Notes under the pieces: model-generated | Told to the model about the DNA's origin: nothing | What the model saw: only the letters and a program-made list of their open reading frames with translations | The model's database searches: none | Translations under genes and position numbers: made by a program | Shown here: piece after piece, positions 1 to 64,000 of the stretch | Layout of the letters: every line of letters starts with the position of its first letter | Numbering within the stretch: the stretch's first letter is position 1 | Assembly (NCBI GenBank): GCA_965235115.1 | Contig: OZ249436.1 | Coordinates: 31,684,001-31,748,000, forward strand | From: Laetmonice hystrix | Lineage: Eukaryota | Direction: 5' to 3' | DNA: 64,000 bases

Positions 1-1034
1 TTTTTTTAAAGTAAAAATTTGATCCAAACATCATTAGATTACCCTTAACTCGAGTTTTCTCCCAATTAAAAATCTTAAAATACACAATTTTGCACTTTAT
101 TTTACTTCCCACAAATTGATTTTGGTGCCTGCCAAAGTTCACAGCTGTACATTGCATCAATCAGACTGTATGTCTAGAGAATGCAATATTTAATTTTCAC
201 CCGCCCATGTGATGGCTCGGGGGTTATTGAAGTCAAAGTGTCCGTCCCGGAAGTCAATGAGGCTTCCCCCGTCCTCTCCCGCCGTCCTGGCCCAGCCGAG
301 TGACCGAGAGCGAGCGCTGGCCTGAGCACGATCACACTGATGTCAGTCGAGACTAAGCATGGCTGTAACACAGTGCAGTGCAGGGGGTTTCCACGTATCC
401 CGGAAACCCTTTCCCCCTTTTGGACAGTTTGGTAAAAAAAAGGGGATGTAAAATCAGGCCTGATTTTAAGATGTGAACGATCGTTTTGTTCGCGTGTCAT
501 TCACCTAAAATGGAAAGGCCGAGAACGAAAATCCGTTCACCTGCAAATTTTGCAATCCTGAGATTAACAGGTGAACGATCGTTTCGTTTGCCTGTCGTTT
601 ACCTAAAATAAATAACGGGAATAAAAAATGGGTTACGCAAATTTCCCCTAATTTCAGGCCTGTAAAATGCATTATTTTTTAACCAAAGGAAACTTTCATA
701 TTTCCAAACAAGATGTCCCGAAATTGCTTTATTTGATGTCTTTCTTTTTAATTTTCCAGAGCATGGCCTAATGGCCATCTCTGGAGTACCGAAACTTTGC
801 AAACCCCCGTAAAAAATTTCTAGATATGCCAGTGAATTGTTATCAGTTTCAACTGCCTCTGGGGTTTCAGTATTTTCCATCCTCAAAAGACTTGTCATAC
901 CTTATTTCTGTATAATTTCATAATAAAAGATGTATCTTAAAAGTACTTCTGGAGGATGTGTCCTCGTACAGGATATATATGTGGCATCTGTAAATAGGTG
1001 AGGAATTTTTGGATTCCCCAGGTTGGCAACACTG
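1..1034. mobile_element. Right part of a DNA transposon (left end outside window or unresolved)
   Basis: Ends in GTTGGCAACACTG (1022-1034), the reverse complement of CAGTGTTGCCAAC, a common DNA-transposon terminus. Internal repeat GTGAACGATCGTTT at ~473 and ~572. No partner TIR seen. Confidence 0.35.
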
Positions 1035-1062
1035 CTAACGTACTTGAGGTGGAGCTAAATTA

Positions 1063-1585
1063 GGCCACTTAAAATTAATAAATTGTTTTACATGGCCGGC
1101 CGCCTCAATTTTTTGGCGCCGCCTTGATTTTTTTATATTTTATATTTTTCAAAAAGTCCGTTTTTTTTCATCCCCAAAACCGTTAGAGATCGTCAGTGCA
1201 AGCGCACGCCGCGCACCATCTGTCGGTGGTGCATAAAACGAGTACCCGTGGTCGTTCAGAATATTGAGGACTCTATGTGCATATCTTTTGAAGCTTCAAT
1301 TGTTGGCTTTTTTAATGTTCAGTATTCTAGCTTTAAAATTTCTTGTTAAACCTAGTCTCCCACAGTTCTGTCAGGGTGTTACAGTTAAAGTGACCCTCAA
1401 GGTATAGAATGGTTGTACAAAATGTTGAGATATTGAGAAATTAAAAGTATTTTTCCAGTATTGGTGATCTCTGCTGTCCTTCTTCTTGTCGAGGAAAAAT
1501 ATAAAATATAAAATATAAAATGCCCTACTCACCAACATTTCAGAAGTTGGAGTCATGTAAAACAATTTATTAATTTTAAGTGGCC
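1063..1585. mobile_element. PIF/Harbinger-like MITE
   Basis: Perfect 32-bp TIR GGCCACTTAAAATTAATAAATTGTTTTACATG (1063-1094 / 1554-1585), with TTA on both flanks. Confidence 0.85.
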
Positions 1586-2764
1586 TTATGATCAATGTTC
1601 AAAAAATGAAGCGGCATATATTCAATTGTAATTGCTGAGGTCACTTCTGACAGGCCAGCCAACTTCCCCAGACACTCTGACCAACCAATGAAAACACTTT
1701 GACCAACCCCACCGGACACTCTGACCAACTGCCGGACACACTGACTTGCCGGATGCTCTGACCATCGGACGCACTGACTAGGATAAATCTGACGGCCCAT
1801 ACCATGGCCATGCCAATAGATGGTAATTTTGTCTTTTTGACATTTTCTATCATTTAGTATTTAGATATCTACACTAAGAAGACAAAGAGGGGCCCTTTGC
1901 ACTTTGTTGATCCCAAACCTAATCTGCTATAATGCTATGACCTATGTGTGAGCCTAGTATAATTAATATTATAGCTTTACCTTACAGTTACAATAATTGT
2001 TATCCCCTGCCCCAGGGCCAGGCTCTGCCCAGTCTCGGTCTCACGCTGTTAGATCGAGTACTATTAGTGGGCGAGCAGTGGCTCTGCCATGCAGAACCGT
2101 CATACCAGGCAGGATTGATGGGCGATAATATAAGACAAAGTGACATTTTGCCGACGTGTACACGTATAATTTCGTGCAGCATATGCTTCTAGCCCATAAC
2201 GTTAGGCGTTTATACCGGCGAAACGAGATCAATGATCAACAACTATCTCACCGAATATGTGTTTCTGTTTAATAATCTATAGCCTAGTTGTCTGGCATCT
2301 ATCATCAATCATGTAGGTACTGTGTGCCGTGGGTCGACCCTCAGCATGGCGAGATCCTAGACCAGTTCACACAGTAACTGAGGAACTGCAATCACTGCAA
2401 ACATCAAGTACAGCTAAGCTCTTTGAGCCATTCAAATTATTTTCAAATAATAAATACAATGATAATAATCCGTTCTATTCCTGCCCTAAATGTTTTCTTC
2501 AAATAGACTAACCTTCGTTGTAAACAATGTAGGTCCGGCCCAGATCACATTTTACTGAAACTATTAGACAGCACGGAATAGTACGGGATAATTCAGGAAC
2601 AATACCCGGCCGGGGAGGATCCAAATATGAATTTATTCTCTAAATTACACTCCTGTGAAGTTCAGTCACTTAAAATATAGTTAGTTACAAGTTAGTACAG
2701 TCACTATAGAGTCTACATTTCCACCGCGTGATCAGGGGCATGATAAACATGGGGACATAAACTT

Positions 2765-2948
2765 CAGGGCCGTGGCGTATAGCGAGGCTAGGCGTAGCCT
2801 GCGGGGGGGGGGGGGGGGGCAGGGCAGGGCGGGCAGCTGCCCCCCTGGGATTTCCAGTTTTTTGTGGGTTTTTTTTAACCCCCACCCCGGGCCAGCTCGG
2901 CCTACTGCCCCCCCCCCCCCCCCGCATTTGGGCCAGGCTACGGCCCTG
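2765..2948. mobile_element. Short CAG...CTG MITE with 5-bp TSD
   Basis: Termini CAGGGCCGT / ACGGCCCTG; AACTT duplicated at 2760-2764 and 2949-2953. Confidence 0.7.
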
Positions 2949-2957
2949 AACTTCTTA

Positions 2958-4032
2958 GGGGCAGACCATTTAATAGCGGGGGGGAGGGTATGGTTTTTCC
3001 TTCTGACCAAACTTTTTTTTTTGCTTCCAACAAAAAACAAACAATTTTTTTTTATCCCTAATCAAGAGCAAACAATTTTTTTTCCGAGGTGGCAGAGACA
3101 AACTTTTTTTTCCAGGACATAATTCTGCAGCAACCATTGTGTTATCCCGTAAATTTCTGTTCCACAGACATAGGCGCCGGAAGATATTCACAGGTGGGCG
3201 GGGGGGCACCAAATCATAGGTCCCAAGTTCCAAGTTTTGAAATGCTGGTGATAAGAACGTCGAAGGCGCGAAGTCTCGAGCGGGGGTCTGGGGGCCCTCC
3301 CCCGAAAAAGAATTGAAAATTAAAGTGCCAAATACACGTTTTCCTGGCATCTGGGAACAAAATCTAGGCCCTCTGTCGACGGTCTGACCATCTCCTGCCA
3401 CCTTGGAGCTGGGGGGAGGGGAACTATATGCTTGCCCCCCAGCTTTTGAGCTGGGGGTGGGGGGTGGGGGGTGGGGGGGGGGGGGGGGTGGGGGGGGGCA
3501 ACAGGCCGGTTTCTACATATAACATCTCTACCACAGCCTTAGGAATATATGATTGTACTGTATTCAGCTTTGAACCATGCAGTACTTTTATAATAGACTA
3601 TGAAACAAATTGGAAGTTCTAATTGTCTTCACAGATTTGTGGGCTTTCAAATATCTTGTAGTGCAAGCGAATGTCTACATGAAACAATTGATCAAGTTAT
3701 ACATACTAGTATTCAATTGCATGTCATAATTGTTCAGACTGATATGTTTTACTCAGTATTGTATAGAGTATGCCTAAATAAAACTGCTGACCGAGCGGAG
3801 CGAGGAAAATTTTTGGTCTTCTTTTAATTTTTTAGCAGTTTCAGGCAGATTTTTTTTTATAAATCTGCTTCCTGTCAACAATCTATTTTTTTTTCACACA
3901 CATTGCTAAACAAACTATTTTTTTCACACACATTTGAGAGCAAACTATTTTTTTGGGTAAACTTGGCAAACAAACTTTTTTTTTACGAAAAAACCATACC
4001 CCCCCCCCCCCAGCTATTAAATGGTCTGCCCC
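2958..4032. mobile_element. PIF/Harbinger-like MITE, probably with an internal insertion (~3170-3545)
   Basis: TIR GGGGCAGACCATTTAATAGC..GGGTATGGTTTTT / AAAACCATACCC..GCTATTAAATGGTCTGCCCC; TTA on both flanks. Confidence 0.85.
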
Positions 4033-4124
4033 TTATAATATTAATATCCCATGCCATGGGCATGGCCATGGCATGGGTATGGCCACAGCATTGATTATTA
4101 TACTTTTATAGATTGTCCATTATC

Positions 4125-4522
4125 ATTATGACGTTATTATAGTGATGTCACAATTATTCTGATTCATAAGATACATTGTCAAGTAAAAACGTCACGATAG
4201 TGACGTCAGAATAGCCATATCAGAGAAAGTATAATTATTGTGACGTAGTGAAAATGGCGGGCCGCGATAGACAGAGCCAAGTTCCCCCAATTTCACCTTC
4301 CTATCGCTAAATTTGCTTTACGATCTGACTCTGAAACGATAACAAACAGCCCCAATAGCTCGCCCCCTGACGGGTACGGCAGTAGGCAGGCATGCCGTAC
4401 GTGCCATTCGACGAACCGCCGAGTGTGCCTGGTAAAATCCCTGTCACAATTGACCTGCATCCGGGCATCTTGTGGATCTGCATCCATTGTGAAAACTACA
4501 GACTGGCATCGCGGGCGAAAAT
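4125..4522 (+). promoter_or_regulatory. Probable promoter and non-coding first exon of the variable-exon gene
   Basis: Cluster of CRE/ATF-like sites (TGACGTCA at 4201 plus TGACG half sites), YY1-type AAAATGGCGG at 4251-4260, CpG-rich stretch, and candidate donor AAT|GTGAGT at 4522/4523. Confidence 0.5.
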
Positions 4523-6247
4523 GTGAGTATTTTGGTCCAGAAATCAATATGTTGGTCCTGGATTTCATGCCCCGGCCATGATTAGCATTTTGACCGATGC
4601 AGATTCAACAGGTTTAATACAGACATTACGTTAACACATTTTGTGTGGGGGTTAGGCGTGTCAGAAGAATGAAAACATGAGGCGATTGAATCGGAGCCGA
4701 CAAACGATGATGACAGTTGTCAGAGAGTTGACAGGGACTGTCTGCGCTGCGCCCTAATTATCATTGGCTTAAATATGCCATGCAGCCCCGTCATCATGAA
4801 TGACATTGTCATTGGCCGAATTAAGTTTAAGGCCGTAATCGCAAGCTCTGTAATTCTGTCACATAAGGGCCGCCGAAAGTCAAGGCAGGCCCTGAACTGG
4901 GGCAAACTCAGTAACGTTAGGCATTAAATAAAAATAAAAATTAAAAAAAAGTGTTTGAGCCCCCAAATAGTGAACCTCCATCCACCTTGACTTTTGTTCA
5001 CATCGAGACAAACACAAAGCCGAAGGGAAGAACCTTGCTTTAGGTTTTCGTTTATTAATTAGGGGTACGCACAACGTCTCCACGTCATAATTGCATGCCA
5101 CATAACAACCTTTCCATTTCAAAAAGATAATATTTTGAAGCACATTTTGTTAAGGCCTTTCTTTCTGTATTTGCAGGAATGATATTTGATATTTCCAAAA
5201 AAGCCTGTGCGTGTGGACTGCACAGCATAGAAGCAGTATTCTGGCTGACACGGGCCCCAAAAAGCCATAGGAACGAGTTTCTGAATGACATTTTTTTCCA
5301 AATTTTCAAGGGGGGGGGGCCAGACCTTGCCTTCAGCGCTCGTATGTCTTGCTTTGCCCAATGGGGCCCCCCGCCCTCAGATTTTCTGGATCTGCCAATG
5401 CAGCAGAAGCTCTGCTAAATTACAACCTTGGCTCAAAATAAGCAGAATCACATCCCAATTTGCATTCCAAAATTTGTGTTTTCTGATACGGTACATGTAA
5501 CAAACTAATGGGAAGCAAAATTGCAAATCACTGGTTGCAGGGGTGTGTGAAACTGGTCCTGCCACCTTCCCGCATTCCCATGTGGTTGGGTGCCAGTGGT
5601 TACATGTAATCTTTCTCACAGGTTATTGAATGGCTATTAAACATAGGCATCCCTCCAGACTGCAATACACCTGTATGGACACGTAGTTCTCGTGAGGTCT
5701 GAGATGAGTGAATCCATCATTGTGGACACCAAAACTAGCTTTAAATTAATTTTCCGTACTCATTCACAGAGCTTTATGATTTGACCATTTTGGACACCAT
5801 TTCTGCCATATTTCTGCTTTGGGCCCACCGCCTACCCCCACCCACTTCCAAAACACTGGTCCCACACCTGAATACATCAGTGATGTACTTTGTCTGATAC
5901 TAGTAAATATTCTATAATATTCATCCCAACTTTTCCAAGGTTTTCCTGCATCCCAAGTAAACTTTTCCATTTTGAAGTGACTGTTAATCCAAAATTAACT
6001 ACATTTGTATTCTAATTTTTTTTTTAATCAAAGACTACAATAAACAAAATTTGAGGGGGGGGGGGGTATTTGATTCATTCTGGATCATAGTTTCAGGAAA
6101 TTTTGAATCACATTTACAAATTGCTTCTCAAACAAACAAACAATAGCAAAATTACTTCAGGCCCCTCAAAAATTATTTCCAGCTTTGTATTGGTTGTATA
6201 AATTTGTAAATATTTTTTGTATGATTATATTATGTAAATCAAATAGT

Positions 6248-7181
6248 CAGAGCTTCAGATAAGGTGCGTATTTACGTATTTACGCACTGAAGTGGTGGAA
6301 ATACGCAGTAATATCAGGGTCTGCCAAATCCCCCATAAATGTGGTTGCCCAGTGGGCAACCACAAATTCAAAAGTGGTGGCCCGACAAATAGAACTGGTT
6401 GCCCAGGATTTTTTGGTTCAAATATGAAGAAAAGCTTTGATTCACAAAAAAAAAATTATTGCCTCAAAAACTTGAAAAGCGTATGGCCATCAAGATGGCG
6501 ATAGCCTGGGCTATCTGTCAGCCATGGTCTATTGCAGTGTCCGGGTCAAAATCAAACTTTGGCCCATCAACTGCAAACGTTATGTAGGCCGACTCTGCAC
6601 TGTCAGCACCAACAACACTCTCATGCTCAGATGCAGGCGGCCGGCAACATGTAGGCTTCAGGCAGCCCAGCCCCAGGGCCAGGCACCAGTCATGTGACAT
6701 GTACTGATGTGGTCGCCCGACGGGCGACCGATCTATTCAATCCAGTTGCCCAGACCATAATTCTGGTTGTCCCGGGCGCTCGGTCCCTCGATTTGGCGGA
6801 CCCTGAATATTAAAGACCCTATCGTCAAAAACGCATCAGTATTGGGTAATAAAACCTTCCCATACGCTAGGTCCTTCTGTGCTGAGCGTCATATATGGTT
6901 GGGAGGGGCCTTCTAAAATGGTCTGCAGTGGTCAGCAAGCGCTGGCTGGGTGCCAACAGCTGGACACGTTGGCACCCTGCCAGTAGGGTGCCAACTGGAC
7001 AATACTATAAGTTGTCAGTTTCAGTTGTTCCCAGCATTAGCAAACACATGCAGGTCATTTGAAAGTGGGAAGTTAGAAGTCAAATACGCAACACTTGTTG
7101 AGGATGGGTACTACAATACGCAAGCTGAAAAAAGAGGGGGAGTCAAAAACTTCCCACCTTAAAATATTATCAGAAGCCCTG
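6248..7181. mobile_element. Non-autonomous DNA transposon (CAG...CTG, 6-bp TSD)
   Basis: TIR CAGAGCTTCAGATAA / TTATCAGAAGCCCTG; AATAGT duplicated at 6242-6247 and 7182-7187. Confidence 0.75.
6315..6805. mobile_element. MITE nested in 6248-7181 (5-bp TSD)
   Basis: TIR CAGGGTCTGCCAAATC / GATTTGGCGGACCCTG; TSD AATAT (6310-6314, 6806-6810). Confidence 0.8.
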
Positions 7182-7600
7182 AATAGTGTTGTCAACTTTT
7201 TATAGCCAGGGGCTACTGAATTCTGCAGTTGGGCTACCATTATCTACCAAGGGCTTCCTTCCATGGGCTATTAGTTACATTTTCAATTTGGGCTGCCTTT
7301 GTACACTAGTATTATAGTATTTGATTGGACTGCTGACGCTTGAGCTAGTGGATAGAAAGTTCAGCTCATGGGTTCTCTGCTGCCACTAAAGTTCTGGGCA
7401 ACCAGTTGCTAAAAAAAAGTTAACAGTAACACCATGTGCTGTAATTGTGTAAATATATATTATATTCAGAAGTGTCCTTTAAGTTCTGTTATATCCATAA
7501 ATGAACAAAGGATTTCCATGCTTACTATATTTGGTGTTCTACATTCCAGCACCATTTTCTTTTTAGAATGTTGCTTGGCTGAAGAATCAAAAAGCTTGCC

Positions 7601-8551
7601 ATGGTAGCTAAGGCTGAGCAGCTTCGAATTAAGGCACAATTGGTAGAAGCCATCAAGGTTCTATGTAGGAATGGCCTTGGCTTCAAAGCAAACCTCAGTA
7701 TTGAAGGCCTTCTAGGAATAACTCTTGACGATGAAGACATATTTCTTGTAAGTGTACACGAATTGATTCGGAAAAATGAAGATGGAGTTCTTGAAAGTTC
7801 AACACCAATGGAAGAGCGGAATAGTTCCTCTGAACGCCATTATGGGGTGCTACAACAACAGCAACAGCAGCAGCAACAACAGCAACAACAACAGCAGCAG
7901 CGTAATATTGTGGCAGCAAGTCAGGCAATGGACAGAGTTATGCTACCCGCTCTACCACCTAGTGCCCTTGTGGTCGCTGGGTCGGCAGGAATGAGCCTAC
8001 AACAACAGGTCCAGCACCTGCAACAGCAACAACAGCAGCAGGTGGCTGCTGTGCCATACCGCACACTCTCTGTAGATCACATGACGTCACCTGTTGCCAT
8101 CACACAACGGCGCACATCCAGCCTACCCCAGTCCCATAGTAGTGACCAAATTTCATTTACCTCCACCGTGGACAGTGCAATAGGCAGTAGTGCCGGGAGT
8201 AGTACCCAACCTTCACCACATATACCAATATTGAACACTAGGCGCCGCCGTAGAACTAACAGTGACCAATTAGACCCCCTGGCTAAACGTGCAACATTGA
8301 GCACAGAAAGCTCCAATGATTCAAACAGTGTTAGTGGAGGCGAGAATGTTGTAGTGAAAAATGAGCCATTGTCAGACTCAGAAAATGAAGGGACTTCACG
8401 TTCAGTTGATAGTGACTTCACTGTGCAGACCCCAGTGTACTCAGTGGTCGGAGAGGCAGTCCCAGGGTGTTCGACATGGGATCCAAGCATCCCTAACACA
8501 CCTGTCCACACAGTCGCAATGCCAGCCACACCAGGAACACAGCCTACACAG
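7601..8551 (+). CDS. Common (constant) coding exon of an uncharacterised nuclear protein with alternative C-termini
   Basis: Acceptor TTTTCTTTTTAG| at 7566, Kozak-like GCCATGG at 7601, 317 codons to a phase-0 donor CAG|GTAAAA at 8551. The ~58-aa N-terminal module (EQLRIKAQLVEAIKVLCRNGL..LSIEGLLGITLDDEDIFLVSVHELI) is followed by polyQ, an S/T-rich linker, a basic RRRRR..KR stretch (NLS-like) and VKNE (SUMO consensus). Confidence 0.85.
7850..7900 (+). repeat. Coding CAA/CAG polyglutamine repeat
   Basis: Mixed CAA/CAG run encoding about 16 Q within the common exon; a second, shorter run at ~8000-8041. Confidence 0.9.
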
Positions 8552-9396
8552 GTAAAAGAAATACACATCTTTTCATAAATTTGTGAGCCCAAGGCAAAGG
8601 TCTTTGCAGGCATGACCATTATCATTTTCTGAATGTATAATAAAATAAAGATTTCTAAACTGCAAGAATAGTGTAAGAGGTAAGGGTATCGTGAATGATC
8701 AATGTTAAGATTACAGATTTGTTTTTGTAACCTCCCTCCCAAATATCGGTTTACAATTACAGACAGTGCTTGAACACTGCAAACAAAATGAAAGGATGCT
8801 AAACCGTATTTTATAAGTCGTTTTCATGACTTTTCGTGCTAGAATCATGCTTGCATAATTATTTTCAAAAGAAGATAATATGGCTGTAAAGAGAAATAAG
8901 CAGCCTTTCCATGATGTGATATGTGGTGACTTTTTTAAATGATGGTAGCAGATGATTCTTGTAGTTTTACCAATCAAATTATTAATTTCAGGTTCAAGGT
9001 AGTAATCTTTAAATTGGCAGTGAATTGTCAAACAGTTACCGGTATGTTATGGTGTGTACATGTACATAAATCGATTGATTTGATAGATCTATGACAAAAC
9101 ATGACAGTTACTCGATACCTGACACATACACACATTTCTGTATACTACTTGCGCCCATTCTCAAAGCAGTGGTCACTGTGGTGTAGTGTAAGAATGGATT
9201 TATGCATGGACTGCCAGGTGACAAATGGCCATTCAACTTCTACTCATCCACACTGATTGCCAGTGGCTGGCTTATTATACAGTCGCAGGCTTTACCATTT
9301 TATGCATAGGAGAAGAAATTACGTTAGGCTTCAACTCAATGTCTTCCAATGAGCACAACTACCTTATTTGCCGTGGCGCCTTATGGAAGTGAGTTA

Positions 9397-9752
9397 TAGG
9401 GCTGGGACGATACACTCTGTTCACGATACGATACGTATCTCAATATTTACTCCACAATACGATATGTATCTAAATTCCATTCAAACTGACTACTGATCAA
9501 GTGCAGGTATTATCTTTCTCTTTGATGTTTGCTCTGGAGGAGTAAATGGAGCAATAGTGCAATACATAGAGAACATGGCCGCAATATCAGTATGACACAA
9601 TGGGCCATGGCTTTCATTAGTTTTCTATCACTTTTTATCACGTTTTAACGCCTTTTTGATAACAAATAAAGAATATTAACATATCGTATTCAGTTTTTGA
9701 AAAGTGAAAAAATCCGGATTCACGATAGTATCGATGAATTGTCACAGCACTA
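9397..9752. mobile_element. hAT-type MITE
   Basis: Termini TAGGGCTGGGACGAT / ATTGTCACAGCACTA; perfect 8-bp TSD GTGAGTTA (9389-9396, 9753-9760). Confidence 0.85.
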
Positions 9753-10472
9753 GTGAGTTATAAGAGCCATGATATCAGATGGTGCTGTAAATTATATCTG
9801 AAATGGTTGAGATGATATTTATGACACTCTGTTGTTATTGGACCCAGTCCTTGTCATTTCCTGATTTTCTTTTTAATATTTCTAAATCATGACAATACAT
9901 CAAGGTACAGCTGTTTCATGAATGCTCCATATTTTAGACATTTTGTGAACAAATATTGGCTCCATAAATATGCAATGAAACCTTTTGTGACCCTTTCATT
10001 GCATGAAATGTTAAGTGTAGTGGCTCACAAGGCATGCATGTCATCTTCATGGTACGGTAAATTTTGAAATATTTTACTCTTGAGGGCAATGCTTCAAGTT
10101 CAACACCTAGGGGGTACTGGTAAGCAGGGGCTAGCAACTTCCTCCGTTAAGATTCAGGCAAAGTAGTTTATCCCTCTCCAATCTCAGTCAAAGTAATCAA
10201 TCCAAATGAGGCTTATTCCCTGATGGCTTTTGAACCAACTCCCACCATTATAGCTGATACATCAAGTATAAGATTTCTTTTTTTTCTATAGAGAACTTTT
10301 TTTTTCTTTTTAAAGTTAAAAATAAGCATTGGTTTCCATTTTCCATAGTTTCACATGTGCTAGCCTAAGGCTTTGGTGCTATTATTGTTTAAATGTAACT
10401 AAGGGACTGGTCCGTCTGCACTGGCACTTGGCTCTTCCATACTCTAACCCCAGTTTTCCTTTCTCCCCCTAG

Positions 10473-11054
10473 GTGTTGTCAGGGACCAGGGGCATGATCA
10501 GTTGCTATGGTAACAACCACGCTAATCACCATGGCAACAGCAGAGGTGTTGTGCTGCCGGAGACGGCGCTGTGCTCGGCCCACCGTAGCATCTTGGAGCA
10601 GACAGGGTGCATAGTGTTCGCCTCCAGCGTGGTGCTCCAAGACGGCACAAAGACTCACACACGAACTAATGCTCACCTCGTGCAGATCATGCAGGACATG
10701 ACGTATCCGCTCGGCCATCCACGACACGTCGGCCAGTACAAAGAGGTCATGGCGGGCCGCTACTCTCGTAAGGTATTTTACAAGTGTCCCCCAGAGGTGA
10801 TTCGTCAGGAGATGCTGGGGGCATATGGAATCTCGCTCAAGACATACACTAAACTTTTTTATAGTGATGTCAAACCTGTGACCTCAAGCTCAAAGTGGTT
10901 TGAAACGGTTGAGACGCTAATGTTAAATTTTCCATATGGACCACGACTTTTCCCATTACAGATGATGGGTTTAACAGAAGACCAGATGAGGGTGCTGAGC
11001 ATGGTGAGGGTGTACAAAGAGACCAAACAAAACCAAGGACAGGCTGCTAAATAA
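10473..11054 (+). CDS. Alternative terminal exon A (193 aa, unrecognised globular-looking domain)
   Basis: Branch-like CTCTAAC (10442), polypyrimidine tract and TAG| at 10472. The open frame starts exactly at the acceptor in phase 0, matching the 8551 donor, and ends in TAA. Confidence 0.75.
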   Translation: MLSGTRGMISCYGNNHANHHGNSRGVVLPETALCSAHRSILEQTGCIVFASSVVLQDGTKTHTRTNAHLVQIMQDMTYPLGHPRHVGQYKEVMAGRYSRKVFYKCPPEVIRQEMLGAYGISLKTYTKLFYSDVKPVTSSSKWFETVETLMLNFPYGPRLFPLQMMGLTEDQMRVLSMVRVYKETKQNQGQAAK

Positions 11055-12787
11055 TAACCTACCATCACAAGGACAAAAAACAAAGCCACAACCCAACCAC
11101 TCCAACAGTTACAAGGACAGGAAACAATATTTAAAGTCATAATTGCTAAATCGATCTCCCACTAATTACTGTATCAGTCTGAGCCAATAACAGACTACAG
11201 AATGATAAGTTAAAACAATTTCACTTTAGGAGTTTCAGCTAGGATCAGACACCTTTTACCAACCCCCAAGAGTTGTGTGTTTCCTGTTCATATCATTCGT
11301 ACGGTACATTCAGAGTATTTACGAGCACTCTTGGCAGCCTGTTCTGACAGTACAGCCTACTGCAGCATGTATCCACTATTTCAGGTTATGGCAAGAAGAA
11401 CTCTGGCTCAAATCATAGATTCTATTGAATTTAAAAAAAAGAAAATCAATTCACAAGAGACATATATTTCCAGTCAACAGACATATCCCTTGGGTGCATT
11501 ATAAATTAATATGGAAACCGGAGTAAAATGACGAAAGACACATTCCCGCCGATAACAACACCGACAGCATGTATATGTAGGGAGATGGAGCATGTTTAGA
11601 GAAATAAGAACGGTCATGGCTTTTTAAAAGTTCTTCAACATATATTGTCTCTGTTTTGGTGTGTATGTTGGCTTGATGTGATTACCTCGATTACAACTAC
11701 CGGTACCAGGCTTAATGTTTGTGTCGGTATTGGTATCGGCCATCAACATGAACAATTGGTAAGACTTTGTGGTGCATGTTGTACTTCATATATGCAAATA
11801 CATACACACATCATGTATGCATATATGATAAGTAAATAATATACATACATATAAATATATATATTTGTAAAGGAAGAGTTTGTGAAAGTGTTGGTGTGCA
11901 AATCCATGATGTGCTACACTTCATAGAGAAGGTTACAGTCATAATGTGTTGTGTGGATCAAAGTGTGACTCAATTTATAAAAGGCAGGAACCAGTATCTC
12001 GCATAACTTTGGTGCTGAGCATCTTCTGCAGACTTAGGCCAGAGAAAAGGTGTTCTTTTGAGCAGAGGTTTATCTTTTAAAAATGTATGCTTACAGGTTT
12101 AGTTTATTTATACAAAGTCTCTTATTTTGAAAACGAGACTTTTTCATTAGGCATTACTCATGTAGTGTCATGTTAGCGTCTCCATCAGTATTCTTTCTTG
12201 ACAGTTTTCCAAGGTGAAACACATACTTTACAGACTTAAAAGAGGGAGAGGGGAAGAAACCTCAAAATCTGTGATTACTACATGTCTGTGTCTGATGGGT
12301 TTCTAAAAAAATTTCAGCATGTAAAACGGTATGGTGTAGATGCTGCCCAGTGTATTAAAAAGATGTGTTCACCAACATGGTTGATTAATGAAAATGGTTG
12401 GATTGGCTGGTGAACACCTGGCAGGCATCCAGAAGTGAATGCTTTCCTTGTTTGCCTTTCACGTCAAGGTCTGGGAACCATTTATTCTCAGGTGAGAAGG
12501 GAGAGACTGATTGGATATTGGACGGTCACAGTCGTCCTGTGTCTATTAACAAGAGTTCTACAACTTGTTTATTGTCTTTTTACAAACTGGCTTTAACATT
12601 CAGAAATGAAGCCTCCAAGCTGAATTCTCAGTCTTTGGTTTCAGCGTCGACATGGAGAGAGGATGATGGAGAAGTCCAAAGTTTACAAGCCTTTTGTAGT
12701 TTTAACGGTGCTAACAACATTATGAGGCTACATGTAAATTGTATCCCTTATTACCCGGGTCAAACTGATTTCCCAAATGTTATGTTA

Positions 12788-13147
12788 GATAAGCGCCTCA
12801 GACTACATAAATCAATAAATGTATATCCACAGAAATGGAGAAATCTAATTAAATTCAACATTACAGTTGCCTGTTGTCGCTATAAAACGATCGGCTTATG
12901 CCTGGTTGTTGACAAAATTAAGTTGACCTGGCATTGAATTAAACAGCCAATGAAATTCATTGGTTCATCACTCGATGAATTTCATTGGCTGTTGAAGTCA
13001 ATGCCAGGCCAACAATTGTTGAATTTCATTAGATTTCTCCATTTCTGTGGATATAAATTAATTGTTGAATTTCATTAGATTTCTCTGTATCTGTAGATAT
13101 ACATTAATTTTATTGATTTATGTACATGTGTAGTCTAAGGCCTTATC
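12788..13147. repeat. Long foldback / palindromic MITE
   Basis: Outer arms GATAAG..CAGACTACA / TGTAGTCT..CTTATC; middle arms TATATCCACAGAAATGGAGAAATCTAAT..TTCAACA and its reverse complement; inner 34-bp arms at 12927-12960 / 12975-13008. Confidence 0.8.
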
Positions 13148-14804
13148 TCACCTAACAGCCTATGATGTCTTCATTTTGGAATCATTGAACTAGGAGATAA
13201 TCATGCATGGCTTTAATAGTCCTTATTTTCCTTCTGTCAACATTTCAAATGTGTCCGATTGAAGTAATTCGTGCAAAAAGAATAAATGTGTAAAAGGTAT
13301 AAAATCCATACAAATATAAAGTAGAAGTCCGATTATACTGCGTGAGTAAAGCATGATAACTACTGATCTCAATGTGTGGACTGATTACAGCCAGTCTCAT
13401 AATCAAAGGATCATGTTGCTTGTTATGGTGAACGTCATGGAAGGCAGATCATCGGCCTTAGAAAGTCGCTGCTGTTTAGCATGAAGAGTTTATTGTATAT
13501 AATGGACAACTTTTTATTAAACACCTGAAAGTATTGACCTTTATTGAAAGGAAGGAGAGCAGGTATTTCTTGATTTAGGTCTTTAGAAAACTGCCAAATT
13601 GACCAGTTAAGTTTTCAGTGTGCAAGATATCGACTACATCGAGAATACAACTTAGACAAGACAACTCTGATAGCCATCAATGTATTTGAGATACAAGCTG
13701 AAAACTACTAAGATGATAATATCTTATTTAGCCGCAAAATGTGTTCATTCCTGTATAGGTGGGAGCCAGTTTTCCTTCTAAGTGATATCATCGGTATTAT
13801 ATTTTCAAGAGTACGTTGAATCATTGTTCTCCTGCAGACTTGTAGTAGCTAAATTCAGTTGACCTTTTGTATTGTTATTGTCAATAAGTGAGTTTTCTAA
13901 CGCCTAGCGTCATTGAGTTCCCTTTAGTGATCGACAGCGGAGATTGTAGTAGTGGTGGGTACAAGGTACATGTAGTACGGAAATATTCTTAAACAAATTA
14001 CAAATGTTATGACCGTACATACCAAGTTGTTTTTAGCTTGCTGCGTCTCCATCGTTATGCACGGTACATGTGCGTTTATTTTTTATAATTTCATTGGGAG
14101 GGGAGATATTCTGGCAAACTGTGTGGTAAAGTTCTTGACAAGGTACAGGATGTGAGAAAGACTTACATGTAATTAACTTGGTGCTTATTGACCAGTGTGA
14201 AATATGGCTTGTCAACACTCTTAATCTCCCAGGTCTGAGAGGGGCTGCATACCTTAAAAATGGGTGCTTATCGGAAGATAATGTGATAAAAACACATTTA
14301 TCAGGGGGCGTGGCATATAGGTTGTGAAAATAATTGTCCGAGCAGCTTATGTATACGGCAAACAACCATTGGCCATTTAATACTGAAGCACCAAACAGAC
14401 TAATAAAACGCTCGATATCAGAAAGTTGCGTAATATTCATCAAATTGCCCAGTAAGTTATAAAGTTTTGCAGCCGACCAGCTATTTATTTTTGTATTTAT
14501 TTATTTCTGAAAGAAAAATGGCAAAGCATCTCTTGCCATGCTAACTAGTCTCCTTATCTTATAAACACGTGCATGTGGTCGTAACAAAACTTCCGAGTTG
14601 ACCTGAATGAAATATTTGTTCACGTTGCGTTGGCCCCTGTTGAATTACTGTGATACGCCCAGTGTGCTGTGTGACAACATTGGTGAAGTGGTGAACTTTG
14701 TTATTGTGTGGTATTGTGTATTTTCAAATTGTGTATTATAAACAAATATTATAAAACTATATTGTTGAGCCACTGAATGTATACATGAATATATACGAAA
14801 ATGA

Positions 14805-14810
14805 AATAAA
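14805..14810 (+). terminator. Candidate polyadenylation signal for the exon A isoform
   Basis: AATAAA with upstream TGTA and downstream GT/T-rich sequence, ~400 bp before the exon B acceptor. Confidence 0.35.
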
Positions 14811-15221
14811 TTTTCAGTGTGTAATTATGTGCGATAGGTTCACGTTCTTCTTGTACAAGCGGGCGTAAGACACGTGTCTCATGAACTTCTTCTTTAGAGG
14901 GTCTCGAAGTCACAAGATAGTAATTCCTTTTGATTTGAGACTTGAGTCGCATTTCATGACCAAGCCATGATATTGGACACCGTTTTTATGACTTTCAAAT
15001 ATTTCGTTTTCTAAAACAACGGATTTTCAATTCATATAGGCTAAGCACCAGTTACACTGTTAACGATAACACTTGAAAGTGAAAGAATCACTCAATGCAT
15101 ATAACTAAACAAGTTTTCGGGATTTTAGCGAGTGACTTGTATAGGCCTATCACACATGGCACATCAGAAATAAATATGGTAGAACTTTGTGTCTAATTCG
15201 TTTTTCCAATATATATTGCAG

Positions 15222-15818
15222 AATTGGGTGATGAATATAATTCAGCGCCAACAGCATCGTGGATCAACGATCTCAGCACATCTTGACGAGCAGCGGACAC
15301 GTGACCGTGATCGCATGCGCAGATATCGTGATCTGTTACGAACAAACACGGGCGAGTACGAGGAACACAAACGGCGGGACCGGGAACGTACGCGCATCTA
15401 CCGGGAAAAACTCAGAACAAATGACCCGGACAAATATGCCGAGATGAATAGAAAAAATGCCGAGCAGCACAGGAAAAAGAGAGAGATATTACGGGCACTT
15501 GCAGCGGCTGAACATACTGTTCACCAAGGGACAACGTTTGCATTGGATTCAGGATATTTCAGTGGGGTCATGGGGATGGGAATGGGCATTGGGATGGACA
15601 ACAATTGGCTGGCCCCAGACCAAATAGGGGGCAACATAGCCACAAACATTGCTACGATGGGTGTGAACGTAAACCCTAGCCTGGCTACCCTGGCGCATAA
15701 TGCAGCAACTCAAGAAGCTGCCGGTAGAATAAACCAGGATCCCCAAGCTTGTCCACTGCCTCCTCACGCAGAGCTGCAGAATCAACCGCAAAGGTTGGAA
15801 GATAATACGGCCACCTAG
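15222..15818 (+). CDS. Alternative terminal exon B (198 aa; repeated basic helical, putative DNA-binding motif)
   Basis: Branch-like GTCTAAT (15191), T-rich tract, TTGCAG| at 15221, phase 0. Encodes ~25-aa repeats RDRDRMRRYRDLLRTNTGEYEEHK / RDRERTRIYREKLRTNDPDKYAEMN / RKNAEQHRKKRE and ends in TAG. Confidence 0.75.
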   Translation, partial: NWVMNIIQRQQHRGSTISAHLDEQRTRDRDRMRRYRDLLRTNTGEYEEHKRRDRERTRIYREKLRTNDPDKYAEMNRKNAEQHRKKREILRALAAAEHTVHQGTTFALDSGYFSGVMGMGMGIGMDNNWLAPDQIGGNIATNIATMGVNVNPSLATLAHNAATQEAAGRINQDPQACPLPPHAELQNQPQRLEDNTAT

Positions 15819-15977
15819 TGTCAGATTATTGCATTCACGAGAGGATATTTCTGGCTCCTAGGCCTATAGGTAGCTGCAAAGAGTAGGGGAACGTTTCAAG
15901 ATGGCAAGCTGATGATTCTGGCCCTAGATCTATATTTCTGGAATAATTCGGCCCCACCTCAGCCTAGTTTATCTTAA

Positions 15978-16576
15978 GGCCAGACTTAATTAATATTTAG
16001 GTTTACGCGCATTTTTCGACAGGTCGGTAGGGAGGGGGGGGGGCAATTGACTTTTTTTTAACCGTCTTATTTACATTGACAATTTAAGGTCGGTAGGTGG
16101 TAAAAAAATGTATGAATGGGAAGAGTTTCTTGAAATAGAACAAACAAATCAAGTCATTTGCAAAATATGTTTAAAATATTATTATTAAAATTAAAAAATT
16201 ATCCCAGCAACAGGCACTGTCGGCGGGGACAAAATAAATAAACTGGTCTTGAATTTTTAATTTTTTTTTTTTCCAAATTTCGGAAATCTATGGTCGGCGG
16301 GCGCGTTAACCGAATTTACACAAATTCTGTTTGTGATATTGCCCAACAGACTATAATGTAGCTCTTTTATAGTCAAGCAATTTCAGCATATAAATATGAT
16401 ATTAAAAAGCCCCCGCAACAGAATATTAAAATTAAAAAATTATCCCAGCAACAGGCACTGTCGGCGGGGACAAAATAAATAAAACTGGTCTTGAATTTAA
16501 TTTATTTTTTTTTCAAATTTCGGAAATCTATGGTCGGCGGGCGCGTAAACCGAACTGCTATTAAAAAAGTCTGGCC
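15978..16576. mobile_element. PIF/Harbinger-like MITE with internal duplication
   Basis: TIR GGCCAGACTT..GGTTTACGCGC / GCGCGTAAACC..AAGTCTGGCC; TAA TSD; a ~135-bp segment is duplicated (~16183-16315, ~16424-16554). Confidence 0.8.
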
Positions 16577-17408
16577 TAAGTAGCCTACATACCTTTTGCT
16601 ATAGTGCGCTAGTGTCACCACGTGGATTTTCTTCTGTGAATATGTACTAAGACGTTATTCGATTCTTCAGTGTATTGCTATATGTACGATGACAAGTGAA
16701 AACTCTGTCAAGTCAGCAGTTAAGGAATTTGTTGAAGCTTTGTTATCACTTTGTTAAGACTGTTTTAATTATTTTGCTATAGGCCTGGCCTAACTTAGGC
16801 CTGATGATATGAGAACTTCCATTTTGGATCGTCGGGGCTATAATTCAATATATGTATTTATTTATCTATTTATCAATTGTATTGAGCACTGTTAGCATTA
16901 AAGCATTCACAGAAAAAAATGTTTTTTTCCGTGAAGGACAAAATGATATACAATCAACGTTTTTTGGTATCTTTTTTTCTTCTTCTAGCTGTATTCCCTA
17001 AATCGCGCAACTGTCTTCCCCCATCCCTTTCTATGTCTCGCCCTTAGGCCCTATATAGAAATGTTGATTGTGATTTTAGAAGCGGTTCAATGTAGTGCGC
17101 TGTTGATAGAGCTCACAAAAGTCATATGTGATCGATCTCATGCGCCGAGTAGCTGTATCAAACTAATAACCGTGACTGCTTGGCGACAGTAGGACGGCTT
17201 GTATCGGAACGGTACTGAACTGAATGAAGGGTCATGAAACATAAAATAATTATAGTAGTACCATAATTAAAATTATTAGCCAAGGAATTTCGGGAGGAGG
17301 GGCCCGGGACCCGCGTAGGCCTATGTATTTGTTTTCAAATATAAATTTTAACGTTGACCCCAGTTATATAAGAGTCCCTTTTTATATTGCCAGTTTCTTA
17401 ATTTTCTT

Positions 17409-17482
17409 CAGTGGCGGATTGGGGGGGGGGCAGGGGGTTTTTGCCCCCTCCCCTCCTTACCAAAATCCTGGATCCGCCCCTG
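17409..17482. mobile_element. Very short MITE (same family as 48530-48642)
   Basis: Termini CAGTGGCGGAT / ATCCGCCCCTG. Confidence 0.6.
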
Positions 17483-18208
17483 TTCCTGTTTGATATTGTT
17501 TTCCACGTTCGACACGGGGTTTGTCCCCCTCGCCCGCCCTTTTTCACAAAACTCCACCTAGAAAGTTGTGGAACGCTAATCACGTACCGTAGGCCTACCA
17601 CTATAACATGTAATAGGCTTATGCTATAGGCTCAGATCTATGCCTACCTCGAAATATTCATCGAATATGGAAACCCCTAGACAAAAACTAATATTCCGTA
17701 CAGATTCAAAACGTCACACGTACCACTTCATACAACTAATACAGTCGAACTTCGTGGAAAGTCACGTGAGGGAATTTCCTTCCAGTTTAAATCCAATAGC
17801 AGTGGAACCACGGCATTTTTTACTTTCTATTGATCACGATTGTCGGTTGTACTGCAGATATAACACGCAGACCCCTGTACATGTGCTGCACCCATCTTTC
17901 AATTCCTGTCAGCGTCCCTATCCCGAGGAGACGCAGCTACGTCATCCCGTCCCACACTGACGGATACAGCGATATTTTTTGCTGTTGACAACCCAGCCCA
18001 AGACCAGGGTGCCCAACAGTTTACACAATACATATTAGAGGAACAAACCTAACACAGCATTATGAGATTACGACCGGCCAACTGTTATCGGGTTTTCTCA
18101 TGTTTTCTCTTGACCCACTTGCACACCCTACATGCACAGACCATAATATCCCGGCTGGTGGCGTCACCTCTTGGTAAAGCACACAATCTGCCTTGTAGTT
18201 TAATACAG

Positions 18209-18681
18209 CAGGGATATATCTAGGATTTCAAGAGGGCATGGCACTCATATCCAGAAAAGGGCACTATAGGCTATGTGTCGAAGAGGCATTTGAACATACA
18301 GTTTTCTAAGGCACAGGGCACAGTCTAGAGATGAATTAACTGCATGTTAATTGATCAGCTCGAGTACAACAATGGTTCTTCTGTGCATCTGATGTCAAAA
18401 TAAAATAACAAATAATTCAAACCTTCCTTCCCCGATGATCTGTGGTTATTCCTCATTAAAATATCTTGCTTCACCAGTAGTATGTATAGTACACTTAAAA
18501 CTGCAGTCAATTCGCAGCAGTCACTGGGCATGTGTGGCGGTATTATAAGGGCACCACCGGCGGATCTTTGGTTGTAAGAAAGGCACAAGTGGCGGCTTTT
18601 GGGGCAAAAAAGGGCATGGATGGCACAGCTGGTTGGGGGCATGGCGGGCGGCCGTTCCAAATTGGCCTAGATATATCCCTG
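18209..18681. mobile_element. MITE
   Basis: Perfect 16-bp TIR CAGGGATATATCTAGG / CCTAGATATATCCCTG; TSD not clear. Confidence 0.7.
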
Positions 18682-18956
18682 AGTTGTATCATCTATATTC
18701 TACGGTCAATTTTAATTTTTATGCAAGTAAAATGACGAGACAAAGGCAAATATTGTAATATATCCAATCTGTATTGTTGTTTCAATGCTTTGTGCACAGA
18801 GCAAAAGACTAGCTTTTATTTTCAGATGTTTCTCACCAGTCCTCGACTACCGCTCGTAATATGTAAGAGTCTTTAAGATATGGAAAGTTTGTGTCTTCGT
18901 CCTGTCCAAGTAGATGCTGACATTGCACCTTGAAAAGCTCAAAATTCTTCCAAGAG

Positions 18957-18988
18957 TTACCAGTGATACTTCACATGACGATGGTACC
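18957..18988 (-). CDS. ATP5MF: ATP synthase subunit f, mitochondrial, exon 4
   Basis: Acceptor TTTTGTCTTGCAG; completes (R)YHRHVKYHW-stop, matching the KYH C-terminus of subunit f. Minus-strand AATAAA at ~18815. Confidence 0.9.
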
Positions 18989-19360
18989 CTGCAAGACAAA
19001 ATAAAAAGTAGAGATCAACGAATATATTAATTAACTACATGCATTGTACATGTATAAATATCTGCAACACAGCATTTGATGCGGTCTGTGGGAGGCATAA
19101 ATTCATGTCAGAAAACCTATAATTCCATTGATCTTCTCCTGAAAAACAAAACGTCAGTGCTTCTTAAGGCATGCACAAGCACCGTACTGTGACTACAATC
19201 AATTGAGGCATGTGGAAGAAAAACTGATGAACCCTGTTAGCAGCCAGTTTTAACGGCATGCATTCAGGACTGGTGTACTCAACACTGCATTAATTAACAG
19301 AAGTAGTACTGCCACAACGTTTACCACACTGGCTCAAATTGGAAAAAAGTTCATATTTAA

Positions 19361-19628
19361 CCCTTTCAAGATGGGCCCCTTGTGGCCGAGACATGCACTA
19401 GTGACGACGTAACAATTGCGTGAATGTGCCGTAAGGACGGGCCAGCGCAGCTAGCACTCAATTGTGACGTTACGTCACAGCGTTGCCCTGTCGCTCTATA
19501 CACAATGGGCTCTGACATAAGTCAAAATGATGCCTCAAGGCATCATCTGGCCCCCGCCCGGAAATGCCTCAGGGCATCATCCGGCCCCCGCCCGGGAATG
19601 CCTCAAGGCATCACCCGTCCTTAATGGG
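19361..19628. mobile_element. piggyBac-like MITE in ATP5MF intron 3
   Basis: TTAA|CCCTTT..GATGGG ... CCCGTC..ATGGG|TTAA. Confidence 0.7.
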
Positions 19629-19671
19629 TTAATAAGTTTGCTCATAAAATATGATTAAAACAATTACTTAC

Positions 19672-19788
19672 TTAGCCCAGCGTACAGATTCAAATAGTAG
19701 AAAACGGACAGACCAAGTGCCAACTGTCCCAGTGGTGCAAACCCTGCCCTCTTGGGTGCTAACCAGGTCTGTACCCAGCGCCAATATC
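19672..19788 (-). CDS. ATP5MF: ATP synthase subunit f, exon 3
   Basis: AG/GT bounded, 117 nt, phase 1-1; (G)YWRWVQTWLAPKRAGFAPLGQLALGLSVFYYLNLYAGL contains the TM helix. Confidence 0.93.
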
Positions 19789-20069
19789 CTGAAGGGGAAA
19801 CATTGATAAACAGATTTTCATTTGAAGTAATTATCATACACACAAAGTGGCGATGGCCGAGTGGGCCTGGCTGGAGGGGAATAGCTGATAGGTTACGCCT
19901 GATGCACAATCAGGAAAGAGTTCTTCTATCTCCACTAGAAAAGTGCACAAAAAGTCTAAGTTGCCTCAGAATTCTTTTCATCATCTCAAATCTCTGTGGA
20001 CAGTAAGTTGAGGTTTGAGTTAGTCCAATGTAGCGCATCCATCCAGTTAACAACAACCTCAATATTTAC

Positions 20070-20168
20070 CTCTGCTGCAAGCACGTGTCATATCAACAGG
20101 GTGGAAGCTTCGGCGGGAGATCCAGGACCCCAGCTCTCCAACCTTGACCTCACTCAGCTTTAGGTCAG
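20070..20168 (-). CDS. ATP5MF: ATP synthase subunit f, exon 2
   Basis: AG/GT bounded, 99 nt; DLKLSEVKVGELGSWISRR..ACSR matches the family VKLGEL.SW motif. Confidence 0.93.
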
Positions 20169-20458
20169 CTGTTGGTAAAGAAAACATACACATTCATCAA
20201 GACACAATGTACAATGTAGTATAGTTATCAGTAACCATCAAGCGATATTAAAAACTGTTCACAGACTGCCAACTGTCCAGGGCCCAGGGTCCGGTTTTTA
20301 AAATAAGCCAAGGCTTACTGGTAAGACTGGGCTTACAGTAAGAGTAAGACTAGGCTTACGTTTCTGTTTTTAAAACACTTTCTAAGCCTGGCTTATGCCA
20401 TGCCTAGGCTTAGCCGTTGTCAAGGCTGGAAAACTGACGTCACAATCGAGACAATGGT

Positions 20459-20879
20459 CAGGGGGGAAATTGGGGGAAATCACCTACTAGCCAGCAGGGC
20501 TAGTTAAGTAGAAATTTAACTAGCCCTGCTCTCAATGAACTAGCCAGCAGGGCGAGTTCAGGTGAAGGGTTACTCGCCCTCCGCGTGACCACTGCCCGGC
20601 CATTCAACCCACAGATATCTGTACAGTCTAAGGTGCTGCCTTGATGGCTCTAGAAGGTCTGGAATGGGGCAACTGGAGAACTTGGAACCTACTGAACATT
20701 CTAAGTTCTCTGCCCGGTTGTATCATGATGACTGCCATTGTGGGGGGAGGCGATTGCAAGAAAAAAATCACTTGCCCAATAATTTTAGACAAATCGCCAG
20801 CAGGGCGACCTGAATGGTCAGACAAGGTCGCCCACCAGAGGTTTAACTCGCCACGGGCGAGCGTTAATTTCCACCCCTG
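20459..20879. mobile_element. Nested MITE, 7-bp TSD
   Basis: Termini CAGGGGGGAAATT / AATTTCCACCCCTG; CAATGGT duplicated (20452-20458, 20880-20886). Confidence 0.75.
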
Positions 20880-21166
20880 CAATGGTGAATCGAACTTCCG
20901 CCATGACCAAAGGCCGTCGATTCCCGAATGTAAACAAACATGATCCTACATAATGTAGCAAAGGAATTACATTATTTATCCTGTAAGTTATGAGTTCTAA
21001 CCTATATAGCCTTATACCGATATGGAAAATGACTGTTAAATGTCAAAAAGTACTTCAAAAATTCGTAGCGGGTCACAAGCGCCACCTAGCGGATTTTTTA
21101 TGCATACGCCCATCGCTAGATTTGTGCGGATCCACGATGTGTGACTGTGAAGGTTGTAAACAAAAG

Positions 21167-21590
21167 CAGGGTCCGCAGCAAATTTCACCAAAAAAATTCA
21201 AGCACTTTTCAAGGACTTTTCAAGGCCATTTTCTCGAATTTCAAGGACATGCACGCGGCAAAATCTGAGCTTGCATGGTCAATTAATAGGACTGTATTTG
21301 ACTTAAGTCATTGCAGATACGTTCCTTGTTCATGCAATACTTTTTGTGCAAAAATAAAATGACGGAGAATAGCCGACGACAGTTGCGAGCAGTCAAATTC
21401 CCTAAGAATTTAAGACTATATCATGCCCCGATTTCGTTACTGCCTCCCTCCCACCAAATTCAAGGATAAAATACAGGAATTCAAGCACTTTTCAAGGTTT
21501 TTATTCAGTTTTCAAGACCCTGTCAAAATTCAAGTACTTTTCAAGCCAGGCCTGAAAATTCAAGCACTTTTCAAGTCGCTGCGCACCCTG
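21167..21590. mobile_element. Nested MITE with TTCAAGCACTTT subterminal repeats
   Basis: Termini CAGGGTCCGCAGC / GCTGCGCACCCTG; flanks AAAAG / AAACG. Confidence 0.7.
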
Positions 21591-21870
21591 AAACGTCAAT
21601 CTCGCCATGGAATGACAATGTATTTACCGTTACTTATCAGTTCTACAGTTTATAACATCCTTACAATGTGAAGTATTCTTAGTAAGAGTTCAAAGCTACT
21701 TTTAGAGCAAAAAGATGCCTTAAATCGGCACGGAGTCGGCACAGGCTTAGGGCTCGTAAAACAACTCCTTCCCTGGCTTATAAGCCTGAGCCTGGCTTAC
21801 AAGCCTCAATAATCAATTGCATGTTTTAAAAACACAACATGTAAGACTGGGCTTAATCTTACCCTAGTTT

Positions 21871-23659
21871 CAGGGCTCGAAAAATCACGTGCCCGCGTGC
21901 ACCTAAATTTTTATCAGGGCACCAGAAAAACGGATTCTGTCATGAAAGAACGTGCCCAGACGGGCACCTTCAAATGATTCAGGCCATTACACATAGGCCT
22001 ACGTACAGTGACTACATGTAATCACGACAGTCAGACTTTCATGGCTTGCTATCATACCCTCCTCCATACCAAATTTGTCCTCTATCTTGTTGTTATCACA
22101 ATTCACCCTTGCAGAAGTTTAAGAAAAATACAGTAGACAAAATAGACTCACCCTTAGCATGACATTATCAATTTAACTCAGAATGGCCGGGCACCAACTC
22201 AAAATGGCCAGTGGTGATGAAAAGTGCCGGACTGCCGGACATTGCCGGCAATTTTTACTGATGTCCGATGTGAGGCATAATAACATCTGACAGATTGTCC
22301 GGTGTTATCAGATGGTCATGATGTTGGTAACCAGTACTCAAGGTCCATGAGAAAGGTGGCAGCCTCACAGTCGGTGGTCTGTCAGGCTGCCGCCTGGCCC
22401 TGACCGGGTGTTATGTAAGGGTAGCTGATAAGGGCAGGTGGTGGTGACTCCCTCATTCCTCCTAGTCAGGGTTGGTTTGGAGGATCCTTGTGCTCAGAAG
22501 AGAGCTACTTGAACTAGCTGGGCCTTGTATAACTGTCTACTATATATATTTTCTTGAATCTTCTATTGGAGGAGAGCGGAATAAAACAATACTCTGATTA
22601 TAGGTTGGCCAGCTGCCCTTGGTTTAGTGAGCCAGCAGGTTGGGTTGGATAGCATTCACACCCATTGGCATTATCTTTGTATGACACTGGGATGGGAATG
22701 AGCTGCTTGATGTACGTGTGTTGTTAAAATGCTAAGAAAGGGGAGTATTAATCCATGAGGAGTATCATAGTTTGCAATGACAAAGGGCAACTTACTGAAT
22801 TCATAGTTTGATATATTTATTCTTGGTTGAAAAAGTCCAGAATTTGAAAATGTGCCCAACCTAACATTATGGGCTGGCTAAGGGCCCGTAACTCCCTCAT
22901 CAAGCACAAACCCTATAGGAATTATTTTCAAAGTTGAAAAATTGGGCAATAAATTGAAAAATAAATTAAGGGCCTGATCAAACTTGTAAGGGCCTGCTAA
23001 AAGTGTCTAACGGCCTGCTAAAATCTTTTTGACTGCCTGTTCAGATTTTGGCTAACTTCGTGTCCTATGGTTCCATGAATTGCAAATGTGTTCCAGAGTA
23101 TATTTCAATGTTTTTCCATCAATAAATCTGTCACTATTACTTTGATTATTTCAACTCACTGTTACTTTGATTATTTCAACAGAGCTATTTTCCTGAAGAA
23201 ATATGGATCGTATCAGAAAAATGTGACTGATTGATATATCGTAACGCGTAATTTGAATGATACACAGGCCAACCGTCTGTAAACATGTCTGGTTACTTTT
23301 TGTATTTTTAACTCCAGTAATTAGTACGGATCTAAAATTGGATATCAAACGCAGAGAAAGAACCACAAAACGGGAACGTTTTAAAAATGAAAGTCTAATA
23401 AGGCTATACTTGTATTACAAAACAATATATTTGTTTATTGTCTGCGAAATGAAAAAATGTCAGGTGTTAAAGCCATTTTACATGTGACAAAAATGTCTGA
23501 TGTAAAACAAAAATATCAGATGTAACGCTCTTTTACATCTGACACTTTGTCAGATGTAGAAAAAAACTTTTCATCACCACTGAATGGCCGGGCACCAAGA
23601 ATTTCAAGATGGGGAAAAACTAGGTGCCCGGCAGCCTTCAGAAAATTTTTCAAGCCCTG
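21871..23659. mobile_element. Nested element, 5-bp TSD
   Basis: Termini CAGGGCTCGAAAAAT / ATTTTTCAAGCCCTG; TSD AGTTT. Confidence 0.8.
22209..23582. mobile_element. Third-level nested element, 6-bp TSD
   Basis: Perfect TIR CAGTGGTGATGAAAAGT / ACTTTTCATCACCACTG; TSD AATGGC. Confidence 0.8.
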
Positions 23660-25237
23660 AGTTTACGAGTAAGCCAGGCTCAATCTTATTTTAAAAACCG
23701 GACCCAGTTCGTGTTACCACCTGAGCAAAGTTGCTTATGCTGTTATCAGGTTTCGCCTTGCCCACACATGTACACTCAGTTTTATACCACCTTATTGTTG
23801 GTCATTCCCATTTAAAAGGTATTACATACATGAGTTTTATTTGCGGCCACTGTTACAGTAGGGTCATACTGATCAAGGCTTTCATAAACACTAGAGGTGC
23901 CCCTACATGCCCGACTTTTCTAACCAGATTTTATGACATTTATGCTACCGGGAATGCAGCCAAATTGCATCTGCATGATCATCATGCAGATGCAATTTGG
24001 CTGCATGATTCTTACAGACTCGTTTTCTATCCTGCTATTTTAGATCAATCTGATACATCCTATTTTCGCATGCTGAACATGCATTTCCGACGTTGAGAAA
24101 AACGATACGGCTTAAATCCAATTATGTCACTCGTACACGGTACAGGCAAACAACTTGCTATGCGACCAAAAAAAGCTCAGTGGACAGTCCCAAAGGTGAT
24201 TGCTAAGCGGGTTGCTACTGTACTGTAACTGTACATACCATGTAGTTGGTTTTGCTGTGTGAAGTAAATGGAAATTTCCAGTGGAAATCCATAACGCCAA
24301 ATTACGATTTATGGCCAAAATAGAGTATATCATGCCGATTTCAGGAGCTCAGCGCTCGACAAATCACATTTTGAACCAGTTGTCCATGAGCTACCGGGTA
24401 CCACTTTCTGTGAGAGAGTTATAATTAGTGAACGCCAGATTGCCGATATTACTGGCTAAATTAACGTTACTGAAACACCTGCCAGAGAGCGCTCATGCAA
24501 TGGGGGCCCATTTCACTAAGATTGGCGATCGCCGATTTTGGGGAATAACATTTTCGCCAAATCCGGTGACCGTGGCAATGACTTGTTCAGGCTGTTTCAC
24601 TTACAAATGGCGGCCGTAAACAAACTCGGGACAAAACTCTGAAAATTCTACAGCTGTGAAATTCAATAATTAGTTTGTTAGGATATTCCTCACGCTAAAC
24701 ATGCTATAACGAGCTTGATTTGGTCATGGTGGGACGTGCTGTGACGGCTCGTCAGCAAAATCACCGATTTTGCAAGAATATTTGGCGAAAATTCTTAGTA
24801 AAGCACCTCTCCTTCGCTAATATCGCCTGACCAGGGGCAAGGGGCGCTGGTCTTGCTGGGTATTTATGACGTCATAGTTATAGATTTCTAGAAATTGTCA
24901 GTGACAGTGTCACAGACATTAACTTGTCTACTCAGTACAATCATTGCCTTGACGCAACAGACAAGAAAAGGTCTAGATCTACATCTGAACCGACCAATGA
25001 AGGAGTCTCATGCTTTATTCATACGTACTATCTATGTTCTATGTTTGATCATCTAACTTTTGTTCACCATCCACGAGTTTGACTTTGTTGACCTTGTAAG
25101 TTGTAATCACAGGACCGATCACAGACGGTCACTCTAACGTCGTTAGCTGGTTAGGCCTGCCCTAGGCTAGGTTTGAAAGACAAGTACATCATTGCAGACT
25201 ACTTTAGTTTAGTTGTAAAGATGGTAAAGATACCTAC

Positions 25238-25322
25238 TTTTGCCATAATATGTGGCTGGGTTGTATGGGCCATGAATTCTAGCGTTAAATTCAGGGGGAT
25301 ATTGTCCTATTCCGAGCGGCAT
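25238..25322 (-). CDS. ATP5MF: ATP synthase subunit f, exon 1
   Basis: MPLGIGQYPPEFNARIHGPYNPATYYGK is the invertebrate-type subunit f N-terminus (HGPY.P..YYGK). Donor A|GTAGGT. The four exons join into 110 aa. Confidence 0.93.
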
Positions 25323-25844
25323 CTTGGACACTTTCTCGAGGGTCACCCACCGGAAGCTGATCACTAATAAGACTACGGTTCTTACTACGCGTATGACCGG
25401 ACTATAATGAACAAAACTAATTCTAGTCCCCATTATGATAATTATACTTCTTAGATATTACGAGGTATTATCTTGTCTATATACACATTAAAGGTACAAT
25501 TGAAAATGAAGAAAAATTTCCGAAACAGAATTGGTTTAGGATCTACTTTTTGCATCGGAGTCTATTCCTTTTAGATTCAGCTGCAAATCTGAAGCTCTGT
25601 TTGTCAGCACGAGAAAGGGACTAACGAGGGCGCTAACGCTTAAAGTAAGTGAACTAGAAGCATATACCCATATTTCTGTCATCCTGACAAAGGAAGTCTT
25701 TTTAATCAAATGGAGTAATATATTCATTCTAGATGTTATTGTACTTAATTTTTCTCGTCCCTTCAAGGCAAGTCGTAGTTTCTAGTGGGCGATAATACAG
25801 GTATGTTTCCACCAGGGGGAGAGGGACGGGGGGGGGGGGTCAAC

Positions 25845-26250
25845 GGTATCCAGTCACTGTGAGCGTCAGCCACTGTGAGCGGCAGTTACTGTGAGCGGCT
25901 TGATTTTGATGGTTTCATATATACATATATATACATATATGTATACATATATAGATCTAGACTCTTTTAGTAAGTAATCAGTGGTAGATCTAATTGTGGA
26001 AATGCAGACAAATATAAAATTAACACTGCCCCTCCCTCCACTCAAATACCCAATTGCGCCTCTGTACTAAAGTTAGCGAAACGGCGAGGAGCGGACATGT
26101 GATATGACTATGAGCCACCCCGTAACGCAGCGTGTCCCTTGCCGGGCGCCTCGACCCTTGACCGCCGCTCACAACAACTGCCGCTCACACTGACTGCCGC
26201 TCACAGTTGCTGCCGCTCACAGTTGCTGCCGCTCACAGTAACTGGTATTC
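25845..26250. mobile_element. Merlin-like MITE
   Basis: 8-bp TSD GGGTCAAC; termini GGTATCCAGT / ACTGGTATTC; inverted arrays of a ~16-bp CTGTGAGCGGCAG unit at both ends. Confidence 0.65.
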
Positions 26251-27069
26251 GGGTCAACACCCCCCCACACACACTTAGGATCTGTGGGGGGATATCTCCC
26301 CCCCCCCTCCCACTAATTTTCGGTGATACAGAAATTTCTTGCAATGCTTGCTGAGTTAACTTTAGTCTTTACTCTAGTTTAGTGACTTTGGCGTTTGGGC
26401 CAAAATTAACATTTTTCTAATGCCATACAAACTATATATATTTTCTGAAAGTGCAAATCATGAGAAACTCAACAAAGGAAAAATGGTCTCTTTATCGATA
26501 TTACATGCAGTTTTATTAATTTTTGAAAAAATAAAATAAAGCACATTTTCTGCAAGATCAGTTTCTAAACACCGTTTAGTTGTCGAGTGATGCTGGCCCA
26601 GCGATTCTTGGACCCTCTGCGAGCATGAAATCGATTTTTGTAGAGAGCCATGTATTGAAATTTTAATCCGACCGCGATTATAATTATTGGACAAATGTAA
26701 CGTCCACGGGGTCCGTTTTTTTACGAGCAAGTCGGGTACGTAGCTCCGTCAGCCATCTGCGGTGCACCGAGTGACCGGAAACTGATAGAAGTTAGATCGC
26801 TTAGGACTGGTACCCGAAACAGGTTGCTTCACTCAGCGCCATCACCTCCGCCCCTGCCGGCTCTGCTCGAGTAGGGGCGGAAAGACTAACGGGGGTTCTC
26901 ACAGGCCTCATGCCCCCTGGCAGTTACTGTTAGGCCCGGTATGATAGGGCGATCCCAGCAGTAGGTCGCTGCTACTGCCGCGTAACGTCCACCTGCCTGG
27001 CTTGGTCCCCACTGCGGCCAGTCCACAGGCCGGGCTACACCAGCCCCCAGGGTGCCTAACCTACCATCA

Positions 27070-27707
27070 CAGTGTTCTCCACAAGGCTCCAAGGTCGGGC
27101 GGGCCACCCGACCTTGGCAGCAGGCCGCCCGATCTTGGTCATGACTGCCCGACCTTGGCGGCCGACCGCCCGACCTTAAAATCCATTCCAATCGTCTAAA
27201 CTCGCTTATCCCAGAAGCAATGAATCATACTCTTACTGGGCCTTAGTCTTAGAGCTGGTTAAATAACGATTTGACACAGCCTAACTACGTCACACTCGCC
27301 GTCTGACTAACCCAGGCCCCCTACGTTAAGTGGAATCGCACAGCGACTATTCTATTCTATTCTATTCTATGCTGTAAGGGTTGGTGAGCAGCGTAGCCGA
27401 GTGTTCTACTGCCCCAGCTCGTGCCTAACCATGTTTAACCATGGTTTTCTAAACTTGGTCAGTTAAAAATAGGCGATTGGGGTGCCTTCCGAGAGGAGTC
27501 ATTTTCTCTCCCAGATGCCGGGAAATCACATCTCCAGGCTTCTACATTTCAAAATTTTCTGGGGGAGGACCCCCACGCCCCCCCCCCAAACCAAACGGCT
27601 CGCGCCTTTGGCGCTCGCCTGTCGAGCCTACGGCACTCGCCTCTCGCGCCTTCGGCGCTCGTCACATGGGGCCGCCCGACCTTGGCCCGACCCTGTGGAG
27701 AACACTG
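27070..27707. mobile_element. MITE, 5-bp TSD
   Basis: TIR CAGTGTTCTCCACA / TGTGGAGAACACTG; TSD CATCA. Confidence 0.8.
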
Positions 27708-28199
27708 CATCACCGCACGTATCTTGGACTAATAAAAGATTTTTTTTGTCCAAGGTCCTAATTCTATGCACTCTGATCAGGAAACATTGAGCTAGTGGAC
27801 CATATCGACCGGGGGTGGGCCATATCGTCCAACTGGCTTGACCATATCAACCAACTGCCTGGGCCATATCGACCAGGCCATATCGGTCATGAGCCATATC
27901 GACCGGAGACCATAACAACAGTGCAACATAGTCATACTCATAGCCTGCCGGGCATGGCCATGGCAGCATAGCATAGGGCATAGCCTACAAAAGTACAAGA
28001 TTCCACTTCACTTACCGCTTCTGTTACCGTATATGTATCTGATTCGGGTTGTTTATACAGCTAGATGTAATGTCGCTGACATAGTGATAGTAGAGCACGC
28101 AGTGTGTAGCCTAGTAGGCGTACATGATGGCTGATTACAAGGCCAGTCGAGACTATGCAGCCTTGCTTGCGAGTTTCCAATTAATTGACATTTTTTAGA

Positions 28200-28240
28200 C
28201 CAATCGCCCTGCAAAAGAAAAATGGCGCCGATTTGCAATT
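28200..28240 (+). promoter_or_regulatory. Probable TSS region of the F-box gene
   Basis: CCAAT at ~28200 and YY1-type AAAATGGCG at ~28219, ~230 bp upstream of the acceptor TATTTTCAG| (28451). Confidence 0.4.
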
Positions 28241-28477
28241 CCCAATTTGTACCGGTTGAAGTTGCAATACTACCATCATATTAGTTGAAACCATTGTGAT
28301 AGGATCCGATGATCTCAAAAACGCTACTTCAAATGACAGAAACCCCTGCCTACCATGTTTGAAAATGATGAATTAGGTTTGTGTAAATGTGTTGAATGTA
28401 TGTTGATCTCAAATTCACAGAACTTGACTTTGACATTTGCCCTATTTTCAGATGTTCCGATGGTGATAGGTTGAAGC

Positions 28478-29995
28478 ATGTCAGAAAAACAATCCATTGG
28501 GGAGACACATGGAAATGATGGTCAGGCTAGTCACTGCTATAAGTCACTCTTCAATCAAAAGCTGTGGGATGCAGCTATCACAAAGAAGGACAACATAGCA
28601 AACAAAGACAGATGTCAAATCTCTGTTGTTGAAAACTGTACAATTGGCCAAAGAAGAAAGCAAGCATGTGGCTATCCAGAAGATGGAGAAGGATCTTGGG
28701 GAGGAGACCGGTCTTGTCTAGATATAGCACAAGTCCCCATGGTGGCTGTGGCTAATATATTGTCTTTTTTAGAATGGAAAGATAAATTATCAGCTGTCCG
28801 AGCAATACCAGTGTGGCACAGTCCTCTCTGTACAGTAAAGGCGTGGCCAGTGCTTGCATACCATGAGGATGCTTCAACCAAGACTGATGTCCGTCAGAAA
28901 GTTTCTCAGTGCATCTCTACCTATGGAAAATACATAACAAGTATAAAACTAGCCTTTAATTACTGGTACCCTGTGGGCAGGAGAGGCAGGCAGGTCCTGC
29001 ATGAAATAGCAACAAACTGTGCACAGTTACATACACTTTGTATTGCTGACACAGTGTGGAGCGAGCAAGCAGAATGTGCCCTTAATCAAGTGTTAGTTAA
29101 CTGCCCCAAACTGAGGGACCTTGCTCTGGTGCGACCAGTCTTGGCATGGAGTGAAGAAGACGATAATGTTGTGACTATTATTGGCCAACCACACCACGCT
29201 ACGAAACTCACTAGGCTTATACTGACGAGTGAATCGCTCTTGGAACATGAAGGACCTCTACATATCCTACAAAACTTCACTTCTCTACATACTTTAAAGA
29301 TACGACGGGAAGAGCTGAGCGAAAACATTCTCGTACAACTGGCACAGCATAAACTGGAAAAGCTCAGCTTGTTCCTTGATGAAGAGGTAGAGTATGGTGT
29401 GCCAATGATATATTCAAGTTCATTGTGGGAAACGGTATGCAAACAGAGTCCCAAGTTTGTGCTCCATCTGGTGCTGAAGAACATCATTGTGTTAAGGTCC
29501 AGCTTCCCGTCTGGTGCTCCACTGAATACCCTTGTGATGGTGGACCTCTCGGCCTCGCTAACCAAAGGCATTCTAGACACCATCACAGCCCAGTACTCGG
29601 CAACTCTCCAGACCTTTGTCTATACTAAATCATGTCAGCTTGACTGTGCTCAAGTTGAGGACCGGCGCCTCCCAGTTGCCCTGTATGATTTGGTACGTCA
29701 TTGTAGCAGTTTACACACCCTTGTATACGGCTTCCAAATATCCTCCACAACAGCACTTATGATTGCCAAAGTGCGAAGGCTCAACCATTATGTGTTACTG
29801 CTGGATGAAGTAACCTTTGAACAGGATTGGCAAGTACAACCCGACTGGAGTGCTGAATTCCTAACATGGTTAAAATCGAGTGGCTCTAGCTTGTGCAATC
29901 TTGAAACAGCAATGTCAGAACTGTTAGAATATCCTTGGAGAATGTCAACACAGTTTAGTATGTGGGAAAATGTGAATTTCTATTGCAATCTTTGA
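28478..29995 (+). CDS. F-box/leucine-rich-repeat protein (FBXL8/FBXL3-type), single coding exon
   Basis: 505-aa ORF with an F-box-like segment (VPMVAVANILSFLEWKDKLSAV..W), cysteine-type LRRs (NCAQLHTLCI, NCPKLRDLAL, HCSSLHTLV) and a C-terminal DW..PDWS.EF..WL..LL.YPW motif like invertebrate FBXL8-like proteins. Confidence 0.85.
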   Translation: MSEKQSIGETHGNDGQASHCYKSLFNQKLWDAAITKKDNIANKDRCQISVVENCTIGQRRKQACGYPEDGEGSWGGDRSCLDIAQVPMVAVANILSFLEWKDKLSAVRAIPVWHSPLCTVKAWPVLAYHEDASTKTDVRQKVSQCISTYGKYITSIKLAFNYWYPVGRRGRQVLHEIATNCAQLHTLCIADTVWSEQAECALNQVLVNCPKLRDLALVRPVLAWSEEDDNVVTIIGQPHHATKLTRLILTSESLLEHEGPLHILQNFTSLHTLKIRREELSENILVQLAQHKLEKLSLFLDEEVEYGVPMIYSSSLWETVCKQSPKFVLHLVLKNIIVLRSSFPSGAPLNTLVMVDLSASLTKGILDTITAQYSATLQTFVYTKSCQLDCAQVEDRRLPVALYDLVRHCSSLHTLVYGFQISSTTALMIAKVRRLNHYVLLLDEVTFEQDWQVQPDWSAEFLTWLKSSGSSLCNLETAMSELLEYPWRMSTQFSMWENVNFYCNL

Positions 29996-30100
29996 AGAAG
30001 TATAAGGAATTAGGAAAGTGTCATCGACATTGTCATTGGATTAATTCAGAAAACCTTTAAAACTAGAATAAACGATTAGTGGACAGTGCTAATTAAGATA

Positions 30101-30277
30101 CAGTCAGACCTCATTAATCTGTGCTTCTTTAAGCTGTACGGGTATACCTTTCCGAACACACTTTCTGGTAACCTCTTCTACCATTTCCTATTTAAAATGA
30201 TTAAGTAATCCATATGTTACATGATCCAAACACATTTTAATGTGCACCAAGCTGTTTGGATTAATGAGGTCTGACTG
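30101..30277. mobile_element. Tc1/mariner-pogo-type MITE just 3' of the F-box stop
   Basis: TA|CAGTCAGACCTCATTAATC ... GATTAATGAGGTCTGACTG|TA. Confidence 0.85.
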
Positions 30278-32214
30278 TAAAACTTTTTCTGACTGCTGGC
30301 CGTTGTTTCTCACAGGTTCGGGAAACCTTCACCAGTACACATAACCTGAATTTCCCTGTAAAACCAAAGTGATCTAGATATGTTAGTCGAGTCAAAAGAT
30401 GTACCCCCTATTTCTGAAATGTAATAATTTATTGGTGTTTTCTGCTTTTAACAAGGGCTTTCTCTCTAATGCCCCTACAAGTGCATACTAGACTCTGATG
30501 TGGTATATATTCTTGTACTTTATCCAGTATCTCATTTTTATGACCAGCTGCTAATAGTCATGTTATGGATCCATAACATTGTGGAATCTCTTAATTTGTC
30601 GTTTATAGAAATGAACATTGTCATATTTTCAGGAGGTGATAGTGTGCAAGCTTTTCTCATAGTTCTAGAGTGACTACATGTGGAACATGATGGGCATGTT
30701 AAATACAATTATTTTGTGGCTTTATATTGGTAGTAGTGAATCAGGATAGACTTACCAACCAATTCGTTTTCAGTTGGCCCAGATTTCCTGGACATCTGGT
30801 ATTTTGTTTGTAACACAATAAGATATTGTGTGCACACCCGATGTGAACAGTATGTACTGTGTGAATGGTACAATGCACTTTCTTAATGAGAAGATTTACT
30901 TTGTTTTTGGTATGATCTCAAACCCGCGAGCATCTTGTAAGAGGATCTTCTGCTGTGTACAAAAACTCCACCGTAATGTTCGGCAATATTAAACACTTGT
31001 ATATCACATGTTATTGTGCAGTGGTCATTATTGTGCAGTGGTCATACTTGTGATTGTCTAACCAGTCAGGAATATTTTGTAGTATGGTGCTTATTGAAAC
31101 CACCTCCCTCAATCCTTATTTTCTCGAATGTTTTTCCTAATTTAAAATGTAAAGAAATGGCTCCACCTATACAGTGTTCTCCACACATTCAATGTACACC
31201 AGTAGCTCGTCGGTGTACTGGCCACCGTTATACTGTACTATGATTTATTTACCTAAACAACTGATGTTTTACCGTAATTGAGTTGCTGAGGATGACTTTG
31301 TGAACCCCGGCTCACCACCAGTGTGAATTTTCATCCTGTGGAGAACACTGCTGTATCAAGTTTTGGAGAAGATAGGAACTGTCTTTGGGCACGTTTAAAT
31401 CTGAAACAAACGGAAGTGAATAAACATAACAGTTCACGTAGCATAAATTACTTAGCCATAATATAATTACATTTGCAAAACGTATGCATGTTGACGAATC
31501 CATATTTAAAATCAGCACAGCGCACTCCTTGGCTCCCACACTGTCGTGCCGTCCTGCCTACATCGCGGGAGGACTTGCTCAGTCTCAAGTAAGTCATTCC
31601 AGAAGAGCAAAATCAAATATTGAGCAAATTTAACTTAGAAAACATTTACAAATACAAGTAATATATTCCGCACCATTTAGTAACTTTAAGCAGGTAAGAA
31701 AAAAGACATGACAATCCCCCAACCGGGCCCCAATCTATAGAGATGTGGGTGCGATTTTTTTTAGATGCACGGGCATCGGGCGTTACCCAGTTACTTTCAG
31801 AATGTTCGGAAAGAGAAAGATTTTATAGTCCCCTACAGGAATTGAACACTGGCGCCCTGCAAGATTACTACACCCATTCGCATACCATAAGCTATCTTTA
31901 CTCTTTTAGGGAGAAAAATAAAGGATTTTGTTTGTCCTTCCTCAACATATTTAGGAATCCCTTCTCCTCTCCCTCAAAGTTATAACTGTGTGGAATGGTA
32001 AATTGCGTTCTAGATGCTACACAATGTAGTACATGTATATGAAACTGTGGGAGTTAAGAAATAATATTTTTAGAAGTCTTACTTATCGTAAAAAAATTGC
32101 TTTTCATAAAAACAAAGGATTTCTGAATCGTAAGACAAATGTAAAATTATCCCCCCCCCCATTAGATTGATTTCGGTATTAATTACTTGATAGTTTTGCA
32201 AATTTTCTGCTGTT

Positions 32215-33115
32215 TTTTGACCCCCAACCTGGGGCTTCTGATTCACCGTCCGTCCGTCTGATCAGGTACGCTCGTGGCATGATGCACGTCGAAGGATTTT
32301 TTTCATATCTTCCAATACGGCTGCTTGGCAGCCATCTTGGATATAAAACACATTTAGAGCAATAACGATCCCGATTTCTTTCAAATTTAGTGGAAAGAAG
32401 GTGCATCTGAGGGGCAATGTATTTTCAGATCAGAACAAATTTGGCAACATGGCAGCCTTAATTGTATTTTTACTCCCCCCCCCCCCCCCATAACACTGTA
32501 TTGGCTCATATCTCGAAAACGGTTCACGATAACGCAATAGTTACACTATTATTGACAGATAGGAAGTCATATTATGAAGTTTCATTTGGCGCCATTTTCC
32601 ATGACTTTGAGCGACCTTGAAAGGTCAGTGATGTAGCCAGGAATTAGTGAAAGGGGGGGCGTAATTTTTTTGGGGGAAAATTTGACAAGCAAAAAAAAAA
32701 AAGGTCTTCAACAATGCAAAAAAAGAGAGAAAAAATAAGCCAAACGGGGGGACGTACGCTGGGTACGCCCTATGGTGGCTACGTCCCTGAAGGTCAATCA
32801 AGGTCATGCATATTTTTAATGACATGAACCTCCAAATTAGTTGAAGATAACAACATAATCTTGCATGAAACATTACATCAGAACCAGGCACAGTCTAAGG
32901 AGGACACAGGTCAAACATATCATTAAAAATGACCACTTGGTGGCCATCTTGGATATAAAGAAATCTGAAGCAATAAATCTGACAAAATTGTCTGGATTTC
33001 GTTCTTGGTGACAGGAGAAAGCATATGAGGGGCAACAACCTTGCCAAAAGTACGCATATTTCCTGGACCCATAGATAATTAGTTCATACTCAGTTGGGGG
33101 CTGTGACTCTTGTTG
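32215..33115 (+). mobile_element. DINE-1/HINE-like (non-autonomous Helentron-type) element
   Basis: 5' CCCC..GGGG hairpin, (CCGT)n microsatellite, core homologous to the repeat units of 48712-50769 in inverted orientation, and 3' GGGGGCT..CTTGTT end. Confidence 0.6.
32626..32789. mobile_element. MITE nested in the HINE-like element, 5-bp TSD
   Basis: Termini CAGTGATGTAGCCA / TGGCTACGTCCCTG; TSD AAGGT. Confidence 0.75.
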
Positions 33116-34013
33116 TTGAAACTGCTTTTGTTTCTTTTTGCAAAAATAAGGACGTTTCAGATATGGAAAATAAAGGAATGTTATCATCTTTGAAATTAAT
33201 AAACACTGCTTCGCGAAATGAGCATGGAAGCAATCTGCAAAGTCATACCTTGAGAAGCATGGTTTTTGTGTTATCTGCTTTTACCCACCCGGAACCTGTA
33301 TTTTTAAGTTTCTTACTCCCCCATTCTTGGGCTAGTTGGACACAGGATTTCTTCCAAGGATTATTCCTCCAATCTGTTGGATTTAGGATGTACTCCCCAG
33401 TCCCTCTTTCCAAGACCCTGAGAATCCGTGACGTTTTTAATTAAGGTACATGTAATGGGATACTGAGGAGAAACTGATTAAACTGCAAGACCTTTTTAAT
33501 GGCAATTATTTGCATCAAAATGGTTTAATAAGCAAGGTATACACTTCATCCACATGAGAATAGATTCATTGTGAAATGCCATAATGAATATTTTATATAA
33601 TTATAACTTTGGCTTAATGACCGGCTTCCCTAGCTTCCTGCTTGTTCAAGAAAATACTTTTCTTATCTAAAATAAAGGTCTATAATAATTAACACATTTA
33701 CACTAGATCATTACAAGAACAACATTAAATCACTAATTTCAGCTAATCCTAAACTGGCCACGGTATCACTCCCATTACTGATACACCAACCCAGCAGTCG
33801 TCAAACAAGAGGCAAGTACTTTACATAGAATGTACCTTGTGTCTTCCACCATCACAGACATCCTCTCAGCAACACGGCATAAACCAGGTTTCCTAATCAG
33901 GAAATCGCCCCTTCAAACATTTATTTATTTCTATCACATGCCAATGAAGCCAATGTCATGGTATTGCACATATAAGTGACTACTCTTGAGAAAGCCTCAG
34001 AAAGCAAGCCAGT

Positions 34014-34367
34014 TTATGAGTCTGGTGGATTATGCCTTCTCAAACGGAGCAGATGAGCATTATACAGGAGCTTGTTGCTTTGGTAGTAATGAGGATTGGC
34101 AGCCATATTTAGCTTGGGGTTGTATGCAGGGTCAGTAAGATGAGTGTGGGGTCCTTGGGCTACATTCACAGAGTGTTTGTGATGTAGATCCGGAGTGCCG
34201 TCAGACAACAAAGTCGGATATCCATTCAGTTGTCCTCCAGGGTCGTGCAGTGCTGGAAGGCCATTTGTTGTCAGTGATGAGCCTGGAGTTGGCCATCCCA
34301 GGTTTGGGGCATGGGAAGGCCCAGGCTGGGGTTGGCCGTTCGTACTGCACCGACAGCCATTAGCCTG
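34014..34367 (-). CDS. FAM104A: FAM104/VCF-like protein, exon 4
   Basis: Acceptor TTCAGCAG (exon start 34367 or 34364); ends YNPKL..NPHYYQSNKLLYNAHLLRLRR, resembling the FAM104 C-terminal p97-binding helix. Confidence 0.75.
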   Translation of the reverse strand, partial: QANGCRCSTNGQPQPGPSHAPNLGWPTPGSSLTTNGLPALHDPGGQLNGYPTLLSDGTPDLHHKHSVNVAQGPHTHLTDPAYNPKLNMAANPHYYQSNKLLYNAHLLRLRRHNPPDS

Positions 34368-34628
34368 CTGAATCAGAAATAGAAACCACCGTGACAAGGT
34401 GCCCATGACAAAGATCTTTTAGTTTAGTTTCTTATGTTTCCTTTAGTAGAACCTGTGGATAATACTGGTATTTATACTGTTCAACTAGAAACGTTAGGTA
34501 ATAAAATAAATATACATGTACTAGGCAAGGAAAACCTGGCAAAGACATCCAAATAGACAGGATCCCCTTTTATCCCAGGTGATCAACTATGTGGTACTGG
34601 CACTAAGTGTAAATGACACAACACTCAC

Positions 34629-34692
34629 ATTATTGTTCGAGAACCCCTCACTGTCTTCACCTTGCTCCTCCTCAGTACTACAACCTCTCGAT
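34629..34692 (-). CDS. FAM104A: FAM104/VCF-like protein, exon 3
   Basis: TTTCAG| ... |GTGAGT, 64 nt, phases 2/0 fit the neighbouring exons; SRGCSTEEEQGEDSEGFSNNN. Confidence 0.75.
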
Positions 34693-34970
34693 CTGAAACA
34701 TGTTATCCTCGTAGTTAGGGATTTTGTTCCTAGATAGAGACATTTTCACAAACATTTCATTTTATTAATTCATATTTTGATTGAAAACAAAATCTACCGG
34801 CACCTGATTGTTTCTGATGCAAAACGTTTAATATCTGCTAAACTTCTAGTAGATATGTAGGCATAAATCTTAGATATATTTCTACTGGGTTGAAATACTG
34901 GAGATGATTTATAATTCTGTGGGCTTAAAATGAATGCTCTGGTTTTAAATGGTATGTTATACATTTATAC

Positions 34971-35060
34971 CTTATATTGAGGTTATGGATCCTTTTTGAG
35001 ATTGGCATACACTCCTGGCAGTCGTCAGTTGGACTTCTCCCCCTCTTCCTTCTCCCACTG
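34971..35060 (-). CDS. FAM104A: FAM104/VCF-like protein, exon 2
   Basis: GRRKRGRSPTDDCQECMPISKRIHNLNI has the bipartite NLS-like RKR...SKR of the family. Acceptor GCAGCAG, donor AG|GTATAA. Confidence 0.8.
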
Positions 35061-36001
35061 CTGCAATTGTATCAAAAAGTTGTTTTATTCTCAGTCATTT
35101 ACTCAATCTTTCTGTATTTTAAAAATTAGAGAAATTAGGAATCTAATAGAACAATTCAAGCAATGAAAAATTCAGAATACATTGTGTATTTATAATTACT
35201 TTAACCAAACGGATCTTCCACTAGCCCATTACCATGGGACGTGGAAAAAATATTGAAATACACTCTCACTGAACATGTTACATAATGTGCAGTACAAGTC
35301 CTGTAAATGCCAAAATATAGAGAAATGCAACTCAAGTTTGCCCATTATACCATGATGGTCTGAACTGACTGAAGTATAGTACAGGTGAACAGGATGTCGG
35401 CCTACATGTATTGTAATTCAGCACTATATCACAAAACAGCTGAGACTTAGGTCATAAGAAGGAGAAAAAAGGATGAGATGAAAAGGAAAGAGGAGGAAGG
35501 TGGAAAAGAGGAAGGAGAAAATAAAAGTTAAGGAAGGAAAGAACATCCATGGGAGACAGCCAGGATACATTGATTGAGGAGAAAAAAAATGAGATGGTAC
35601 ATGAGAACAGGAGGGAGAGAGGAGGGGAAATTACAGGGACAGGCGAGGAAAGGAGGAGAGGCCAAAGGAAAGGACAACTGTGTTGACAACTGCAGGGCGA
35701 CTCAGCGGTATCTGTATGGCAATAAATTGTAGGGATTGCGACTGAAGCTGCCCAGGCATGAGTTTTGTCTCATCTTCTTGTTTCTTTAATGCCAAATTTG
35801 GAATTATTTCGGTAATTACGTTGGTGTCAACAGCCACATCAAATCCCGTGTCTCGGCACTGAACTCAAGCTGCTGTGTCGCTTTGTTTACATCTCCACCT
35901 CAGTCGTTCATAGGGGGCGCTGTGTTTTGACATCACAAAAACTGGCCTACTTGCATATCCTACACTCCACCATTCTTGCTCCAGTCCCAAAGGTATCCTT
36001 A

Positions 36002-36324
36002 AGGACCTGATCCACCACCTTGCGCCCCCGCCGCACGTCCGCAATGCGCCCGCAAACCCCTTTTCAGTGATCCACCAAAAATAATTGTGATTACGGGCTA
36101 CATTCTAATTGGTGGATCCCTTGCGGTCGAGAAAATCACAACACATAATATCAAACATGCTAGATGTTGCCGCAAGCTGACCGCAAGGCTGCAGCACCGC
36201 CGCTGTGAACTTACTGCAAGGTGCCCGCAGATGCTGATCCACCGAATCGGGCGGCTTGCAGTTTCTCGGCTGCAAGCTGCCCGCAACAGAATTGCAAGGA
36301 AATTGCAGCGGCGGATCAGGGCCT
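36002..36324. mobile_element. Harbinger/Kolobok-like MITE
   Basis: Termini AGGACCTGATCC / GGATCAGGGCCT; TTA flanks; CCGCAAG internal repeats. Confidence 0.65.
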
Positions 36325-37149
36325 TTAGTTTAGGGAGGTCGGGAAGTGCAGTTTTTTGTTCTCCCAAAAATCAATTTTTGGAGTGCTAATTAAAGGAGCA
36401 TGATCACTAACTGTTACTGTTAGCTCTTCAATATAACTATAAGGGACCATCCATAAATTACATAACGCTATTCTGCCAAAATGGCAGTGGTTATTTTGCC
36501 AGCATATGGATGGGTCATGTGACTGCAATAAGCCCGAAAGACGTCTTTGAAATGGTCGCTTAGCCAAAGAGGTCTTTGGGGCGACGGGTGTTTCACTAAC
36601 CACCTATTCTTTAACATTGCCATTGGCCCCGCATAGATGTCTTTCCAAAGACGTCTTTGCTAAAGACGTATTTCGTTAAGAAAATGCACCCCTGGATTCC
36701 TGTATTGCATGATATCTTAAGTTAATTCCAGCAAAATAGCGATCATCTAATTAGCGCCTATTAACCCAAATTAGGTCTACCAACCAATTTTAGACTAACA
36801 GTAGCTGTAACCCAAACCCCCTAACCTTAGCCATTACCCAAACATGATATTGTTTCATGTTGGTAATTATAAATTAGTCACACTCACAGTATAGAATACT
36901 GTCTTAGGTCCCTGTCTTATTTTTCCCGAATGCCGTCAAAATATCCAACCTTTGTATAATGGCCAACGAAAGCACTGCCAACTGATACTACTCAGCAGAC
37001 AATACTCTACATCATTGTGCATAGTCAATGAGTAGACTGACATCGTCATGCTCGTCAGCTGGCGAGTCGGCCAATGCGCAATGCCAACTAAATGCCAATG
37101 GCAATGGCTCGGTAATGTAATCTACCTAATAATACGGTACGGTACCTAC

Positions 37150-37166
37150 CCACTTCCTAAATCCAT
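37150..37166 (-). CDS. FAM104A: FAM104/VCF-like protein, exon 1 coding part
   Basis: GCCATGG start, MDLGS+GG, donor G|GTAGGT; phase 2 matches exon 2. Total ~172-174 aa. Confidence 0.55.
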
Positions 37167-38686
37167 GGCGCTCTCGTCACTTCTATTTATTGCCAAGTTG
37201 TTCTGGATATAAAGCAATGCGTGGCTCCGATGTAAATCATCTTCTCGGTCGTCCACGCACTGCCACAGGTCACTGATGTTGCTTTACATTATCGTCAGTC
37301 AGTGTCCTGTCGTCTGGTGTAAGGTGTCACGTTACTAAATAGAAAGACCGGATTCGATAAGCATAATGATAGAGCATTCATACTTGAATCTACCAATATT
37401 TTTTTCAGTATGCATACGAACAGGTCTACATTGATTTTTGTAATTGGAAAGGAAGCTTTGATGGTCTTTGTGTCTTTGTCTGTTTCCGACAACTTTCTTT
37501 TCGATGTCATTACTAATCTGGGACCTGAATATTTCTCGTTTGAGTTCTCTTATAAGCCACTAGGGGCGTTTTATGGTAGAACCTAGATGGCAGCACCTGC
37601 TTGTAGCTTGGTTTTGCGCGGCACGGGGGCAAGAATATTGGCTTTGGGCCGATAATTCATTAGGCCTACGCGTAGGGGGGGGGGGGGGGGGAGTGCATCC
37701 CAAAACGAAAACGAAAACAAAGAAATATTTGTAATACAAAGGGACCAGTTAACACCACCCGGATGCATAGGTTACTTCTAGGCTTAATTAGCCTAAGATT
37801 ATATTAGCCTATTTCCTCTCTTCCTTGTAGTAAACCAGACCCTATTTTAGAAGGGTTTCCTCTTCCTATTCTGGAATTTTTCAAACTCGACGATGGAATT
37901 TCATTTAGCTAGTCTGGTTAATCAACAAGTAGGCCTAGCTCGGCTCACGTGATAAATTTATGGCGGTCGTTATAGGGCCTACCGTGGGTTTGCAGTGTGT
38001 TCACATACAGCCCAAAAGACAATTCCATGCAGCCGGGGTCCTGATGATGGAATTTTTCAAACTAACCATGGAAACATGTGAAAAGCTACATTATTGGCTT
38101 AGGCCTAAAAGAACGTTGTGTAGGCCTACTCTGCCTAGGCTACACATTACTAAGCTGATATGTTGACTGGTATGATCTGGATCCACGACGACATAAAGAT
38201 TACTTAAAGAACGTAGATCTATGCCTACATAGTAGACTATATTGTGTTTTTATATTGTAATCGCCCAATAAAATGTTTTCAGTGGACTTACCTGCTTGTT
38301 AATCTTATATTTATAGCTCGAGTTTTAATGGTGGCAATAGGCTAATGCTGGTAATAATTGCAGTGCTCAGTTAATAAACGTTAATAGACCTATATAAGTG
38401 TTTATTAAACGGTGGTAGGCCCTATAGGAAAGCGCTTTTCAGTCGTTGAAATAAATTAAACGTTTAGGAGGCATCCTGTCTGCAACGTTTTTAAACGATT
38501 CAAATCTCTCCAGCAGCGCTTACAAAGCGATTAGAATGAAGCGCCTAATATCCGTATCATTTTGACCAGTCACTAGCCACTTATTAAGCGCCACTTATTA
38601 AGCGCCACTAAAACGCTTTGGTGGCGCTTAATAAGGGCTTAGGAGGGACTGCAGTGCACATAGGGCACCGGAGTATGAACTGCATG

Positions 38687-39056
38687 CCAGGGTTCCCAGC
38701 CACTCTGAAAATCAGGGAAACTGCCTTGAAATTGAGGTTCCATTTTTCCAGTCAGGGAAAACTCAGGGAATCGGTGATAAACTTCATTTTTTTTAATCAG
38801 GGGAAAAAAGGCTTTTATCAGTTAATTCAATTTGACCTGTGCATGTTCAGTGTGTCTTAAGTTGTACTATCCAATGACTAGGCCTAATTTGTACCGTGGC
38901 CTTTTTAGTGTTCATACGGTGTGAAGAATACACCTCTCCAGACCATTATAGTTAGCTATGCTACCTATAAAATACAAAATATTTCTAATGAAGTTTTGGT
39001 ATTTTCTCAGGGGAAAACTCGGTGAATTTTATTTTCACCAAACGCTGGGAAAGCTG
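38687..39056. mobile_element. MITE
   Basis: Termini CAGGGTTCCCAGC / GCTGGGAAAGCTG with TCAGGGAA subterminal repeats. Confidence 0.55.
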
Positions 39057-42000
39057 ATTGGAGGGGGGGGGGGGAGCAAGCCCCCCCCCCCCCACACACA
39101 CACTTTTCAGGTAGGCTATGGGGCAGAGATGTTTGTGCCCCCCCCCCCTTTCAACCCCCCCCCCCTTTCAATATCCGCTTAAAGCGATCAACAGTCTCAC
39201 CCTATACGCGACCACTATACGGGCCTTCCTATGGAAATCTCAATTATGTTGAATCTGCCACCCCCCCCCCCCCCCAAAAAAAAACAAAAAAACCTGTGAT
39301 CCAGCGCGCACGAGACAGGTTCCATCACAATATCCTATCCATGGGTCACTACCAAAACTACCAAAAGAAAACATAACCACCTCTTTATTGTAAAATATCT
39401 CCAAAAGCACCTTTATTGGAACAGCAAGGCTCTAAAAATACAAAGATGAGCACACATGGTAGTACGTACCGTAAGTCCTAGAACGGAGCTGAAGCTGACT
39501 CGAGAGAAGTCGGTCCGAATGAACCAACACATTGGCACAGAATATAACGGAAATGAGGCGTGCACATATCACACCCGTTCGTCGATAAATGACGTGAAAC
39601 ACAGTCTACCACTGCCTGGGTGCCTTAACCATAAACGCTTTCTCCCGTAACCACGCAAACTAGGCTAGGGCTGCCGAGTCCATGGTTTGTTGTAGCCCAC
39701 TGTGTTTAGAACAGGTAAAGACAACCTTCTATCTTTATTACCCTGGCAGATCTTGTTAACGTATCTCTATGGACTTCAATCACGTTCCATACTGAAATGA
39801 ATAAATCTTAAAAGTGTTCTGTTGACCTTTCCACGCTTGTGTTCAGCTGTAGTATGATTAGAATATAAAACAACGCTTAATAATGACAAAACAAAACGTT
39901 GAGCCTACTGACAAAGGAATTTTCTTTCTTGTCAATAAATAGAATGCGAGTATTCTTCGTTTCGACCGTTCAGACCGCAGGGCACCTTAGCGGTTCTTGT
40001 AATGTATGACGTCAGAAAACAAGACATCATGAAACGATAATTGTTTAAAAAAACCCAGGCCCATGTTCCAAGTTGAGGCCAGTGTATGGGAGCCTTATAT
40101 TCTATCACCATGGTGATCACAATTCTGAAACATTATTATCAACGTCCCTTAAAACTACAGCGCCGTTTATAAAACTCTGTATTGTCAACAACAAATAAAC
40201 CTGACGGGCCAACCATTGTTATTTAGGACAAACGACTTTCTCATTTATTTAGGCCTAATAGTGTAGGTCCGTGTAACATTGTCAAAAGAATACTGAAACA
40301 AACCATGGGAACGCTATAATCAAAACGGAATTATTACCGACAGGATTTTCAGTCCAAAGAATGATGTAAATGAATCATATTTACAGAATTATAAATGAAA
40401 TAAAATTTATAAGGTCCTCAAAAATAAGACAGTAGTCACCTCTGAATCCATATGCTGGTTTAACCTGCCAACATTCTCCAATTTTAGGAGAAACGAATGA
40501 CTCCAAACATAACACAAAACTAATATCTGATTCACTCGTGTTAAGGCTTAAGCTCAAGCTGCGATAAAGCAAAACAAAACTGTAGCTATATCACACACGA
40601 CCTATAGTAGGCCCCTATAGGCTTTTCATAACAATATATTACATTGTCATACATTGAAGATGTGCACACTTTAAATACTACAAGATCATCTTCGTCTCTT
40701 TCAGATGGTAGGAAAGTAACTCTCTTTTTGTTTTCGCAAATATAGGTTTAGTCACCCAAAAATTATCTGGGTGTTCAAAACAAACCCGCATCTTTATTAA
40801 CAGGTATATCTACGGCAGATATGGTACCTCAACATTTTCCAGTTAAAATGACTATAACAATCTTCTTTTTTGTTTAATCTGGTTCTTTTTCAATTCACAA
40901 ATCCCCAAAGGTTTAGAAGTATCTGTCGATTTCCAGTGGTAAAATACCATGTTATCTTCAATCAGCAGAACACATTCACACACAGGCATATATATATCTA
41001 ATGAGATTGACCCTAATGCTCTGTACAAACTGTTAATATATACTATAAATATTAGTGTTGTGAAAGCGTCATCTACCAAGAGATCTAAGGACAACACACT
41101 GTACAGTATATCATGATGAAGAATATTGCATGATCTGTGTGTGAATGTCTGCATCTTTAGCTGGGCTAATTAGTATGTCACAACAAGCTATTGTATATCT
41201 ACAAACGCTGCAACATTGCCAAACCTTTAATCATCCGGTTCTGAAGCGGGGGGGGGGGGGGATGGCTAAGGGTTTGGTAACCTTATTGCTACTGGATGGG
41301 GCCCGAAATGCAATAATGAAGATACATGTATACAATAAAAACATGAGCTTTTTAATCCACCCGGCGGGAGCTTTGGTGACGGCTTTTATACTCCACCCAA
41401 ACGTGTTGCTGTTTCTCAACATCTGAGACATGTCATTTATCTCTTTTGTCTTAAAGCTCTACCATTTGAACATAAGTCAGCATACTCCTACAATCTGGCA
41501 GCAAAGTATATTGTTGTAAGTAAGCTTTGAATAAACTCAGATGTGTTCGAACCTTTCCATTTTACACGCCACTAACAAGATCGTACACACACAAACGATA
41601 AGGCTTCTCTCTAGATCACGTGTTGCTGTAAACTATTAAGCTTAATTCTGAATCCGAAAAGTTAAATTTGTGCAGATTTTGAAGTATTTTGATGACCCAT
41701 ACCACCGCTGTATTTAGGGCTCTCTTTACGTACCTGGTACACCTAATAGCACAAGGTCTCTAATCCTTTCTCAAAGGATACAAGAATAACACTTCTCCAC
41801 GGCAAATAAATGCCACTTTTAAACCTCAAAGCATAAAGGGTATTCCTTAAGTTATGAAATGACATCTATATTTTATTTGGGACAGTAGCATCTGTACATT
41901 AAGACAACGAATGGTTGAAAATTAGTTTTGATTTAATATCAACACTTTCTTTGGGAATCACTGATTCCCAAACTCCCTAACCGGAGAAACTGGGGGTTTA

Positions 42001-42189
42001 TTTTTGGTGAAACCACCATCCTCGCGAAGAATAGTGACTACTGCTAGCCCAGTATCCCCTGGACTCCTGCTGGTCGTGGGCCCCAGCTGGCCTTGCGTTC
42101 CACCCGTAATGTAGCACTAGTTGCACGAACTCCTCTCTAGATGTTCCCATCAGACTACAGAATGGCGGGTTCTGGAGCCACTCCTGACT

Positions 42190-42285
42190 TTACTCGTTCG
42201 GGTAGAATCGTTTTCTGTAGTTGAACAGATAACGTCTGTCCTCCACTTTGGTGATGTATGTGTAGACCAGGAAAATACCCAGGAT
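42190..42285 (-). CDS. TSPAN15: Tetraspanin (TSPAN15-like, TspanC8), last exon
   Basis: TGTTTCAG|ILGIFLVYTYITKVEDRRYLFNYRKRFYPNE-stop; YIT.VED resembles the TSPAN15 TM4 exit. Confidence 0.85.
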   Translation of the reverse strand: MLGIFLVYTYITKVEDRRYLFNYRKRFYPNE

Positions 42286-42629
42286 CTGAAACAATGATAA
42301 CGAATTACAACGATAAAACAACAACAAGGTTTATTGTTCTTCTGATAAACTGCATTAAATGTTTCCAAAATATTTGAACACTGAATATCGTGTTAAGTAA
42401 GCATGGCTTGATCTTACTTTATATCTTTTATTTATAATAGAAGTTATTCTTGGGGCTTTTCCATACATGCAACTCGGTCATAATCACGGCAACCTTTCCC
42501 AGTGGTGGAGCAAACCCTAAGTGAATTTAAACGACCAGCGGCAAGAATACCAAAGAATTACCTTTCTCCTTTAAACAATGAAAGGAAATATTAAATCGAC
42601 CACTAACACCTGGCTGTACTCTATCCTAC

Positions 42630-42749
42630 CTGGGGGATGGCAAAGCCCAGTGCTGTTGCTCCAATAGCATCGAGATGTTCTTCCACCCACATTCGGAAGT
42701 ACCATGTGCAGCCAACTGTTCGGAAGCCATTGTTTCGCAGGACTGCAAT
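42630..42749 (-). CDS. TSPAN15: Tetraspanin exon (EC2 end and TM4 start)
   Basis: IAVLRNNGFRTVGCTWYFRMWVEEHLDAIGATALGFAIPQ|GTAGG; phase-0 acceptor TTTTGAAG. Confidence 0.8.
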
Positions 42750-43092
42750 CTTCAAAACAACATTCCTTTCTCATTCTTCTGAATACAGACACTCAAAGTA
42801 TTCAATTATACCTCAAGTAGGCCTATGGCAAGGAGGATCCAACCTCAATATGTATGATAGACACTTTCTATTCATACATGATCAGTTAGTTAATTGGACA
42901 TGAAATATCTTTTGATAAGTTTGTTTCTATTAGAGAATAACATTGTGTTTATATCCCATTATCCATTTTGAATCATATATATCATTCACTCTTGCTAGGA
43001 AAGGAAAGCTTATTATACAACAAGTAGGCTACCTGTTGGGATGTAGCCTACCTTAGCATGAATAATAAAATACCCTGGTAACCAATACTTAC

Positions 43093-43137
43093 TGTAGTAA
43101 AGTTCCTTCTGGCTAGGTATCCACACATTTCTCCTTT
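43093..43137 (-). CDS. TSPAN15: Tetraspanin exon (CGY motif)
   Basis: TTTTTCCAG|KGEMCGYLARRNFTT|GTAAGT, 45 nt. Confidence 0.85.
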
Positions 43138-43475
43138 CTGGAAAAATGTTATCAAATGTTAATAAAATTGGACTGCAAATTAATCTCTTCGTCATTTCTG
43201 TTACTGTCTGTAGGTCAATCATCGATTTTACTGGTTTTCCTCATCTTATAACAGTATAATAAAGTATAGACCTACTATATATACATCCCCTATCCTAGAC
43301 CTCTGATGTGCACTGAGAAAATGTAACAATAACGACATTATTGTAACGCTTCATCCTTTCTGTGCGCCTACTCTACTCTTTACCGATCACACAGCGTGAT
43401 TCCGTCGTGGCACAGCGCCGACTGGCTTTAGCTTTGAGTAATATCTGCCGGTAGATGGCGTGTCTCAAGTCTCAC

Positions 43476-43595
43476 CGTGTCCTCGTCCTTACAACATGAC
43501 GCGGGAAGGCTGCATGGCATCTTGCCTCCCCGGCCACAGGCGTACTCCTTGTTCCTCTCCCAGTCCTTGGCGTTACCCAGACCACAGCAATCAAA
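43476..43595 (-). CDS. TSPAN15: Tetraspanin exon (CCG motif)
   Basis: TTTTCAG|FDCCGLGNAKDWERNKEYACGRGGKMPCSLPASCCKDEDT|GTGAGA. Confidence 0.92.
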
Positions 43596-43638
43596 CTGAA
43601 AACAAGTTCAGAGAGTAGAACAGCTGCAGACACAAGTC

Positions 43639-43862
43639 CAGTATGATCCAGGAGTTTGATAAGGGGGGGGGGCACCTGGATTTTGATATGGGGGGCACCA
43701 GGATTTTGGATTTTGATAAGGGGGGCCCACCAGGATTTTGATAAGGGGGGCCCACCTAATTTTTTTTTATTTTGACTGTACTAATGCATCTTCATAAAAA
43801 AAAATAAAAAAGGAAATCTAAAGGGGGCCCGGGCCCCCTAGGCCCCCCTGGATCCCCCCACT
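43639..43862. mobile_element. MITE in tetraspanin intron
   Basis: Ends CAGT..GATCCAGG / CCTGGATC..CACT; CAAGTC on both flanks; internal GGATTTTGATAAGGGGG repeats. Confidence 0.55.
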
Positions 43863-44010
43863 CAAGTCTAATCTCATATAAGGACGTAAGCGTTTAAAAA
43901 CATTCAAACACCGGTCCGTGCATTCCACTTCATCCAATTCTATGTGTATATGATTGGGGTGATAGTGCGTTGTTCGGGTAGCCATTCAATGACTGAAACC
44001 GTCTACTAAC

Positions 44011-44106
44011 CCTGCGTTGAATGCTGTCCACCCCATGTTTTAGGCCGGCATCATTATGGTATTCTTCCAAGGCAAACGACAACTGCCTTGAGGCTACCTG
44101 GGCTGT
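44011..44106 (-). CDS. TSPAN15: Tetraspanin exon (EC2 helices A/B)
   Basis: TTTCAG|TAQVASRQLSFALEEYHNDAGLKHGVDSIQRR|GTTAGT, 96 nt. Confidence 0.88.
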
Positions 44107-45268
44107 CTGAAAGTCATACATCAGAAATAAGGCCACGATTAACAGCGGAAACTTTCTTCAAATTACAACTTAAAAACTACTTCAGCCTAACCCTAACCTA
44201 TTGGAGAAATAAAATGGTACAGATAGAACAGACAAGTAATCAGATATAAGTTATTAACACATCCAGTCAAAGAATTTGGCATTTTAAATTTTCAAAATGA
44301 AATTCTTTCTGATAGAATCGTTCATTAGAAGTTGTCTCATCTATTTATAGACGTGGTATTAAACTTATTGCACGTATCAATTTTCATTGCTATATAAACA
44401 CGATTTTAATAGCCAACCTATTAAAGGAACTAATCCTGCGAGCCGATCATTCGGAAATCTCCAAGAAAACTAATAGGGCCTAAATGAAGTCTGCGACGGG
44501 GAACTATAGGCCTACTCATTTGATTACCGGTAGATGAAACCGGATCATAACGTTTGGAACCAACCATATGTCTAAACCCATGATCTAGGAGTTTGGACTC
44601 AACGCCCAACAAAACTGCCAGAAATATCCACTTATCCACTTACAAAGGCTGGTTCCAAACAGTACAGTCCAGAGCATCTTAGGAAATTGCTTCTGACCAC
44701 CTCAATTTAGACATCATTCTAGTACGGTACATGTGCCTACTATCCATGTACGTGTATAGATATGCAAAACATCGATCGCGACAACCTGGATCCTTATGTA
44801 CACGTGTTTATTTATGTCGATAAACACAATACCATACAGTATATATGACAGTCTTATATAACAGTACATATATGACTGCAAGGGAAACCTTTTAGATGCA
44901 TGGGATGAAAACATGTAGGTCAATCAATTTGCATTCAGACTTACCATCTGCCATTGCGAACACAATTAAAACCAGACAGTGGTATTACTACACAGTTAAC
45001 ATCTGACTATAACATCTGTCATTTAAAGATGGAGGTTCAATTCTTTTGTTCTCCTAATTGCAAAGTCATCAAACAGTAAAAGCAGTGTTGACAAGTGATA
45101 TTTAAACTATGACACTGTGACAGTACACAAGTTTCAGAAGTTCAAGTTCTGTATATTGGCCATGAATTATGATTTACTTTATAAGAAAAGTCCGTTTCTG
45201 TACATTCTGAATAAATAATGTACCACCTTTTGAAAAGTCGGTTAAAAAAATAACTGCTGTTAACGTAC

Positions 45269-45343
45269 CTCTTCTCTGTAGACAAAGGCGAGGATACCGA
45301 TGATAACTTGGAGAATGAAGACGAGAATGATGATTGCCAGGAA
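45269..45343 (-). CDS. TSPAN15: Tetraspanin exon (TM3)
   Basis: CAG|FLAIIILVFILQVIIGILAFVYREE|GTACGT, 75 nt. Confidence 0.88.
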
Positions 45344-46776
45344 CTGATTGAAATCAAAAGTGAAATATGAAAATATGAAATCAAGAAATTTTATTCATGT
45401 TGTTTTTGACTTGAAATGTTTAAAGAGAAATGACAATTTAGTAAAGATCCTTCCGCATCCCATTAGAACACGCCTTTTATATAGTTACGAGTAACTACAT
45501 AGTAAACACTAGATGGCGCCGTGGCATGCATGGCATCACTCGGCTGGCTATCAAGCATTACACCGCACCTACTCCCCGCAATTAGAAGGCGATAAATGTT
45601 ACGTATCTGGTCGTAACAATCTTTGTATGATGTGAATGTGCACTTCGGGACCCCAGTCTGTACCCCTGCTATGAGGAGATAACTTAATAACTCCCACAGG
45701 GCTGGAGGAAAGCTATCCAGGCAATTATCTTGATGAAAATTTGCCCAGCCCAGAGACATGACTACCAGTTGCCCGATACTGGCAGCAGCCTGCAGGGATT
45801 CTCGAGCGACGACATATTGATTGCCCTGAAGATTCAATATTATCTTAACTTAGAGCGACGGTGTCTTATTTACAGATGCTGCCCTGATATCATGATGAAA
45901 TAAATAATTATTATTATTGCTGGACAGATTGACTGAAATGCTATATTGGCCATGGGTGAGGGGTTAACTTGGTCAAGTCGGGATGCTGGTCAGTTATCTC
46001 TCAGAGTAGGGATGGACCTGAACTAGATCAGGTTGGCCATATGACGGTTTTTAAAACGAGAAATGGTATGACCATCCAGGTACATGTGCTACCACGGTTT
46101 GCGTGTGCCTCTCTAGAATTAAATGCCAGAGGCGAAGAGCTTAGGACTGGCTGGCAAAGGGTAAAGTGATTGCACGGATCGACACGAACAAGACACCAAG
46201 ACGACGATGGATTTGTGATCATATTTCGCCTGAAGGTATGGGGAGACCATGGAATATATTAACCTCAAGATATAGATATCCATGATTCTTCCATGAATTC
46301 CCTGCCTGGACGCTGTTATTAGGAAATTGTACGACTTTCCAGGAGTCCCATTGACCGCACCTGGTAAGAGTCTTTGACCTAGAAGATCAAGGTCACCCGC
46401 TGTACGCGTCAGGTGAAATTATACTGCTGAGACTCTCATACAGAATACCCATCAACGTCTCATATCTCTGGAATAACTTGGCATAGGAGTTCAGCCTGAG
46501 TGCAGCCTAAAGCTTGAGAAAAACAGAACGTTACCTTTCCTATTTCGGTTTGAATAACTGGAGGTTTTTAACACAGCCAGTGAGTGCTGTGATATTGGTT
46601 CTATGCGATGGATTTCTTGACCTCCCTTTTTCTCCGGCTCTGGCTGGCACTCAGACCAAATATATTCATATACATGAGCACTCATTTAACATCTCAGTAC
46701 CGACTGACAGATCTGTGGTATTTTGGGGTATGCAGATGGACATATTTCTAACAAAAGTTTAAGACTGCTGACTGAC

Positions 46777-46962
46777 CACTTTAAGCATAACGAGGTTCTC
46801 TTTGATGGCGCCGATGATGCCACACAGCGCTGTGACTACGATGAACACCCCGACAACGATGGCCAGGATGGACGGCGACGTCAAAGCGTCGTTAACTGAC
46901 TCGTAGTTCTTGCGCACCGTCTCGATCCATATGCCTATTCCCAGCAAGATCAGGCCGATGAT
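46777..46962 (-). CDS. TSPAN15: Tetraspanin exon (TM1 end, EC1, TM2); upstream exon not found
   Basis: TTTTACAG|IIGLILLGIGIWIETVRKNYESVNDALTSPSILAIVVGVFIVVTALCGIIGAIKENLVMLKV|GTCAGT, 186 nt, phase 0-0. Confidence 0.92.
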
Positions 46963-48529
46963 CTGTAAAACATAAAGACAGTGGCCTTAGTAGGTCTTAA
47001 AACGCATGTTTCTTTGTTAAATAATATTGTTAAAGTACTTTGATAAAGCAAATCCAATAATACTCTGACTAGAATATTCCGGTAGACGTCATTATGTCAA
47101 CCCCCCTCCCCCCACCCCACCCCCGCATTGCCGATTAAAGTCATATAAAGTCAATATACGTATGTTAATAATATGGTAAAAACGATTTCTTCTTTCATAC
47201 GCTGCATGGTTTCACCGTCAATAAAATGAACAATGGCGTTCAACCAGGCAGTCCCAGGACTGTATAGGGCCTACCCTGTTTTTATAAACCCCCCCCCCCC
47301 CCCTCCATCCAAAAGATATTTCAACAATTGCATGATTGTCAAGATTGATTTTAGACGTGTGACTAAGCTGCATGCGTAGGAGGTACGGAATTCTAGAAAC
47401 AAACTGTGCCTTCGTATAAACTCTTTCATGACCACCACAAAAACGGGAACACATTACAAAAAGTTCTACTACGTAATTCCCCTCTTTTCCTAGATCTAAT
47501 CGTGCGAAACCGAGCGAATCATTGCTCTGGCCATGCATGGTCAACTTTAACATCAATGAATACTTCACAACAAGAGAATCATGTCCACACTACCTTACTG
47601 ACCCCCAACCAAATCGGCAGCTTCAGCTCGAGCTAGGCCTCCTGCAGTTGTGCCGTGGGATATTTTCGCACCGATTCTGGCAGCCTCACAATATAAAGTG
47701 AGTGATATTGCCCCAAGCAAAATGTGCCGAGGTATATATGTCGTTCCCTTTATACCATGTGTTGACTTGGAATATTCTAAGGTTTCTGCTTGTAGGCAAG
47801 ACAATAGATCATCTATGTCAAGTGCTACTCTAACAAAAGAGACGTAGTATAGATTGCATGACATACATGTACATTGTGATATTCTGAAATACGCTGACGG
47901 GCATATCATATGTATGTGGCCACCTGTCGATATAGGTCAGTGACATATAAAGTGGCTTGTGATCCGCATAATGAAACGGTAAGTGAAAGGTTCCTGTACA
48001 AATTCAGAAGACGATAACAGTGCACTCTGAAAGCAATAAGGTAAAGGAGAGAACACATCCATACAGTTAGATACCCAGATATATGGAAGATTGCAGGGAC
48101 ACCGGCATATTTTGCTCACCCGCCCTCCCCCCATATTGGGCTCCTGTAATTGATACCAAATTCTCCCAGCAAGCCATTTTGGACCATTACATTACATTAA
48201 GAAATCGTACACAAACTTCCAGATTTCCCTTCAAAAGTCCATCGTCAAATGACGTTTAATCTACGGGAAAGCCTCCATGCAGGAACACAGGTCACCTTAA
48301 CTGACACTAGGCGTGTCCCCCTAGCATAGAACCCAACACCATATCGTCTGCTATCACGAGTTTCCATCGGCCTAAGCTGGGGAACTTGATCCATTAGCCA
48401 TGTGTGGCTATGTCCTTCCGGATTTATCAAAACGCTGTCTCTTCTGTCTTTCCATTTAATTTTCACATGATTCTGATCCAACTATTAAAAGGAAATGCCA
48501 TTCCTTGCACTGTATAGATGTACAATATA

Positions 48530-48642
48530 CCGGTGGCGGATCCAGGAGAGATATAGGGCGTTTACCCCCCCCCCCCCCAACAATTTTTCCCCTAACCGCT
48601 CCCCCACCCCACCCCCTTATCAAAATCCTGGATCCACCCCTG
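48530..48642. mobile_element. Short MITE
   Basis: Termini CCGGTGGCGGATCCAGGA / TCCTGGATCCACCCCTG. Confidence 0.6.
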
Positions 48643-48711
48643 CAGAATGCTTCATAGTTTTAATACATAGATTACTCTTAGAATAAGGGTGTGGAGCAAG
48701 AAGCAACATAA

Positions 48712-50769
48712 AACAAGCTTGTGAAGCTTATAGCCCCCACCACGAACTATGGATTCTTGAAAAAACGATGCACGACTTCAATTGATCTTTGAAGGGCAAA
48801 GGAAATATTGTCAAATGAAACTTTGTAAACTTAGTAAAGTTCTATGCAGTTATATGTACACCTTGATGGCGTTATCCGGCGTAAAGATGCATGTGTCTGC
48901 AATAACTATGCAGTTATGTACAGTTTGATAGTGTTATCCGACATGAAGTGTTGTAGATATGCTTGACCTCGATTGACCTTTAGAAGTCAGTTATGTACAG
49001 TTTAATAGCGTTGTCTGGCGTGAACCAACTGAGTAGGGACAAATTATCTGTGGGTCCAGGAACTATGCATACTTTTGGCACGCTTGTTGCCCCTCATGCC
49101 TTCTGTCAGCAAGAACGAAATCCAGATTATTGCTTCGAATTTCTTTAAATCCAAGATGGCCACCAAGCAGCCATTTTTAATGATATATTTGACCTGTGTC
49201 CTCCTTAGACTGTCCCTGGTTATTATGTAATGTTTCATGCAAGATTAGATGTTGTTATTTTCAACTGGTTTGGAGGTACAGGCCATTAAAATATGCATGA
49301 CCTTGATTGACCTTTCAAGGTCGCTCAAGGTCATGGAAAATGACGCCAAATGAAACTTCATACATGACTTCCTATCTATCAATAATAATAACTGTTGCCT
49401 TATCTTGCACCGTTTTCGAGATATGAGTCAAAGCAGTGTTATGGGGGGGGGGAGCAAAATACTAATATGGCCGCCATGTCGCCATATTTCCTCTGATCTA
49501 GAAATACATTGGCATATACATTGCCCCTCATATACACCTTCTTTCCACCAAATTTGAAAGATATCGGGATCGTTTTGTCTGAGTTATTGTTCCAAATGTG
49601 TTTACATCCAAGATGGCCACCACGCGGCCAATTTGACTGATGTCAAGAGTATCTTTGACCTGCCTCATCCGTGGACTGTCCCGGATCATTATGTAATGTT
49701 TCATGCAAGATTATGTCGTTATCTTTAACTGTTTTGAAGATCCAGGCTATTGCAAATATGCATGACCTTGATTGACCTTTCAAGGTCACTCAAGGTCATC
49801 GAAAATGGCGCCAAATGAAACGTCATAATTATATGACTTCCTATCTGTCAATAATAATAACTATTGCCTTATCTTGCACCGTTTTCGAGATATGAGCCAA
49901 AGCAGTGTTATAGGGGGGGGGGGGTAAAAATATTAATATGGCCGCCATGTCGCCATATTTGCTCTGATCTAGCAATACATTGACATATACATTGCCCCTC
50001 ATATACACCTTCTTTCCACCAAATTTGAAAGAAATCGGGATCGTTTTGTGTGAGTTATTACTCCAAATGTCTTTACATCCAAGATGGCCACCACGCGGCC
50101 ATTTTGACTGATGTCAAAAATATCTTTGACCTGCCTTATCCTCGGACTGTCCCGGATCATTATGTAATGTTTCTTGCAAGATTATGTCGTTATCTTTAAC
50201 TGTTTTGAAGATCCAGGCTATTGAAAATATGCATGACCTTGATTGACCTTTCAAGGTCGCTCAAGGTCATCGAAAATGGCGCCAAATGAAACGTCACATA
50301 TGACTTCCTATCTATCAATAATAGTAACCATTGCGTCATCTTGCACCGTTTTCGAGATATAAGCCAAAACAGTGTCATTGTGGGGGTCAAGAAACAAATA
50401 TGGCCGCCATCTCGCCATTTTGGATCTGAATTGAAATTTTATTGTGATGCATATTGGCCCTCATTATGCCTCATCCCTGCACCATGTTTGAAAGAAATCG
50501 TGATTGTTTTGGCTGAGTTATTGCTCAAAATGTGTTTACACCCAAGATGGCCGCCAAGCGGCCATTTTGAATGATATCAAAAATCTGTTTGACGTGCATC
50601 ATCCGCAGTTCATCCCTGATCCTTGTGTGAAGTTTAAAAGAAATCGACCCATACACTTCTGAGAAATCGCTGTCTACGGACATACGGAGGGACGGACGGC
50701 CGTACGGACGGACGGACGGACGGACGGACGGAGGTCGAATTATAAGCCCCCCGTTGTGGGGGCTAATAA
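48712..50769 (-). mobile_element. DINE-1/HINE-like element with central ~460-470-bp tandem repeats
   Basis: Minus strand, in order: subTIR+IR TTAGCCCCC..GGGGGGCTTATAA, (GTCC)n microsatellite, ~3 tandem units (CCAAGATGGCC anchors ~49151, 49608, 50079, 50542), then 3' GGGGGCTATA + AAGCTT..AAGCTT stem-loop + GTTTT. Confidence 0.7.
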
Positions 50770-51617
50770 CTTCTGTTGCTTTCTAAATATAAGCAGGAGT
50801 AAATTTATATTTTCAGCATTAAACTTTTTCTTTCCGCAAATCTATCCGTGTTTTAACACTGCAGCTGCGGTTTCCATTGTCATTTCTTTCTATCGACTTT
50901 CACTGGAGAAATCCCCCACCCCCACCCCCACCCCCACCCCTCTTAAATACCTACTGCTCACTTTTTCAATCACCAAGAACTATTAAAAAGTATAAATCCA
51001 TTAAAAGCTTGCGGAAGTTTACAGATTGATGTTAATTGTTCAGGCTAGCTTCCTGCTGTGCCGACGTATGTAGAGAATCCCTTCAGGTACTTGGCATTCT
51101 CCCATCTGACCACAATATTGCATGCCGCCCTTTTTTTAGAGGCAAACCACGATGCCTGTATACGGGCCTGTATAAATTTACCAAACGACCATTAACTGTG
51201 TCAGCAATCACATGACTGAACAATTCAATGTCGTCAACTCCTGGGTCTAACCCTGTGGTCAGTGTCAATTCCAATACCCTTTCTCCATAGCTCCCTGACA
51301 CAGAAACGGTGTCAGCTGCTCACAATCTGGGTTGGTTATATATGGCTGCCCAGAAATACTGAAAGAGTTATACCATGATGGACTCTTTACATATTGGGTG
51401 ACAAAGGTGTTCGCCAACCAAACTGCTTGGAATTCACAAACTTTCATTACTGTATGTCCTCTTGCCTCCTCTGACTACCAGTACCTATTATAGGCCTCGG
51501 CCTAGCTTCTCTTTGGCAATTAACAGTTATTAATCAGCAGGCCTGTTCCATAGAAACATATACAGTGTGCCTTCCTAGGAGTATATCGTTCGCTTAATTA
51601 ATATTTGCCAATGCATC

Positions 51618-51914
51618 GCTGTATCAGTGTACATGGGAGAAAATCCATATCTTCACTATTCAGGTTTGTTCAAAACATTTCATTACCATGCATTTGAAAC
51701 CACACTTAGGAAGCATCACCTCTCTGAAAGCTTTTTACCTCTAAATCCAGGGAAGCTATCATTATAGTTTAAGGATAGCTTCCCTGGATTTAGAGGTGAA
51801 AGCTTTCAGACAGGTGATGCTTTCTTAGTGTGGTTTCAAATGCATGGCAATGAAATGTTTTGAACAAACCTGAATAGTGAAGATATGGATTCCCCCCATG
51901 TACACTGATACAGC
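51618..51914. repeat. ~140-bp-arm inverted repeat
   Basis: 51618-51760 is the near-exact reverse complement of 51774-51914, with a 13-nt spacer. Confidence 0.9.
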
Positions 51915-53589
51915 ATATGACATTCCAATCTTTCTTTTGGACACATTGGTTGGTCAGCATCGATGTTCTCACTGAGGAAAGCTGTGATCTTGTTGCACTT
52001 GACAGGCCGGACATTATAATTGGCTGACCATGGAAGCTGCGTGTTGGAATGCCAGACATCAGTCTCTGACCACCGGTTCTCCAGTCTGACCAAACAGCAT
52101 CAATCCCATCACTGACCCAGCATGTTGTAAACCCCTTCAATATTACATTCCTTTTTTTCTTCCCCAATTTTAAAGAGATAGTCAGTATTTATAGCTCCAA
52201 CCACTTTTATGCCCACAAACGTGCCAGCAGTCCAACCATTCCGGTCCAGAGTTGTTATAGGAGAAAAACGTGATTGTTTCACGTGCCATAGATACATTGA
52301 GCCTGGCAACGTGTTGATCTCGTCACTACCTGTCTACGTCATTCCGCCACCGACTCACATCACATAACTTTATTGAACACCACATGCGACAGACTTTTAT
52401 GCAATTATATCCAGCATCCTTAGATTCCCATGTGAAAATCAATGTTTTTACAGTAACTGAAGGTCATGCCAGCGCCTATATGAGAAAGCGCAAGCGGAGG
52501 TGTTGACATAGGGCGATAGGTTCTACATCCGACTGGTCCACATGCCCCATCAGTCTGGCAGAATAAATCTTACGGGGTGAATCTAATGGAGTGCCCTTGT
52601 CGGCTTGCTGGCTGCAGATGCTCCAGTTTTTTGTCGGCAGAGGCTGCATTATTATGTGTACCTTGGGATACTGGCACTGTCCATCAGGGCTGTGTATATC
52701 ATCTTGGAGCGGTGGAACAATCGACGTCGGCCGGCAGATCCTACTGGACGGGCCGGTCACGCCACAGTGTTGGACAAAGTCTGACGGCGACAGCGGGATG
52801 ACACCCCACAGACACCACTCAATACTGTCACTGCACGGTGCTGGGCCCGTTGGTGGATCACACTGAGGATTCCCCTCGGGTAATCCTCATTGTGAACCTG
52901 CCCCTAGTGTCAATGCCTGGTCAGTTACACAGAAATCTGCTGACTGTCCAACTATCACATTCTGAGGGACACACAACTTTCGTCAAGACATTTTATCCAG
53001 TGGCGTATATTTCCTCGGGCGTCGGGGGACCAGTATGGTCCAAGTAAAATGCTCCCTTTAAAGTTTGTTTCTGAATAGGTCCTTCCCTTCATGATTTCTA
53101 AATAGGAGCTTGTGCCACTGACTTTATCCCATTAGCAAAAGCCACCAAGGAAATACGAGTAAATAGGACTGTCATATTGGTGATAGCCTGGCATTCGTCC
53201 AGAGTTATTACATAGATCCACTCCCCCTGAAGGCAGTATTTAAACGAGCTGTTTGTTAAGAAACACCTTCATGTTGACTTTTGCCCTGATCGAACAACAT
53301 CAAACGACATGAGCATTCTTAACGTCTTGACAGGATAAAATAGGCGCGGGCTGTGTTAATGTAACCTCTCCAGCCGAGGGAGGATTTATCCTCCGGCCTC
53401 CACCCACTGCCAGTCGTGCTCCTGGGCTAGCCCAAGGCCCCTGGGGCACAATCTTACAAACCGTCATGAATGTCTATGAATGTAGAGTGTACTTTAGCCC
53501 TGCCGGTGCTGTATTTGCTGAGCGAGTGGTTCCACTTGTGGCTGCTTATTGGTCTCTGTAATGTCTTCTGTAAGCCGCTGAGTTTCTGG

Positions 53590-53906
53590 CTGAGAGATAC
53601 GTCTGTGCGTTGCTCTGAGATACGTCTGTGCGTTTCTCACGAGATACGTCTGTGCGTCTCTCTGAGATACGTCTGTGCGTTTCTCTGAGATACGTCTGTG
53701 CGTTTCTCTGAGATACGTCTGTGCTTTGCTCTCAGATACGTCTGTGCGTTGCTCTGAGATACGTCTGTGCGTTGCTCTGAGATAATATCTGTGCATTGCT
53801 CCGAGATACGTCTGTGCGTTGCTCTGATACGTCTGTGCGTTGCTCTGAGATACGTCTGTGCGTTGCTCTGAGATACGTCTGTGCGTTGCTCTGAGATACG
53901 TCTGCG
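53590..53906. repeat. 23-bp minisatellite, ~14 copies
   Basis: Unit CTGAGATACGTCTGTGCGTTGCT, contiguous, no spacers. Confidence 0.95.
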
Positions 53907-56900
53907 TAGCGAGAGGAACATTTAGTTTCACCAGTCATCGACTGCAGACTTCAGGACCTCGACGTTTTCATATACATTTGTATTCCTGTGATGTGTGATC
54001 TAACAAATCACTTACCCAGTATTCTACCCCTGAGAATATTAGAATATTTTGCCCGTTTCATTTTTTTTTAGGAAGGCAATCATCCCCATTCTACCGTCCC
54101 GTCCAAATGAGCCTTGTTTCTCATTTATTTGTATAATTTCCTTGTTGAGTGCGAGTTCCTGGATCACTGTCTACAATACGGATTATACATGCACTGTCAC
54201 TCAGGTGGGGAATTCAGTCAGTCAAGAATCAACTTTGAACAAGATTGTGTTTGAACAGTCTCTCTTCAGAAATTAATAAGTCAATTAAAGATTATTACTT
54301 TTAACCAATTGCCTCGTCCTACCTGCAGGCCTATAGATCTCTCCATCGATCAGTTACCAGCACTACCTTTCTTCTCCTCTGCTGCAGCATGCAAAATAAT
54401 TCATAATTCCAGTTGAAAGCAAACATTGTTGCAAATCACTTAATAATGGATGCATGATAAATCGGATTTTTATGGGAGCCCCCCCCCCCCCTTACTGTTC
54501 TGGGACCAAATTATGCCATCCGAATGGAGACAGCGTCTGGATGTCCAGTGCAGTATTTGAGAGATCAATAACTTTCCTAATCAATCTTCCTCTGACTATG
54601 ATATTAAACCAATTTCTCCCTCAGTTTCGGTTTCACCAGGAAATACGGTCTCACTATTGCCTCCTTTAAATTTACAACATTTTACAAAAATGGTTCTTAT
54701 TTTGCACTCCTCTGACGCAACTGCCAAATTCTATCGCCTCCACGCCCACTCATTATGGAACGTTTGGAAACTGAGCTCGCTGTTTCAGTGGATTGGCCCA
54801 TCCATCATTGCCTCCATCCCAGACCACTGCCGAGGAGGTGAATTTTTCGTGAGGCGGGGGCATGGGTAAGATGCAAATTGGGACAATTCTCGGAGTTAGA
54901 GAAACACTGCAGGCGACCCAATGGAGTTTCTAGGTATGGAGTGTCTGTCGGTGAACACTGGCGCGAGACCTGAATGGGCGGGGCGAGTGGCCTGCATAGG
55001 GTTGAGTGGCCTGCATTGATGTTGCACGATGACAACTGGGACTTACCAGTGCCCCATTCATGGCTCCACTGCGGGACGGACAGTGAGGACAGGGTGTCTA
55101 ATTACATCATTCAATACCTTCCTATACGCCTGGGTAAACTTTCTACCAATGACTGACTTAACCCCTGTCTCAAATCATTCACTATTATTGAGGCAATCAG
55201 ACATATAACCATAAAATACTGCGGAAATATATTTCGGGCGTTTCAATGTCAAGCCTCATGAACAAGCAGGACTTGGCAAAATGGCAGACATTTATGATTA
55301 AAAAATAAATAGGACAACTCTGGTGGCTTTATGTATCATGTTCCATAGGTCGGGCATGTTAATGGTTTGTTACTAAACATTTAGGCCTATGATTCAGCTT
55401 TTAGCAAGTACTTGTGTCGGCCACAGTTCAACACTGTATCTGATGGCAACTACATTTGCCATACAAAATTAATCCATGAAGATTATCAAGCGACGTCTTC
55501 TTTTGCATTTTTTTCTATCAGGCTCCTTTACAGCTTATTTAAGTGGGGCCATAAGATCACGTGTTGCACCGCTCTCCGTGCGACACACATGAGTGACCAC
55601 GAAATCTGGTCAAACCAAGTGCTAGATTTATGGCGCCAATAGCGTAAATAGGGTGAGACTGGGCGCCTTCGGCAGAGGGCAGGGTCGTGTGGCCTGTGCC
55701 TCCGTCACTGTGGCCAGCTACCACTATAGCTGCCATATACCACCAACCACTAGGGCCGGCCGGGTGGCCTGCCTGCTCATTTTAATGGCAGGCGGCTCGG
55801 CCACAAATGGGCCCTAATGAACGAAGCCCGGTGGCATGCGAACACTAGGGGACCGCGACTGACCTTGTTGGGGAACCCTTCAGGACATCAGTAATGGATT
55901 CCGACTGATTCACCCATTGGCCATACACCACTAATAACTACCCAGACAGACACATAATTCTACATTTACGTCTATACCTGTCATGATTTGCAACCCTAGA
56001 AGCCTGCCTGGCAAACATTTTCATGTATAGCACTTTCTGCCAAAGCTTTCTATTTTCCCCCTTTCTTTATCCAAAAGCTGAGCAGGCTATTTCCTACTAC
56101 TGGTCCAGTTTAATATCTAAGTATATGTAGGCCATAATGCTGCACACATTTATTTTGTAGTTAGGAAACATACGGATGAATTAAGGTTTACACGTTTCTG
56201 GGCTTTCTGTCCGGTCTGACGTTCTGTGACCGCCAACTGTTGACTACATCTGCCTTCAAGACAACCTGTTATCTGTAGAATTAACACTGACAATTCACTC
56301 TACCCCCTACCCCACCCCCCACCCCTCACCCACCACCACCACCACCACCACCACTGGGTGACAGCAATTCCTTCAGTTGTCAGTGTCAACAATATAGAGG
56401 ATGCATTAATTGGTGGGTCAATTAGATACAAATTAAAGTCACCTAATTGATTCTGAAATTTAGGTGTATACACAGACATTCTCAATGCATGCAAATCACG
56501 TTGCGGTGATCCCCTTTCCACAATGGTTAGTCTAACCTTGTTACGTACACCACTGGCAAACAATCACACCACTCGAACGGCACCTTGACATTTTATGATC
56601 ACAGCTCCTTAAGTAAATGATCCACGCTTAATGTCCTTCCCAAACATTGCGCGCCCAATCTCTCTGATCCAATCCCGAGCTTCACGCCTGGTTTGATATT
56701 TATTTACGTCATTTTGCGCAGCAGCACAATGGCGCTGAGGTCTGAAGGACCGGGGCCCTTTGAAGAGACCATTGTGTGGGTCGGCACTGGCTGTGAAGAT
56801 AACAGGGTATATGGACAAGCCTACGTTACCGACTGTCACGTCTCTGACAATCGTTCGACCAATAGTTGCTGTAGCAGTAAAGTGGTGCTCAGACCGACTC

Positions 56901-59900
56901 AACACAGTGTGGTTTTTTTTAAAAGGCCGAAAGGAAACCAAACCGGTGTCTAGCGCCCCGCCTGTGGTTTCGGTCGCGTGGTGTGTGGTTTATGGATGCC
57001 CCAGTATCATGTGGTGTTTGTGGATAGTACGTGCTCGGGCTGTCAGTTCCTGAAAGCATCATTCTGTACAATTTACTTATCATAATTATGAAAGAATACA
57101 CACGTGTGCACTGTACCGGTGACACCACTAGCGGCGCTGCATGCAATACTCCGCCCCTAACCAAGTTGTGATTTACGTCCGTCCGAACCGGTCTCCAATT
57201 AAAATAACATCTTACAACTCAATAAAAAAACTTCAGATGCAAAAGAAATTACTTTATAAGTGAATTATATAGCTCGAAAAAATCTTGTCCCGTGGTTTAT
57301 TGTCAATGACTGCCTTTCAGTTATTCCATGAAACTTCATTTTACTGACTTGAAATCATAATGAATAAAGAAAATTCAAATGAATTCGATATTAATTAAAT
57401 TCTTTATTGAACCAAATTCCATTTAACCATGTCCACGTCATTAGCTTAGTTTCCTGTGTGCATTAATCCTCCATTGCTTCGTTTGTTTGGGGCCCAACGT
57501 CAACAAATGATTCTTTTTACGAGTGGGTCCTCGTCTAGACCTTTATTATCTTCTGGTTGTCAGCCCGGCTTAGATAGATCTACCATTATAACTCGTCCAC
57601 AAATATGTCCCTCTATTAAACATTCAACTTCAACTTCCGCAGCCGTCTGAAGCAGAGGGTACACACTCCTCAATTATTGATCACCCCTTGCCGTCTACCG
57701 TTTGTTTAATCTGATATCATATCAATCTCCACCAAGTAAACACCCTCAAATAAGGTAGACTCGGTGACATTTCATCAGTCTAACTGAGCTTGGCACAAAC
57801 CAGCCCAGCTTTCCTGCTATTGATAGGATTAGCACGCTGCCACCAAAGAATTACGACCACAGCAACATGCACAGTATACAGTGGTCTGAAACGGTTGCCG
57901 TTTTCGACCACCATCTATAAAAAAAGGATTGTGCATGCGGTTGCAGCTGTGGATTGTCAAGTGCGCCATGTCGGCAATCGATAATGCCAATGCAGGCCTA
58001 GCCAAACGGACGACTAAACCGTAACCTGTATAACTACAGTGTGCCACTTCCTTCGCGCACATTAATAATTTTTCAGGGGCAATACTGGGCTAAAACACCG
58101 CGGGGCAGAAAAGAACAAAAAAATCTCCCTGAACCAACTATTCTTCCCCCACCCCCCGACGGTAAGGGTAGGGTTCGTGAGGTAAGGGCTATGTAGGCCA
58201 GCACAGCCTTGTTTATATTTAAAAGGGGGAAGGGTTAGGGTAAAATAAACCCTCTACCATCCCTCCCCCATGACAAGCCAGAACTAAAAACCTTCAGCCC
58301 TGAAAGGGCAGTAACGACATCGTCCGCTGACCCAGGAACGAGGAAGTCCAGTAAGTCCCAGCTTTCTGTTGACAGCCATACGTTTCTTCCAGTTTCGTAG
58401 GCCGACTACATTGTACTCGTACTTGCTTACTCATACTTATAGTAACACAATCACTACATAATCATCACCGGAGGATAGCACAAACAAAGCTTCCCTCACT
58501 CATGTGCTGATCTTACAGCTTGTTATATCAACTGACATCATGTGAAGAACGTACGGGGGCGGAGTCTCTATAGCTGCTGTCCAAACAGTGTGTAAAAATA
58601 TGAGATGAATTCTCAGAATTTCTGAACACTGAGACCACCACATGGAGATGAAACATAACGCCTGTCTGAGAACCGGGCCGGTCCGGAAAATATAGAGTGT
58701 CTTTAGCGTGGCGCGCCGCCCTGTCCCTAACCTGACACAACCAGGCCAAGGCGGGGCACGGTCATTTCAAACCACTCTGCAACTGAACGATAGCACGCCC
58801 CGAACAGACCTAATTTGTATGATTGATGGAATACAGGTTTCTCTCAAGATCACTTTACTTAGACACCCTCCCCCCCCCCCCCACCCACATACCCACACAC
58901 TCCAGCCCTCCCCCGTCTGATGCCAAAAGAAATGGGGACCTGTCTTGCTCCACACCCCCACGTGCCAGATCCCAGAGATACTGATAGATCTAATCATCTC
59001 CTGGCAGGGATCCAAGTTTAATCACCGGACCATCCTTTAATGTCAATGTCTTCCGGTGATCAACATTCTCTTCCTACACCTGGTAAATTCCACGGGATCA
59101 AATGGATCAAGTTGATCCTTCTCTGTAGATTTATATATCGCTCATGGCCTTTGTATATGATTCACTACTAAGGGAATGTGACACAAGTCAGCTGGGTCGA
59201 TGATACAGCCACCTCTATTCTATATTTACAGCGAGGACAGGAAAGTTAACCCACGCGTGCATGGTGTACAGAAGCAGCCTTTGCGAACGCGTTAAAAAAA
59301 GTCACTCCTTGACACCTCACTTAGAAAAAACTTCAGCTGAGTAATGTTAGAGTGAAATATTGATTCCACAAGATGTAGGCCTACTCTCTTTCAACAACAT
59401 TCTTTGATTTTTAAATCATTCTAGGTTTATGACTCCAATATGGGCAAGCTACCTAATAATAATAAGCCTACTCCTCTGACTCTAATAAATGGTTGAAATA
59501 ATTCACGTGAGAATTTAGTTCACGGTTAAACGTGCCCTCAATAGCTATTGCATTGATACGACTAACTTGTGTTCTATAAATATGCATGGGCAATATCCCT
59601 AGTACACTCCAATCATCCCAAACAATTCGTAATTTTCTCACTCAATCTCCCACTATCCATTTCACATCAATTGCTGTCGTATCTTACAGCAACAGCAGGG
59701 CCCAGTTCCTAAAAACTTAAGATCATCTCGCTTAAGTTTAAGCTTAAGGCTTCTGATTGGCTGGTCTGCTCCACTTGGATTTGTTATTTGCTCTTCCAGT
59801 ATGAACTGTAAATAATTTAAATCTAAATCTCAACCACTCATTACAATTGTGACAATCGTGTTCTTGTTACAGATGTACCGCCTGATTTTCAGACCAGCCT

Positions 59901-60466
59901 CCAGAAAAGGTCTTCAATTTGGTGGGAGCAGATGTTTCAATGCTATACATGACTGGGCGGGACAGGGCTGAGAGAGACTGAGGTGTGAACCTGTGTAATG
60001 GGTAAGATCATAATTAGTCTCTGCACACCGTCTGAGATCAAAGACGCCGGTCCTTCCGCCACCTGCGCTGTCACTCAGTATCTCACCGATAGTGTCTTTC
60101 ACATGCGCTGCACCCAAACTGACACACTTTGGAAATACTCTTGCCCCACAGCTCCAATCAGGGTTGACCTGCAGGCAAGCACCTGGCCTGGAGCCGAACC
60201 TTAGAATCTGCAGCCCCATATTCAAAGAATCTGTGACGCACCATGAGTCAGCTTCTCACAGAAACGACAGGTACTGTAGGAGGATGGAGCTGGCTCCTGC
60301 CCGTAGCACATACAACACTTCAGATGATACTGCTTTGTTCTGCACCCGACTCGATCTACACTTACAAGCATTTCTTTCTCGGTACCTAGAATTAGAATAT
60401 ACTGCATCTGTTGCTGGATACCACACGTTTATAATACATCTGAACGTGACAGGGGAGAGTCAGTCA

Positions 60467-61033
60467 CGTTTCGACTAAAGGTCTGTAACGTTTCGACTAA
60501 AGATCTGTAACGTTTTGACTAAAGGTTTGTAACGTTTTGACTAAAGGTTTGTAACGTTTCGACTAAAGGTCTGTAACGTTTCGACTAAAGGTCTGTAACG
60601 TTTTGACTAAAGGTTTGTAACGTTTTGACTAAAGGTCTGTAACGTTTCGACTAAAGGTCTGTAACGTTTCGACTAAAGGTCTGTAACGTTTTGACTAAAG
60701 GTTTGTAACGTTTCGACTAAAGGTTTGTAACGTTTCGACTAAAGATTTGTAACGTTTCGACTAAAGGTCTGTAACGTTTCGACTAAAGGTCTGTAACGTT
60801 TCGACTAAAGGTCTGTAACGTTTCGACTAAAGGTCTGTAAAGTTTCGACTAAAGGTCTGTAACGTTTCGACTAAAGGTCTGTAACGTTTCGACTAAAGGT
60901 CTGTAACGTTTCGACTAAAGGTTTGTAACGTTTCGACTAAAGGTTTGTAACGTTTCGACTAAAGGTTTGTAACGTTTCGACTAAAGGTTTGTAACGTTTC
61001 GACTAACTTGTAACGTTTCGACTAAAGGTTTGT
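60467..61033. repeat. 22-bp minisatellite, ~26 copies
   Basis: Unit AACGTTTCGACTAAAGGTCTGT with C/T variants, contiguous, no spacers. Confidence 0.95.
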
Positions 61034-64000
61034 CCCCGTAGAAACACCACTACCGCGAGGTTACTAGAACCTGAACCTCACCATGTCAGATGATAAACAC
61101 TAACCTCTGAGTACACGATAAGTCGTGGACCTATAAACAGTAACTGGCAACTGTTTATTAAAAAGAACCACATTTCAGCCCACACTCTCCTTACTTTACC
61201 TTTCCTTTTTTCCCCCATAAAACACTCCGTACACAATAATCTAAACTAGTAGGACTTCCACTCTTAAGTTACTGAAGTTGAATTATATGTCAAGATATGC
61301 CATTTTAGGGCATCTATTTCTAAATTCGGTTGGCAGACCCTGGAAGATTTTTCAAAATGAGCGAAGAACGGCTAAAAAATGCACAACTTCCATCACAATT
61401 TATTATAGAAAATCTTGGAAACAATCAATCATTCACCCTGTTATGATCCTGACACCAGTTTTGGCCATTGCTGACCCGCGGCAAAGATCAAAGGTCGAGT
61501 AAAGCCACTGCACCGAGGTGTGCCTGGGAGGCTTTGTGATACAGTCTATTGCTCCCCTAGTCCCAGCAGCCTGGGGTGACCTAAATGTATTGGTTACCAA
61601 GGTAACCAACCTAGAGGATGCTCATTTAAAAGTTTTTGAAATGGTAAAAAGCCTTTTTTTTTCTTCCAGTTACTAGTACATACGTTTTCTTCCATGATAT
61701 TGTATTGTAGCCATGGAGGTATGATATCTGAATTAGAATTAGAATCTGAATTAGAGAACAACTTTTTGGGGTGGTCTTTTTTTAGACTTTCAACATAATC
61801 CATTCAGACTGGCGTATCTCATTCGTTACTTGTTATAAACATTGAATAACAGTACCGATAGAAATCCTGATATCCTACAAATGCCATGTTTCAGGAAGAT
61901 CTCAGATTGTAGATTTTACTTTCCCAAGACACAGAATCGCGAGTGAGCGAGTGGGTGGGGGAGTGAGCGAGCGAGTGAGTGAATTGTTAGTGCTGTGTAT
62001 TGGCGGCAAAACGTCGAGTTTTAACATTGAAAACACCTGTGATTTATCAGCATTTTTCTCAACGTTGAAGCTGCCAAGTCGTGTGCCAGGATATGACAAT
62101 GGTAAAAATCGGTCATCAACTCTCGTCTGGGTATTTGGCAAGGACTGCATCGTTATCATTATATGAACATGTCTGGACATTGCTGTATTCGTATTTCTGG
62201 CAACTTGATCAAATATTTCATCATTAATTGTCTGCGCATATGAGCTTTACATTTGAGTTTTACCACAGTTTCAGACAAACAAATGAAATGTACAATCTGA
62301 TAGCGACAACGAAACTCATTCTTCTAATTCCTATCCTCTATTGCAGAAGAGATAAACTGCGTGGAACCTGACAGGTTAATATCTCTATAAAAATGAAATG
62401 GTGTCAACGGTTTGATGTATCCTCTACTGCAATAAAAGACTAACAAAATACATGATTCTACCACAGCAGTGTAGATAAGTCACAGCTCTTCGCGCACAAG
62501 AACAAATCTCTGCACGTCAGCCTGGCGCTCCACAATCAACCACTTCATCGGGCGTCAGCTGATGAATCAAATGTCTTCGTTTGCTTCCTATTGTCAAGAA
62601 TCAAAGACTGGTACCGCTTTGTGGCTTGCTAAAGACTCGCCCATCCCAACTCCGTTGGCGCTGCATCATCAGTCACACTGCACGACTCTAGCACGGCATC
62701 GATCTTGCGTGCTTAGTGTCAATGGACGTACCAACAGAGACAATATTGCAGAATTTTAACCTTGAGCAGTCTCGGTGCGACTCGCAGTCTCGGTTGCCAG
62801 TATACGTGCACCCCTTCTCAGGGGAATCAATGGCACAGGGGGATGGCACCACAGCCTCCACCAATCCACTGCATGCAAGAACCTACCATTATACCATGCC
62901 CTTACACTGCCCCTTTCACATTCCACTAAAACCATGCCACTCTGCTGAACTAAATCAACGTGTGCCCTCCTCCCTAAATAGACGTTAAACCTAATCTACT
63001 AAAGGCCTCCTGGTGCATATCATCAGGCTGACGACTAAATTGACCACTGCAAATTGCCAATTGCCTTTTTTTTCTACTCAATTACCTGGTCGTGCCCCAG
63101 TTAATGTCCTGCCTTATAATGATTACAGGTGATTATATCAGTCCCGTCATGCTACCTGTATAATAAGACCGTGTACTTCTCAAGTTCTCATGAGAACTTT
63201 ACCATTCTCTCTCCGCTTGGAGAAGTTTCTGAATTGTATCTCAGAGGGACAAACTGACGTTTTTACTTCCATAAATACCGAAAGCTTTGCCGGATATTTT
63301 CTCCCTCGCCAGCCCTTCCACTGTCATCGCTGATCAGTGCCAGATAAAAGTCAGCGGACGGAAGAGGTAATCTTGGTGAGTGTTTGGAGTTAAGGAGATC
63401 AATGGGTACACACTTCGGCTCCATTCTACCCGTCACTGGCTCACAGAGGGCCTCAACGATCCTCAACCCTTTATCTGTTAGTTACGGACAGTATCTTTCT
63501 AAATGATGTGATTTCCAATATCGTGTGTTTTCACAACGGTAAAAACTACCATCAGTGTGCAAACTGATTAATATAAACAACAGGATAACCTGAGGGTCGA
63601 CGGAATAGTTTGACCATATTTAAAGCAACGGGGGGGAGGGGTCTACTTAGCATTAATCTTAGGATATTAAATGATCTTCCTGTACCCGTGCAAATTGTCG
63701 AGTTAGCGACTCCAAGGCAGACACCACGAATTCAGACGTGCCTTGCGGGCTTCCTTAGTTTGTATTTCTGTGTATGTAATCAATGATGTCGTGCTGAGGT
63801 TCGGTCGGGGAGGGCGGAGGCCACATTCAATCCATCTGTTGTCAACCAACAACAATGGCGCTTCGTTCCTTCAGGCCAACATCCCATGCAAATGCTAATC
63901 GCTCAAAAGCGATAGAGGCTCGATGACAGCTGTGAAGTCTCCGTAGCCTCTTCTTATTTCAATGAGCGGCTACTTTCGCGTGCTCTCCTTTGATGCTGAT

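Follow-up and report, generated by a model that had tools for sequence, protein, structure and literature searches.

Can an annelid gene choose between unrelated C-terminal ends by splicing one constant exon to alternative last exons, a constant-plus-variable-end design for which lola and other insect genes are the main known examples? The question is raised by a locus within a window of 64,000 nucleotides, the whole stretch of Laetmonice hystrix DNA analysed here. The locus is very probably a two-choice member of a BTB-less family of about 40 loci that resembles lola and mod(mdg4) by convergence. The initial annotation had proposed a constant exon with alternative terminal exons, and this reading is supported by co-located A- and B-type exons, the exon start of the B paralogue, phase-0 arrays and the protein record P0250. 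The scale of the system was underestimated there: the locus is a small member of the family.

Anatomy of the Locus

The features of the locus are collected in Table 1; the previously reported 317-codon exon and its donor were reproduced from the sequence. The conserved part of the constant exon comprises only about 55 aa. The [VIL]KxE motif of the linker, which we take to be a SUMO consensus, occurs in 24 of 30 paralogous linkers, with 3.0 expected from shuffles, and a GCSxW motif is present in 14 of 30 paralogues and in 109 of the 240 gathered proteins. The exon frame ends with QPTQ/V, as it does in the orthologue P0004 from another assembly.

Each of the two downstream ORFs, A and B, was annotated as lying in phase 0 behind a branch point, a pyrimidine tract and an AG and as having its own stop. 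All of this holds for both, with one reservation: exon B scored below the pyrimidine cut-off of the acceptor scan (0.68), and its tract is therefore weak. Among the frames opened by YAG acceptors with a pyrimidine tract on the plus strand between 8600 and 28400, that of exon A is the longest by far (193 codons; the next has 67). The two ORFs share no similarity, as first noted, and BLASTP gives no alignment between them at E ≤ 100; the predicted products, recomputed, have 510 aa (constant part plus A) and 515 aa (constant part plus B), matching the original estimates. A search of window positions 1–28400 by zinc-finger pattern and A/C profiles, which small internal exons would escape, found no further variable exons.

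Table 1. Features of the locus (window coordinates; in splice motifs a slash marks the exon boundary).
Feature	Position	Strand	Details
Constant coding exon	7567..8551	+	acceptor AG 7565-7566, directly before the exon start; strong-context ATG 7601; frame 7601-8551, 317 codons; phase-0 donor CAG/GTAAAA
Four-codon upstream ORF	7568..7582	+	same frame as main ATG; stops 18 bases 5' of ATG
N-terminal family module	7601..7783	+	about 55-60 aa; genome matches and predicted structure
CAG/CAA repeat	7852..7901	+	poly-glutamine in low-complexity linker
VKNE, [VIL]KxE motif	8354..8365	+	
PGCSTW motif	8462..8479	+	close to the end of the constant exon
Branch-point-like CTAAC (10444), pyrimidine tract and AG of exon A	10444..10472	+	acceptor TAG 10470-10472
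Terminal exon A, coding part	10473..11054	+	193 aa and TAA
Winged-helix-like domain of exon A	about 10557-10844	+	followed by helical extension
Phase-0 donor-like site in exon A	11004..11009	+	possible minor A-to-B route; not kept in paralogues
Candidate poly(A) signal of isoform A	14805..14810	+	nine AATAAA/ATTAAA hexamers in the A-B interval, this among them
Branch-point-like CTAAT (15193), weak pyrimidine tract and AG of exon B	15193..15221	+	acceptor CAG 15219-15221
Terminal exon B, coding part	15222..15818	+	198 aa and TAG
Basic Arg/Glu-rich helical repeats in exon B	about 15288-15491	+	about 24-25 aa each; non-conserved tail after

N-Terminal Module

The model of the module (pLDDT 91) consists of a helix (residues 2–22) followed by a two-strand hairpin (28–39 and 43–54). 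The module has no significant Pfam or PDB match. The proposal that the front part is not a BTB domain agrees with the Pfam and PDB profiles: no BTB family appears when the constant exon and 30 modules are compared with Pfam (E ≤ 1), and no BTB chain was returned by PDB profile searches with the module (E ≤ 10). Fold searches gave nothing clear; BTB chains are not among the matches listed, which does not decide against a BTB fold. The best of the fold matches has a Z of 4.1 (RMSD 6.8 Å over 57 residues; 2.5 Å over 53), none reaches Z ≥ 5, and Foldseek returned nothing at E ≤ 0.001. KRAB, SCAN and zf-AD are not among the seven Pfam families matched by any of the 30 modules (E ≤ 1). An Atlas search with the module gave no match, and the module as a single query against proteins of 177–566 aa gave one. 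A four-copy complex predicted without an alignment scored 0.26 against a mark of 0.32. No description of the module or the family was found in the open full texts of PMC and bioRxiv; subscription papers or supplements may name the domain.

Terminal Exons A and B

Exon A is predicted to bind DNA. Winged-helix proteins head both PDB searches with its model (pLDDT 83), and the helix–strand–helix–helix–hairpin topology is common to exon A and winged-helix proteins of the PadR/MarR kind; exon A differs from these in its low identity (7–13%), a Z of at most 5.7 and an extra helical C-terminal half, and it falls short of assignment to any one family. The best structural match is middling (Z 5.7, RMSD 3.5 Å, 83 residues aligned), Foldseek gave no match at E ≤ 0.001, and a comparison with longer proteins gave none. 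In the Atlas, exon A matches only clusters of viral RdRP fragments and hypothetical proteins (0.88–0.93, 105–145 shared features). Identity as an RdRP was rejected in favour of a winged helix, which is indicated by the model and by the two PDB searches; a viral fold library contained no match at E ≤ 0.001.

Exon B, also a predicted DNA-binding exon, has no Pfam match above the cut-off. Independent translation of both ORFs is possible, because an in-frame ATG lies at most eight codons from each acceptor (10494 in A; 15231, the fourth codon, in B). Exon A might then be the only true last exon, with B a short gene in its own right or a degenerating relic, in either case with its own ATG at 15231. 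The position of this ATG, the weak tract, the existence of one paralogue only and the lack of a junction among the 15 of 78 joints listed are in line with this reading, but the paralogue itself argues against it. It lies about 0.4 kb 3' of a constant exon that also ends with QPTQ/V, and it is stop-free and 53% identical over 86 residues. Its boundary, TGCAG/xAx TGG xTx ATG, is that of exon B, with the same surroundings of the acceptor and the same opening codons 5' of the ATG. A separate B is accordingly very improbable.

The genome holds at least eight A-type matches and at least two B-type matches (the window's own A and B included), none with internal stops, and nine of these ten are located behind a module. 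These findings speak against a multicopy transposon, which the initial annotation had named as a refuting condition for either ORF.

Contig Data and Proposed Splicing

The contigs used come from X1, X3 and X4, three of the four runs of one study, for which the kind of run is unrecorded. X4 contigs cover parts of both ORFs. One of them (8244–8551) stops at the last base before the donor, which is less than a weak hint of splicing; X1 and X3 contigs pass through. Coverage extends to 30 of 30 bins in X1 and X3 and to 24 of 30 in X4, which is empty in the single-copy non-coding bins 4451–5803, 8961–9411 and 9863–10313 and also at 7608–8058, within the constant exon. Since this last bin is empty too and a filter drops records, the gaps are no proof that X4 is RNA. 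The junctions 8551–10473 and 8551–15222 are absent among the 15 of 78 joints listed.

A back-calculation from bin totals was also made; it rests on depth-summing assumptions and is not counted as evidence. Under these assumptions, the totals fit contigs that begin at 10473 and 15222, the donor with two junction contigs is predicted at 686 against 750 seen (A alone, 365), and bin 10765–11215 is filled to 2482 of 2480, with no room for an A-to-B contig.

The two ORFs had been said to be unable both to be internal exons. Their own stops are confirmed; the exclusion is not airtight, because three donor-like sites in phase 0 lie within exon A, the best of them after 11003 (codon 177, just beyond the domain). 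Spliced at this site, A would become an internal exon joined to B in a 692-aa constant-A-B protein, and read-through would give an A-only form. The site, ATG/GTGAGG, scores 6.0, against 5.5 for the donor of the constant exon, and an X4 contig (record 18) starts at 10975, 29–30 bases upstream, about one word length, as a graph branch would give. A polymorphism could equally start the contig there, however, and non-coding DNA nearby has 1.2 sites per kb that score at least 5.5. Moreover, the tails of six paralogous A exons contain no donor-like site in phase 0, and the B paralogue stands directly behind its constant exon with no A-type match between them. Chained splicing is therefore improbable. 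Under the preferred reading, in which A and B are alternative last exons, the locus would use both junctions, with coupled polyadenylation.

The Family in the Genome

The module has 40 matches genome-wide, 31 of them on one contig. Searches unguided by position, in which the window's own A and B are counted, placed seven of eight A-type, two of two B-type and 56 of 56 C-type matches on the same strand as a module and within 60 kb downstream of it; the chance of lying in such a position is about 0.002 per match. The sole A-type match without a module nearby is weak (E = 0.05, on C10). A-type exons are found behind four other constant exons and a B-type exon behind a fifth, and the exon pair of the locus is no chance feature, because intact relatives of both ORFs stand behind paralogous constant exons.

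In 626 kb around 33 modules, all 139 domain-bearing ORFs are on the strand of the module, so that no variable exon on the opposite strand is needed to explain them. Their best acceptor is in phase 0 in 116 cases, phase 1 in nine and phase 2 in nine, with none in five, phase being a heuristic score without a simulated null. The regions were chosen downstream of modules, and 'downstream' is thus by design; strand and phase are not. No Met precedes the domain in 46 of the 139. At least two terminal exons are present at 18 of the other 32 modules examined, and no variable exon was found in the stretch read at eight of the 33. The largest array, at C1:29,172,056–29,253,000 on the plus strand, consists of 81 C2H2 exons over 76 kb behind one module, with no second module in 160 kb; 73 are in phase 0, and the 81 base-contact fingerprints are all distinct. 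Arrays of 52, 26 and 20 candidates stand at other paralogues; most of these terminal exons encode two C2H2 fingers, and most are in phase 0. The closest paralogue, L002 (tree support 94/88, from few columns), has 17 C-type exons besides two C2H2 and one of the A type. With 30 rows, 58 columns and two of 27 branches starred, the module tree is too weak to order events. A hand sum gives at least some 270 terminal exons in the family.

Variable exons of the paralogues match the nucleic-acid-binding families zf-C2H2, BrkDBD and DUF3504/QRICH1. C-type exons have no Pfam family above the cut-off (six tested) and a best E of 0.2 in PDB profile searches. Most module exons themselves encode no DNA-binding domain and terminate in a donor; of 30 constant exons, only 20 were assigned phase 0 by a crude donor score.

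The arrays might also be independent single-exon genes, transposon-borne ORFs or spliced-leader-resolved operon-like units merely near modules. C2H2, DUF3504 and BrkDBD-type domains are often transposon-derived, and a Met does precede the domain in 93 of the 139 ORFs. Leader trans-splicing, however, needs no phase 0, which is found in 116 of 134 scored acceptors, and the uniform strand, the position of every C-type copy behind a module and the donor-ended module exons without a DNA-binding domain all speak against independence, which is scarcely credible.

Homologues in Other Species

The five homologue records that bear a name are all annelid: Lamellibrachia, Ridgeia (two), Paralvinella and Helobdella. 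The module is joined to C2H2 fingers in P0150 of Paralvinella and also in P0128 and P0111, and to a BEN domain in P0148 of Helobdella. P0250, from another organism, tracks P0025 up to HNLQ and then has a two-finger tail, while P0025 continues into intron-like sequence; judged from these sequences, P0250 looks like a spliced constant-to-zinc-finger product. The cluster of P0114 was considered as a set of isoforms and rejected, the difference being a frameshifted tail. None of the 240 gathered proteins combines the module with an A-type or C-type domain. A Pfam family was found in four of 54 representatives, and most others resemble a constant exon read into the intron.

Comparison with Known Systems

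The genes tramtrack, broad and fruitless have two to four cis-spliced alternative last exons with zinc fingers. The present two-exon locus is of that size and differs in its N-terminal domain and in its ends, A and B being unrelated folds and neither a zinc finger. PMC11426971 describes these three as multi-isoform TTK-type BTB genes and reports that neither Annelida nor Mollusca yielded a TTK-type BTB. It has an arthropod distribution, whereas the named homologues of the present family are annelid. According to PMC11426971 and PMC4208683, mod(mdg4) has at least 30 isoforms, mostly FLYWCH, with a common N-terminus of 405 aa, and lola has different C2H2 ends in 17 of 20 isoforms. Both combine a common N-terminal part (interaction domain and linker) with alternative DNA-binding ends, and the layout here is the same: a constant 5' region of similar size is followed by several in-phase terminal exons, and the family includes two-finger ends, as in lola. 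In contrast to both, the family has a 55-aa helix-hairpin module, with no BTB by sequence, about 40 loci in one genome, arrays of up to 81 exons, every variable exon found being on the strand of the constant exon, and, among its variable domains, two undescribed types, A and C.

KRAB-, SCAN- and ZAD-zinc-finger families have a small lineage-restricted N-terminal effector domain, are clustered on chromosomes, have fast-diversified finger fingerprints and arise by whole-gene duplication with long finger arrays. A small N-terminal domain, a one-chromosome cluster and diversified fingerprints are shared by the present family, in which, unlike in the others, duplication mostly concerns the last exon, behind a single common front.

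Proposed Mechanism and Significance

Each family gene would have one constant coding exon composed of the module, a linker that is disordered and contains basic clusters and [VIL]KxE, often GCSxW, and a phase-0 donor. The donor would be spliced in cis to one of several phase-0 acceptors downstream, each of which would begin a terminal exon complete in itself, including a stop and a 3' end. At the present locus, splicing to A and cleavage before 15.2 kb would yield isoform A, with the winged-helix-like domain, and skipping of A would yield isoform B, with the basic helical repeats. The variable exon would set the nucleic-acid target, the module would most likely serve as a BTB-like hub for self- and partner-association, and the linker may recruit cofactors.

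For transcription factors, this design has so far been associated with the TTK-type BTB genes of arthropods; if it arose a second time on an unrelated domain, it would be a convergent solution and no peculiarity of BTB. The scale is also different, with 81 candidate two-finger ends in one gene against at least 30 isoforms of mod(mdg4) and 20 of lola. Gene predictors retain a single model for each locus, and many database entries are a constant exon read into its own intron; annelid transcription-factor counts may therefore miss hundreds of isoforms. Three unnamed domains are supplied, the module, A and C. The family offers a test case in which one donor would choose among dozens of acceptors over 76 kb, and the present locus a compact two-choice model for acceptor choice.

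A wider reading, possible and on the whole doubtful, is an annelid family-wide cassette system: some 40 constant exons, whose undescribed module would oligomerise, would share a pool of at least about 270 terminal exons. These would derive from zinc fingers, from domains of transposon origin and from two new folds, would have moved between loci and might even be trans-spliced within a one-chromosome cluster. If this is true, a choice of exon that is stochastic or specific to the cell, together with mixed multimers, would create a combinatorial and rapidly evolving repertoire of DNA recognition, larger than that of lola or mod(mdg4), perhaps doing the job that vertebrate KRAB zinc-finger genes do against transposons.

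Organisation of the gene

The predicted gene consists of a constant exon, whose start encodes a module of about 55 aa, and two downstream terminal exons, A and B (table). The anatomy proposed in the initial annotation, a 317-codon exon with a phase-0 donor at 8551 and two phase-0 units of acceptor, ORF and stop, was confirmed in the sequence. The predicted products of 510 aa (constant+A) and 515 aa (constant+B) match the isoforms of about 510 and 515 aa then expected and, as had been claimed, A and B fail to align. The argument that two exons with their own stops could not both be internal stood only in part. Both stops are present; yet the stop codon by itself is no proof that A is terminal, given a phase-0 donor-like site within this exon, after 11003. 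Chained splicing in the order constant–A–B is nevertheless improbable; the site is absent in all six paralogous A exons examined.

Features of the gene and related loci. Bare positions refer to the window; L-numbers are loci or stretches in the L. hystrix genome (G000), and C1 is its contig bearing the window.
Feature	Location	Strand	Details	Basis
Constant exon	from 7567, preceded by TTTTTAG	+	4-codon upstream ORF, then ATG at 7601	sequence
Constant exon, coding part	7601-8551	+	317 codons; end CAG/GTAAAA, phase 0	sequence
Exon A	10473-11054	+	preceded by CTAAC, strong pyrimidine tract and AG; phase 0, own stop	sequence
Exon B	15222-15818	+	preceded by CTAAT, weaker pyrimidine tract and AG; phase 0, own stop	sequence
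L008, head-to-head paralogue	G000:C1:31,683,724-31,683,900	-	module match, 100 bases before the window	
C-type terminal exon, ~220 aa	L049:428-1087	-	one of 56 places	
81-exon C2H2 array	G000:C1:29,172,056-29,253,000	+	loci L089, L090, L107-L109, L113-L116	

Contigs of sequence run X4 cover parts of the A and B ORFs; three runs of one study were examined, none on record as RNA. One X4 contig stops on base 8551, where X1 and X3 contigs, from runs likewise not recorded as RNA, run on; another X4 contig starts near the donor-like site in A. Junctions 8551-10473 and 8551-15222 are not among the 15 joints listed of 78. High-copy repeats lie at about 6250-7150, 9400-9750, 12800-13130 and 15970-16580, with a summed contig depth of hundreds to tens of thousands (X1, X3); the last contains a duplicated stretch of ~150 bases directly behind exon B. 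A 506-codon ORF at 28475-29995 (+), for which Pfam gave nothing at E ≤ 1, is F-box/LRR-like by eye.

The constant module and its family

The window sits on a 73.8-Mb contig of a 627-Mb animal genome, in which two single-protein searches gave 39 and 38 module matches (40 combined, 31 on this contig). At the 30 loci read, an open frame of 170–560 codons is nearly always begun by the module. The linker is not conserved across 30 paralogous loci apart from [VIL]KxE (24/30 linkers; 3.0 expected), basic clusters (29/30, a count without a control) and GCSxW (14/30). By a crude donor score, the best donor is phase 0 in 20 of 30 constant exons. A profile search returned 1,885 representatives at E ≤ 0.001; the five named records with the module are all annelid (Lamellibrachia, Ridgeia (two), Paralvinella and Helobdella). 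The AlphaFold2 model comprises one helix and a long hairpin (pLDDT 91). Nothing significant was found for the module among Pfam and PDB profiles, with BTB, KRAB, SCAN and zf-AD all absent.

The module occurs in two tandem copies in P0005, P0013, P0155 and P0156, proteins of other organisms. At L013 (G000:C1:12,469,324, +), the module and C2H2 fingers share a single frame without interruption, which resembles a retrocopied spliced isoform. Family members often lie tail to tail or head to head, their arrays growing toward one another; pairs on the contig are L023/L002, L007/L004, L010/L024, L026/L019 and L018/L028. L008 has one HTH-like and two C2H2 end exons, and it and the window gene probably both start from window 2000-4500. 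This region contains AAAATGGCGG at 4251-4260, which is presumably YY1-like.

Co-location of terminal exons with modules

Whole-genome searches gave eight matches to exon A and two to exon B. Counting the window's own copies, seven and two of these have a same-strand module ≤31 kb upstream. For the third terminal-exon type, C (~220 aa), all 56 matches lie ≤51 kb downstream of one. The matches are preceded by five (A), two (B) and ten (C) different modules; with 40 modules the per-hit chance of such co-location is about 0.002, tandem copies being non-independent. A-type exons are found behind L002, L005 and L024, and three consecutively behind L007. In five of the six paralogous A exons, the acceptor is in phase 0 and its pyrimidine fraction is ≥0.7; the sixth has such an acceptor further in. 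The B paralogue is located directly behind L004, whose constant exon ends in QPTQ/V, as in the window gene; its acceptor context is TGCAG/GAC TGG TTC ATG, against TGCAG/AAT TGG GTG ATG for window B. Judged from sequence, A and B are true partners of the module, and it is very unlikely that B is an independent or relic ORF. Between L007 and its three A-type exons, L042:3172-7428 (+) holds a 1,419-codon ORF with DNA_pol_B_2 (E 3e-46), probably a Polinton-type element.

A scan of both strands across 626 kb surrounding 33 modules gave 139 ORFs that carry a C2H2, A, C, DUF3504 or HTH domain; the regions were picked downstream of modules, B-type exons were uncounted and some exons escape the finger pattern. 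All 139 are on the strand of the upstream module, and the best acceptor is phase 0 in 116, phase 1 in nine, phase 2 in nine and absent in five. Four arrays were extended to 52, 26, 20 and 81 exons. The largest, behind the module at C1:29,172,056, has mostly two fingers per exon over 76 kb, phase 0 in 73/81 and 81 different fingerprints, with no second module within 160 kb. That the arrays are clusters of independent genes is hardly credible. L002, the closest paralogue of the window gene, has two C2H2, one A and 17 C exons; such mixed arrays imply that exon types are gained or shared across loci. The search for further variable exons elsewhere yielded at least ~270 candidate terminal exons for the family as a whole (hand sum over the array surveys and co-location counts, plus the two B exons).

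Nature of the variable ends

Paralogous ends have above-cut-off Pfam matches to zf-C2H2, BrkDBD and DUF3504/QRICH1. The DUF3504+QRICH1 exon, L070:3414-4517 (+), follows module L028 as a terminal exon in phase 0; its DUF3504 domain is presumably of Crypton origin. Pfam gave no match for exon A. The exon A model (seven sequences, pLDDT 83) has a helix–strand–helix–helix–hairpin and a helical half, and both PDB searches with it were topped by winged-helix proteins, PadR-like regulators first (best winged-helix match Z 5.7, rmsd 3.5 Å over 83 residues). The model is thus suggestive of a winged helix, though not securely. Exon B contains a run of Arg/Glu-rich repeats of 24–25 residues, the only part common to B and its paralogue (53% over residues 15–100), and may have a basic helical DNA-binding role. 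Searches of Pfam and the PDB gave no match for the C-type exon. The order of its motifs (FRxSW, YPGxxYW, xKD) may resemble that of rolling-circle Rep/HUH proteins minus the metal-binding histidines.

In other species, the module is joined in single chains to C2H2 fingers (P0150, P0128, P0111) and to a BEN domain (P0148). P0250 and P0025, from one cluster, agree closely up to HNLQ; beyond it, P0025 goes on with V and intron-like residues, whereas P0250 switches to a two-finger tail, the pattern expected of a phase-0 splice. Among 240 database proteins, and in a search of longer proteins with A as the query, none joined the module to A or C.

Proposed mechanism and significance

Most probably, the single phase-0 donor of the constant exon is joined in cis to either A or B, the choice being tied to 3′-end formation, with nine candidate poly(A) hexamers between them. 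The variable exon would determine the target, and the module would mediate self- and partner-association. From its position and amphipathic helix–hairpin shape, the module probably plays the part that BTB has in lola. Arrays would expand as the last exon is duplicated in tandem.

The gene would work in the same way as lola and mod(mdg4); TTK-type BTB and Mod(mdg4) are confined to arthropods (PMC11426971, PMC4208683). The window family is without BTB by sequence and hence not a member. The lola/mod(mdg4)-like reading with a different N-terminal domain, put forward initially, is supported by the co-location of A and B with modules, the phase-0 arrays and the lack of a BTB match. No account of the module or arrays was found in the open literature.

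The 81-exon locus is the best one for an RNA test. The evidence supports a BTB-independent, family-wide system of alternative, predicted DNA-binding last exons, whose significance lies more in the family than in its two-exon member in the window.

Follow-up and report, generated by a model that had tools for sequence, protein, structure and literature searches.

A 58-residue N-terminal domain defines a large, uncatalogued family of genes that appear to switch DNA-binding tails through alternative last exons

Lineage-limited N-terminal modules are found in tetrapods (KRAB, SCAN), cyprinid fish (FiNZ) and arthropods (ZAD, TTK-BTB). ZAD and SCAN are modules of this kind carried on an exon before the zinc-finger exons, the former having four conserved zinc-binding cysteines and the latter being all-helical, with a length of ~84 amino acids. 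The BTB/POZ core comprises ~100–120 amino acids and five or six helices, and MADS cores form dimers in which the helices pair above a sheet common to both copies. FiNZ and KRAB are likewise described, in the accessible part of PMC10547256, as lineage-limited N-terminal modules on an exon upstream of zinc-finger exons. The accessible part of PMC11426971 describes TTK-type BTB factors as having many isoforms with unlike DNA-binding domains and many paralogues per genome, gives an N-terminal FxLRWN motif as their hallmark, and reports no TTK motif from either Annelida or Mollusca. Our literature search found no lineage-limited N-terminal module described for annelids or molluscs and no description of the domain considered here, its motifs or its layout, InterPro, CDD and subscription papers being out of reach; nor is the domain listed in the accessible part of the spiralian-motif screen of Wu et al. 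2020 (PMC7441323).

The window analysed here is the whole stretch of 64,000 nucleotides from Laetmonice hystrix, and it contains a gene whose first coding exon opens with a domain of 58 residues (Table 1). On balance we favour the reading that this domain is an association module with no DNA binding of its own, through which isoforms and paralogues pool different DNA-binding tails. A more ambitious reading, which we advance tentatively and consider slightly less probable than its negation, is that the family represents an unnamed spiralian counterpart of TTK-BTB: an oligomerising domain in an arrangement unmatched to any solved structure searched here, originating independently of BTB, present in 10–20 or more genes per genome, many of them with arrays of last exons, and providing a cross-assembling combinatorial code of developmental or chromatin-architectural regulators.

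Table 1. Positions of the domain, linker motifs and candidate exons of the window gene, and of exon A-type domains in two related loci.
Feature	Position	Strand	Basis or remark
Common coding exon, residues 1–317	7567–8551	+	acceptor 7566/7567; phase-0 donor CAG/GT at 8551/8552
N-terminal 58-aa domain, residues 1–58	7601–7774	+	HMM match 1–58, E 2e-27
Domain helix, residues 4–25	7610–7675	+	AlphaFold2
Domain strand 1, residues 31–42	7691–7726	+	AlphaFold2
Domain strand 2, residues 46–57	7736–7771	+	AlphaFold2
Poly-glutamine run Q85–Q100, low-complexity linker	7853–7900	+	translation
Bipartite NLS-like stretch: five arginines 214–218, then PLAKR 226–230	8240–8290	+	
Hydrophobic run and SUMO-type site VVVKNE (K253), then acidic/serine stretch	8348–8365	+	
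Short conserved GC[ST]xW motif close to common-exon end	8465–8479	+	
Candidate last exon A, phase 0, 193 aa	10473–11054	+	acceptor 18/20 pyrimidines
Uncatalogued ~140-aa domain in exon A, conserved VF[YF]KCPP	~10581–11009	+	
Candidate last exon B, phase 0, 198 aa	15222–15818	+	phase-0 acceptor, open frame
Basic helical repeat of ~25 residues in exon B	~15291–15491	+	
Exon A-type domain in relatives	L002:1817–2260; L044:1530–1919, 1968–2369		last exon of family

The start ATG lies in a strong context (gccATGg) 34 bases inside the common exon, and translation of 7601–7780 on the plus strand gives the 60 residues from which the original prediction was made. With a 120-row alignment, AlphaFold2 models the domain as one helix followed by a long beta-hairpin (mean pLDDT 93, pTM 0.74). 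C22, T41 and D43 are invariant in all 120 aligned rows, polar or charged columns are conserved at D6, Q7, R9, K11, E16, E35 and E54, and the 119 relatives are 43–70% identical to the window copy. Net charge has a median of -2 and a maximum of +1, being negative in 102 of the 120 rows and +4 or above in none. At the hairpin tip the 120-row column profile places adjacent hydrophobic runs on both faces (columns 37, 38, 40, 42 and 47–50). Four loci forming a subfamily (L072, L075, L076, L079) have ~8 additional residues at this tip, which is consistent with the tip being an exposed loop.

A phmmer search of 1.84 billion representatives, clustered at 50% identity, recovered 1,254 relatives of the domain at E≤0.001, of which 106 reach E≤1e-10. 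Among 150 relatives listed of the 1,254, the domain starts at or before residue 15 in 140 and with a methionine in every case, and seven carry two tandem copies. The domain attains the cut-off of no Pfam family, whether in 150 proteins at E≤0.001 or in 16 short members at E≤10. The 58-residue module is therefore a real, large and uncatalogued domain family with a confident predicted fold. The compact N-terminal domain of ~58 residues that had been proposed, and its uncharacterised status, are upheld by the pLDDT of 93, by 1,254 relatives, a number far beyond chance, and by the Pfam result; neither of the outcomes named beforehand as contrary to it, a match to a known domain, or no homologues together with no confident fold, was encountered. 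An amphipathic helix followed by alternating-hydrophobic strands had also been proposed: the order of helix and strands agrees with the AlphaFold2 model, and the alternation is only partial, both faces being hydrophobic near the tip.

Thirty clusters were looked up for their source, and two members carried an organism name, both of them C2H2 proteins of the annelid Paralvinella palmiformis. Of the lophotrochozoan range suggested in the original prediction, these two annelid proteins are the part supported here. One scan of metagenome contigs returned 79 domain loci; because four contig-id prefixes account for 23, 15, 10 and 8 of these, many domain paralogues per animal are suggested, with the qualification that alleles and mixed samples may inflate the locus counts. 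Searches for longer relatives (735–2095 aa) produced one match among 7,999 candidates, and viral contigs yielded no domain relative, with none of 74 pattern matches. Four short prokaryotic matches, which the domain HMM does not recognise, were set aside as chance.

Several features of the family's genomic distribution were recorded in passing. One subfamily (P0190–P0262) accounts for 37 of 104 new proteins, several on contigs of equal length, and the P0249 cluster has 20 members; a recent burst of copying in one lineage perhaps lies behind both. Domain genes sit close together, with three on one 29-kb contig (L019/L034), two of them back to back, and two on the contig of L017. At six loci (L068, L069, L070, L071, L073, L078) the domain is split in two pieces after approximately residue 27–28 or 36, probably by an intron.

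Structural searches with the monomer model gave no match to the PDB at E≤0.001 in Foldseek, no match in a viral structure library, and a best VIA Z of 4.3 among 48,161 chains (3.9 on a second look), which is no clear match. PDB sequences contained nothing on the domain, and the best ESM Atlas entry (0.79) is unnamed. These fold-search negatives do not show that the fold is new. The nearest transcription-factor shapes belong to obligate MADS dimers (7nb0, Z 3.5, rmsd 3.4, 43 residues aligned; 1n6j, Z 3.3, rmsd 4.5, 50 aligned), a likeness that is weak (Z 2.3–3.5, 0–8% identity) and within the range of a common arrangement. Like the MADS-box cores of SRF, MEF2 and SEPALLATA3, the domain has a long helix and then a beta-hairpin, for which a similar dimer is a plausible model; unlike them it carries no basic arm, is neutral to acidic, lacks a Pfam match and has a hairpin of greater length. 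The domain might nevertheless be a diverged MADS-like or winged-helix unit that itself binds DNA, given that the order of helix and hairpin is the same, that MEF2 and SRF chains occupy 11 of the best 50 rows in the second of the two VIA searches, and that the Pfam winged-helix region STN1_2 matches 23 of 120 members weakly. We consider this very unlikely: the median charge of -2, with no row of 120 at +4 or above, is ill suited to it, the protein begins at the helix with no basic N-terminal arm before it, the basic DNA-contacting helix of MADS proteins is likewise missing, DNA-binding domains are encoded separately downstream, and the SRF-TF profile was matched neither in 150 proteins at E≤0.001 nor in the 16 short members at E≤10. 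An identity with STN1_2 was rejected since its best match (E 0.00093, 19.6 bits) falls below the cut-off of 27.2.

Comparison with the other described modules gave similar results. Most domain rows contain a single cysteine (91 of 120; two in 28, three in one) and one cysteine is invariant, so that the domain, unlike ZAD, has no four-cysteine zinc site; unlike SCAN it is not all-helical, its pLDDT-93 model having two strands of 12 residues each. FiNZ, at 28 aa, is shorter and less structured. Its position on an exon upstream of zinc-finger exons is that of ZAD, SCAN, KRAB and FiNZ modules, from which the family differs in being joined also to non-finger domains and in offering a choice of short finger sets where those modules precede a single long array. 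A strongly diverged BTB, cut down to the first helix and following hairpin, was considered on account of a faint helix-then-hairpin likeness that we take to exist between the two. The position, kinds of partner and gene layout are also those of TTK-type BTB factors, as set out in the accessible part of PMC11426971. This derivation is scarcely credible in a domain of 58 residues with one helix and two strands: neither the 150 proteins at E≤0.001 nor the 16 short members at E≤10 gave a Pfam BTB match, FxLRWN is absent from the 120-row column profile, and the absence of the TTK motif from Annelida and Mollusca, reported in the same part of that source, also speaks against it. By the features tested, the domain is not BTB, ZAD, SCAN or MADS, and it would resemble them in the way it works.

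Between the domain and the end of the common exon lies a disordered linker, in which motifs were counted over the 111 of 150 listed relatives with a tail of at least 120 residues and compared with shuffled tails. SUMO-type sites ([VIL]Kx[ED]) occur in 100 of the 111 (shuffled mean 24.9), basic clusters in 72 (9.2), the composite of hydrophobic run and KxE in 45 (0.5) and GC[ST]xW in 13 (0.03); the window protein carries all four. The NLS-like and SUMO-like motifs first noticed in this one protein are thus enriched across the family, and to judge from sequence they fit a nuclear regulator.

The most telling feature of the family is the alternative last exon. Downstream of three domain genes, L017+, L019+ and L019-, whose common exons end in phase-0 donors, lie seven, five and six same-strand exons respectively with at least three C2H2 fingers each (a count that excludes ORFs of one or two fingers and loci that have just one finger exon). 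Within these 18 exons the best-scoring acceptor is in phase 0 in 17 (binomial p 1e-7 at one third), a stop follows within 29 codons of the last finger in 17, and eight have no methionine ahead of the first finger. All 11 exons submitted to Pfam from L017 and L019 contain C2H2 fingers; among the 150 relatives the figure is five, most entries being single-exon calls that read into the intron. The opposite-strand exons of L019 have their own domain exon upstream, and trans-splicing is not needed for the arrays seen because every one is downstream of a domain exon and shares its strand. One gene supplies apparent evidence at the product level: the Logan-derived proteins P0163 and P0278 share 222 of 223 residues and then continue into different finger sets, diverging exactly where the genomic sequence P0277 (L020) enters its intron, and L020 has a third, different finger exon. 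Domain genes therefore appear to switch DNA-binding tails by means of alternative last exons, although finger exons may instead form chains of internal exons, the donor search having covered the common exons. The simple phase-0 layout is not universal, because in L001, L029 and L053, outside the count of 18, the best finger-exon acceptor is in another phase; the best donors of 60 loci comprise 39 in phase 0, 20 in phase 1 and one in phase 2.

Other DNA-binding domains also occur downstream, comprising BrkDBD in an exon of L003 (E 2e-6, above the Pfam cut-off) and HTH_Tnp_Tc5 in an exon of L034, just below it. The inference that the domain takes the place occupied elsewhere by BTB, ZAD or SCAN was accordingly confirmed, with C2H2 and other DNA-binding domains following it in relatives. 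A further 35 downstream ORFs gave a finger match in three cases and no Pfam match in 32, and many of them are probably not exons. Exons that we took by eye to be Pipsqueak-like (L034:11976–12152) or BEN-like (L020:2638–2997, L040:2812–3084, L049:5423–5599) have no Pfam match and these labels were dropped; a GATA exon in L067 was left out, since it may belong to a different gene.

The layout in relatives, seen in the finger exons, 17 of 18 in phase 0 behind phase-0 donors, and in the P0163/P0278 pair, is of the lola/mod(mdg4) type on an unrelated fold. As in the arthropod TTK-BTB genes lola, mod(mdg4), broad, tramtrack and pipsqueak, a common N-terminal module and a long linker precede a variable C-terminal tail; the tails are C2H2 or helix-turn-helix in both, and paralogues, many per genome in TTK-BTB, seem to be numerous here too. 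The differences are that the present domain is half the size, with one helix and one hairpin, that it has no FxLRWN motif, that it is present in an annelid, and that its finger exons mostly hold 3–4 fingers against 1–2 in TTK-BTB genes.

In the mechanism that we propose, the domain would be the N-terminal module common to a large family of transcription factors in invertebrates. One common exon, encoding the domain and the disordered linker with its NLS-like and SUMO-type motifs and ending at a mostly phase-0 donor, would be joined to a last exon chosen from several, every one of which encodes a separate DNA-binding unit: as a rule 3–4 C2H2 fingers, and in some cases a Brinker-type or CENP-B/Tc5-type helix-turn-helix. 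For the window gene the candidate tails would be exon A, with its conserved uncatalogued domain, and exon B, with its basic repeat. Two copies of the domain would associate with themselves or with other members by pairing their helices and merging their hairpins into one sheet, as in a MADS dimer, possibly with further assembly into higher oligomers, and a single complex could in this way bring together the different DNA-binding tails of isoforms and paralogues, as with arthropod TTK-type BTB factors. Oligomerisation is our best inference, and pairing between different members would follow the same route; a partner seems to be needed because one helix cannot cover a hairpin that is hydrophobic on both faces at its tip. 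In the AlphaFold2 model of P0003, a natural tandem, both copies have a pLDDT of ~90 and the pTM is 0.51, against rough estimates, made with no control, of 0.27–0.34 were one copy rigid and 0.45–0.51 were both placed. On this model the tandem seems to form one packed body; copies so nearly alike may be placed together by default. The tandem model found no match in Foldseek and a best VIA Z of 5.4 (rmsd 6.5). A two-copy complex prediction run with no alignment scored 0.14 (mark 0.32), and speaks neither for nor against pairing.

The main rival to association is that the domain chiefly recruits a co-repressor or co-activator, as KRAB and FiNZ do, and is completed by that partner instead of by a second copy. 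Conserved polar and charged columns at 43–70% identity across 119 relatives, and a negative net charge in 102 of 120, would suit this role. FiNZ and KRAB are also short acidic N-terminal modules on an exon of their own before the finger exon, according to the accessible part of PMC10547256. We nonetheless think recruitment unlikely as the main function, given that tandem copies in seven of 150 listed relatives and the pTM of the tandem fit self-pairing, and that the domain folds confidently alone, with regular strands. Recruitment and self-association are not exclusive and can coexist.

The window ORF runs to 325 codons, of which the last eight are intron beyond the donor; a 325-residue protein was rejected on these grounds, the exon ending after residue 317, and the same Q/V read-through at the end of the first ORF is seen by eye in many relatives. 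The interval from the donor to the following gene, which is on the minus strand and ends at ~18830, contains 13 phase-0 acceptor candidates, judged like the donors by simple scores made for this analysis. Two of them open long frames, those of exons A and B, and the other 11 open at most 67 codons. Both exons have a GC content of 0.51, against 0.36–0.37 in the preceding introns, and they supply the only two plus-strand frames of 190 codons in 8552–18800, none of 200 resamples giving any. Exon A is homologous, at 32% over 128 aa (E 8e-17), to the phase-0 exon that comes next after the domain in L044, where there are two copies, and at 31% over 144 aa to the exon in the same position in L002; the domain tree (80 rows, 58 columns), which is mostly unresolved, groups the window copy only with P0002 and P0006 and gives no link to L002 or L044. 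Because it has no Pfam match at E≤10, exon A is, on its sequence, regarded as a second uncatalogued domain; ESM Atlas and phage searches gave no match, PDB sequences gave nothing (best E 0.75), and the domain may be winged-helix-like. Exon B, for which no homologue was found among the domain loci and proteins collected, is the weaker candidate. We took its repeat to be STPR-like, a label that was rejected since Pfam gives no match.

The window gene would be spliced from its common exon to either exon A or exon B. It is also conceivable that exon A alone is used, or neither exon, and that exon B belongs to an untranslated region or is DNA unconnected with the gene: the 15 joints listed of 111 include none from 8551 to 10473 or 15222, the collected loci and proteins hold no homologue of exon B, and run X4 has contigs upstream of the exon B acceptor as well (13403–14711). 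This is improbable in view of two phase-0, GC-rich exons, each open for more than 190 codons and unmatched in 200 resamples, of the same-position homologues of exon A in L044 and L002, and of the exon B variants, two of three among those listed falling at third positions and being silent by reading. Run X4, one of four from one sample and one study, looks like RNA because of a CT..AC joint in the neighbouring gene. One X4 contig spans 8244–8551 and ends on the last base before the donor, where contigs of X1–X3 continue, and X4 depth is zero in two intron bins; as these observations come from a single study, they were not counted as support.

For annotation, the 58-residue profile now retrieves the whole family, and we predict that, in these genomes, many of the short zinc-finger gene models that stand alone will prove to be alternative exons belonging to a few loci. 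The family offers a case of convergent gene architecture, alternative last exons, on an unrelated fold, and a protein small enough to be an easy structure target, together with the second uncatalogued domain of exon A.

Minor features surround the window gene. A four-codon upstream ORF (7568–7582, plus strand) lies just inside the common exon before the main ATG, and a possible first, non-coding exon spans 4251–4522 on the same strand, with a GTGAGT donor at 4523 and, at 4251, a motif that we take to be YY1-like. On the 3' side the gene is bounded by a convergent neighbour (18830–20180, minus strand), whose intron 18988–19670 is joined in run X4 and which, on a Pfam WRW match slightly below the cut-off (E 3e-5), probably encodes subunit f of mitochondrial ATP synthase. 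Further downstream, 28478–29995 on the plus strand is an intact single-frame ORF of 505 residues, which has no Pfam match and by eye may be F-box/leucine-rich-repeat-like.
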